Part shown: in pieces, positions 1 through 64,000 of the stretch
Numbering within the stretch: the first letter of the stretch is position 1
Layout of the letters: every line of letters begins with the position of its first letter
NCBI GenBank assembly: GCA_964188305.1
Contig: OZ076893.1
From: Podarcis bocagei
Lineage: Eukaryota
Direction: 5' to 3' (one strand)
DNA length: 64,000 bases
The notes under the pieces: generated by a model
Databases searched by the model: none
What the model saw: the letters and a program-made list of their open reading frames with translations, nothing else
Told to the model about the DNA's origin: nothing
Translations under genes and position numbers: made by a program

Positions 1-2876
1 AAAGAGATACCATGAACTGCCTACCAAAAAAAAAAAAAAAAAAAAAAAGGAAAAAACGTGGGGGGGGGGAGAGCTTCTTCAATGCAGAAGTTTGCAAAAC
101 CTGGTCATTAATTCATCCTTAGATGCTATTATTTTTAAAGCATAAAAACCCAAGAAAGGCAAATAAAATGGAAGATGGAACCCATCTGCATTTCAGTGGC
201 ATCATTCCAATGCAGAACACTATCTCCTTATCTTTACCCCACCCCCAAGTCACTGAACAGAGGCTTTTGGGGGGTGGGGTGGGAGAGATTAGAGGAATTT
301 ATTTGCTATCTGTCAGCACTTTGCATATCAATACAAAAATTAATAAACTAATTTCAGGCATATATGACACAGTCAATGCAGAAGGCCCATTGTTAAGAGA
401 GGAATAGTATATTCTTATCAGTGCCTTTAAACAGCTATTCATCATTTCTAAAGGGCAATTATTTGGAATCCATTAAACCCGAATTCATAATACCACTGTG
501 TGCTGAATTTTAAATAGAAATCTGTATTTAGATGAAGGAATACATTAGTATAAGTCATTAGAGCACAGAAAAATCCATGACTTGTTCATTTTTCACTCTC
601 TCTTCTCCCCCCTCTTCCCCGATGATACAAATCACTGAGGATATGAGCATTTCAATAAGGGGAGGGTTGCGAAAATTTTACACACACACACACACCCCAT
701 AGCAAAAGTGACATGCTATTCCTTGTGGATGCGGTTATAGATAATGATGTGTTTCTCTCTTTTTTTTAATCACTATGTTGCAGTTATTACAAATTACTGC
801 TAGAAATGAACTTTCCATGGCAAACAGCTTAGCAATCAGGGATGGAATAATGATTGACTGATAGATAAGTACATCTGTATTCAAATGCCAAGAAATTGAA
901 AAAAATAAATCTGGTTATCAGGAATGTTTTCTTAAGGGAACACTAGAAAACAGACAATGATAAATATGTACAGCATATATATTTCCTATTTAGAATTCTT
1001 CTGTGCTATTCGTTGTCATGATTCAGATTGATTTCTTCGAAGGGATTTGTGATCAGCAAGCAAAACTAATAAATAATAAGTAATGATAACAATACAGAGA
1101 TGCATGGCCCAAAAAGATAAGGAGGAAAGATGGCAGAGCAATCAGTTCATTTCAGTAGTCCTCTGTAGGGATACCCAGAAACAAGTTACACTACAGAACA
1201 AATAATTGCCCTTGCATGGTGCATAACTAAAGTATTCGTTTTCTATGTTGTATATGTCATAGTGGCAATATTTCAGCCTAAAACAAACTTTTGAATAGAA
1301 AACTAACAGATCGTTTTATGTTCATATCTAAACTTATCAGAGCCACAACCTGCTCATCAACCCTGTGGTTATGCTCCTCGTGATAAAAAGATGAAACGAA
1401 ATTTCAGAATCTGTTGAAATTCATTTGAATTTTTCAAAATGTTGGAATCTGAACTCCAAAACTGAAATCTGAGAAATAAAAATTAAAGCTAAAAGTGTTT
1501 TGATTAGTTTAAATACATTGGTTTTACCTAGAGGACTGTTTTCCTGTGTATCAACCCTAAGAACTACTTCTGAGGCTCTGTTGAGATGCCTGCCTTTGTA
1601 AACATATTAGGTCGTCAAGGACACGAATCAAGGTATTTGCGAGGAGTGGCCAGATCCTATTATGAAATATAATTCCAAGCTTGATAAGGCAAGCCCTGCC
1701 CCTTGGTCATTTTAAACTGGCCTATAAATGCTAAAAAAACCCTAGTGTTGTTTAACCTATCTGGGCCATTTTCCTTTTATTGCAAGGTTTGTGTCGGTGC
1801 ACGTCACGTGGAAATGGGTAGTAAATTTTTAGGGTGATATTCATCCAAGTTATATGCTGTAATGCCATTGGGAGAGAAAAATGGATTTACTGGTAAGTTA
1901 GTTGAGACCATTTATTTCAGTTTGTCTACTCTGAATATTGCTAACATTGGACATCACCCTTCATTTTGTTGTTGTTGGGATTTGTGATTTGTATTGCATA
2001 TAGTTGTAAACCACTTTGAGAGGAATCGATGCCTAAAAACCAGTCAAGGCATATATATTTTTCAAAAAAAAATAAATAAAAATAAATAAATAACATACAA
2101 TAATGAATGGATTCAAGTCATCTATCATATCCTGCCAAATATTGATTGGTATTCCACTCCAGCTGTCACAAATGATAAAATGTTGATTAGTACATATCAG
2201 AGTCTGTCAAATGTCGACTGCTATATCGTGCCAACTGTCAGATACTGTAAAAATGTTCAACTCTATTGCAAAAACTTCAGAGGTCAAATGCTGTCGCTGA
2301 ATATTAAATATCCACTAAATGCTCAGACAAGCAGAGCTTTTGCAGAGAAAGGCTACCACTTTGCTGAAGCAAAATGGGCTGAGTCTGCACCCGGTCACAT
2401 CCTGGATGGGAGAGTCGCTGGGGACCTTGAACTACCTAGATTTCCAGGATGGAATAAAGGCAGGATACAGATGCCTGTAGAAAAACTCACAACTGCAGTT
2501 TGCTTAGGAGCATTTCATGGAGATTTCTGAGGCTAGATTTGCTTCATCACTAATTATTATTCTTAACGCTTGACCCAAGTGAAGCCGTTTATAAGTACAA
2601 AACTGCTGCTGCGAAAAAGGGAGTCCTGTCAACCTACAATTCATGTACTCTGTTATTCATCACAATATTGCACCTGTTGTTCACCTTTGTCCATTTCATC
2701 AATTGCCAGAACCAGTGAAATATTGCACTATATAATGGGAAGGGATCTTGTGCTTTTTGATCCTCAGCCTCTTCCTTATCTGGCCCCCACTGGAATTTCA
2801 CTTGAAAAGTTAACAACAGTTCTTATTTGAATGGCTATTTATTTCCTGTGCCTGATGACACGTATGGGACAGATTT

Positions 2877-3128
2877 AGAAGAGTTTGGAGTTTGGATTTG
2901 ATATCCCGCCTTTCACTCCCTTTTAAGGAGTCTCAAAGCGGCTAACATTCTCCTTTCCCTTCCTCCCCCACAACAAACACTCTGTGAGGTGAGTGGGGCT
3001 GAGAGACTTCAAAGAAGTGTGACTGGCCCAAGGTCACCCAGCAGCTGCATGTGGAGGAGCGGAGACGTGAACCTGGTTCCCCAGATTACGAGACTACCGC
3101 TCTTAACCACTACACCACACTGGCTCTC
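2877..3128 (-). mobile_element. tRNA-derived SINE (Squam2/Anolis SINE2-like), full length
   Basis: The minus strand starts GAGAGCCAGTGTGGTGTAGTGGTTAAGAGC (A box) with a B-box-like GGTTCACGTCTCC, followed by the body and a CCAAACT/CTT tail. Related copies are at 24168 and 32390. Confidence 0.85.
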
Positions 3129-3487
3129 TTTATTCCTTTTGGCCTCCTGAACTGGGAAGGCAGGTCAGTGTGGAGGCCTAGTTTGCAAAGCCAGATGGGA
3201 TAATGTTTACAGGTAAAAAAAAAAAAAAGGAATATGAGGCCTTTTGTGGTACCAGAACCCATGCTGCAAAGCAGGTTGGAAGTTACAGAACCTCAGAGTT
3301 GCTCCAGCAAAAGTCAAGACCAAATTGATCTTTTTAAAGCTTCACCTCCTAGACTACTTCTCCCAGGCTCCACCTTCTTGAGGAGAATTTAAAGGGCTAA
3401 TCCTCCAGCCTAAAGATGGACACTCCTCTTACATTCAATGAACTCTTGTCGGGACTACTGCCTGTCCTGCTGGTATATGGCAGGAGG

Positions 3488-3625
3488 CATAGGTGCCAAC
3501 TCCCTGGGGCCCTGGGTGCCTGAGCACCCATGAAGGGTCCAGGCACCCACAAATTTTGGTGCCAGGGTCATGCACGCTGCATGGCACCCATGGCCACGGG
3601 CAGCCACAGTCGTGGGGCCAAGATG
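3488..3625. mobile_element. Degenerate GC-rich non-autonomous DNA transposon fragment (hAT-like)
   Basis: Starts CATAGGTGCCAACTCC, similar to the terminus at 40917, and has repeated GGCACCC/GGGTGCC motifs. The other end is not resolved. Confidence 0.35.
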
Positions 3626-3719
3626 TATTCCTGGCAGGAGGCATTTAATCCCACAGGAGAAGCTGCTCATGAGCGTCCTAGTTTGGGCTCTACAGTCACT
3701 GGTAGTATGGGAGGTTATT

Positions 3720-4029
3720 CTGTAGACTCCTGTCAGCCTTGTACTTAATTAAATTAAGAGGAAATGGGATCTACAGACAGGTGCTTTGTCCATATTTGCA
3801 TTTTAGGCATTTGACACGCCATCAGTTGCCCCACGCCACTGCCATTGGCTCTTAAACTATGAGTTATGATCTACAGCTTGGGAGTTTAGACAGCCAATCA
3901 CGTTGAGAGTGAGAGTGGCCCAGGCCTTCAGAAATGTATATAAGCAGTTGCTTTGCCTTTGTGTCCAGTTCAATAAAGGTTCTTGTTGTTATCACTGTGT
4001 CTTGCTTTGTGGGAACCCACCTAACTTCA
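3720..4029 (+). mobile_element. Possible solo LTR (5' boundary uncertain)
   Basis: Ordered CCAAT (3894), TATATAA (3937), AATAAA (3972), a GT-rich tract and a CA end. No convincing TSD was found. Confidence 0.4.
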
Positions 4030-6037
4030 CTAAATCTTCAGGATTCACTGATCTCACTGGGCACAGGCCTGGCTGAGTGCACTGCATGTGCTTGCTATTT
4101 TCCCTATTACTAGAACAAGCAGGGATGCTCACATCACATCAGCTGCATTTTGGATTGTGGGAAAGTGTAAGGTCTTTTATGAGAAACTTTTCCAGCTTGG
4201 TTTCCCATCAGCTCGACTTGCTGATTTGTGATAGGTATCGATGCCTCACCTCCCACCCACCCAAACAAATGGTGAAAATGGCTGTGGATTTATATCCTCC
4301 CTCCCGCACCAACCCACAAAACTAAAACGAGACTTATAAGCAATCTTAATTTGTGCCTGCGGCATCTGTTTTCAATGCGAGGACTTAACCTTGGAATGTA
4401 TGAAGTAAGAATAGATGAAAGTTTGGGCAGGATTTCCCACACCATTGGATAGGTCAAGAGACTCCTCACACATTGGAGCTTCCAGATCAGAGGCTTTGCT
4501 TCCCAGACAGGCTATAGAATCCTGACCTTTCTTTTGCTAGAAATTAAGCATGGCCACTGCTTAGAAAGATGATGCAAACACTTTGTACTGCTTGTATGTC
4601 ATACTAGCCAGTCTGCTCAAATGGTGCAAACTAGAGTTGCTGACCAATCAGGAGTGGGGTGGCAGTAGGGGTGAATCTAGGCATTTGTTTTGTTTCAGGC
4701 TACTTACCTGAAAAGCAGGAATAGGATCATTTGCAAACACACACCAACCTTCAGCTAGATCTTTCCCCTCCAACCACAGACCTCAGATGAAGACACAAAG
4801 TCCCCTCTGAGCTCCACCTGAAACACACTCCAAATTGCTGGGTTCAGACCCTTGGTTTCCTTCTCTAACTCTGGCCTCCACTCCCAGGACCTATCCAGAT
4901 GTTTCACTATTTTTTCCACTCTTTTTTGGGGAGGACATCATGGCCACATCACTGGTTTCCCTGTGATTCTTTCATCTCTGTTGAAAGCTCACAACATGTA
5001 ATTTTGTCATGGTTGCTGAAAGAGCAGTACAAATGGTACAACCTCCACAGGGATGGCTCAACTTATTGTTACTCTTTTATAAAAAGGCGCACTTTGGGTA
5101 TGTGCAATGATGTTTTGGGAAGCTGAGACTTTAAATTTTGGCACCGCTCCTACTTCCCTTTTGGTGGCATTTTAAATCAATTTCTTAATTTGTGCTCAGT
5201 TTTTCATTTGCATTTTTAAACACACACACTACCCCAGAAGGGGCAATTCTGCGTGAAGCTTACAGAGGAAGAGGACTGGTGTGACAGTTTTTAGTCAAGT
5301 GCTTCAGGTAGCACACTTTTTCATTTCAAGTTGGCTACCCTGCTGTATTCTAAGGATGCAGTGCCATAGTCAGCTTCTACCTAAGCAAAGATTTGGACCA
5401 GAGATCGTCTGTATTTTGGGTAATTGATTTGAGAAATAAGAGAAACAGAGAAGTTTATTTCTTCTCGTCTTGTAGATGATGTGAATACGGAGCATTGCAC
5501 AATGAGTAGCTACAATGTCATGAACATCAGTCTGCCAGAAAATGAAAGAAAGATAAAAGCCCGCATTACTAGCTAATATATGAATTTCAGCATGGAGCAT
5601 GCATATTGCAGATAGTCATGGTTAATTGTTACACTGAATTAATATCATTGTCTTCGAGGATAACATCATCTGTTGCTCCTCTGCTATTGATGGGATGGTC
5701 ATTAGGGTTGAACAATGGCATGATTAGCCTGAGGCTTCTTTAAGATAAGAAGCATGGTTAGATTCTTCAGTGGGGCCTGTTGCAGGGCCAGAATTTTGAA
5801 GGGAAATTTCCTTTGCCTCATAACTCATAGTGGGATGTACAAAGGGAAGAACTACAGTGCCCACCAGTAGCATGGAAAGTCACTGCAAATTCTACATATA
5901 GCTTTCGCCAAAAGAGCACTAAGAGTGACTCACACTGGAAGCCTCCTAAGGGACAAGTTAGTTGTGACATTAAGATGCCATCACAGTAACATTGTACAAA
6001 ATCAAACCAATCTATCTCACTATTACCTACAGTAATT

Positions 6038-6150
6038 GGCAGCAGCTCTCCAGGGTCTCCGATAGGTGTATTTGCCAGCCCTGGCTGAAGATGCCAGGGA
6101 TTGAACTGTTTGCATGCAAGTTTTCAGCAGTACCGCTGCACCTCCCCTTA
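6038..6150 (-). mobile_element. Old tRNA-SINE fragment (Squam3-like)
   Basis: GATGCCAGGGATTGAAC...TGCATGCAAG matches the reverse-complemented head also seen at 58562-58641. Confidence 0.5.
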
Positions 6151-6430
6151 AATCCCCTTTAGCAAAAGCCAGCAGCCATGGGACAGGTGGCCCATTCAGG
6201 ATTAGGGACTAATATCCCATTGTCTAGCCCTGATGAAAATTGCTCCCAGAGCTACTATTTGCCATGGAAGGGAAGCTCCTAGAGGGCTGGCTGGGGCCAT
6301 CAAGTATTTGTTGACACCAAAGTTATTCCATTAAAACCATATTTTGCTTTTAGCACATCTCTGTGTTTCCCTGGGTCTCTGAAATGTCATTCCAAGAAAA
6401 CCACCTTTTAAAAAATTGACTAGCTAGGGT

Positions 6431-6571
6431 CAGGGATGAGGATACTGCAGTCCTGTAGGTGCTGTTGAACTACAGTTCCCATCATCCCTGGTGATTGTCC
6501 ATACTGACTCTGGATCTGGTGGAATTTGGGAGTCCAACAATGTCTGGAAGGCCATAGGTTTTCCACCTCTG
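6431..6571. mobile_element. Palindromic hAT-type MITE, degenerate
   Basis: Same family as 56593-56738, with an ACTACAGTTCCCATCATCCCTG...GGGAGTCCAACAA..CTGGAAGGCCA core. Further partial copies lie near 11095, 13760, 21815, 26990, 38560 and 41340. Confidence 0.6.
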
Positions 6572-9034
6572 GGTTAAATGGTATGAGCTGTGGTCCTGAT
6601 GATAGGACAGTCTACAAAGAAACCTTTTATCTTCACTGCACACAGAAGAGTAGGTAAGAAAAGCTTTTATTAATGAAAATGATGAAATAATGCTTAATTA
6701 TAAATAACTGAAAATCACAATAAACTGTGACATATGTACATATTATTGTGCACAATGTAGATAATGCAGTATTACATATTGTGTTATTGTACATATGATA
6801 TACAGATATTGTACATATTAATTCCCCTGCCAAAGTTATGTTTTGTGTTTGCTGCTATATGGTCTATGATGAGGATCTTTGAAGCAATGATAATAGATTG
6901 TACAAAGACAGGTAGATTGCTAGGAAAGCTGGATTGCATAGGAAGGCTGTTATCCCAATCTTGTAGGCTGTCAGGCACTGAATTAGGCAGTCGGATGTCG
7001 CCTTGCAGGATCAGACTTTCTACCAAAGGGAAGAAATGTAGGCTCAAGATCACTGAATCTTGGTTAGCACAGAACAAGGTCTGCTCCTGACGCAATCTTT
7101 CTTTCTTAGCTGCACAGCTTTTTATTGCACTGCTGTGAGGTTTAATAGTAATACATCCTCCCCCTATGTCTTGCCAGAAACAGTAGCCCTTGCTTGTTAT
7201 ATTTTACAAATGATTTGGTGTAATGGTAATAAGATCCACAGAGCTGACTTGCGTGAGTCAAAAATGGTATCCTGCTTTGAGAATAAATGCCTTATTGTAC
7301 AGCAGGAGACTAAAATGTGGCCACAAAGTTCAATTTCATTGATAATAATTCTCAAATTGCTGTGAATGAGATGGAAGTTTAGTTCCAGAGGCTTGAACCT
7401 CTTGTATCTTTTGACAAAGGTTGCCAAGCACCATAAGAATCCTGTGGCTATTGATACCTCAGCACTTCAATATGGGAGCGGCTGGGGGGAGGGGATGGTG
7501 CAGGCTGAGGCAGCAGTGAGCTTAGGCGGACATGGGCACAACAGCAGAGCAAATCCAGTGCTTCTGTTGATTCTGTCAACATGCAGAGAGCTGGGAAGCC
7601 AGCTGGCAAGCCCCAGCTATGCCGTCTCCATCCATTGACCCGTGCTCCAATGTAAATCAGTGACCCATACTTCAAAAGCCAGGGCACACTATCAGCAGAT
7701 AGTACTGTGCACACAGAATAGGTGTGAGGCTTGTGAAGTCATACTACAACTACAGATTTATTAATCATAAATCAGGACAAAGAAACATGTTGTCTCTCTC
7801 TCGTGTCATCTCAGAGAGAAACAGGAAAAGCAAAAGCTATACAGAAATGGAAGTTCCCAGCATACTGTGCTGGAATGTAAACAGACATGTGACACATAAC
7901 AATCCCATGTCTGTTCCATAAGGTGGAACAGAATTCTCAACAGATTCACCTGAGCAGCCTTGATCTTGCTCCACCCCATCCCAGTAAGTGGCAGTGATCT
8001 CATGGCCTCATGGCCATCTCCACAATGGCACCCCTGCCAGCGCCTCTTGCTTCAGCCTACCATGCTTGGTATCCTCAAAAGCAAACTCTTGAAATCCACT
8101 TTCTGTTGCAATAGCCATTGTTTCTCAAAAGTTGCTTTGAAAGTATTGATATATATCCACACCCAATGAAGAAAGGGGCACTGTCAAGCTGCTCCTAGAT
8201 GTCAAACATACTCAAGTCTGCTGCATTCATTCATTCTACTAAGTTGTCAGCAACATCAAACGAATGACAAAGAAATACTTGTGGTCCCCATATAGAGTAT
8301 GTCTAGACTGGCCCTAGGTTCGCATTCCACTTCCATTCAGTTATATCACTCATTATTCATTTTCACCCCCTACCTGGGTTCCAGATTTGTCCACTTGAGC
8401 CTGTGCATCCATGAAAGGATGGAAAGATTGACACTTCATGGACAGGTGCATATTATATCACATGTGTCAGAGGCAGTCATCCACACCAGTGCCACTCATA
8501 CAGGATTTCTGCTTCACTGATGGCATCAAGCTGTCCTACAGCATGAATTATAAGACATGCTGTCACACTCTTATGGTAACAGCCATCTGAAACATGCAGC
8601 CCCTTCCTCTTGCTTCCTCCTCCATCAAGAGCTGCAGGCTATCCCATATGCCCACTTAGCAATAATGACTTGCAGCTGGATCCAGAGGTCTGCTGTTTCT
8701 TTGGATCATGTGGATTTGTCCATGCCGACCTTGAGTGGAAAGGGAGGGATATGGGTCTCATGCTTGCTCATCAAGGAAGAGAAAGCTCCGGAGGATCTAC
8801 TGCTGGAGATCAGCTACTGCTTTGCTTCCTCAGTAAGTGTGAAGTGTGCTGGTTCAACCTCCCTTAAGCACTAAGGACTTGAGAGGCTGCATGGATGCAG
8901 TAGGGGAAACAAGCTATGGTTACGCACAGCTGATATTTTTGAAGATCAGCAGTGCTAATCACTGCGCTAATATTACAATAGTTGCAGGACATAAAGTGCA
9001 GTTCAGGCAAACCAAGCCATCAAACACTATATTA

Positions 9035-9430
9035 AGAGCATATGACCATAAGAAGAGCCCAGCTGGGTCAGATGTAAGGCTTATCTAGTCCTGCATCCTA
9101 TTTCCCACAGATGCTACCAGATACCGGGAACCAGAGGAGAGGAAAGTGCTTTTGTGCTTGGGTCCTGCATGCACGTTTCCCACAGGCATCTGGGTGGCCA
9201 TTGTAAGGATAGGATGCTGGAGTAGATGGGCCATTGGCCTGATCCAGTAGGCTCTCTTTATGTTCTTATGCACATGAGAAGCGTAGAGCAGTGAATGAAT
9301 GCAATAGCCCTCTTCTACTGTTCCCCACCAACTGCTATTCAGAGCTTTGGTGCTTCTGATGCTGGATGCAGCACAAAACTATTTTTAGTGGCAATTGATA
9401 GCTTTATCCTCCATGAATTTATCTACTATG
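9035..9430. mobile_element. CR1-type LINE 3' ends: a plus-strand copy (~9125-9270) nested in a minus-strand copy
   Basis: GGATGCTGGAGTAGATGGGCCATTGGCCTGATCCAG...TGTTCTTATG tail on the plus strand. A diverged reverse-complement version is at 9047-9113 and continues after 9270. Confidence 0.65.
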
Positions 9431-9853
9431 AATCCTGTCCAAATTAATTAACCTTATGTTAATGCAATTAGGATATAGTTCACTTTACTTGGTCGGATGC
9501 TAAGAGAAGCCATCATTACCCAGCCCTCTCAGTTTAAGGAACATAAGGGACTTCTTCATCCATTCAGTCCCATCTAATTATGTTTAGTCGGTGCTTTCAT
9601 GAACATAATTGGCCATTATTTGATAGAACAGCTTAAGTAATTCTAATTATTTGAGCAAAATCCTTAGACAGAAGTTTTGAATAGTAAGATAAACAGTTAC
9701 ATCTCTGGGGATGGCAAGGCAGCCACAGGCCATCTTGGAATTTCACACGCAACTGCCATAGTCTTAGAATTGCACTCATCCAGTTTCAAGTCGTACTCAC
9801 TTCTTTGGTGCAGAAACAATAGCATCTAATTACTGGTTTACCATTTCTGTTTC

Positions 9854-9891
9854 TCATTTCTTGCAGAACCAGTCATTTCTTGCAGAACCAG
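9854..9891. repeat. Perfect 19-bp tandem duplication
   Basis: TCATTTCTTGCAGAACCAG x2. Confidence 0.9.
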
Positions 9892-10076
9892 TGATCCTTC
9901 CATACCTAGATTTAATTCATGCTGATTCTTGCCAGTTGTGAATATGAATCTTAAGATCATGCCTATTCTTCTTGTAAGAAATAATAATGCAACTTGCTTA
10001 TCTACATGAACAGTAGAAGGTCATTCCTTGGACAAACGATTTGGAATTTGCTGGCATTCTTCTGGATCATTTAATA

Positions 10077-10330
10077 CATGGGTTGGCAAACTAAGACCCA
10101 GGGGCCAGATCCGGCCCAATCACCTTCTCAATCCAGCCCACGGACGGTGTGGGAATCAGCATGTTTTTACATGAGTAGAATGTGTCCTTTTATTTAAAAT
10201 GCATCTCTGGGTTATTTGTGGGGCATAGGAATTCGTTCATTTTTTTTCCGTTTCAAAATATAATCCGGCCCTCCACAAGGTCTGAGGGACAGTGGACCGG
10301 CCCCCTGTTGAAAAAGTTTGCTGACCCCTG
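10077..10330. mobile_element. Non-autonomous hAT transposon (MITE)
   Basis: Imperfect TIRs CATGGGTTGGCAAACT / AGTTTGCTGACCCCTG and a perfect 8-bp TSD ATTTAATA (10069-76, 10331-38). Same family as 29255-29578 in the opposite orientation. Confidence 0.9.
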
Positions 10331-11358
10331 ATTTAATAGGATATATATATATATATATGATTTAAGCTGGTTAGGTTTGTCAAATGGCACAATCAAAGTC
10401 TGACTCAGCATGGAGAGGGTCTGTACTAATATAAAGTAAGAATATTACTTAGGTATATTGATTTCAATCAATCTACTTTGTATGACAAATGTGGGATATC
10501 ACCCATTGCACTTTTTCTATAGATTTCAGTTTAGCTATTTGATAACAATAAAATGTCCTGGATCATTTTTTTTTCCCCTTTAAGAAAGAGGACAAACTAT
10601 TCTCTTGGTCTCTGCTTCTCTTTCTCTCTTTCTGTATGTACACACACATAATCACGAGTTGGACACCATGCCACGAGCTTAAATTAAACCATATGTTTCT
10701 TTTATGAAAATAATATGAGAATAAATGAGATTCTTAGCTGGCACTCCTGATTTCTAACATGTGTTTTTCTTTGGGGAGAAATCCTCAAGATAATGTATAT
10801 GCCCTCCAGGCAACTCCTTAAAACACCTGCAATACTGGGTTGTAAAAAAAAAAATAGCCTCCTCATAAAGGCCCTTTGTTTAGTAAACAAGAATTCAATA
10901 TTTGGAATGAGAACTTGATTTTCCTGTCTTGGCATTTGTTAAAAATGAACTACAATATAACCCATCAAAGAAACTATGTGCAAGTATTGTGTAGCAATCG
11001 GTATTTACAGACTCGAGCTGACATTATTTCCACAAATACAGACTTGGATCATATATAGTCCAAGTTAGCATACTTGGTTGTCACAAAAGTCACACCAGCC
11101 TTTTCTGGCTAGGGATCATGAGCGTTGTAGTCCAAAACATCTGGAGGGCAAACCAGGTTGGCAAAGGCAATGCGGACTTTCATTTAAATAGCAATAACTG
11201 GACCCAAACCATTGAAGCAGGCAAAAACGTGAAACTGCAGGACAGTTTCATATCACAGCCTTTGTGCAGAGTTATGAGTCGCTGTACAGTCAGTCACCAC
11301 AACTCCGAGGTCATGTGGATTAGCTACTTGCATTGAAATGAATGGGCTCTTGTAAGTA

Positions 11359-11681
11359 CAGTGGTACCTCGCAAGACGAAAAACGCGCAAGACGAAAAAC
11401 GCGCAAGACGAAAGAGTTTTCCGTTTTTTGAGTCGTTCCGCAAGACAAATTTCCCTATGGGCTTGCTTCGCAAGACGAAACGTCTTGCGAGTTCTTGCGA
11501 GTTTGTTTCCTTTTTCTTAAAGCCGCTAAGCCGTTAATAGCCGTTAATAGCCGCTAAGCCGCTAAGCCGCTAATAGCCGCTAAGCCGCTAAGCCGCTAAT
11601 AGCTGTGCTTCGCAAGACGAAAAAACCGCAAGACGAAGAGACTCGCGGAACGGATTAATTTCGTCTTGCGAGGCACCACTG
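11359..11681. mobile_element. Tc1/mariner (pogo/Tigger-like) MITE, CpG-rich and probably young
   Basis: 22-bp TIRs CAGTGGT(A/G)CCTCGCAAGACGAA, TA TSD, about 9-10 copies of the CGCAAGACGAA motif, and an internal AGCCGCTA(AT) minisatellite. Confidence 0.9.
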
Positions 11682-11771
11682 TAGTGGGGTTATATATGTG
11701 TGTTAGATCCAGCATTCTAATCTGGGGTCAGTGGTTTTCTCCCCAAAGGCATAAAATTGATCTTTGAAGTA

Positions 11772-12013
11772 CAGTAGTACCTCAGGTTACATACACTTCA
11801 GGTTACATACGCTTCAGGTTACAGACTCTGCTAACCCAGAAATAGTTCTTCAGGTTAAGAACTTTGCTTCAGGATGAGAACAGAAATCGGGCTCCGACGG
11901 CACAGCAGCAACAGGAGGCCCCATTAGCTAAAGTGGTGCTTCAGGTTAAGAACAGTTTCAGGTTAAGTACGGACCTCTGGAATGAATTAAGTACTTAACC
12001 CGAGGTACCACTG
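11772..12013. mobile_element. Tc1/mariner (Tigger-like) MITE, family 2
   Basis: TA|CAGTAGTACCTCAGGTTA ... TAACCCGAGGTACCACTG|TA. Confidence 0.9.
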
Positions 12014-13070
12014 TAGTATGTCAGTAGTTGCACCAATGCCGAGTGATCCATAGTTACCCAAAAGATTTCCATTTGTAACCTGTTTTTCTCTATATATATC
12101 TGGAAACTCGTTATCTTTCCATTCTGCTTGTTGAGATAGCAAACATGCTTGTTTAACATAATGGACAGCTGCTCTTATTTACTGCCTCCATACCAAATTA
12201 TAACTTCAAACAACACAGAGTTCTGTACACTTTTCTCCTTCTTGAAAACCATCCAGCTCTACCTCCAGCTAATTTGTAGGTGCTGGCCTACTGAGATTGT
12301 TGCACCCTTGGTAAATTGTTGCTAGACTTAAATAACAAAAGGGTATGGTGGGTTCCCTCTCCCCTACCCCCACCCCTGCCAAATATTTGCCAACTGATCC
12401 TTTGATGTATTTCACTGACCCCATTATAAGGTAAAATGTCATCATCCCACCTGACATGACTTTCCAGGACCATAACAGAATACGGCTGACTCATCGTCTG
12501 GGAATTTAGAATAGACCCTGCCTTTGTAAGGGAACTTTCAGAACTCGAAAAACTGGTTACTTGGAACAAACATAGATCAGATGTTTGACACCTTTCCTCC
12601 CTCTCTCCCCCACCGTCAATAGTTAATAGCACAACCACTTTGAGGTCGAAGGTAAAGTACATTTGCACAGGCTTGGAAATGAGAATCAAGAGACCTCCTG
12701 CTCTCATGGTTATAAAAGCGAGTTCATTTGAACTGTGCAACCCCTTTAGGGATTGACCATTACCGTAGGGCTAAATGGAGCTTGAGTTAAGATTTGTGGA
12801 GGGTGGAGGCAGCTCTCCCATCCCAACCGCAACTGTATAAAATGCTCTGCTTCACAGGAGAGAAGCTGATGAAGGAGGTATGAGACATAGAGTTCCTTTG
12901 TCCATGACGGAGGAAAGTAGATGTCACGCTACCTGTCTATGCTAGAGGAAGCTCAGAGAGGGGCAGTTTTTTGCCATTATGGCGCCCTCTGGCTTTTTTT
13001 GGAGGGGCGCATTTTGAAGCACATAATAGTCTACCTAGGCTTGCAGGATCAAATAACAGGTATTTGTGTG

Positions 13071-13736
13071 TGTTTAATAGTAGAGGATGGAGAGCAAGAG
13101 GAAGGTGTATGATTGATTGATCTTCAGGAACATTTCTTCCAGAAGATACATATCTAGAAGAATGGGAAAATGGGGGTGGGTGAGTTAATCTCTCTTCCAC
13201 CAATGCAGGTGGGAGAAGAAGTGACTTGAAAATCCTCTCCCCAAGGCATGGTAGATGCAGGTGAAGCAGGTCTGAAGAGGAAAGAAATGGGGTGGGGTAA
13301 TGAATTACAGGGATGTGGATTGGGCCATTGAGACAGGTCCATCCTTAACTACTGATCCTGGAAGGAAGAACAGCAAAAGAGGCTTGGCCAACGGAGTCAG
13401 CCTCTTTTCTTTGGCCTTGGGCCCACCCCTGGCCAGCCGTCCATTGTCCTCCCTGACCGAGGGCAGGTCAAAGGCCAGCTCAAGCAGGTGGGTGGCACCT
13501 GCCCAGGTGAGCCCCGCTCGGTGCCACAAACCCTGCCCACCTGTGGGGAAGGGAGGGCAGATTTTGGCATCCAGAAATCTGGGAAGGCCTTGGACAGGAA
13601 CACTGTAAACCAGATAATACAAACTATTTCTTGAGTTTCTCTGAAGGAGAAGCTGAAAATAAGCAGGTCTGTTGTTGCCTATACTTCGCAAGCAAGTGTT
13701 GCATTGGTGTGTTTGTGGAGTCTAAAGGTCATTTCA
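13071..13736 (+). mobile_element. Candidate old solo LTR
   Basis: TG...CA ends with a 4/5 TSD (GTGTG/GTGTA), a purine-rich 5' half, a GC-rich middle and a GT-rich 3' end. There is no clean TIR or AATAAA. Confidence 0.3.
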
Positions 13737-14639
13737 GTGTAATATTCTAGGGTAGACTTTTTTCAGCTTGGGGTCCCTAGAGGCTGCTGGACTGCAACTC
13801 TAATCACCACTGCCCATTGGCAGGAGTCCAAAACACTTCTGGGGACCCATGGGAGAAGGACAGTGTTCAAGGGAACTCATATTTCTATTCCCCTTTCACA
13901 TGAGAACCATGTGGCCTTCTGAGCAGTTAGCCATGGCTTCACTTCCTTTTACATGCACAAGGATTAAGTATTGGATAGCCCATTAGTCTCAGAGGCTCTG
14001 CATCTTCAAAGACTGTGTTTTCCTTCACCTTTCATCAACCTAATTTAATTTATAATTTAGTTCATTGCTTTACTTTTGCTAAAAAGGATTCGGAATGCAG
14101 TCTCTGTTATTATTATTCTTTTGTTATGTTCTATATCTTACTTTGTGTTGTTCCTCTTTCTATTCCACAGTTGCATACATTTTTATATACATTAGCCATA
14201 TTGCTGTATCCCCCCACCCCCAGCCTGTGGGCTAAAGATTTGGCAGCTCAGTTCTGCGAAGTAAAGAGCTGAAAATGGTATATTTAAAAATTGGCTGCAT
14301 GTGCTGACATATTATCTGTCAAATCATTTTGAAAACTGGGCAAGAAGACCAAATCCACAAGCTGGTAATCCAGTGCTTTGATGTGGAAACAAAGATAGGA
14401 TGCAAATTCAGTGCTAGGCACTTGCTGTAGAAGCAGCTAAATCAGATTACTGCTAGCAGGCTTTTCTTCAAACAAGATATGAGAAAGCATACAATTACTT
14501 GGGATCTTTCATTTAGGTATGGTATTTCAAATGTGGTACTGAATCCCCAAAATGTAAATGCATATATTGTTGCATTCTTGCAGAATAATATTTTCTGCTA
14601 TCCACTCCCGAATCTCCCCTTCTTCCTGCTCCCTTTGAC

Positions 14640-14885
14640 TATTTTACTTCTCGCCACTAACTTTACATCGTTTATAAACATGTTAAAAAGCAAAGGTCCC
14701 AGTGCTGATCCTTGCAGGACTCGACTTTCTATATCCCTCCATTCAGAGAAATGTCTATTTATTTCTACTCTCTGCTTCCTGCTACTTAACCAATTCCAGA
14801 TCCACAAGAACTTGTCCTCTTTTCCTATGGCTCTTAAATTTACTCAGGGATCTTTGATGAGCTGCTTTCTCGAAGTCTTTTGAAA
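14640..14885 (-). pseudogene. CR1 LINE reverse-transcriptase fragment
   Basis: Translation WIWNWLSSRKQRVEIN...VLQGSALGPLLFNMFIND is the typical CR1 RT segment. Confidence 0.85.
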
Positions 14886-15868
14886 CTCAGTAAGTCCCAT
14901 GGAAGTTCCTATGGGACATTTATAACGTTATGCAGCAAAAGTTTAGAGCAGAGAAAACAAGGAAGACACAAGTGCTCTTTAGTACCATTGTGTGAAAGAA
15001 ACACGGTTTTGTATTTTCCTGCAGCCCCTCAAGGAATGCCAACAACGTGAGGCAGAATGTCAAATATTTTGATTTGTTCTTTTTCTTTGGATTTTGAATA
15101 TTTATGCAAGCCACTGAATAGAATGCAAACAAAAGAATTGGATGGTTAGCATATTTTTGGAGCACATATTTCCTTCTATAGCAGGGCCCAAATGTCACAG
15201 CTGCCTGTACCAGTCAGAGGATATCATGTGAACTTTAAAAAACCTTTTTCATAGAATGAACTTTCTGTAACATCTTACTAATAGTGTGTGGCTAACCAAA
15301 CTGAGTTTCCCCCTCATTTCCCTGCCCTCCTTTTGGGCAAAACCATAATGCAAACCTCAGCTTGAGTGAGACATGTTCAGGGCATGAAGGGTCAAAGAGA
15401 ATAATTATTTTCTTCTGAGTAGAATTAGTTGTGTTAATTCTTCTCTATGAGAAGAACAGTATTCACTGTCTTACCCATCATGGAAATTAGAGTAGCTTAT
15501 GCTTTTCACATACTTTCGAGATGAAATATGGGTATGCTAAGGGATTGAAAAATGTATCTATTAACTGTTGCAAAAAAAATGGTCATTACTTGAAACCATA
15601 CACGTTACAGCTAGGATCCAGAAGTCTCTGCCTATGTGCAAAGTGTTTCTGTGTATGTATGGCAAAAGCAGACACCTTTTGCATCTGGCTACAGTGCACA
15701 TCAAATGCCTCTTTGGAGTGTCATTTCTTCCCCTTCCAAAGTTTTTAGGAGCAACAGATACTGGTAGGAAGTCAGGCTGTAATATAGCCCTTTGGATCCT
15801 GGTCTATGTTTCCAATGTATAAATCAGCCTTGTAAATATGCCAGTGTAAATTACTAGCTTGCCTGCAT

Positions 15869-16247
15869 GGGACATGGGTGGTGCTGTTGTCTAAACCACT
15901 AAGCCTCTTGGGTTGCCGATCAGAAGGTTGGTGGTTTGAATCCCTGCAACAGGATGAGCTCCTGTTGCTCTGTCCCAGCTCCTGCCAACCTAGCAGTTCA
16001 AAAGCATGCCAGTGCAAGTAAGATAAATAGGTACTGCTGTGGTGGGAAGGTAAATGGCATTCCTGTGCACTCTGGTTTCTATCACGGTGTTCTGTTGTGC
16101 CAGAAGCGGTTTAGTCATGCTGGCCACATGACCTGGAAAGCTGTCTGTGGACAAACACTGGCTACCTCAGCCTGAAAGCGAGATGAGCGCCACAACCCCA
16201 TAGTCGCCTTTGACTGGACTTGACCATCCAGGGGTTCTTTACCTTTT
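15869..16247 (+). mobile_element. Sauria SINE (Squam1), full length, diverged
   Basis: GGGAC..GGTGG.GCTG head, CCTGCCAACCTAGCAGTTC, GCTGGCCACATGACC and a TTTACC tail. Confidence 0.9.
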
Positions 16248-17759
16248 ACTAGCCTGCAAATGCTTTTACTAGCCTGTGGACCATGACGAGCAGGCCCTTT
16301 CATAGCCTTTGGCTATGGTGTCAAATGCTGTCTCATGTGAAGTAAGACTCAACTGCTAGAATGGCCAGATTCTATGTGTGGCAGAATAATATATTGGGAT
16401 AGTCCAGAGGAAGCCTGTGGAAATGTGGGCTACTGACTCTTAGCTGGCTTGTGAAAAACAAAAAGGCTTCCACCAAGGAGACTTCTCAGGAAGGACAGTG
16501 TGGCCTGTCCCTCCTCTGTCAGCCTCTGTGCTAGTTGTAGAGGTAGAGACATCCCTTCCTCTGTAGCTAGCATGGAAACCAAGCGGGCTGGCAGCCTTCC
16601 ACCAGCTCATTCACTTGCATGCGTGGAATTCCACGCATTTGCCTTCACAGAATGTCTGCAAACTTATGGCTGCCAAGCAAGATGCTAAATATGAAGCTGG
16701 TATAAAGTCTCCACGTGATTGGCTGGAGGAACAACTTTGGACACAGTCCTGCAGAAGCCAAATTGAATGGAATGTGGGCTGTGGAAAGAGCATGGCTGAA
16801 AGCTAGACAGTTAATTGCTTTCAGAACTTTACTGGCTTGACTATTCTTGTGCAGATTAAGCCTTGACGTACTAGCAGACATTTGGTAGCTGTGATAATCG
16901 TGTATGTGACTGCAGTACTGCGCTGCTTGCTAATATGCATCACGCCCCCTCCCTCCCAAAGTTCGAATTACTTTTTCATATTCATAGGCAAGGTCACAGC
17001 CTATCCTGTTACATGATAGCATCTCTAATTCCTTCTCCTCTGCAAAACTTGGGGTTGGGTTGGTGGCCTATTGTGATTGAGGGTGGCTGCATGGGACCTG
17101 GATAGGTAAAGGTCAGCATTCATATACAGAATGTTATTACTTGGTTGTAAATGAAATCAGTTGCTGCCCCCGTCTCTCAGCAAAAGGCTATGAGGCTTCC
17201 AAAGCTTTCTCTATCCCCCACCGCCCTCTCTCTCTCACTTGGTGTGTGTGTGTGTCTCCCTCTTGGTGTGTAGACTGGAAGAGGCTGACAGGACACCTGT
17301 TCTGTGAGTGATAAGGGAAAATAAATGAATTTCACCTTGACAGCTCATTAATACATTGTTTGGCATCCACATGCATTGTGTGACCCAATCACAGCTTTGC
17401 AAAAACTCCTGTGTAGTAGCAAGTCTTATTTACATGTGATCTGGGCAATCTTTGAATGGATTTGAGTCATATATAATCATTGTATTAGCTCACATTTGGT
17501 TAACTCCAGCAAAGGAATGCAAGCAATGGGGTGTAAATGTCTAATATGGACATACACTCCCTCCCCCTCCCCCACAGCGCTTTATCCATTGTATTTATGC
17601 ACAATACTTCATGTCACATAGTCAGTGACAAGATGTTTTTGTATAATGGGCCCAATAAAGATTTCTCCACATTATTCCTGTGTTGCGCTTCATGTACACT
17701 ATAATTCAAAGGGATGCTATGCTCCGCTGCCAGCAAGGGTGTCCCATTCATTTTTTGTA

Positions 17760-17938
17760 CAGTGGTACCTCGGGTTACATACGCTTCAGGTTACAGACTC
17801 CGCTAACCCAGAAATATTACCTCAGAAATCGTGCAGTGGAGACGCAGCGGCAGCAGGAGGCCCTATTAGCTAAAGTAGTGCTTCAGGTTAAGAACAGACC
17901 TCCAGAATGAATTAAGTTCTTAACCCGAGGTACCACTG
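17760..17938. mobile_element. Tigger-like MITE, family 2, internally deleted
   Basis: CAGTGGTACCTCGGGTTA TIRs and TA TSD. Confidence 0.9.
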
Positions 17939-18284
17939 TACTTGAATTGGCCCCTCTGTTGAAGTGAATGTGCAGATACACCATCTGTTTGTTGTTGCAC
18001 ATATATGGTTCTGAGTCAGAATGACTTCACTGTAAGTCTCAAAAGACTGAGGGACTGAGCCAGCCCAAAATCCAATGGATTCTGAATCAGCGCCATTAAC
18101 ATCAGTTGTTGTCACTGAGCCCAATCCAAGCTGGTGCAGCAATTTGCCTGCCCACCTTATGCCCCAACCAGCATGACCAGTGAGGCTGTGGATGTTTTGA
18201 TAGAGCCATTGCTCCATCATGCCCTGCCATTGCCTGGATTGCCCTGCCTTTCATGCTTTGTGTAGACCCATTGGAATCTGTTGG

Positions 18285-18405
18285 TGGTATCTGATTAACT
18301 CAGAGTAAACCTATTGAAACCAATGGACTAATGCAAGTCCATTGGTTTCAGCATATCTTTTTGAGTCATTGATTTCAGTAGGTCTACTTGATCTGCATCT
18401 AGCCC
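18285..18405. repeat. Ancient palindromic reptile repeat (ACTCAGAGTAGACCCATTGAA type)
   Basis: Imperfect hairpin. Related copies lie near 1835-1960, 10430-10505, 22430-22510, 59395-59480 and 63035-63125. Confidence 0.45.
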
Positions 18406-21400
18406 CTTATGTGTTTATTTTCCTCACAGATTGAAGTTTATCAAAATAGCCTTTCCTACTATGACGTCAGTGACCAGAGCCCAAGCCTTTGTGACACAGA
18501 GCCTTCTGCAGTAGAGCTCAAATGAAGTTATAACCCTGTAGGCCTATTGAAATAGCATGGCTTATATCAGAATAATTGGTCTCAGTTAACATTAATTCCA
18601 TTGGCATTGTTTCATCTAATAAAACAGAACTAAAATGCCTAAGGCATCATATTTGCTGATTTGTATTTTCAACTCATCACCATATCCCACGACTCCTCCG
18701 CACTGTTCCTTGTAACATCTTCCTATCAAAGCTCCAACGCCAACACTGAGTAATACCTCAGAGGGCTGGAGCAATCTCCCTCTTGTTAATTACTTTTTTC
18801 TCAGATATTCTCTTCTTTTGTTTCTTTGTTCTTGATAGGGTAAAAGGCCATGAGAGGGAAGGAAGGAAGAAAGGGCAACTTGGTAAGATATTGTCGTGAC
18901 TTTTATGTGTGAAAAATGGAGTACGGAAGATATGAGAGAGTCAGTCCTTGGTGAAGCCTTTGTACAGCTTATTAAGCATTGCCAGCAGATTTAGCCTAAA
19001 GGAACATTTTGGAGGCTCCCATTCCAGCAAGCTACATGAGGAATGTCAAGGGAAAGTAAATAAGTTTCCATATTTCCAAATTCCAAATTTCATCCCTACT
19101 GCTGAAGTTTCCATATACACTCGGACACCATATATACACTCAAGGGATATCTTTTTCCTTCATCAAAACTGGATCTAGAGATTACTCATTGTCATTCGGA
19201 TCTTAAGTACACCAAGTGGTGTAAATTTTCACAACTGCAAATAGAAAACAAAAAAGTTGTGAAACAGCCTGCAAAACCACATGACTGTGTCAGCGCCACA
19301 TAAGATCTGCCTGGGTCTTAGGCAGTTCATAAAAAATGACTTTCAACAGCTGTGAAACAAATAGCTAAAGGACACAAATTCTGTTGAATGCCATTAGCCA
19401 GTCTGCTGTGATTATACAATAATAACTTTGATTGTGAGGGCAATAGCAGCAATCACTTCTAAGTAATAAACAGAAATGAATTTATCCTCACCGTTGTAAG
19501 CCTTGTACAGATTGAAAGATTCATTGTGGTTGACAGAGGATAGCAATTCATCCAACCTCTAACCTGTGTGTCTGCATCTATGTGCATCATCCTTCTCCTT
19601 GTCGACAACCATTTATGTGTCAGGTTTTTTAAGAGGAAAATGACTTCAAAGGAGCTAAGAACGCCATTAACAATTAGCTTGCTATTGCATTCCTTTATGA
19701 CATTTCAATCACCTGAGCCCTTATTGTCTGAATTATGTCAACCTTGTTTCATTGCCCGAGTGTGTAAATTATAAAGAAATATTTTGAAAGTTCAAATAGC
19801 CCATTGTTTCCACAATCCTCTTGTGAGCCATTAGTGGGGTTTCCAAAGGGCATTTCTGACACATATGGTATGGGGCACATGCGTGAGACATACTGTACTT
19901 GACATAAATGCCTAAGACAAATCATTTGGTGTGAGAGTTCTGTCAGAAATGTGGGTCAATCGTGTCAGTTTACTAAAGAACTGATTACATGTGGGAATCA
20001 GCCACACTTTCTTTCATACCTGACTATATAGTTGTGAAGATCATGACACAGATTGTTCATCCTGTATCCATTCTGAATGTTTGGATTTATGACATCCTCT
20101 CATCTTTAGATAAAAACATTGCTTATCTTCTGTTTTTTCTACAGTTTTTTCTTCTTCTATTAAACTTCTATTCTATTAAACTTGTTTAGAATGTCTTCCC
20201 CTTTGACTTTAAGGGGCCAGTGTGCTTCAGTGAATAGAGTACTGAATAGGGGTGTGTGAGAGAGAGACCCAGATTATTTCATACAGTATGGTTTTCTGGA
20301 TCAAAAATGGTGGGCTACAGATTCCCCAACCCTGTATGATAAAACCAGTTCAGTGACCCCCAATTTCTCCCTGTGCAGTCTAATGTCTGCCTCCATTTAC
20401 CCACTCCTAAGGCACTAGAAAAGGATTCCGATACTCACATATTGATATTAGATAATATATGGTGATCCCCTATGGCCAGGATGCACAGCTCATATCTACC
20501 AGGAGCCATGTGTTCCATATTATAGACTCAATTTTATGGATTTCTCTTCCCATTGCAGACAGGTAGGCCTCTTCCCCATTGAATTCCCAGTGCCTACTGA
20601 AGACTCTTATTTTTATTATTCCAGTGGGAATTTTAACTGAATTCTGATTTTTTCGTTTTAACTCATTTTTATTTTCCTCATGTTGAATTTCTATGCTCTA
20701 CTTAGAAACAACTGTAATTAAGTAAGTATACAAATAGCTGCATAAATGAATAGGGACACAAAGTTCCCAGTTTGGGAGTTGCCTGACATTCTGCATATGC
20801 AGAACTGCCTGTTTTCAAAGTAACACTCCTCGGATGGGTGTGGTGTCATGGTCAAAGTTTAATGGCACTTTAATATTTGAAGCAGCCAGTGTTCCTTGAA
20901 GAGTGAGTGCTTAAAAAGAATGAGTGTTAAAAAGTGTGACTGTTAAAAAAGCATGCGTGTTAAAGGCTGACAGTAGATGAGATCAGGAAAATATATTACA
21001 GCTATCAGCATAGAGATCTTCCTTAACTATTGCCATTTCCTGAAGAGACAGTAGTATAAAACATGCCCCAAAGGCAGAATGTATATGTCTAAATAATAAG
21101 CATTTCATTAATTGGGCTTGGAGCAGTATTGCTACTTGCTCTCAAAGAAATATTGGGGTCAATTTTCAATTCATGGATAGCTAGGACAACATAAATGCAC
21201 CTTGAAAAGGCAGTGGGGGAAAGCAAATCCTTAAATGAAGTCGCAATGCAGCTATTACGTGTAGCTACTGTTTTGAAGGTAATGCTTTTTATGTGGACAA
21301 AATTATTTTCACACTCTTTCTGGATTGTACCGATCAAAGCACGTGAAGCAGAAATGACTTATTCAGAATTGTATGTTTCAGTACTAGAGGCAATTTCACG

Positions 21401-22597
21401 AGCAAACATTACAAATGACCAAACCCTGAAAGGACCCCAGAGAAACTTGTAAAAATAATAATAATGAAAAACACCGATAAGGCTGAGATAAGTCTCTGCT
21501 GCTTTCCATTCCTGACACCCCAATCCCTTCACTTTTACTGTGGTAACTGCTGAGCCATTTCTTAAGTTCTGAAGAGCTTCACTGTGAATTGAGTCTTCTT
21601 ATACTGTTGGTTAGTTGATGACAAACACCATCACTTAGCTGATCAGTGGTGCCTGTAACCATCCTTTGACCCAGTCACATTTTTACCTGCGAGCACCTGA
21701 CCTCTTGTATTTGGGTGTGTCTTGGCCAGAGCAGCCTCATGATCCAACTGGGTATGCCTGGTGGGCCTAATTAGGCCAGCAGACTGGAGGTTCCCAGTCC
21801 CAGCCTCATAGCAACAATGGTAAATCTGTGGTCTTCCAGATATTACTAGACTCCAGCATCATTCATGGTCAGGGATGATGGGAGTTGTATTCCAACAACA
21901 CCTGCAGAGCCATAAGTTCTCCACCCCTGCCTCACAGAGTGTAAGCCTCTTATGGCGTGCCTTCCATGGCAAAGCAATTCCTGTAGAGCAGCTCCCTCTT
22001 GTGCCAAGAATATTTCTGGAAGCTCCAGAAGGACACACAAGAGGAATCTATGCTGCACTCCTCACTGATCGACTGTCCCAGATTTGGGGATGGGTGACAC
22101 TGGCAAGGAAAGGACTCCTATTGTGGCTCCATCTATTTGACCTATCATGATGGAATAAGGAGTCAAACCAAAGTGGCCCCCACACAACAAAGGGAATGCC
22201 AGAAGGGCCCTGCACCATAGGATGTGATCCCAGGTGTGTGTCAGGTGCAGGGCACTCCAGGATTCCCTAACTACTGGGGGCAAAAGCTGGACTGCATCCC
22301 AGGGATCATTCATATCTTCAGTCTCCAGTGATTTAGCAGAGGAATGGAAACCACTGAGTGGAAGTCTACTAAGAGTGTCATTCTTAACTGTGCAACTAGA
22401 TTTTACTAGATTTTTCCACTAAGTCTCTTGGTATGCAACTAGATTTCACTCAGAGTAGACCCATTGAACTTAATGAACATGTATAATTTCAAAAGATCTA
22501 CTATGAGTAACACCACCTGTACATGCATAGATGCAATGCAGAAGTGATGTCAGTTCTTATTACAAAATTAGCCCTTATGCATGGTGGACAGGTTTCC

Positions 22598-22599
<2 letters not shown>

Positions 22600-22631
<32 letters not shown>
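22600..22631. repeat. (GA)n microsatellite
   Basis: Direct reading. Confidence 0.95.
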
Positions 22632-22634
<3 letters not shown>

Positions 22635-22672
22635 AGAACCAGCAGAAAACAAAGGGGGGCTTTGGATAAATA

Positions 22673-22914
22673 CAGTGGTAGCTCGGGTTACAGACGCTTC
22701 AGGTTACAGATGCTTCAGGTTACAGACTCTGCTAACCCAGAAATAGTACCTTGGGTTAAGAACTTTGCTTCAGGATGAGAACAGAAATCGCGCAGCGGTA
22801 GCGTGGCAGCAACAAGAGGCCCCATTAGCTAAAGTGGTACCTCAGGTTAAGAACAGTTTCAGGTTAAGAACGGACCTCTGGAACGTATTAAGTTCTTAAC
22901 CTGAGGTACCACTG
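22673..22914. mobile_element. Tigger-like MITE, family 2
   Basis: CAGTGGTA.CTCGGGTTA / TAACCTGAGGTACCACTG TIRs and TA TSD. Confidence 0.9.
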
Positions 22915-23073
22915 TATGCACTAATAGTGTTATTTAAAAAAGTAGTTTTTATGCATGGTCAGAATGGATAAGAATGAAGGATACATCTGTGAATGCTCCC
23001 TTTTTGAGTGAAAGACATTCATTTTATAGCTGTTCCTTATGCATTCCTAGACATTTCTACAGCCTATAAAGAC

Positions 23074-23403
23074 CAGCCCCTCCAAGTGATGTCCCTGATT
23101 TAGAGAAGCCATCCTGGTTTCTGATTTGATCCTGGAATGTCCTGCTTTTCCTTAGGATGTCCCTATTTTCACTGGAGAAATGTTGGAGGGTATGGAGTTA
23201 TCCAACCCCTGAGCTGTCTGAAGGCAATCCAATATTTTGATTTTTTGAAAAAAAAAGTTTAATGTTTTATTATGTTTTTATAAATGTTGGAAGCTTCCCA
23301 GAGTGCTGAGGCAACCTAGTAAGATGTGTAGGGTATAAATAGTAAAATTATCATTATGGAATGGGATGTCCCTATTTTCATCAGAGAAAAGTTGGAGGGT
23401 ATG
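23074..23403. mobile_element. Composite non-autonomous DNA transposon with a duplicated terminus
   Basis: Ends are CAGCCCCTCCAA / TTGGAGGGTATG, the terminal ~40 bp occurs twice (23155-94, 23364-403), and AAAGAC flanks both sides. A second copy is inverted at 47753-48078. Confidence 0.75.
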
Positions 23404-24167
23404 AAAGACTAAGCTAAGCTTGCTAGATCAGTGCAAAAACAGGCCACCTCTCCTGAATGCTCATATTTCTTTTTCTCTCTCCATTTAAAGCTTTATTCAG
23501 TATTTTGCCACGACACACCTAACAGTATGTGCTGAAAAGCTTAGTGAAATATAATTAATTCATTAAGTTAATTTAATTAACCAACCAAGATGGAGAGTGT
23601 TATTGTAAGTTAACACTGAGATGCCTGCTTTATATTCTGTGATATGCAAGTTCTGGTTGTTTTTTTAATATGTGTTTGTGTGTGTGTGTGTGTTTGTGTG
23701 TTGCTGTAATATGGGAACTAATAGTGAAGCTGGTTTCACCTAAAGCCTTTCAGTACTTTCTCCCTATAATGAAGGCCATTAGTTGAGATATATGTGAGAT
23801 GCACTCAGTTCTGTCCTACACTGGGAGATTCCTGATACGTGTTTTAAAAAATAAAATATAACTTGAGAATAAAAAGGGTGTGGGGGAGACATTATCTGTG
23901 GAAGATTAGAGATAGCTTTGTCAGCTACAATTATTTCTGTTATTTCTCTTCATGCAGCATTTGCATTCTTACATGTATAAATTAGATAATTAGATGATAA
24001 CATGAATGCAACAGACCAATAAATTAAATTATCTAATGCTTTTGTGAGTCTACTTTCCAGATATCCCTTTTGTTCCACATTATGCTGCTTGTATAGCAGG
24101 CTTCTTTTTCAGTGGACTAGTCCTTAGATGCAATTAACTACAATAATATTTAATAATATGTGGATGA

Positions 24168-24330
24168 GTCTCCGCTCCTCCACATGCAGCTTCTTTGAAG
24201 TCTCTCAGCCCCACTCACCTCACAGAGTGTTTGTTGTGGGGGAGGAAGGGAAAGGAGAATGTTAGCCGCTTTGAGACTCCTTAAAGGGAGTGAAAGGCAG
24301 GATATCAAATCCAAACTCTTCTTCTTCTTC
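24168..24330 (+). mobile_element. Squam2-like SINE, 5'-truncated with an internal deletion
   Basis: Nearly identical to the 3' part of 2877-3128, with a (CTT)n tail. Confidence 0.85.
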
Positions 24331-24355
24331 TAAAATGTGAACCAAAAGCTATGGA

Positions 24356-24356
<1 letters not shown>

Positions 24357-24396
<40 letters not shown>
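24357..24396. repeat. (CA)n microsatellite
   Basis: Direct reading. Confidence 0.95.
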
Positions 24397-24397
<1 letters not shown>

Positions 24398-24529
24398 TCT
24401 GAATCTAGACAATTTGTGACAGGTGAATTTGGCTACCATTATTCACACAATGGCTGGGAGCAAATAGGTGACTGAAATTGTTCAGATACCTACATTTTCA
24501 CATCAGTTTAAAAAAAATAAAAATAAAAG

Positions 24530-24765
24530 TCCTTATGAAAATTCATAAACATTTCCCTAATATTCACATTCCCACTATTGTAATGCTTTTCTGCATGTTA
24601 TTTTCAGTAATATATGCATTTCTATGCACACATTACCCCAATATATGCATCTGTGTACACATTACTTCGCAAGTACATTGAAAAACCTACATTGCAAAAT
24701 TAGACGAAGTGTGATTTTCAAAGGGTGGCTGTGCTTTGGTTCTTGTGTTGTTTCAGTGCACAAGA
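24530..24765. repeat. Old interspersed repeat, unclassified
   Basis: Similar to 43600-43870 (..GTACAC..TGCAAAAT..TTTCAAAGG.TG.CTGT). Confidence 0.45.
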
Positions 24766-25024
24766 ACCTTTTGCTTTTAATTGCAAACTGAATGGAGTTT
24801 CTACCCCACCCCACGCCTCAGGTCTTACTCAGGAAAATTTCTCCCCCTGCTGCAAGCCCCTTGTTAGACCTGGTCAGGCAGCTAGGAAAGATTCTCATTG
24901 TCTTCCCTCTGCTTATGATGCTCGGAGTCACTACTTTCAGAGAAGCCAAAATGGCCCCAGAAATGAAGTTTCTGTATCCACAGGCTGGCTTACCTGGGCT
25001 GATACCTACCGGTAGTTCCATGGT

Positions 25025-25651
25025 CAGTGCCAGATTTACATATAAGGTAAACAAGCTATAGCTTAGGGCCCCACTCTCTTGTGGGTCCCCCCAAAAAATC
25101 ACTATTAATATACTTCTTAATTGTATTTCAGTTCAACAATTACTTCGATAAAATACATATTTTGTTATGTGCAAATGGCTTTAAATACTTATTAGGTCCA
25201 TAAAGTACCACATATCATATTTTCAACACAAAAACCAGCGACAATTTGTTGTTGACAAAGGACAGCTGGACATATAAAGGGCCCCATTATCTTCAGTAGC
25301 TTAAAAGTAAAGGTAAAGGACCCCTGACGGGTAAGTCCAGTCGCAAATGACTCTGGGGTTGCGGCGCTCATGTCACTTTACTGGCCGAGAGAGCCGACAT
25401 TTTTCTGCAGACAGTTTTTCCGGGTCATGTGGCCAGCATGACTAAGCCACTTCTGGCAAAACCAGAGCAGGGCACGGAAACACTGTTTACCTTCCCGCTG
25501 GATCGGTACCTATTTATCAACTTGCACTTTGACATGCTTTTGAACTGCTAGGTTGGCAGGAGCTGGGACCGAGCAACGGGAGCTCACCCAATGGCGGGGA
25601 TTCGAACCACCGACCTTCCGATCAGCCTCATCAAACCTAAATATGGCCATG
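25025..25651. mobile_element. hAT MITE interrupted by a Sauria SINE
   Basis: Imperfect TIRs CAGTGCCAGATTTA / TAAATATGGCCATG and an 8-bp TSD TCCATGGT/TGCATGGT. Confidence 0.8.
25304..25626 (-). mobile_element. Sauria SINE, 5'-truncated
   Basis: AAAGGTAAAGG tail, GGGTCATGTGGCCAGCATGACT, and a B box (GGATTCGAACC on the plus strand). Confidence 0.9.
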
Positions 25652-27758
25652 TGCATGGTTAAGGTGCTCATATAGTGGTTGTTATTCTTCTTCCATGGAG
25701 TGAGTTTGTATTCCCAGATTAAGAAGCTGAGCCACAGAGCAATGAGGCTGCACGTGTGGCTTTCAGATGTGCTTGGGTGACATAGCAGTCTTGGTTCCAC
25801 TATAAAAAGTGAATTAGAGGAATATATCTGCAGGCAAAAACAGCACTCAGTGGAAAGTCACTGGGAAAATTAGACAAATTAAGTGTATGTGGGGGGTGGG
25901 GGAGGTGGGGGAAGAGTGCTTTTAACATTTGGATTTAGGTTAAATTTCCATTAATAAGCAGTGGAACTTCATCGCCTGCATTCCTAAGTTGTGATTATAT
26001 ATAGTGAATAAACACTTGCATGCACGTGAAATAGAAAGAATATAGTTTTCCTATGGTGGAAGACAAGATAATCAGCATAAAAGCCCCCTTTAAGCATTAG
26101 TAGAACAGGGGCTAAATAACTTGTGTGGGGGCCACAGGAGATTATGCACCACCCTTCACACCATTGCTGACTCCACTTCTTGTCTTCACATGTTAAATAT
26201 GAAGGTCTGACGGGGGCTTCTAAAGATGTTCAATTTATGGTCAGAAGTGGAGATTGTGGAGACATAGAGATTTGGGGTGGTGGCAGGACTTGTGAGTGCT
26301 ACACCTACATAGATTTATTTAACTCCAGGTCTAATTACGCATGAATGGGGCTCAACAAGTAGTGGAATGCAAGTAATAGTGATAATATACAACCTGCACA
26401 TTCAATCATTTAGAAATGGTATAAGACAAAGCATGTTATCTGAAAGACTGATATTAGACCTGTTTATGTGGAAGGAATGTCCGCTGAGTTCTCTGGTGTC
26501 TATTCCTGTGCAACTTATAGGATTGCAGAGATAGAAGGACTCCTAGTGGCTTGGCCCTTAGCTTTGATTTGCCAACAAACAAATACTTAGGATCGATACA
26601 ACATACTTTCTTCAACACCCACACAACTCAAACCCCTGTGCTGCTCCTTACTGGCAAAGCAGTATAGATTGTCAGTAGGTTCCAGCCTTTTACTCTGATC
26701 CTAAATATTTGCACTAGCATCTCTGACCTCAGTGCTAGAATAAAAGTGCCACACACTGCCCCCACAATACAACACTTTGTTGTGCTAGGTGACATTGATT
26801 TGCTTGCTACACTCTATCTGTCCCAAATGATGAATCCATATGCCAACCTCTGGCTTAACAAGTCAATATAGTTGGGTCATTATGTCCTCTGGAAATAAAA
26901 CCTGAAATTCAATATCAGTCCAATGCATTTTCTCTGGGCAGCTTCTCTACAGTGCCATATACTGCTTTCTGATACTAGTTATCCTAACCTATCCTGGTAG
27001 CCTCCATCATCTCTGACCATTAACCACATTGGCTAGGGCCAATAGGAGTTGGGGGTGCCCAACAACATCTAGAGGGCACCAGGTTGGGGAAGGCAGATGT
27101 AAACAGTGGTGTTCTCTACTATAGTGCCCTAAGCATCGTATCAGGTTTTGATCTTGTTGCATCTTGCATTGTATAGCATCCTGGCTCCTTCTAGGCTGAG
27201 TGCTGAAACTTTGGAAGAGCCTATGCAGAACGTGGCATTAGCAGAGTGCTGACAGGTTCAGACTGCTGTTTTATTTTTGGAAAGTAGCCTACAGCTATTA
27301 TGACTGGCTTTTTGATAGACACTGTGCAGTGCCATTTCAAGGGAGAATGAGCTATAAAAATTCAAGTAGCCCACGGCTTTGGAATTATACTTAATTTTTT
27401 AATGTGTTGTCAAGACAACAGGTGGTAATTTGAAACCGGGTTGACTTACCATCATTTAAAGTGCACTTGTGCCCTCACTTTTCTGCATGGTATTTTTCTG
27501 AAGACATATTTTTTTGTGAGAATTAAGATAACTGGCCACAGAGTGGGCCGAACGTGACAAAAACCCCAGGGATGTGGCTGTGTGGGAGAGCTGGCCTGTG
27601 GGAAGGCATGTCTGCGAAGTACAGAGCATAAGACAGTGAAGGAGTAGGAGAGATCGAGAAAGAGAGGCTGAAGAAGAGAGAGGTTGACACATAAACAGAG
27701 AAAGGAAGAATGACAAGGGAAATGAAGAGAACCGTAGCCACATCTGTAGGATGCTATA

Positions 27759-28033
27759 AAGGTAAAGGGAGCCCTGACCATTAGGTCCAGTCATGATCGA
27801 CTCTGGGGTTACGGCGCTCATCTCGCTTTACTGGCCGAGGGAGCCGGCGTACAGCTTCCGGGTCATGTGGCCAGCATGACTAAGCCGCTTCTGGCGAACC
27901 AGAGCAGTGCACAGAAACGCTGTTTACCTTCCCACCGGCGCAGTACCTATTTATCTACTTGCACTGGTGTGCATTCAAACTGCTAGGTTGGCAGGAGCAG
28001 GGACCGAGCAATGGGAGCTCACCCCATCGCGGC
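27759..28033 (-). mobile_element. Sauria SINE, 5'-truncated
   Basis: Family motifs plus a 9-bp TSD GATGCTATA (27750-58, 28034-42). Confidence 0.92.
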
Positions 28034-29254
28034 GATGCTATACTCTATAACAATTCAATTTAAGGTCTTATTTTATTAATGCAAATAATGCCAACATAAA
28101 AGATTATTTAGGATGCTCGCCAGGGACATTCTTTCAGTAGGACAACGTTACTGTCTCTACAATACTATTCTCTTCGCCACCATCTCCAGTTGTCTTTGTG
28201 ATGGGCAAAGAATCTGGACCCTAAATTCTTGTAATCCTTTTATTGACTTGCACTTACGAGACCAATGGGATCTATTGGTCAAAGCCAACTAAAGCTGTCA
28301 GCTTGCCATTTTATTTCCTGTGTTTTGAACGTCGCCGTGGCCCCTGAAGACATCAGTCACTGGCAGCCAATATTTTATGTTCTCCTGCATGAGCACTTAT
28401 TCCAGTCTCTGGATCTTCAGGAGCTGCTGCGGTAATATGTCTCAGCTAAGGCTGAAAAGAGCCTCAGCCTGCAACTGAATGCAATTTAGGTGCAGTCCAC
28501 ATGCTACAGGCAAGCAGCCAATGTCTGAATCTAACAAACAAAGCTTTGTCCACTGGGAAAGATTAAACCTTTCTTTTTCTCATTTCTTTCCACCACTGCA
28601 GACTAGGGCAAAGCTTTCACAAAGATAGCAAGCCAGTCTATCTTCTGTTTTTAGAGTGGAGATAAAAGGGGCAAGCTAAGCAGTAGGCACAGCTGAAGAA
28701 ATAGAGTGGTTTCAGTGATGTGTTACATCACCATTAAAAAAAAAAAGGTTCCTATCAAGTAAACTATATATATTGCCTAAGGATGGAGACAGACCTAGGA
28801 ACAGCTGGTCCCCCCTCCCACAAAGATGAAGCTCCTTCCCAGCAGGCCATGGTGAAATAGAAACCTAGTTAGTCTCGGACCATAAGAGTTATCAAAGATC
28901 TGCAGAGGTGTATTATGAAGCCTGTAAAGCCTATCAGAGAACAAAAAGAGTCACCAGAATGAAAGATCAGAATGAATGGGGAAACAATGGGTGGAATTCA
29001 GTGCAGTGCTATTATAAGCAATCAATCAGCACAAGCATTTCTGCTTGCCAGGTGGAATGACCCTCCATCTCCTCCCTGTGTGCTGTTCCAGGGGTTCTCC
29101 CAACCCCTCACAGCCAATTTCAGAGGCTTCGGAAACACAGAGAGGTGGAAGAGAGGTGGGGGGGAGCCCATTGCACTTGCACAATGTTTTACGTTGGCTC
29201 CCACAAGCACAATGGTTTTGTTGAATCTGTCCCACAGTGCTTTGTGGCTTAGCA

Positions 29255-29578
29255 CAGGGGTCAGCAAACCTTTTCAGCAGGGGGCTGGTCCACTGTCCCT
29301 CAGACCTTGTGGGGGGCCAAACTATATTTTGAAAAAAAATATGAACAAATTCCTATGCCCCACAAATAACCCAGAGATGCATTTTAAATAATAAAAGCAC
29401 ACATTCTACTCATGTAAAAACACCAGTCAGGCCCCACAAATAACCCAGAAATGCATTTTAAATAAAAGGACACATTCTACTCATGTAAAAACACATAGAT
29501 TCCCAGACCGTCCGCAGGCCAGATTTAGAAGGTGATTGGGCCAGATCTGGCTCCCGGGCCTTAGTTTGCCTACCCATG
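29255..29578. mobile_element. hAT MITE with an internal ~75-bp tandem duplication
   Basis: TIRs CAGGGGTCAGCAAAC / GTTTGCCTACCCATG and a perfect 8-bp TSD GCTTAGCA. Confidence 0.92.
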
Positions 29579-29990
29579 GCTTAGCACCAAAAACACAGAT
29601 CAAAGTGGAGAGGGAACAGAGTGGTTCAGAAACAAATCAGAAGTTCTAAAAATGTACAGATAGAAGCCAAATCTTAGGGCCTGTGCAAAGTCTGCTGGAT
29701 AGTACCTAACAGAGCTTAATTTGAATGTCTGTTACCTCCTTCCACATTCCATCTTAAGTCCTTTATCAGTTGGAGACTTGATGGTTTACCCAGCAGCTAA
29801 TTTTCTCACTCTCTTCCAACCCCTGCCTGGCTTGGCTTATCACAGCTATTTTCGCGACATTTTGTTTGGTCTAATAAAGGGTCTCCCCGGATATGGATTT
29901 TGGAATTCCCCCTAAAACTGCTGAGGAAGGAAAACCATTTCCCAAAGCTTACTATCACAAACCTTATGATAAAAGGAAAAGGCAGAGCAA

Positions 29991-30113
29991 ATGAGTCAGG
30001 GCTTAAATGGCTTTCAGTTTACAGTCTTGACTTCCACAAGTAATGACAAGACCAGGAAGTAAGTTTATGAGTTTCCCAGAATTTCAGGAAGTACCTTAGA
30101 CATAACACTTCCG
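29991..30113. promoter_or_regulatory. Candidate enhancer: AP-1/ETS/STAT motif cluster
   Basis: TGAGTCA 29992, CAGGAAGT 30053 and 30085, TTCCCAGAA 30073, CACTTCCG 30106. Motif evidence only. Confidence 0.3.
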
Positions 30114-32389
30114 CAAGCCATCATCGAGGGGAACATTTCATTCATTGCACCACTGTTTTACATTGTGGAAGCGGATTGAACGGCAGCTGGACTTTTGTGG
30201 GCAAATGATGAAGCATCTCTGTACAAATGAGGAAAGTCTAGTTGAAGTACTACGAGAAGGATGGAGGGTGAAAGTTGCATGCAGGTAAACCATCTTTCGG
30301 TCCTTTTTACCAGTGATCTGGGCAGCCTAGCAACATTTTCTCTGGCCCTACTAACTCAAATGCATACCTGAGCTTTCAGAAAGCAATTTAAAAATTGACT
30401 CTTCACAAAGCCTTTCTGGCTGAGTGGAATGCAGCCGAGTCAGCTGCAACCACAGACAATAATACGGTGACATTTTAAGGGCAATGCTCTAAATGTATCC
30501 CCAACACTCAGGGAGATGGGCTTCAGTCTGGGTCATAGTGACCTGAGGCAACAGACAGTTTCGTCTGAAATACATGCTGTATTAACACTTTCTTGGGATG
30601 GGTTGCACAGACCACAAACACAGTGCAATATCACAGACACCTTGTACTAGTGGATGTTGCAGTGCAGTGATGCTTGGTGTAAATAGATGGCTCTCACATC
30701 TTCCCACTGACCATCAAAAGGCATCTTTTGCCTCATTTCCTCCACACGCAGCGCCTTCCTATCCCACTACAGTTTGGGTTCCACAAAAAAACACACCAAC
30801 AATGTTATTCATTTCTCTGTTCACAACATTGCCTCACTGCCAAATTCAATAGCATAATTCATTATATCATTGTTATGTAATAGCACATCATTCAATGCAG
30901 TGGGGGGGAGGGAAGGGAAGGATCAATAACATATTAAGAAAAAATGACAGTGAATTGGGGAGTGAAGAAAAATGATGGCTGCAAATGCCAATCCTATTCA
31001 CCCATCTGGTTTCCATTCCCGTTTGCAAATGGCCGACGCAATTTCTGGTACCATTTGCCATTTCCATGGGACCTTCAGACATCCCCAGTCTTCCTTCAAT
31101 GTATAGACAATGCTGGCATAGATGGACCAATAAGGCAGCTTCTGCCTCTGCAGCCATTGCAAAAGGAAAATGTCCATCTCTCTCTTCAGCACTGCCCTGA
31201 CTCCCTTTGTCACCTCCAATGGTAGCACAACCTCTGGTGTCTCAAAGTGAGGTTTAAAACAAAGTCCACAGCTGTTAATGTGCCATTAAATCATTGGGAG
31301 GCCCCATGATACCAGCTAAAAGTGGACTCAACTCTTTTTGCAAGTCTTGGTGTACTCTCATATAAAGCATCAAGAAGTCTCAGGTAGGCATGTTTTGATA
31401 CCCACCACAAGCATTTTGGAGCATGCTATTTGGCTGTATGGATTTCAGGCATGAGGTGCTTAGCTCTCTCACACAATTCATGTACTTTTTACAGCTCTCC
31501 ACAAAGCAATGGGAGGGACAGGGGAGAACAGGAAAAGGGCAGGACTGAGGATGTTATGCCAACACATTAATTGCTGATAGTTAAATATCTGGAGGTATGT
31601 GTGTTTTATCAGGTGGGTGTGAAACACTGAGAACAAGGCCACGTTGACACATTGCTGCCCATCCTTTTTCACTTCCCAGTGAGTCATCTCAAAATATCCA
31701 GACAAGCCACTGCGGTGGGATCCATGCCCCGATAGCTGGAAAACAAACTGGGCATGGAAAATCTTCATGCAACAGTTACAATACAAAACTGAGTTAAGAG
31801 CTGGCATCTGACTGTGCGACTTAAACTATCCCTGCCAGAGATAAACTAATTGTGAAGCTGTGATAAGGGCTTTGGAATCCAGGTTTCATGCCCCATCCTC
31901 AAGCTTTGCTCACTGAAAGCTGGGCATTTTATTCCCCTAGGTTACATTATACAAATATATATATTGGAACAGACTCAGAACCTACTTATTAGAACAACAC
32001 TCAGCTCTTTAAAGAAAGAAGACCGAACTCAACCCTAGCCTTGTTTCCTCAACTTCAAGTTAAAAAAGCAATCTCCAGATGGGGAATTGAGGAACTATTT
32101 AGCAGAACTGATTGTGCCCTTGGTCTTCAGAGTGCACTAAGACTAAGCAAAAGAGAGTCCAAAGTTGTTCATTAGAGGTGAAATCTATACATACTATGTA
32201 AGGAAATCACCTTTGAATGATGCCTAGTTCTTGATGATGTGGACTAGGCTACACTACTTTAGACTGCAGGTGCTGCTTATACAGCTAAATAAGAAAAGGA
32301 AGGAAGGAATTTCTACACAGAAAACTAGATGTAATGGATAATGGTTCTAGTCCAGCCTTCTCTCTGACATGTTTTGGAATATATATATA

Positions 32390-32628
32390 GAGAGAGCCAG
32401 CATGGTGTAGTGGTTAAGAATGGTGGACTCGTAATCTGGTGAACCGGGTTCGCGTCCCCACAGCTGCTGGGTGACCCTGGGCCAGTCACACTTCTCTGAA
32501 GTCTCTCAGCCTCACTTACCTCACAGAGTGTTTGTTGTGGGGGGAGGAAGGGAAAGGAGATTGTTAGCCACTTTGAGAGTCCTTAAGGGGAGTGAAAGGT
32601 GGGATATCAAGTCCAAACTCTTCTCTTC
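32390..32628 (+). mobile_element. Squam2-like tRNA SINE
   Basis: A box TGGTGTAGTGG, B box GGTTCGCGTCC, flanked on both sides by (AT)n. Confidence 0.88.
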
Positions 32629-34423
32629 ATATATATATTCATGTGGAATCATTCTGTCACGTTAGCTCTGGAGTCTGAATTTGTACAGCCCAGATGCAAC
32701 TTTCCCATTTCAGTGAAATCCAGGCCTCAGCTACTGACATTTTATAACTCCCTTGGACTGACTCATCTCTGATGAGATGCGGTGATGAAGAACCGCCTTT
32801 ATTTCAGTAAGGGAAGAAATAAATCAACCTTCCGATTGATCCATTCCTTCTCAACAAATGGATTAGTGTATTGATTGGCAAATTGCATTCTCTCTTCTTT
32901 TTAACTCGGTGCATTGTATTGCATCCATTTTGTTATCCCTATTGTTTTTACTGCCTGATGCCACAAGGCAATGTAGTGCAATATGCACTTGACCCAAATA
33001 TTAATCAATGGTACAAGGTTAGGAATATTAGCAATAATGATTATGGTGGATAACCTTCTGCTTTTACACTAATGTACACGCCTCAAAATACAACTTTTAC
33101 TAGAAAATATTTCCAGTTTACAAAGGTATGCTGTCATATAAGACATATTTAATATGGCCAATTTTCCACATATAAGTGTTATATAGATGCATAATTGTAA
33201 TTATCTTTGGTATAGAACTACTGAGTGAAGAGTAGGTAGAATTCAGAGAATTATTACATCTCAATTATACCTTTTCATAGCCTTATCTAAGGACATGTGA
33301 TCAGTAAGGAGCTGGCTATAGTTTTACCTCTGGGATCGAGGAGAATTCAGTTGTTGCTACTTTAGGATGGGCCCATTGAATTAACTGACTTAATGGGACC
33401 TCTGTAGGCAACCTGTGATTTGCCTCCCACGCTAAATCACTTTATGTCAGAATGCTCCATTTGAGATTAATATTCCTTTAAATCTCTTATGTGATGGGTG
33501 GGTATTTAGAGAAACTAAACACAGGTCTATTGCTTGCAGGGAGCAACAGTTGACAAAAAATAATAAGGTATTAAACCAGATACATTGGTATATAAATGCA
33601 TTATTTTTTCTGGAACGATCAACAGGCAGGGGGATTGCTTTTGTTTGACCCTTCCTTTTTGTTCTTCTTTCTTGCAAACATATGATTGAATAAATTCAGG
33701 AAAAGGCTATCAATAGCTTCTGGCAGTCTTGCATAGATAGCTAGTTGGCCATTGTGGGAACAGGATATAGGACTAGATGAGCTGCTGGCTGACTTATCTA
33801 AAAATGATGCATTATTTCATTAAAAATTGCCTTTTTAAGTGAAATACACATGCTCATTCCAACATTACTATGCAATAGCAATGTTTATGTTTCTACCACC
33901 AAATGTCTAACATGGAAGGTTCATCGTCTTAGTTCTGATTAGGACTCACTTGGAATTTTGAGTCAGAGGTTTCAGCAAAGCTCCCCATCCCATATCTTTG
34001 TGCTAGACAGAAATGTGCAAGTCTGACACAAGACAGGAGCAGAATGGGGGGAATTATTTTGCCCATAGGATCTGGCACCAAAATAATTTTAAAACAATTA
34101 TAATTTAACTCTAAACAAGCCTTAGAAACACTGATTTGGTTCAGGATGCAGGTGGAGATCTGACTATTCTCCAAATGAGCTAATTGATTGAGAAAAGTTA
34201 TTACTTAGATCTCCTGAGTATGCTAATGGGAGGCCTATGGAGTTTAAAAGCGTATCGGGTTTCTAAAGAAGATGGTTCTGGACTACGTTTCATACCTGCT
34301 TTGGCAATGTGTTGTTAGATTTATTTGCAAAGAGTCTGGGTGGATTAAAGAGATTCTGTGGTCCCTTGAGGCACTTCATGCAACTCTTTCAAGTGATGAT
34401 TATCACAGCACCCATGTGAGAGC

Positions 34424-34575
34424 CATGGGCATAGCCAGGATTTTTTGTTGGGGGCCAGGACTTTTGTTAGGGTGAAAGAACTGCCGTGATTGGTCAGCTA
34501 GTTAAGTATTTCTATTGTTTCTATTGATCTGGGGTGGGTGGGAGCTGCCCCCCCTGCCCCCTGGCTATGCCCATG
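34424..34575. mobile_element. hAT MITE
   Basis: Perfect 16-bp TIRs CATGGGCATAGCCAGG and a perfect 8-bp TSD GTGAGAGC. Confidence 0.92.
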
Positions 34576-35192
34576 GTGAGAGCCACCTTTCAATGGAGAC
34601 CCACCACCGTTTGTCTTTGTCCAGATGCTGCCCAATTTTCACTACCCTTGTGTTACAATTTTCAGCAGACTGATTGCCATTGAAGTGATTGAGAAACCAG
34701 CTCTTCTGTGCTCATGGTGCATGTAGTGGTGTCAGAGTCCTCTGATAGCAGCTCTGAAGGGAAGATGGATTCATTCCATGGTCTGTCTCAGAGGGAAATA
34801 TAGGCACCAGAACTCTCATCTGCTTCTCTGAACCTTGAGGAGGCACTAGTACTACTCTGATTATTGCTTCACAGATTCCTTAGAGATGATCAGGATATGC
34901 CTGAGCAGCTATCCTACGGCTTCAAACCCTAGAGTCCAGAAGAAGCTAGACGCAGCATGCAGAGAGTAGAGCCTCTATTCCAGAGGTGGGGAATCTCCAG
35001 CCTACAGGCCAGGTATGGCCTGCCAACCCTCCCCACTTGGCCAATGAAGTTTGGGAAGCCACAGCCAACCACCTACCCCTGATATCATGCCTAGATAGCA
35101 TCAGGTGTGGGCCATATTAGGATGGGGCTTCAAATGGGCTCCTGATTGTTCATTTGCTGAAATAAGGAAAGGGATTTTGACAGGTGGTGGGG

Positions 35193-35637
35193 TGTCAGGT
35201 TTAGCACTTCTCTCACACAAGACACGGAACGCTGGCAGTTTTACTAGTTGAGGTTTATTTAGCAATAACAGGCATTCAGCAGTCCAGGCTCTCACAACTC
35301 ATTCCTCACTGTCAGAGTCAGTTGACTCAACTGGCTTCCGGCTCCTCCCAAGGCCAGATATACACTACATCCTCCCCTGCCTCCTGCTGGTCGTCCTTTG
35401 TTCTAATTGCTTGCTCCGCCTCCTACTTCTTGGAGCTCCTCCTCCTCTGGAGCTGAATCCAACCCCTTCCTACCACCTGCCTCCTGCCTCCAGCATCTCT
35501 GTGCTGCTGCGAAAACTTACAGGCAGCATTCCAGAGCGAGAAGGGCTTATCTCACTTTCGTTGTGTGAAAGAATCAAGTTTTCCCCTGCCTCTTGCTCCC
35601 CCCTTCAGACTCCTCTCTGCCGGCCATGTCTCTGACA
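35193..35637 (-). mobile_element. Solo LTR (Ty3/Gypsy-like), 445 bp
   Basis: TGTCAG...CTGACA termini and a perfect 5-bp TSD TGGGG. On the minus strand there is a TATA-like GTATAT (~35360) and an AATAAA (~35255). Confidence 0.85.
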
Positions 35638-36862
35638 TGGGGAGAACTACCTGTCATGTCATGTCATGTCATGTGACATATAGGTGGGTTACCCTGCCCA
35701 CCTGCCAAAGTTGGCCCCTGGAGTGAGACCAGATAAAGATCTGACTCCCCAGAGCCAAAAATATTCCTCACCCCCTGCTCTAGTCAACAAATATCTAGCC
35801 CAGGTTATAAAGTTTTGTCCGTTACTCCAGGACACTGCTAAGACAGCTTGTATGTTCTGCCTCAGCTTTAGGATCAGCTGACACTCTAGTCTCTCTCCAA
35901 GGTAATAATCCTGCCTTGTCTTCCTGTCTGTCTGAAGCCCTGGGACCTTCTCCTTGTTTGGTCCATCACCTGTCCTTGGTGGTGGGCATCCCCATGGATG
36001 GGGACATGAGGGCTGTTTCTTACTATTGAGCAAAGGCAAGGAGAAGATATGCTCTGCAGTAATTTCAGAAGAAGTGGCATCGCACCACTTGTTTGCATAG
36101 GCCTGGAGGAAATAAATGAGGTATATTCAAATGCAAATAGTGTTGGCAGTTTTGTATTTGCTATTTGTTTTCTTCATAAATGCTCTGCGCAAAAGTTACG
36201 GTAATTCACCACTCCCCCACCATGAGAATCGGATTCAGAATAAATAGAGATGACCATTTACTATGTTGGGCTTAAACACTGTAGATATATAAGCATGTGG
36301 AGAGCCAATAAATAAAGAATGTATTTCTACATATAATCAGTATCACAGGCTGCCATCCATAATGCTTGCTTATACATGTAGGATACAAAGAACTAAATTA
36401 ACATAGAATTAAGTGGAGTTTAAAAAAAGAAATCAATTTTTATAAGAAATATGAAATTAGAGTGAGCGTCTGTCAGTTTTTAAATTGCTATTCAATTTTC
36501 AGGATTGAACCAAACCAATTAGAATAAATTAAATTTCAAGCTTGATAGATTTTTTAAAAAACCCAACATTTATTTTAAGAACTGCATTTGGTGATTATTA
36601 CTTTGTGGATGAAATAGCAAAAGAACAATAGTTGAATCAAGGAGCTAACATCTACTATGTCAATGGCAAAGCATATACCACATTTCTGTATTTGCCATTC
36701 TGAAATATTGAATGTGCAGAGAATATTGGACCATACATTTACAACAGCATGCCCTGGATGCTGGGATATTTTGACTTTTCTGCCTGGGTAAATTGAGAAT
36801 CTAACAAGTAATTTCGGAAGTTTGGAAGTCATCGCTATGAAATGTAAAACAACAATTGCACC

Positions 36863-36991
36863 NNNNNNNNNNNNNNNNNNNNNNNNNNNNNNNNNNNNNN
36901 NNNNNNNNNNNNNNNNNNNNNNNNNNNNNNNNNNNNNNNNNNNNNNNNNNNNNNNNNNNNNNNNNNNNNNNNNNNNNNNNNNNNNNNNNNN
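36863..36991. other. Assembly gap (129 N)
   Basis: N run. Confidence 1.
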
Positions 36992-38377
36992 TTTCATTTC
37001 AAATATATTAGAAGTCAAAGGGATACGACATCTAGATATTGATTAAGTAGGAGATAATAGCAAAAAACAAAGCAATCCATGAGGGGAAAGAACCTTTGAA
37101 TGTAGATCCATGAAAGAACACACACTTTGCAATAAAAAGCCCCAAATTCAGTCCCTGGCATATCCACACAGGGGAGGGCAGGATGGACTGAGTGATTATG
37201 TTCCTAACACATTCATTGTTCCCCTTGCTTTTCTGTGTCCTGGCCTCAGGGACTCCAGGGACTGTTCAGTTTCCTGGACCTAAATTTAATCTTTGGGGGC
37301 TTTTGCAGAACTTGTGTCCAGAACTTAGGTAGAAAACAGAAAAAAAAACTTTCAGATCTGATGCGACTTGGTACCTGTACAGCAAAGGATTCCCTCTCCT
37401 CAGACACACCCATTTTGGCAGCGGAATGGAAAGTCCCATAGACGCACAAATCAGCTCATTTCTAATAGATTTGCATAACGTATATACAGCACATGTGAGG
37501 TGGCAAAATCCTCTCTTTTTTTTATCAGCCAGGAGGCAGAGAATGGTGTTGTGCAGAGCCAGAACTCCTTTGTGGCCAATATGATTCATTTTTGTTGGGT
37601 TAAGCTGTCATTGCTAGTCTTTATTTAGCTTCTGATCCTGTGCAAAACAAGCTCCACAATAAAGCGAGTGAGAAGAAGGGGAACAAACTCTCTTTGGTTT
37701 TAAGATTTTAAAAGCCGAGCCAATATCCCAGGGGGCAGCTTATGCTATTTTTCAGGCGCTTTATGACAGTTCTGCTCGAGGTCAAAGTTCAAAGTTTCCC
37801 ATTTTCCTTCTTCAATGTTATCATACCAGTGGTAAGAAAATATATGGATGAAAAGCTCCTATCATCTATTTCCCCCCCTACTGATTAAAAAAAATGGCTA
37901 CAGGCCAAAAAAGAAATAAAAGGTCATTTGCTCCATCCTTCCATTTTCCTGTCTCTGTAGCCACTTCCGTCCTCTTCTCCCGAGGTAATACACTTCCTCA
38001 TGAAATATAAATGTGGGCGGCAGTGGGAGTGGGAGTGAGAATAGAATCAAAAATGGCTTTGCTGTAGCTGTTTTGCAATAGAAAACTCAGTGGTTTTTAA
38101 AAAAATCACTATGGACATGGAGATTCATTATCATTTTGCTTTCTTCTTCATTGAAAAATAAAGAAAGCTTCATATAACTGAAGGGTCCACGCTGGTCTAC
38201 AGTGAAACAATACAATAATGTGCACAAGTGAATTTGGTACCAAAATGGCCAGCATTTAATAGCCCATGAAAACATGCATCTGTCATTTAGAAAATGAGAC
38301 CTACCTGAAATGGGCACATTCCTGTTAAAATTAGCCACATTTCTTACCCCTAATTCATTCCCTACTATATACATCAA

Positions 38378-38518
38378 TGGTTACAGCATGGTGCTGATAA
38401 TGCCAAGGTTGCAAGTTTGATCCTTGTATGGGATAGCTGCATATCCTTGCATTGCCCGGTGGTTGGGCTAGATGATCCTCAGGATCCGTCCCAACTCCAC
38501 AATTCTATGCTTCTATGA
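38378..38518 (+). mobile_element. SINE with a tRNA-Ile-like head and a CR1-type tail
   Basis: GGTGCTGATAATGCCAAGGTTGCAAGTTTGATCC resembles tRNA-Ile. The tail CTAGATGATCCTC..CCAACTC..ATTCTATG repeats resembles a CR1 3' end. Confidence 0.7.
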
Positions 38519-39983
38519 AATGCCAAACTTTGCTTGGAAAGTGGACTAAATAAGGGCTAGCCAATGGTGCTCTCCAAAAATTGTTTGAATCCACCAGCCC
38601 CAGTCAACACGGGCAAAGGTCAGGGATGATGTAGTGTGACAAAATCTGGAGGGCATTGCTTTGGTTACACCCGGCCTAAATCTTTGCATCAAAGCAATGT
38701 CCTAAATATTTCTGTCCAGATCTTTGCACCAAGGCAGTGGGAAGGCTACTAAAAAATCTGGGATCACCAAGCACAGTGTGCCCAACTGAAGCATTGCAAT
38801 GGCAGACATTCACATTCATTTTCTGTCTTGTTGCCTGCCTGTCTATTCTCTCTGGATTCCACCATTTGCCAATTTCAGCTTCCAATGGATTGAATGCCAT
38901 GGAAGAGGCTGCGTGATTCTTTCAGAGGGAAACCTTGGCAAAAGGAGTCCGGGTTTGGTTTTTTCCCAGCCAGAAACAATTTGCATTTGCTATCTACAGT
39001 TCCACACACACACCTCCGGGCTTTCATCCCTCAGAGTCTCCCATAGCATGGCCTCATAGGACTGGAAAGTTTAAACACAAGGAGGCTTTGTTGTTCATTT
39101 CTATAGAATTAACCTCAAGTATGAGACTTCATTTTAATTGAACACAGATGCATGCAAACCAAAGACAAGCCCCTGGCTTGTGTGCGAATAATTTTTGACC
39201 TGCACCGGCAAGAATCATGGGGTCCAAAATTAGCAACTTTCCTTTAAGCCTAAACTGGCAATTTTCCACAAGACATTCCCCTTTGTCTTTTTCACCCTCT
39301 TCCAACAATGCAACCAAAAGGACTGCAGGAATATTTCCCCCTTTTGATTCATTGATACCTGAGGCTTAAAAACCCATAAAGAATAGAAGTGTGTGTGTTC
39401 TGAGCAAACCTTGTGAATTTCAAAGGTCTCAATGTGGCGGGGTCATTCACCAAGCTTGTAGTCTTTGAATGCTACCATGAGATCAGACTGTGGTTTCTGT
39501 TGTGTCTGCCTTGTGGCTGCTGACATGGTGACCTAAACATACTTAAATTAAAGAAAGCCAGCATCTATACAGCAACATTTGCAGAATCCCCCAGCTCTGA
39601 AACTCTAATAGGCATGCATTTTTCTTTGGCTTCAGAATTCATAGGTCAAAGTATGAGGACCTTTGAATTTATTTATTTTTAAATAAAAACCCCCACACTG
39701 AATCTACTTTCATGGATCAGTCAAACAACTCATAAGAGCAGTCTACCCAAGTTTTATTTTTGGGCCTCACATTTTCAGCTTTACCTTGCAACACATTTGA
39801 AACAGTAACACACAGAGGCTGCCATTTTACAAGGAGGTTTTCATCTCCACCACCGCTTTTCCTTTTGAGGCATGGAAGTGAAATCAGGAGTGCTTTGTGT
39901 TACTGAAAATGTTTTACCAAGAATATAGTTCACTAGTTCTTCAGACACTAACAGAGCAACCCTAACTCTAGGAAGCCAGTGTA

Positions 39984-40209
39984 CAGTGGTACCTCGGGTT
40001 ACATACGCTTCAGGTTACAGATTCCGCTAACTCAGAAATAGTACCTCGGGTTAAGAACTTTGCTTCAGGATGAGAACAGAAATCGTGCTTCGGCAGTGCG
40101 GCGGCAGCAGGAGGCCCCATTAGCTAAAGTGGTGCTTCAGGTTAAGAACAGTTTCAGGTTAAGAACAGACCTCCAGAACGAATTAAGTATGTAACCAGAG
40201 GTACCACTG
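39984..40209. mobile_element. Tigger-like MITE, family 2
   Basis: CAGTGGTACCTC TIRs and TA TSD. Confidence 0.9.
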
Positions 40210-40916
40210 TAATTTATATTGGCATAACCAATGCCAGCATAAATTACTCCTATTCCAAATTCTGTTCTGCATCCTCTGGGTGAGACTACTGCCAGCAGAG
40301 CTAACAGGTAAGTGTGCACTCAAGTTTTGAGGACTGGGCTCTAGGTCACTGAGCTGAAGGGGGTTTGGCATAGCTATAAGTCTTTCCTTGCTCCACCAAA
40401 CTCACACTATGCCTCTCCCACTCCCCCAGAATGTCCCCTTAGGTTGGCATAAATTATTCCATTGTTGTGGACAAGTCTCCCATTCAGCTGGCGTGAATGT
40501 ACCCTGTGAACACACTGGGGGCGGGAGTCAAACAATTTATTCAGCCATGACAGAAGACACAGATTAGGTTAATACTCAGAGAATCTGCATGCCTCTGAAA
40601 AATGCAGAACACATTATACATTCCTAAGACATTGTTTCACGTGAAGAATGTGCAATCATGATTGCTGTGGGCTACATACACATAAGTACTAAGCATAGAC
40701 ATTGGTTTCAACAGAAAACCTTGTGGTCGGTCTTTGGGGCTCAGGGGGCTTAGTTCCTCAAAAAGCAGGTTTTAGCAGGTTCAGTGTTCACACTCTGTCA
40801 CTACCCCTTCCTTCCTGAACATTGCCTTTCTGACAATGCCAGGAGCTACCCAACCACAAAGTCTGACCATTTGACTTTCCTGAAAAGCACCAACACCACA
40901 AGGAAACTTCCAGCCA

Positions 40917-41112
40917 CATAGGAGCAAACTCCTAGGGGCCGAGGTCCTTTCGGCACCCCCACCTAATAAAATATTTGAGGGGGCCTGGCTTCCCTGAAGT
41001 AGAGGAGCCTTGCCATTCAAATGGTGTGCATGTACCACATCATGTGATGGATTATGCAGGTTGGGGCTTACCTAGCCCCCCCCCCCAATATTTTATTCAA
41101 GTTGGCACCCCA
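40917..41112. mobile_element. Degenerate hAT-like MITE
   Basis: Imperfect ends CATAGGAGCAAACT / AGTTGGCACCCC. Confidence 0.5.
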
Positions 41113-43084
41113 CAAAGTGTCAAAAGTGGTCAGTTTGACTTTTATTTTAAAAGCATACTGTGGGCAGCTAAATGGGTCATGCTAAGCAGGTCACGTTGAT
41201 TGCAAGCATAATCTAACTGGGGAAGAAGTCATCATTATGGACACGCTTAGGTCAAGAGGGTCTCTCCAGTCCCTTCACCATCTTAAGTTATACCAGCGAA
41301 GCCCTAGTCAGCCAGGAAAGCCCAAGACCTGCTGAACCCAAACACTTTCATCCCAGTGGATCTTGTGTTAGTCATGCCAGATGGGGCTGATGGGAGTTTG
41401 AGCCTAACCACATTTGGAGAGCCACAGGTTTCACCCCTGTGTACGATAGTTATGCTAGACTTCAAATATTTTGGGATGTCCTAAACTGCTTACAGTTGCA
41501 CCGTCTCATGGATTTCATACCCCAAGACTGTGGAAACAGTTAGTATTTCTTGCAAATAAATCTGTGGGAAGCTATGCTGTATTTGGAGGAAAGCAAATCT
41601 TGTGAGATTTGTTTGGTGTTTCATGATTTGGGGAATTTACAGAAGATGGTTTGTTACAAGATAGGATGGGAAGAAAGGCAAGAGCCATTTTGTTTGGGCA
41701 CATGCTTGCATAGCCCAAGAAGTCAGCTGTTTAGGCACCACAACTTATATTCTTATGTCTGTCCTGATACATACAACTGGGATGTGGCACAGGCTACCGC
41801 CCACAGATTTGTGCTAGGTAGCTAAAGCACTGAAACTGAACACCAACCCTTTCTCCACCCCCAAAATTAGACCACATAGGCATGTTCTTACTTTTTCTGT
41901 ATGTATTTCAATCTGACACATTTCCACTTAGGAGAAAAATCTTCCTCTTTATACAGACACACATGCATGATTTACTAGAGCAATCAGCAATGCAAAAGTT
42001 GAGCTTTAATTGCCTCTTACTGGCCCCAGAAGCTACAACATGGCTTTTCTCTTTATAGATATTTTTCAGGAAAGAGAGCTGACTCCTTAATTTTGTTTTA
42101 CAGACCCTGGAAAGCTGAAATATAGTGAGCTTCCAGAGTTTTACAATCTGCCTTAGCAATTAACATGCACAACAAGCTTACATATATGGTTTAAGAATTT
42201 TTTTGCTGTTTGTTCAGAATTCTGTGCTGAATTTCCAAGCAAAATGTTCTGGTGGCCCTAGATGAACATCAGAAGTAATGTGGCTATAGCATCTGGAACA
42301 AGCTTTGCTGTACCTGAATAAACTTAGCATTGAGCATTTGTTCTACTGGACATCAGCTTGCTTAATTCACTAACCAGGGTTTTTCAAGGGGTACTTTTAA
42401 GATAAGGGAGATTGAAAGGGGGCTGACAATTCTGTTCCATCATTTCCAGATCTGCTGGAGGTCTTGATGCCTATAACCATGGTGGGTGAACTTCTGCGAG
42501 ATCAATAAGATATGTATACATGGCCACCTTCCTCCAGTGAATGTAGCTGTATCACAGAAAACCAGCTGTTGCACCTTATTTTAAAAAGATGGGGACTTGC
42601 ACTCTGGAAGTAAATTGAATCAACAATTATTAAAGGTTTCCAGACGTTGCTGTAGTTCAGTGTTTTTATTTCCTATATTTTCTTCAGAAATACTAACCTT
42701 TTAAATGTCCAGCTTTTAGAATTAAATATGGTTTGCATTGATTTTTCAGAACAGCAACAATAGCAGAACAACCTTTAAAAGGGTTTTACAGAGTCCAATT
42801 AAAATATCTTCATAAAGTCGTCACGCTGTAACATTTGCCTGGTAAGCCTCCTCTCTCTTTTCGCTATAGGAATTATGTGAAAAGTGGCCATTAGGGATCT
42901 TTCAGTTTTATGTTTGCATATGGTCATTCGTCAATAGTTGTAGCTTCTGTTGCTTGTGAGTAGCTAAACTATGAAAGCAGGTGCTGTTACAAGGTTTTTG
43001 CTGTTCATCTCCATTTTCAGGAAGGAGATGGAAGGAACCAAAATGGGCTGGCAAATGATCCTGAGAAATGACTTTTGACCCTCC

Positions 43085-43122
43085 TATCTGAAGAAGTGTG
43101 CATGCACACGAAAGCTCATACC
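43085..43122 (+). ncRNA. Minimal type I hammerhead ribozyme motif
   Basis: TAT-CTGAAGA-A-GTGTGCATGCACAC-GAAA-GCTC-ATA. This gives an intact CUGANGA/GAAA core, a palindromic stem II, an AGCT palindrome in place of stem III, a CUC cleavage triplet and a short stem I. Confidence 0.75.
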
Positions 43123-43211
43123 AAGAACTAACTTAGTTGGTCTTTAAGGTGCTACTGGAAGGAATTTTTTTTATTTTGACTATGGCAGACCAACACGGCT
43201 ACCTATCTGTA
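43085..43211 (+). mobile_element. Short Penelope-like (pseudo-LTR-derived) insertion
   Basis: Perfect 14-bp TSD ACTTTTGACCCTCC (43071-84, 43212-25). It begins with a hammerhead motif and is homologous to 43706-43802. Confidence 0.8.
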
Positions 43212-43705
43212 ACTTTTGACCCTCCATATAATCTTGTCATTGGTTTCTCTATGTCTGAGCCTCCTGCCAGTGAGACCATGAGGATCCAGAAAGTTCATTC
43301 AGCGGAACGCTAGGATTCATCGGAAAGCTAGGTTGCAAAAAAGGAAATGAGGTAAAATGATTGGTGCATAAAAGATGCAGGCTAGGGCATCTAAAATCCC
43401 CTGAATCAGGATCCAGAGAGAAAAGCTTCCTTCAGCAACCAGAAATTCTATAGAAATGTAGATGCAGACCAGGAAAAAAACAATAGTGCTTCCAGGGTGG
43501 GTCAGGCAATCTCATACCACAGTATTTGTTCTCCAACAGGTAAGCCATTCAAGAAAGTCATGTGTATGTAATTATGTCTCACATACATGTTTTTGGAAAG
43601 CAATTTCCCCTAACGTCCTGCATTTTCCATGAATTTATATGTACACTTTACCCATGTGCATTCATTTTGGTACACAATGCTTGACTAGAGAACTGTACTG
43701 CAAAA

Positions 43706-43802
43706 GTGTATCTGAATAAGTGTGCATGCACATGAAAGCTCATACCAATAACAAACTTAGTTGGTCTCTAAAGTGTTACCGGAAGGATTTTTTTAAATAT
43801 TT
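43706..43802 (+). mobile_element. Second short Penelope-like insertion, with a mutated hammerhead
   Basis: 12-bp TSD TGTACTGCAAAA (43694-705, 43803-14). The motif reads GTAT-CTGAATA-A-GTGTGCATGCACAT-GAAA-GCTC-ATAC. Confidence 0.78.
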
Positions 43803-45344
43803 TGTACTGCAAAATTCAGAGATTTGCAAATTTCAAAGGATGACTGTCCTTCAGTTTGCATATTGAATCAAATTTCCTTTCAATCCCCACTGGCAGTTTG
43901 TTTAAACCTCAGTGAGAAGATAGTTTCACAGTGGTTATCAGGAACGTGGCCTTCTTCACTGTCAGTTGCCGTACACCGAGTTTGAATGAGGTTTTATTTT
44001 ATCGCTGTCACTCTGTGTGAACTGTACAGATAGGATCAATTATTTCTCCTTAATGTTTGCCCAAAATGTCATACTATGCCTGCAGGCTGGAAGCACTCAT
44101 GTTAAACGCTAACTGAAACCTTTCTAACCTACCCTAACTTGGAATTTCTGTAAAACATCAACTATGAAAACACTGGCTTCATTTTGATGTTTTGGGTGTG
44201 TGTGTTTTTAAAATAAGAGTTTCAACATTCAATAATTTTCTTCAGACCTTTAAGACTGAGTGTTTAAAAACAGCCAGACAGTCTGTGTTTGAAAGCTACA
44301 CAAAGCCTTGGTCTGATTAGGCTTTATAAAGCAGATGTTTGTTTATGAGCTTCACTTGGGATTGCTTTCAGGACTGAGTCTTTTCCACACACATTAATTG
44401 CTTGCATCTCCCCATTTGCCCACTGAGGACCAGTGATATTCATTTTTGTACATAGCACTCTGCAGCATGCTTCTGTGAAGTGGAGCTGTGCAGAAGCAGC
44501 ACCTCAAAATTCTCCACTCTATTGGTTACCAAAGAAATTGGGGAGGGAGCAGGAACCACATTATCTCCAGGGATAGAGCTCAGTGGCATAGTTTCTTGCT
44601 CCTTCCTCAAGGGTTGGTTTGTTTCTTGCTAGTGGAAGAACATAAAAGCATAACAAGAGCCTGCTGAAGCAGGCCAATGGCGGAAGCCTAGTCAGCATGC
44701 GCTTCCTGAGGCTGATGGGAATTGTGGTTCAAAGCAGCTGCAGTATTGCCAGGTGAAGAGCAAATGATTTCTTTCAATTTGCGGATTCTGCTTTTCTGTC
44801 ATTTGGGGGTTGGCAATGACGAGACTCTCAGTCACTCAACTAAATGGGATAGACTAGTAAGGCAGACTGCATACCAGAAACAGCAAGGGAAATGATTAAG
44901 TTATTCAATCATTTTCCTGAGGGCAAATTCAAAATTGTTCCCCTGCCCTGCATTATCTATCTCCTCTGTGTCAGTGAGAGAGAAAGCACACAGTTTCCAC
45001 AGTCTCAAGAGATGGAGTTTTCATTCTTACCTGTGAGATATTCTTATGCAACCTAATGCATTTCACTTCAGGAAGCTGTTCTTGAAATTGATTTGTCAGT
45101 TTCTCTTTCTCTCTCCCCCTCCCATTTCTTCCCTTTTATTTTTATTATGCTAAATTAGAGTCATTATAGTTATTAGTCATACCTTTCAAAATAATTCCTC
45201 TTCCTCAAATAGTTCTATTGATTATAATCCCATTTCAGAACATGTCCACTTTATCTTTGGTTTCCCATGCATGCCTCCTTGCTAAGCTCTGGCAGTATAG
45301 CTTTGATGTTTCATGGAAGCAGCTGACCTTCTAATAAAATTGGG

Positions 45345-45553
45345 TCATGTGCATCAGCGGGTAGTGTGTCGGATGAGGACCTGAAAGACCAGGGTTCAAA
45401 CACCTACTCAACCATGAGGCTCACTGGGTGAACTTGGGCCAGATACTGCTTCTCAGCTGCTGTGGGGTTATAAATGAGAATGAGGAGAACCATGTACACC
45501 ACCTTAAGCTCCTTGGAGAAAAAGGTGGGGTATAAATGCAGTCATAAATAAAC
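45345..45553 (+). mobile_element. Old tRNA/MIR-like SINE
   Basis: B-box-like GGGTTCAAACAC, CACTGGGTGAACTTGGGCCAG core, and a GGTATAAATG..ATAAATAAA tail. Confidence 0.6.
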
Positions 45554-46114
45554 TGTACATTGCTGGTTTCTGTGGGGCTGCTTTACACAGGAAGCAGTGA
45601 ATGAGTCTCCATGAGCTCAGTAACACCTGGATGACTGTGGAAGCTGTTGGTTCTGACAGCTGCTGCAGGCACCCATAGAGACCTCCAACCAGGCCTTTCT
45701 CACTTTTGCCTCTCATTTCATTGCTCAGCATTGGAAAGACCTGGCTTCTTTGTCCATCAGTAACTTGCAGTTACTTTATTCTCCTCTCGCTCTACAACTG
45801 CAAGAAACCAGGCCCCAATAGAGGATAAAGACCTGTGGGGGCAGATGGAATTGTTTTATGAAAGAATAAATATGATGTCTTACCTCCCAGACTTGCTGCA
45901 ATAAATGAGTGTAAAGATTGTCAAGCATTTTGGTTTGATGCTGGCTTTGGATCTACTACAAATGGTAAATGTAGTAATAGAACATGACAGATGAAATGTT
46001 GGAGAGATCTGAAGCTGAACCTGAGGCTTCCCTCGCTGGGAATCCTTGCCCTCTCCTTGGCAAGGCCAGAACTCAGAGGCAGAGATGGAGGATGAGCTGC
46101 CTTTGAAAATTAGA

Positions 46115-46332
46115 AAGTGCTGGTTCATGAAGGTATCAGGAGACCACCATTTGCCACAGACAGCTATAATTCCCAGAGTTCCCTGGTAAAAGGGATTGGA
46201 TGATAAACCATTCTGAGACAGAGCTGTCTGAGGGGAATAGGGGTTTCCAAACAACTCTCAGCACCCTTAAGAAATTACAGTTCTCAAGATTCTTTGATGG
46301 AAGCCATGACTGTTTATAAAAAGGTATGATAG
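46115..46332. repeat. Old lizard interspersed repeat (probable MITE fragment)
   Basis: Recognised from the CAACTCTCAGCACCCTTAA..ACAGTTC..GAAGCCATGACTGTTTA motif. The termini are not resolved. Confidence 0.4.
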
Positions 46333-47752
46333 AATTAGACCTCCCTTCATTGGCTACATACTCAAAACTTTTTGTTGGCTATTTCAACTGACTTGTACCT
46401 GAGTCCTGGCACTAAAAAACAAAACAACAACAACAACACTGGGCTGGGATTTGAACCATGGTTCAGATTAAAGCATCCCTTCAGGACTAGAATGGTTTTG
46501 AAGCCAGAAATGGATGACATCAGGAGAACAGCCAGCAAATTGAGCCTGGGATATTAAAAAGTTGCCTTAAAAAAACAAAAACACACAAAATCCTATCACA
46601 CAGGAGACATAAAATCAATAATAGCTCATTTCCAGAATTGTCATCTGCTCTCTAAGCTATGAACTGCAAGAGGTAAATCACAGGCAGCCGACCCATTACA
46701 CCCCAGCAGGCCTCACGCTGGAATCACTTCATCTGTTCTTAAATGGCTGCAGAAGTGGTGGTGGTGGTCGGGAGAGTGGAAGCGATGCAGCAGCCGATTT
46801 TCAGACAGTCCCATCTGTGTGATATCCCTGGCCCACAGGCCTCTATTTCCCTCCCTGACAGAGGTAACTAAATCTCCTTGATGCTCACCATGCCACAGGA
46901 CTGATTATTTTGCATTAGACTTAATCTTCGGGCGGCGCTGCATGTGTCTGAGGCATGGCGAGAAAACTATAGGGCGATGCGAAGGCTTTTCAACAAGCTT
47001 GCTGTAAAGCATGATTTAAACATTAGCATCATTCAAAGTGGTAGGTTGGATGTGCAGAGCTGTAATCCTTTCCCCGTGCTCTGTGAATAGGCCAGCTCCC
47101 CCCCCTTTTTTCCCTCCACCTACATGACTGAAGATGAACTACCCCACTTGCTGTTTCTGCTGCTTGCCACTGAGGCATTTGAATAATAAAGAACAGCCTC
47201 TGGCTCTGTTCTTTGCATGGCCTCATACATATGTCTTCTGGATGCCCCCTCTCTGAGCAAACCCCCAGTTTCTGCTTCTTCTCTCTTTTTCATTTTGCTG
47301 AAGGAAAAGCGAAAAATAAATAAATGCTGGGTGTTAACATGCTGGAAATTGGAAGGCCCCTGCACGCAGAGGACAAATTGAACATGGAGTGAAAATGAGG
47401 GAACAACAGCAAAACAGCAAAAAAAGGTTTGTGCTTAACACCACATTGCTCTGAAAGGAAATTGATGCCTTTTTCAAATATAAATACCCCACAGATGATA
47501 GTTCATATACACATTTTGTTTTTGGAAGCACCCAGCTGTTCCCATTTTGCTGAGGGGAGGCTGAGTGAAAGGCAGGCTCAGGGCATTTTCTAAGAGGATG
47601 GAAATTGCCTCAATTTGGCTTGTTGTGGTACTGCCGTTGAGGCTTTTTTTTTTTTTAAGGGCAGTAATGCTGGGGACAATTTTTGGAAACACATTGACAG
47701 AAATATTTGAGTTAGGGTTGGCTGTAAGAGTACTGGGCCTGTCAGTGGCTAG

Positions 47753-48078
47753 CATACCCTCTAACATTTCTCTGATGAAAATAGGGACATCACATTCCAT
47801 AATGATTATTTTACTATTTCTACCCCACTCATCTTACTGGGTTGCCCCAGCCACTCTGGGCAGCTTCCAACATATATAAAAAACATTAAACATTTTAAAA
47901 AAGTTCCCTATCAAGGATTGCCTTCAGATGGTTTGGGGGTCAAATAACTCCATACCCTCCAACATTCATCCAATGAAAATAGGGACATCCTAAGGAAAAG
48001 CAGGACATTCTGGGATCAAATCAGAAACTGTGATAGCTTCTCTAAATCAGGGATGTCCCTGGAAAATAGGGACACTTG
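47753..48078. mobile_element. Second copy of the composite element at 23074 (inverted, one end truncated)
   Basis: CATACCCTC.AACATT..GAAAATAGGGACATC occurs at 47753 and again at 47951. Confidence 0.75.
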
Positions 48079-51000
48079 CTTCCACTATTTGGCTCCAGTG
48101 AATTTCTCCCACAATTTCAGCTCTCCCAGTTAAATTATCTTCCAAAGGGGAGCCGGTGCTTAAGGAATGAGACATTCTCTGTAATTCCATTTTGCTCCCC
48201 TTTGAAAAATTGTGTACTGTAGGAAGATATTGAGTAATAAAAGACTGGGCCAAGAATTTATCTCATCAGACCAAGTCAAAAAAAGGGGAGTGGTCCTTTA
48301 TGCAAAGGAGAGCCTATCACTGAAATTTATATTTAAAGATGACCAAGGGAGATTTATTGCAATTGAAATTCAATCACAAGGAGAAAAATTCCTGATTGTG
48401 GGTATCTATGCACCAAATGAAGGAAAATCGGAGTTTATTAAGAAACTACACGAGATTCTGATGGACTATATGGACTATAATATGATCTTGATGGGAGATA
48501 TGAATGGAGTGGTGTCTACAAATATGCACAAGACACAGAGACAGGTAGTCACCAAAGACGGCAGACTACCAAAAACCTTTTTTGACATGACGGACAATAT
48601 GGACTTAGTGGACATTTGGAGAATGAAGAACCCTCTGGGTAGAGAGGGAACTTTTTTCTCTGAGGCTAAAATGACATGGACAAGAATTGACCAAATCTGG
48701 GTAACTAGGGGAATGGCTCCAAAGATTAGCAATGTGGAGATTTGCCCTAAAACTTGCTCAGACCATAATGCTGTGAAGATGGAAATGAAATTGATGCCAA
48801 TGGGTTCTTTTAGATGGAGGATGAACAATACTCTGTTCAGGAACGAAGAGGTGACCAAGAAGGCCCAAAAAAGTCTAAGAGATTACTTTGAGATAAATAT
48901 GAATACTACAGTGGAAAAAAAGAGTAATTTGGGACGCAAGCAAAGCAGTCATGAGAGGATTTCTAATACAACAGAATGCAATCAATAAGAGAACGCAGAA
49001 TGAAAAAAAAGGATAAAATTCTGGAGAAAATAAAGGAAGGAGAGAAGAAACTGAGAGCAAAACCAAAGTCACAGGAGACCCTGAAAGATATAAAGTTATA
49101 CCAAGTACAATATATGAAGCTGATGAATCAGGAAATAGAATGGAAGATTAAACAGATGAGAAAAGACATTTGAATCGGCAAATAAGTGTGGAAAATTGTT
49201 GGCCTGGCAAATGAAAAAAAGACAAAAACTTAATACTATTACGAATTTGGATGTGGAAGGAAAGAATATCCAGAACCCATTGGAGATCAGGAAGTGTTTT
49301 CAGAGGTACTTCAAACAACTTTATACACAGGAGAAGCAGAAAGAAATGGACATTGATCGCTTTTTGAAAATAAATGGGCTACACAAAATCTCTCAGGAAA
49401 AACAGCTAATGTTGAACTACAAAATATCGGACCAGGAAGTGAAAGGGGCTATTCAGAATATGCAAATAGGTAAATCTCCAGGACCAGATGGTTTGACTTC
49501 AAGATATTACAGATCTTTGAAAGAATGGTTAATACAACCTTTGAAGGAAGTCTGCAATGAAATATTGGAAGGGAGAAAGGCACCAGAGTCGTGGAAGGAA
49601 GCCTATATTACACTTATACCAAAAACAGAGACTGAAAAGACACAGCTTAAGAACTACCACCCCATATCATTGCTTAATGTGGATTACAAAATTTTTGCAG
49701 ATATCTTGGCTAAAAGATTGAAAAAGGGCTTAGCAGAAGAAATTCATAAAGACCAAGCGGGCTTTCTCCCGTGCAGACATTTGTCTGATAATACGAGGAA
49801 TATAATTAATATTCTAGAAAAATTACAAGTGAATATCAATACTAAGGCAGTTTTGATATTTGTGGATGCAGAGAGAGCCTTTGACAACATTTCTTGGAGT
49901 TTTATGAAGAAGAATCTACAGGGGATGGGGGTAGGCCAAGGTTTTGAAAATGGTATAGGTGCAATTTATTCTGAACAAAAGGCTAAATTAATTGTGAACA
50001 ATGTAGTGACAGAAGAGTTTAAGATTGAGAAAGAGACACGACAAGGCTGCCCAATTTCTCCATTGCTTTTTATATCGGTCCTTGAGGTTTTGTTAAATAT
50101 GATTAGAAAGGATCAAGAGGTTAAAGGTATACAAGTGGGAGCTAAACAGTACAAACTGAAAGCATTTGCTGATGACTTAGTATTGACTCTACAGGAGCCA
50201 GAATCTAGTACTAAAATGGTACTGGAATTGATTCAAGAATTTGGACAGGTAGCAGGTTTTATGTTGAACAAGATAAAAACTAAGGTTTTAGAGAAAAACT
50301 TAACTGTGAATGAGAGAGAGAAATTTCAGGAGGAGACAGGACTAACGTTGGTTAAGAAAGTGAAATACTTAGGGGTTAACATGACTGCAAAAAATGTGAA
50401 TTTATTTAAAGATAATTATGAAAAATGTTGGACTGAAGTGAAAAAGGATCTAGAAATATGGACAAATTTGAAGTTATCATTGTTAGGCCGAATTGCTGTG
50501 ATCAAAATGAACGTGCTGCCAAGGATGTTGTTTCTGTTTCAAACATTGCAAATCTTAGATAAGATGGATTGTTTCAAGAAGTGGCAGAAAGATATTTCCA
50601 GATTTGTTTGGCAGGGCAAGAAGCCTCGAATAAAATTTAAGATATTAACCGATGCTAAAGAAAGAGGTGGATTTGCCCTGCCAGACCTTAAACTTTACTA
50701 TGAGTTAGCTGCTTTTTGCTGGCTGAGAGAATGGCTGCTTCTTGAAAACACTGACGTGTTGGATTTAGAAGGTTTCAACAATGCATTTGGCTGGCATGCA
50801 TATCTGTGGTATGATAAGGTAAAAGTACATAAAGCGTTTAAAAATCATATTGTTAGAAAAGCATTGTTTAACGTTTGGATAAGATATAAGGATTTGTTAG
50901 AAAAGAAAACCCCAAGATGGCTGTCACCAATGGAAGCGAAGGCACAGAAAAAACTCAATATGGAGGCCAAATGGCCAAAATATTGGGAAATTTTGGAGCA

Positions 51001-51343
51001 TGACGGTGATAGAATAAAATTGCAGAGCTTTGAAAAATTGAAAAACAAAGTGAGAGATTGGCTCCATTATTACCAAACAATGGAGGCTTACAATTTGGAC
51101 AAAAAAGTTGGTTTCCAGGTGGAAAAATCAAAATTGGAAACAGAATTGTTGGATTCAAAAATTAAGAATTTGTCAAGAATGTATAACTTGCTGTTGAAAT
51201 GGAACACTCAGGATGAAATGGTGAAATCAGCTGTGCTGGTCCCGGGGGGGAAAGGTACTAATACCGTAGCCGAGGTTCAGTCCAGAGTCACTAGCAGGGT
51301 AGACGATCACTAGATGAGACGCGAGGTCCGAAACAGGGAGCCG

Positions 51344-51494
51344 GGCGGGGAAACAGGAACGCTGGTAGGGCAGCAGCAGGAAGCCAGGCGGGGAACCGGA
51401 ACACTGGTAGGGCAGAAGCGGGCAACCGGGCGAGGAACAGGAACACCGGAGAGTCAGGAGCAGGAAGCTGGGGGAGGAACAGGCACACCGGGAG
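51344..51494. repeat. 3.5 x 42-43-bp degenerate tandem repeat inside the LTR
   Basis: Units start at 51344, 51387, 51429 and 51471 (GGCGRGGAAC.GGAACAC...). Confidence 0.8.
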
Positions 51495-51582
51495 TGCAGA
51501 TCTAGGTCTGGGTAAAAGCAGGTACTCCACAACGACGTTGCTCCCGCAACCTGGGACCGGGCTGCCTGACCTTTATCTTCTT

Positions 51583-51933
51583 CTAAGGCCGGGGGCGGTC
51601 CCGGCCCCCAGGAGCCCCGCCTCTCCTGGCCTTAAGGCGAGCACTCCTCCTGGGAGAGACCAGTTCCCTTCGCCTCTCTGCCCTAAGCCTCTGCAGTTCA
51701 GGAGAGGCCGAAGGGTTACTGGGCCCCGGGGGAGGCTCACCTGTAGCCACTGAGTCCTCCAGCACCTCTGGGGCCAGAATGGTCTCACCTGGTGCCTGCC
51801 CCTGAGGATCTGGCCCAGGTGCAGGCTCCTCAGCATCTAGGCCTTGCCCCAGTTCAGCCGGCCCTGGAGGCGGGGACTCCTGTGCCGGCTGGGATTCCTC
51901 CGGTTCACTCTCAGACTCGGAATCCCAGGCCAT
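51583..51933 (-). CDS. Putative LTR(U3)-encoded 116-aa protein: acidic/Pro-rich N-terminus, basic C-terminus with SPRRSARL
   Basis: The ATG is at LTR nt 5 (GTGATGG) and the frame is open to a TAG just before a TATA-like GATAAA. The composition is strongly polarised. Expression is not shown. Confidence 0.5.
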   Translation of the reverse strand: MAWDSESESEPEESQPAQESPPPGPAELGQGLDAEEPAPGPDPQGQAPGETILAPEVLEDSVATGEPPPGPSNPSASPELQRLRAERRRELVSPRRSARLKARRGGAPGGRDRPRP

Positions 51934-52884
51934 CACACCAGCTATGATTAAATGGGCACAAGATATTGGGCATAACATAATGATGGCTGACTGGGAACAG
52001 TTATGGACCACGGGTATGAAATTCATGGCATGTAATGCCTTAAGAGAAAACTTAATGAAAATGATTTATAGGTGGTACATGACACCAGTCAAGCTTGCAA
52101 AAATATACCATTTGCCCGACAATAAATGTTGGAAATGTAATGAGACTGAAGGTACATTTTTCCACCTTTGGTGGACATGCCCAAGGATTAAGACATTCTG
52201 GGAGATGATTTATAACGAAATGAAAAAGATATTTAAATATACTTTTTTGAAGAAACCAGAGGCCTTTCTCCTGGGCATGGTCGGCCAATTGGTGTTAAAG
52301 AAAAATAGAATTTTTTTTTATGTATGCAACAACAGCAGCAAGAATACTTATCACGAAGTATTGGAAGACACAAGATTTACCCACACAGGAAGAATGGCAG
52401 ATGAAGTTGATGGACTACATGGAATTGGCGGAAATGACTGGCAGAATCCGAGACCAGGGAGAAGAATCGGTGGAAGAAGATTGGAAAAAGTTTAAAGACT
52501 ACTTACAGAAATATTGTAAAATTAATGAATGTTAGAGAAATGTTGGAATGAAGTTATATGGCTTTAGTAGAAATGTTATAAGGAATTAGGTATAGATAGA
52601 TTAATAGGGTATTAAAGGGAAAAATAAGGTTAGAATGTGTTAAGATAATTATAGGATAGAAAATAGAGGAAGATGGAGAGGAATTGCTGAAACAATTAAT
52701 AGAAGTGGAAGACAAAAAGGGAGGCGTGAGGAGGTCATGGAAACATGTGAATGAAAGATAAGATATTGAAATTGGATTGTGTTTTGAATGGTTTTTGTTC
52801 TGTTTTGTAAATTGTTTGTGTTAGTGTTGTGTAGTGTTTTTTGTACAGTATTGTATTGCTGTATTGTTTTTCTTTGGTTTTTGT

Positions 52885-55800
52885 GTTGTTGTTGTTGTTG
52901 TTGTTTAGTCGTTTAGTCGTGTCCGACTCTTCGTGACCCCATGGACCAGAGCACGCCAGGCACTTCTGTCCTCCACTGCCTCCCGCAGTTTGATCAAACT
53001 CATGCTGGTAGCTTCAAGAACACCATCCAACCATCTCATTCTCTGTCGTCCCCTTCTCCTTGTGCCCTCCATCTTTCCCAACATCAGGGTCTTTTCCAGG
53101 GAGTCTTCTCTTCTCATGAGGTGGCCAAAGTATTGGAGCCTCAGCTTCACGATCTGTCCTTCCAGTGAGCACTCAGGGCTGATTTCCTTAAGAATGGAGA
53201 GGTTTGATCTTCTTGCAGTCCATGGGACTCTCAAGAGTCTCCTCCAGCACCATAATTCAAAAGCATCAATTCTTCGGCGATCAGCCTTCTTTATGGTCCA
53301 GCTCTCACTTCCATACATCACTACTGGGAAAACCATGGCTTTTACTATACGGACCTTTGTTGGCAAGGTGATGTCTCTGCTTTTTAAGATGTTGTCTAGG
53401 TTTGCCATCGCCTTTCTCCCAAGGAGCAGGCGTCTTTTAATTTCGTGACTGCTGTCACCATCTGCACTGATCATGGAGCCCAAGAAAGTAAAATCTCTCA
53501 CTGCCTCCATTTCTTCCCCTTCTATTTGCCAGGAGGTGATGGGTCCAGTGGCCATGATCTTCGTTTTTTTGATGTTGAGCTTCAGACCATATTTTGCGCT
53601 CTCCTCTTTCACCCTCATTAAAAGGTTCTTTAATTCCTCTTCACTTTCTGCTATCAAGGTTGTGTCATCTGCATATCTGAGGTTGTTGATATTTCTTCCG
53701 GCAATCTTAATTCCGGCTTGGGATTCATCCAGCCCAGCCTTTCGCATGATGAGTTCTGCATATAAGTTAAATAAGCAGGGAGACAATATACAGCCTTGCC
53801 GTACTCCTTTCCCAATTTGGAACCAATCAGTTGTTCCATATCCAGTTCTAACTGTAGCTTCTTGTCCCACATAGAGATTTCTCAGGAGACAGATGAGGTG
53901 ATCAGGCACTCCCATTTCTTTAAGAACTTGCCATAGTTTGCTGTGGTCAACACAGTCAAAGGCTTTTGCATAGTCAATGAAGCAGAAGTAGATGTCTTTC
54001 TGGAACTCTCTAGCTTTCTCCATAATCCAGCGCATGTTTGCAATTTGGTCTCTGGTTCCTCTGCCTCTTCTAAATCCAGCTTGCACTTCTGGGAGTTCTC
54101 GGTCCACATACTGCTTGAGCCTTCCTTGTAGAATGTTAAGCATAACCTTGCTAGCGTGTGAAATGAGTGCAATTGTGCGGTAGTTGGAGCATTCTTTGGC
54201 ACTGCCTTTCTTTGGGATTGGGATGTAGACTGATCTTCTCCAATCCTCTGGCCACTGCTGAGTTTTCCAAACTTGCTGGCATATTGAGTGTAGCACCTTA
54301 ACAGCATCATCTTTTAAAATTTTAAACAGTTCAGCTGGAATACCATCACTTCCACTGGCCTTGTTATTTGCAGTGCTTTCTAAGGCCCATTTGACTTCAC
54401 TCTCCAGGATGTCTGGCTCAAGGTCAGCAACCACACTACCTGGGGTGTACGAGACATCCATATCTTTCTGGTATAATTCCTCTGTGTATTCTTGCCACCT
54501 CTTCTTGATGTCTTCTGCTTCAGTTAGGTCTTTACCACTTTTGTCCTTTATTATGGTAATCTTTGTACGAAATGTTCCTTTCATATTTCCGATTTTCTTG
54601 AACAGATCTCTGGTTCTTCCCATTCTGTTGCTTTCCTCTATTTCTTTGCATTGCTCGTTTAAGAAGGCATTCTTGTCTCTCCTTGCTATTCTTTGGAAAT
54701 CTGCATTCAATTTCTTGTATCTTTCATTATCTCCCTCGCATTTTGCTTGCCTTCTCTCCTCCGCTATTTGTAAGGCCTCGTTGGACAGCCACTTTGCTTT
54801 CTTGCATTTCTTTTTCATTGGGATGGTTTTAGTTGCTGCCTCCTGTATAATGTTGCGAGCCTCCACCCATAGTTCTTCAGGCACTCTGTCCAGCAAATCT
54901 AAATCCTTAAACCTGTTCCTCACTTCCACTGTGTATAAGGGATTTGGTTTAGATTGTATCTTACCTGTCCAGTGGTTTTTCCTACTTTCTTCAGTTTAAG
55001 CTTGAATTTTGCTATAAGAAGCTGATGATCTGAGCCACAGTCAGCTCCAGGTCTTGTTTTTGCTGACTGTATAGAGCTTCTCCATCTTTGGCTGCAGAGA
55101 ATATAATCAATCTGATTTCGATGATGCCCATCTGGGGATGTCCATGTGTAGAGTCGTCTCTTGTGTTGTTGGAAAAGCGTGTTTGTGATGACCAACTTGT
55201 TCTCTTGGCAGAACTCTATTAGCCTTTGCCCTGCTTCGTTTTGATCTCCAAGGCCAAACTTGCCAGTTGTTCCTTTTATCTCTTGATTCCCTACTTTAGC
55301 ATTCCAATCACCTATAATGAGCAGAACATCCTTCTTTGGTGTCACTTCTATAAGGTCTTGTAAGTCTTCATAGAATTGGTCAATTTCAGTTTCTTCAGCA
55401 CCAGTAGTTGGTGCATACACTTGGATTACTGTGATGTTAAAAGGTCTGCCTTGGATTCGTATCGAGATCATTCTATCATTTTTGAGACTGCATCCCAGTA
55501 CAGCTTTCGCCACTCTTTTGTTGACTATGAGGGCCACTCCATTTCTTTTACGGGTTTCTTGCCCACAGTAGTAGATATGATAGTCATCCGAACTGAATTC
55601 GCCCATTCCCGTCCATTTTAGCTCACTGATGCCCAGGATGTCAATATTTATTCTCGCCATCTCATTTTTGACCACATCCAACTTACCCAGGTTCATGGTT
55701 CTTACATTCCAGGTTCCTATGCAATATTTTTCTTTACAGCATTGGACTTTCCTTTCGCTTCCATGCATATCCGCAACTGAGCGTCCTTTCAGCTTTGGCC

Positions 55801-56112
55801 CAGCCGCTTCATCAGCTCTGGATCTACTTGTACTTGTCCTCCGCTCTTCCCCAGTAGCATGTTGGACACCTTCCGACCTGAGGGGCTCATCTTCCAGTGT
55901 CATAACTTTTATATGCCTGTTGTCTTTGTCCATGGAGTTTTCTTGGCAGGGATACTGGAGTGGCTTGCCGGTTCCTACTCCAGGTGGATCACGTTTGGTC
56001 AAAACTCTCCACTATGACCTGTTCATCTTGGGTGCCCTGCTCGGCATCGTTCATAGCTTCTCTGAGTTCTTCAAGCCCCTTCGCCACGGCAAGGCAGTGA
56101 TCCATGAAGGGG
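52885..56112 (-). mobile_element. Full-length BovB (RTE clade) LINE
   Basis: 3.2 kb, (CAA)n tail, 11-bp TSD TTGGTTTTTGT (52874-84, 56113-23), and the 5' UTR is present. Confidence 0.96.
52905..55933 (-). pseudogene. BovB APE-RT ORF with a single frameshift near 54932
   Basis: Endonuclease motifs GTWNVR, GISE, QVYAPT, GDWNAK, NQIDYI, GSDH and RT motifs RQGCILSP, LRYADD, split over two overlapping ORFs. The likely start is MDKDNR at 55933. Confidence 0.93.
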
Positions 56113-56592
56113 TTGGTTTTTGTAGTGTTGTGTTTAAATTGTTGAAAATTAATAAATATTATTTTTTTTAAAAAAAAATGTGTACAGAATACCACACAGC
56201 CACATTTGCCGGATTATTCAGTTCCTTTATGTCACCTGTGCCACTATATTCTGCTTGAGTTCCAGAATTAATTTTTGAAATCTTCGCAGGTCAGCCAAAA
56301 TAAAGAAAGCGTGGAGGACAGGACAGAGCAAACCACCCGTAGGTGTTTGGTGGGGTTAGGCAGCAGCACTCACTTGATCTCCCATCGCCTGCACTGTTGC
56401 TGCTTAGGAGGTAGAGTGGAAGGAGCAAGACTGTGGTAAGGTCAGACCAGTTCAAACACACTGAAGGGAGTCCCAGATTGGTCTTGCCAGTGCATTTGCA
56501 CTGCACAAAGCTTGTTCCCAGCTCACCCCTCTCAGGTGAGCACCACCATCCTGTCCCACTGACTGCAACTGCAAGTCGGGGGGGGGGATAAG

Positions 56593-56738
56593 CAGGGATG
56601 GGGGAACCTGTGGTCTTCCTGAAGTTGCTGCACTACAATTCCTATCATCCCTGATAACAGGCCATTCTGGCTAGAGCTGATGGGACTTGGAGTCCAACAA
56701 TATATATCAGGAGGGCCACAGCAGGTTTCCCATCCCTT
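56593..56738. mobile_element. Palindromic hAT-type MITE
   Basis: CAGGGATGGGGGAACCTG ... CAGGTTTCCCATCCCTT inverted ends with internal symmetry. Confidence 0.7.
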
Positions 56739-58561
56739 CAAGAAGGGAATGGAACCTCGCCCTCCCTAGAAATTTAATGATGGATGATTTCAGCTCCACA
56801 AAACTGAAGTGACAATTTGGATGCAGTTTGCACATCTTGCAAGCTATTGCAAGCTAAATTATAAGTGAGGAATGGCGGTCCAAGCGTAGAAGAGGCATTC
56901 TAATGAATGACGTACAAACAGTTGCTAAGAGAGGCTCAACTCTTAGAGAGTTGTAAGTTCCCCCTTAAGCACTCTCATCCCATCCTTGACCTACAGTAAG
57001 AGGGAAATTCTTTCTTGCAAAATAGGTCATTATTGTTACCCCTGTGTTACAGAGCTAACAGGCACCACAGACTCACCATCTCATTCAGTGGCTGCATGTG
57101 TGAACTGAGACCTTCCCAGCTCATGGGTCTTTTCTTACCTAGCTCATGGGTCATTCTGTGACAATCCCCCAATTCTCCAGCAGACCAATCAGCTCAAAAA
57201 TGTCCCAAGCTCTCCAGGCTCCAATAAAAGGTTTAGACTGAAATGGTTTTAAAGAGCCATAAAAATTACCTGGAGGGAAAATGGGGGGATGGGGGCATTT
57301 TGATGCAAATACTGTCAAGGGCATCAATTATAGTGATATATCTGTGGTTCACTGGTTCCTTGAATTATCGTTGAGGATTTCAGTGTGCTCGTAATTGGGT
57401 CATGATGATGAAAACACTTTTTCATGTGCAAGGCTGTTACAGCTGGCACAAAATCAAATATTTAGTTACCTGTCCTCCATTATATACAGAAACATCGGAT
57501 ATTTATGATGCAATGAAATATTTAGCCGGCACGTTGAAACGCTTACACCCTAGCATTAGAATTAAAAAATATGATGAAAATGCACCTCGTATACAGAAAA
57601 TGTATATTTTATATAAATTGTGTGTGCACTGAAATATTCATACAGTCTACTGAACTCCTTGCATTGTATTCAGTCAGCAGGCCTCTAGATGTTTCATATT
57701 AAAATGCACTTGTTACACAGAGAGTTATACAGTCCTATCTCAAATACCCTCTCACCCACTGAGCTGACTCATCCGATCAGCCATATCTCAGCCTAACTTC
57801 GCCCCTCTGGAGTATTCTGTCTCTCTCGGGTCACTAAAGAATGACAGCTGCAGGGATCTGATAAATTGTTTTGTTCACAATCACAGCTAGGGCTTGGCTA
57901 AGCTTTCACACATAAAAGGGACAGATTTTGGTGCATATTCATAAAGGGAAAATAGGGAAAAGGGAGCTTTCTGACATTGCTCATTCACATTCACATGCCA
58001 GTGTGAGGTCTAGACTGATCTTAGTTGTTACTGCTGCCCTTGATTCATAGCACATTTTTGTGTGTGCATGTCCTATATGGCTGCTTTTCAGACACATAAA
58101 GCCAACACATTTACACTGGAACTTACGGTGTCCAAATTCCATTTTGTCTGGAATTATATTGTCCTTATATTAGTTGCCGTATCATCTAATGAAGCGTTAT
58201 TGTGTTGAACCAGATTTGTTACCATGTTGGGAAGATTTTGGAAGTGCATTGCTTTAGTCTCTCCCCTTGCTTCACTTTCATTGGGGTTTAGTGGATTTCT
58301 TTGCAGACATGCCCCCAACATCCAAAGGGGTCTCCTGGATCAGGCCCGACAAGCATGACAGAACTCTCCTGACTTGTGATTCTCAACAACTGGTATTCAA
58401 AGGCATGTGACCTCAGGCCGTGAAGGAAGGACACAGCCATCATGAGCAGGAGCCTGGTGGTGAGGCCAGCAGAGATGTGATGTTGAGGGAAGAGGCAGCA
58501 TGCATGACCTCACACTCTCTTCACACAAGATCCTCATCACATAGGAAGCTTGTACCAATTC

Positions 58562-58641
58562 AACTTGGAGATCCCAGGGATTGAACCCGGGATCTTCTGT
58601 ATGCAAAGCAGCAGCCCTATCACTCAGCTACAGCCCTTCCC
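58562..58641 (-). mobile_element. Squam3-like SINE tRNA head
   Basis: The minus strand reads GGGAAGGGCTGTAGCTGAGTGATAG...GGTTCAATCCC (A and B boxes). Confidence 0.65.
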
Positions 58642-59529
58642 AGAGCTCAAATGGCAAACTCTTCTCTGCATTGGTCAGTTGTCTGCATTAACCAAATGTG
58701 GTGATATTCTCTGCACTCACGGATTCAAATGTGAGTTAACAACTGGGGACTTTATAAAACAGTGATGTTTCCCCACATTGATCGCATATTCAGTTGCTCA
58801 TTTGTATTAGCTATCTGAGGCAGCTGGCATCAAGTGAGGAAGGCTCACCCCGAGTGATAAATTATTATGGCCTTTCACGAAACAGGTTGTCTTTTTATTC
58901 ATAGGTTTCGGATCTTAAAATTTCAGGTTTCTGCTCCAAGTGTCGCTTATACACTTGGAAAAAATTACATATTTGCCATTCTGTGAGAAATGGTTAATAT
59001 ATATATATATATATTCACTTACATTTTGCTGCATTATTTTACAGAAAAACCTTTTCATATAATACAAAACACATTCTCACTTTATTGCAGACTAAGCAAT
59101 TGGCTGTTTATTGTTGAAATACACAAGGCAGAAACCAGAGAAAAGTCTAGAGGTGGAATCTTGCCCTGGGCCATGATAATAAGAGTCTTGAAATTTAACC
59201 CCATAGTGTTCAGGTTACTGCAGTGCATTTGTGGGGGGGGGGATAGGACTGTAGTTTCACCATCACTATCAAGTTACAGTTATCTCTGTGTTGTGTCATC
59301 TTGTGAGGGCTGGGTTAGTATGTATGCATGTATATGATTAACCTTGATTTTAAGGTGTGAATTTGCACACAATAGATGAGCTTACAACACACAAAGCAAT
59401 CCTATCCATGTCTACTCACAGAACTCCCTCTGTGTTTAATAGGCTGTACTTCCCTGTAAGCATCCATAGCATTTTAGCTGCATTTTAAAAAACAGTATGA
59501 CTAAACTTTTAAGACTGTGAGAAGATATT

Positions 59530-60201
59530 AACCATCTGCCCAGAATAAAGCAGCTATCATGCACAATATGATTGTGGATGAAGGGGCCGACCTGGTGTGT
59601 ATAACTAAGACCTGGGCAGATGAGCTGGGTGGTCTAATGTTGACCCAGCTGCCAGACAGATTTAGGGTAGCATGATTGGCTCAGGAGCACTGCAGGGGAT
59701 GCTGCAACTATGCTTTAGAATGGAGCATTAAAAGCAGGGGGTGCCAAATTTTGGCATCACACAGGGTGCCGCTTGAGACCCCAAGATCTGCTACTGCCAG
59801 CTGCCAGGATACTTGGTACAACACCATTTCAGGCCCGTAGGTGGAGCATGGGTTTTTGCTGTTGCTGTTGTTGCAATAATCCATAAAAATTCCATCTCCC
59901 TCATCCAGAGACCAATGCACAATATGTCTTTGTCTGAGGAATTGCTCATAGTACTGGAGATGCTATCAGTGCACCATCTACCCCACTTTTCTACAGCTTC
60001 CCTGTTTGAATTGGTGGAGATAATATTAGATGGGGTGTTGGGGAGAGCCTTCATGATGGTGTTGGGAGAACCTCAAGGTCCATGCTAAGGCTGCTTTTTA
60101 TGGACTGCATCAGAACTTCATGGCCTCCATGTCAACCATGGGACTGTTTCAATATGCTGTTGGCTGAATGCATGTGGCCAGACATACTCCCAACCTGGTG
60201 T
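59530..60201 (+). pseudogene. Degenerate L2-clade LINE endonuclease fragment, interrupted at about 59700-59860
   Basis: Translations SAQNKAAIMHNMIVDEGADLVCITKTW, VAIIHKNSI, MMVLGE and NFMASMSTMGLFQY..HVARHTPNLV match L2 APE motifs. Confidence 0.75.
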
Positions 60202-60412
60202 GGGTTTGTTTTAAGCACAGGGAGCTCTCTTAGTAGTTCTGCCACTCTCTAGAAGTGTGAAGGCAGGTGGTCCAAGAGAAAGCTTTATCTGAGGCAATGT
60301 CATCTTTGCCCTGGCCTTTGGCAGTTAAGGCATTTTGTTTTGTGGGACACACCTCTTTTGATGAAGCTTAACTGTTCTGTGCTGATAGGAATGGTTTTAC
60401 CATATATATGTG

Positions 60413-60884
60413 CAGGGCTGGCCCAAAACATTTGGCACTCGAGGTGAACCAGAATATGCGCCCTCCCTGTTACAGAAGAAGAGGTGAGTGAAGATCTACA
60501 CCAGGGGCAGAAGAATCAAATCAACTTTACTGGATGGTTGAAGTGGGAATCAAAGACCATCATGGGGGGAAGCAGAGCCTGCTCTGAATCACACCAAGTG
60601 GTTGCAGACCCCAGGAGACCCCAGAGGGAAGCCCCTGGTATTTTCTCCCTCAGGTGAGAGGAAACCAGCAGCACCTTCTATTCACCAAGAGACCTCTGTA
60701 GAGACAGAATGGGGGTGGGTGGGATTGCTGAGGAGTCAGCAGATCCGGCCTCCAAGCAGTACACTGCAGTCATGCTGCCCCCATGGCAGCGGCAGCAGCG
60801 AGCAATGCATTTCTTTAAGGATGGCTCTGCTGCTTCTGTGGATCCTGTTGCCTGAGGTGGTTGCCTTGCCTTACCTCATGGGTG
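60413..60884. mobile_element. Degenerate hAT-like non-autonomous element
   Basis: Starts CAGGGCTGGCCCAAAACATTTGG and ends GCCTGAGG..CCTCATGGGTG. The right TIR is missing. Confidence 0.4.
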
Positions 60885-61784
60885 TGTGTGTTTAATCTGT
60901 TTTTATAATTGTATATTATATTGTTGTAGCCAGCTCTGGAGCTTTATGGTGAAAAGTGGGTAAAGTTTTTTTAATATATATATATATATCAAACAATCAA
61001 TCAAATCTTCTGCCCTAAACAATGAACCATGAAGTAGTGACAATGACAAAACACTGAAGTAAGGTATGGAGGGCTAGGCCCACACCACAACAGCATAAGT
61101 CAGTGCCTAGGGGTGGAGCATGTGCAAGCTCTGAGTACTACAAAGCCAGTCATAGTTCTCTGTGTTGCTGCACTGTTCAGTGCTTGGCAAACCATGTGGT
61201 ATTGATATCTGTTTTCAATCCTAATACTTCATTTAAATTGGATACCATATTTGGCTTTTTTATTATTATCAAAAAGTGATTATGGCCTACGTTTAACCTA
61301 CATGGTTTCCACAGACAGAGTTTTACAGCCACATCTCGGAACCTTTTTGTTGTCGTTGAAAACTGAAAGTGTCTTTATGCAGTTCGTTTACGTGCCAGCT
61401 ACCAAACTCTGCCACGTTACCAGTTCCGAACTGACTGCCCCGGAGGAAACAAAAGTACTGAAAATATAGCCAAGGAGGGCCAATTCCATTGAGTAATTTT
61501 TAAGTGTGTGAATTTGACAGTGCAATAGGCACCATATGCTAAATATTTATTTGTACCCATATTAAACATTGATTAAACTGCTTGCAACATGGAATCTCCA
61601 GATTTGGAAGGTGGCTGTACAAATACATATGTACATTTATTCTGCTAGATCTTATATAATATATATATATTCCACTATGAAATATATGCTTTCAGGGTAA
61701 TGTTTTTATGAGTAAGAATTTCATGTTATTGCATGTGTGTTGCATGTGTGCTTAATGGAAGATTCTTGGCTGAATGTTTGCATC

Positions 61785-61811
61785 TGTGTGTGTGTGTGTG
61801 TGTGTGTGTGT
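61785..61811. repeat. (TG)n microsatellite
   Basis: Direct reading. Confidence 0.95.
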
Positions 61812-64000
61812 ATGGAGATCTGATATTTGAGAGGAAATGTCCATGTGCTCTGCAAATGTGACTTTCTCAGTGACTGCATTCTATGCACAATTTCTAAATC
61901 GTGATAAAGCTTTGCATTTTGACAGATGATTGAATTGAAATCCTTGTGCACTATTCAAATGTATGATTCTTAAATAAACTGCCTTTGGTTCTCCAAGTGG
62001 CCCTGATAGTACAACTGAGTTGGTACATCAGGACTCCAAAATTGACCCCATGGGACTCCATGACTTCATATTTGCGGATGTGCTAGATTCCACAAAATAT
62101 CAATATGCTCTTGGCTTCAGTAAACTTTAGTTGAAAGAAGGTTCAGATTTAATCCTTCCCATGGCAAGAAGAACAAGAGTTTCATGACAAACTATTTGCT
62201 TCTGTTATGAGAGAGACTTCTTTTTACTTATACCTGCTGAACCATGATGCACACAGGGCCTTTGAAGGAAACCAAAACACACCAATGCAATTTTAAAAAG
62301 TCTGAAGACGAAATAGCTTCTTGAATGAGAGGCGCACAGAAGAAATCACTCCTGGGGCATGGTGGAGTTGGGCATGTTTTGCTGTGGTGAAAAATCTTCC
62401 TGATTGTGAGTACTTTTTCACTTGAAGGTTACATTAACATTACACAGGGAGAGATTCAACTAATTAACAAATTATCAGTTTGTGGAGTTTGTCGCGCATG
62501 CAGCAACATGCACACAAAGCAGTTCTTTGTGATCCAGCAGCTGTCCTCTTCTCAGTTCACAGCTTCATTAATCATGTGCACTGCATGCTATTGTCTAAAT
62601 TTCAGTGCCATTGGAGACGAGGGGGGAAAACATTGGGAAAGAAATGTTGCTTACTCTCCAGGAACAGGCTTGGATTACCAATGGCCATGGGGACAGAAAA
62701 ACTCTTGACTGAAGCAGTACTAAGAGGATAATTAAAATACAAAGTATTCTTATGCTCCCACTGAAACGCTTAGGAGTTGCTTTTCATATCTGAACTCGGC
62801 TCGGTTGTGAGTTGGGCTACTTAGACTTCGCTTCCAGTAGGAACTTTGTGTATGCAAGTGGGGATTTTGATTTCCACATAAAAAGATAAAACTTATTCAG
62901 CTGGAAAGCAACTCTTCAAATGCATTCAAAGGCAGCCAGCCAATGGCTCGGTTTAATACAACGGCATTGGTGTAAGTATTTTTCCTATATAATTGTAGGC
63001 GAGAGTTGTTATAATTACATTTATCATATTGTCAGTGTGATCCTGTGCATGCTTACTTCAGAGTAAGTCCCACTGTGTTCAATGGAGATTACTCTCTAAA
63101 TTAGTAAATGTGTTTAGGGTTGCAGGTGCTGAGCAGGGATGGGGTGAACCTTTCTAATCCATACTTCCTGAATATTATGTGAACCAAAACATCCTTCAGA
63201 ATCTGCATTTCTCTGAATTCTGCAATGCAGTTCTGTGAAATGGACTTCTTTTTCAGGGCTGGTGGGACATAGTGAGAAAAAGAAAAATCTCAGGAAGTTC
63301 TCAGACAAATATCTTCTGAGAAATCTCTGCTCAGCTCCGGATTGGCAATTCGGTTGTAGAGTAGATGGTGTTATATTCACCCTAAACCTGTCCTGTGGCA
63401 TATTTGGGAAGCTTTTTAAAAACGTGATTTAGCAATATTTGTGTACAGAGGAAGAGCTGATTCACATGTGCATGTTCAGAACCTGATGTCCGTAACCTCA
63501 AGTGGTGCTGTGCATGGGTGACTAGGACATCACCCACCAAACTCTCAGGGGGGACAGGTTTCCCACATCACCTCCAGCACGAGCAACGGAGGCAGTTCAC
63601 ACACTCGACTGCTACTCACTGGATGAAAAGTAATAAAGAAGCCAAGTGATGGCCATCAAACAGCCTGATGTGTACACCTGGATTTGCAACAGAAACTTCT
63701 GAGATTGTGCATAAATGATTAATAATAACAGTGTTTCCAACATTGTCTCCAGTTTTCAGCATGAAACAAAAGTATGCACAGAAAATACTTGGGTTAATAA
63801 TGGTGCTTGATCTCAAGTGACTCCTCACAGCCTTTATGGAGGTACAAAATCATTCAGTTTCTCATACCTGTTTATGAACCTAATTTGAAGCCACATCTCA
63901 CCCATTTAAAGGTAATGATGGCACACATTCTTCAAATACTTGCAATCTCACAACATGCATATTTTAATCATGCCTTCTTCTCTCCCCCCCCCCCCATGTA

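Follow-up and report, generated by a model that had tools for sequence, protein, structure and literature searches.

The window analysed here is a 64,000-nt stretch of contig OZ076893.1 from the Podarcis bocagei assembly GCA_964188305.1. It contains a solo LTR inserted into a LINE (Table 1), and the extent, termini and target-site duplication of this LTR bear out an earlier interpretation made without database searches (hereafter the sequence-only reading), which had described a minus-strand solo LTR starting with TGTG-ATG. The intact 116-codon ORF quoted there was recovered with the same sequence. Its ATG lies four bases into the LTR, within the terminal TGTGATG, and its product is acidic and proline-rich first and basic last, in the order that had been described. 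A second LINE with endonuclease-like and reverse transcriptase frames, which may be RTE/Bov-B-like, occupies positions 52905-55933 on the minus strand. The reverse nesting is also found in this genome, a LINE of the kind that hosts the solo LTR being inserted in the integrase of a family A element (locus L032, 2809-4570).

Table 1. Positions of the two solo LTRs, the U3 frame and associated features in the window
Feature	Position	Strand	Remark
Solo LTR of chromovirus family A, 706 nt, TG...CA	51232..51937	-	Same LTR flanks full-length gag-pol elements
U3 frame	51583..51933	-	ATG at 51933, TAG ending at 51583, 116 codons; C-terminal 116 residues of Pol/integrase in full-length copies
RRSARL, HMGN-like motif	51634..51651	-	ORF codons 95-100
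GATAAA, TATA-like box	51572..51577	-	30 nt upstream of the predicted start site; spacing 30-31 nt in 4/4 family A elements
Stretch of 10 nt that can pair with the primer binding site of full-length copies	51538..51547	-	Predicted RNA 5' end and self-primer, U3/R border
Four 42-nt tandem repeats, R/U5	51330..51500		
Target-site duplication, upstream copy, 5 bp	51938..51942	-	One mismatch against the other copy
Target-site duplication, downstream copy, 5 bp	51227..51231	-	
Host LINE ORF2 (RT, zinc-binding region)	49211..52535	+	Interrupted by the solo LTR
Decayed solo LTR of family B, sequence unrelated to family A	35193..35637	-	Acidic-then-basic U3 frame

The openness of the frame alone is weak evidence of coding, because the U3 has a GC content of 67% and the fixed frame stays open over 348 nt in 3.6% of shuffles; the +1 sense frame of the U3 contains one stop only. 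Among the best 40 of 1863 candidate genome matches to the LTR, the frame is open over 115-116 codons in 36 and RRSARL is intact in 34, but this retention, which had been proposed as a check, is barely informative because the copies are 96-99% identical. The motif RRSAR[LI] arises in 9e-5 of whole-ORF shuffles and in 1e-3 of shuffles of the last 40 residues. No family, including HMG14/17, was matched by the 116-residue protein in a Pfam search at E up to 1, and an ESM Atlas search gave no usable match. The ORF stands above chance through its continuity with pol, through selection and through the recurrence of the motif in other families. The ORF is real without being a gene of its own. Within the window's solo LTR it precedes the predicted start site and is carried along as a passenger.

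Family A, to which the LTR belongs, is a large and young family of Tf1/Sushi-type chromoviruses. In two-LTR copies of three subfamilies, gag-pol forms one open frame of 1558-1593 codons from stop to stop, with the domain order gag-PR-RT-RH-IN-SH3-chromo and a chromodomain (PF00385) scoring 53.7 bits, over the cut-off. This order with a C-terminal chromodomain, the paired TG...CA LTRs, the polypurine tract and the short target duplication are those of Ty3/Gypsy chromoviruses, in agreement with the earlier label of a Gypsy-like LTR. The named proteins nearest to the family A gag-pol come from Podarcis, and a first homologue search returned mostly gene models and chromodomain proteins. Past the chromodomain, the pol frame crosses the polypurine tract and ends in the 3' LTR with the sequence of the window ORF. 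The sequence-only reading had offered such a Pol/integrase read-through into U3 as one of two options, and this is what the two-LTR copies contain. The LTR comes next in 74 of 75 distinct chromodomain-bearing loci; the junction is in frame in 53 of these 74, and RRSARL is reached in 48, a share that is not a genome-wide estimate because the loci were chosen by protein similarity, one search including the junction itself. The LTRs of one element (L213, 2213-2959 and 7342-8051) are only 91% identical and unequal in length, suggesting recombination between subfamilies.

In the other 21 of 74 junctions, the frame is shifted by changes in the length of a G run before the LTR, by loss as well as gain and in all large subfamilies. 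The nearest neighbour of an off-frame copy is also off-frame at a proportion of 0.57 vs 0.27 expected (p 0.019), so tail-less copies may propagate. Some close off-frame pairs have shifts of opposite sign, a pattern more consistent with recurrence than with descent. The variation in G-run length may result from slippage during reverse transcription, from a frameshift hot spot or from assembly error or artefact. At family A junctions such as L056, L116 and L121 the G runs vary, as compared with three private indels in the 730 nt upstream.

The limits of U3 were deduced from the predicted priming site. Just behind the 5' LTR lie bases that can pair, over 10 nt, with an LTR-internal site located 30-31 nt past GATAAA in four of four family A elements, and self-priming is likewise predicted over 11 nt in two of two elements of a further family (family C); 0.8% of shuffled sites match the self-primer. 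Tf1/Sushi elements prime reverse transcription from their RNA's own 5' end (PMC6317226), and the primer site of family A is predicted to be complementary to the element's own 5' end. A self-primer 30 nt past GATAAA would place the transcription start near 51547, with GATAAA as the TATA box and the whole ORF in U3, supporting the U3 placement and the downstream TATA-like element proposed earlier. Being wholly in U3, the ORF would be transcribed only at the 3' end of the genomic RNA and there forms the last part of pol. GATAAA was also considered as the poly(A) signal of this LTR, which has no AATAAA, and was rejected on its 30-nt spacing to the self-primer. The ATG of the ORF is part of the terminal att sequence of the LTR, described as TGTYANR for Sushi (PMC3601003), and is absent in several related tails.

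In comparisons of natural copies from three subfamilies, dN/dS of the U3 between subfamilies is 0.23-0.47 in the pol frame (five non-independent pairs; p 0.001-0.051), compared with 0.99-5.4 in the other sense frames and 0.08-0.16 in the integrase-chromodomain region. The antisense frame sharing third positions mirrors the signal of the pol frame. Two copies of one subfamily, with only 7 U3 differences, gave a dN/dS of 0.99. In 68 LTR copies, variants common to at least three copies comprise 31 synonymous, 29 nonsynonymous and 0 stop changes (omega 0.40, p 3e-4), whereas private variants comprise 16 synonymous, 50 nonsynonymous and 3 stop changes (omega 1.4; Fisher p 0.001 for shared vs private). 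The one shared indel in U3 is 18 nt long, and of the 23 shared indels past the stop, 16 would break the frame. The pol-frame dN/dS, the pattern of shared variants and the in-frame indel indicate that the tail is kept as protein, and two of the checks proposed earlier, dN/dS (not near 1) and indel length relative to the region after the stop, came out in favour of coding. In the pol frame the tail evolves under purifying selection and is less constrained than the enzyme. For the last 45 codons alone, selection is significant in one of five subfamily pairs. The motif codons of family A are invariant even at silent sites, and a DNA-level constraint on the motif is therefore possible.

Chromoviruses of Anolis, which are 58-59% identical to family A in the integrase, also carry post-chromodomain tails that are acidic first and variable in length, with the junction pattern seen in family A. 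Sixteen of 17 full Anolis tails end in RRS[A/L]RIAA (RRSARIAA in 12, RRSLRIAA in 4), the 17 comprising two cluster representatives and 15 of 28 listed members, of which the remainder are partial models. Their identity is 45-100% in the tail (mean 67%) vs 89-100% in SH3-chromo (mean 95%), and the best-conserved 8-residue window of the tails is the motif, narrowly (0.96 vs 0.95). The tails of family A and Anolis are largely unrelated; blastp matched them only over 37 residues, an S/E/P-rich stretch that does not include the motif. The lacertid and anole lineages diverged well over 100 million years ago. The motif may be common to elements of both through transfer between hosts. In addition, the ENA protein P0344 has RRSARIAAR in a 29-residue tail and groups with frog elements (support 94, quick tree). 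The motif RRSxR occurs upstream of the chromodomain three times in 229,816 residues of 213 polyproteins; after the chromodomain it was found in 6 of 213 and 1 of 115 homologues, many being partial gene models, and two of these cases are short fungal-type ends adjoining the purine tract.

Other tails share the charge pattern. The pol of family C runs 116 codons into its own LTR, and the tails of family C, Vipera (P0322), Rhineura (P0297) and P0033 are acidic-then-basic and have no RRSxR[LI]; in all seven tails profiled the net charge goes from acidic to basic towards the end. A quick SH3-chromo tree placed all the long acidic-basic tails in one squamate group (support 88), the relatives in this tree being frog, fish-like and fungal-type elements, and the branch of family C being long. 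The Anolis, Vipera, Rhineura and P0344 elements were analysed as proteins, their LTR overlap being deduced from junction residues. In family C (L208, 6797-7145), pol terminates about 25 nt beyond the predicted self-primer site, so the frame enters R. Contig C19, representing 6% of the genome, holds 23 of the 36 best family C copies, many near-identical, and family A is also frequent there; this contig could be a non-recombining sex chromosome.

The window also contains a copy of family B (Table 1), the LTR copies of which are 77-85% identical with a U3 frame of about 116 codons, a length of LTR coding sequence also seen in families A and C. The window copy encodes RRSKQL at 35404-35421 and other natural copies, such as L080, encode RRSKRL, with codons that differ from those of family A. 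Selection on family B is not significant (omega 0.74, p 0.19), and its internal region and pol were not found in genome searches. Searches of the genome with P0010, PF00385 and P0033 for other chromovirus families returned family A almost exclusively. Adjoining the family B LTR on the plus strand (34730-35182) is a third, old LTR-like sequence (TGTCAG...TGACA) with two partial genome matches only. A decayed 3' LTR of yet another family (L227, 1507-2030, reverse strand) has a purine tract and an acidic-then-basic frame in pieces.

The HMGN2 segment resolved in the H2A-H2B acidic patch is RRSAR, and PPRRSSRLT of Dsup binds the patch like HMGN2 (PMC12487698). Binding of yeast Dot5 through RRSARIAT requires its three arginines and the acidic patch (PMC13347269), and the same patch is what foamy virus Gag and MLV p12 use to keep their integration complex on chromatin (PMC9040877). 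The family A tail has R-R-S-x-R-[L/I] with three arginines at the site that the sequence-only reading had named as HMGN-type. Its further likeness to HMGN proteins ends at seven of eight core residues, RRSARLKA against RRSARLSA, and the HMG14/17 domain is not matched. We favour, with moderate confidence, the reading that the frame is the C-terminal integrase tail of a Tf1/Sushi-type chromovirus, made by translating gag-pol to its end in the 3' LTR, and that RRSARL is likely an arginine anchor in the H2A-H2B acidic patch. This reading builds on the observed read-through, post-chromodomain position and purifying selection, and on the recurrence of the motif in otherwise diverged tails. The tail would stay attached to mature integrase, its acidic, proline-rich part may form a disordered, flexible spacer, and the motif would engage the acidic patch in the manner of HMGN, Dsup and Dot5. 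Next to the chromodomain, it could hold the integration complex on nucleosomes, a role that would be that of the Gag CBS and p12 in foamy virus and MLV. Chromatin tethering by the tail is plausible on these comparisons and better supported than from the window sequence alone. A complex prediction of H2A, H2B and tail residues 76-110, run without controls (score 0.02, mark 0.34), was not used as evidence.

As the main alternative, the basic end of the tail might be a nuclear localization signal or a non-specific grip on DNA, RRSARL being one spelling of a basic patch. Every profiled tail ends net basic after its acidic part, and because four tailed lineages have basic clusters without RRSxR[LI], the shared feature of the tails may be basic charge. 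NLS-like stretches are reported for CRM integrases (PMC3605345), and an NLS of the Ty1 integrase is named in the literature. This account leaves unexplained the invariant Ser and the aliphatic residue that follows the third Arg, which are kept in 16 of 17 Anolis tails while neighbouring residues vary and position 4 is A or L, as well as the identical eight residues in P0344. It is considered rather unlikely, and NLS and nucleosome-anchor roles can coexist. A further reading, in which pol simply runs on across a GC-rich promoter and the extra residues are tolerated, with conservation at the DNA level and a chance motif, would account for the scarcity of stops in the GC-rich U3, for the unvaried silent sites of the family A motif codons and for the 21 of 74 frameshifted junctions. 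Nevertheless, the synonymous excess is confined to the pol frame and its mirror antisense frame, the indels are in frame, and the motif recurs in unrelated tails and with other codons. The selection data and the conservation of the Anolis motif largely refute this reading, which we regard as very improbable.

The other option of the sequence-only reading was a separate small protein. Its RNA could be spliced or start internally, or come from host transcription that continues into solo LTRs. The ATG has G at -3 and +4, and a junction ATG is also present in Anolis, Rhineura and P0344. However, it lies in the terminal sequence recognized by integrase, it is missing in Vipera, in the Logan record P0033 and in family C, and the frame is upstream of the predicted start site. 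Several Podarcis gene models (P0003, P0005-P0007 and P0016) begin at the methionine of the LTR and fuse the U3 frame with gag or with a receptor-like gene of the host; these are predictions, probably artefacts. Four raw-read RNA runs under the same species label were sampled (70-186 reads each, from 6-12% of the run). Both bulk runs have few sense-strand reads over the internal region, and sense reads on the 3' part of U3 reach about ten times that depth, an excess that is expected because there are thousands of solo LTRs. The splicing into the ORF that had been suggested found no support, no joint reaching at least 3 reads and no pile-up of starts or ends appearing in the four runs, whose depth is below that for mapping start sites or excluding splicing. 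An additional small protein of this kind is thus judged improbable.

If the nucleosome-anchor reading is right and the motif binds, the integrase would carry an HMGN-type acidic-patch anchor, the same solution as in foamy virus and MLV Gag, and would be one case of the wider set of HMGN-motif proteins predicted by PMC12487698. The access to and choice of chromatin by vertebrate Gypsy elements have been little studied, and the chromodomain has so far been the sole candidate. As in plant CRM elements, a single U3, here of an animal retrotransposon, answers to protein and promoter constraints alike, and the read-through explains spurious lizard gene models starting in family A LTRs. A bolder extension, which we hold to be quite unlikely, is that an HMGN-type anchor is a recurring, promoter-encoded module of vertebrate chromovirus integrases that would form, together with the chromodomain, a two-point nucleosome reader, that G-run slippage would give forms with and without it, and that the solo LTRs, in their thousands and each with an initial ATG in favourable context, would be a dispersed stock of host-expressible genes for HMGN-mimic microproteins.

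Coding sequences overlapping the U3 of the 3' LTR are those of MMTV sag and lentiviral nef, which are separate proteins made from their own RNAs. Family A likewise codes in the U3 of the 3' LTR, unlike them as an extension of pol in a continuous frame. Its relatives in the vertebrate V-clade of the Tf1/Sushi group (Sushi-ichi and Amn, as grouped in PMC6317226) share with it the Gypsy domain order, the chromodomain at the end of integrase, the lack of a tRNA primer site and the self-priming that is predicted for family A. What sets family A apart from these relatives is the selected tail of about 115 residues encoded in U3 after the chromodomain; in most fungal-, fish- and frog-type homologues observed, tails are short or unrelated to that of family A. 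The sequence-only reading knew of no U3 coding in Gypsy LTRs, which does not hold for plants: in CRM group A chromoviruses the polyprotein extends into the 3' LTR, as it does here, and the targeting motif is encoded there (PMC3059260, PMC3605345). CRM has the CR motif instead of a chromodomain and is primed by tRNA-Met, whereas family A, in a lizard rather than a plant host, has kept the chromodomain, added an HMGN-like motif and has a predicted self-priming site. Read-through into the LTR is therefore already known from plant CRM. In the mostly open-access literature searched, neither an HMGN-like or acidic-patch motif on a retrotransposon integrase nor U3 read-through in reptile elements was found. 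The proteins appear in UniRef under generic names. With HMGN, family A shares the RRSAR core and all three arginines (PMC12487698), and the Anolis tails equal Dot5 over the seven residues RRSARIA (PMC13347269); in contrast to HMGN, Dsup and Dot5, the motif here stands at the end of a retrotransposon polyprotein and is known from its sequence. The foamy virus Gag chromatin-binding site and MLV p12 (PMC9040877) are the closest parallel to the role proposed here, being retroelement arginine anchors that tether the integration complex to the acidic patch; they are Gag products of other sequence, whereas the candidate anchor of family A is on integrase and LTR-coded.
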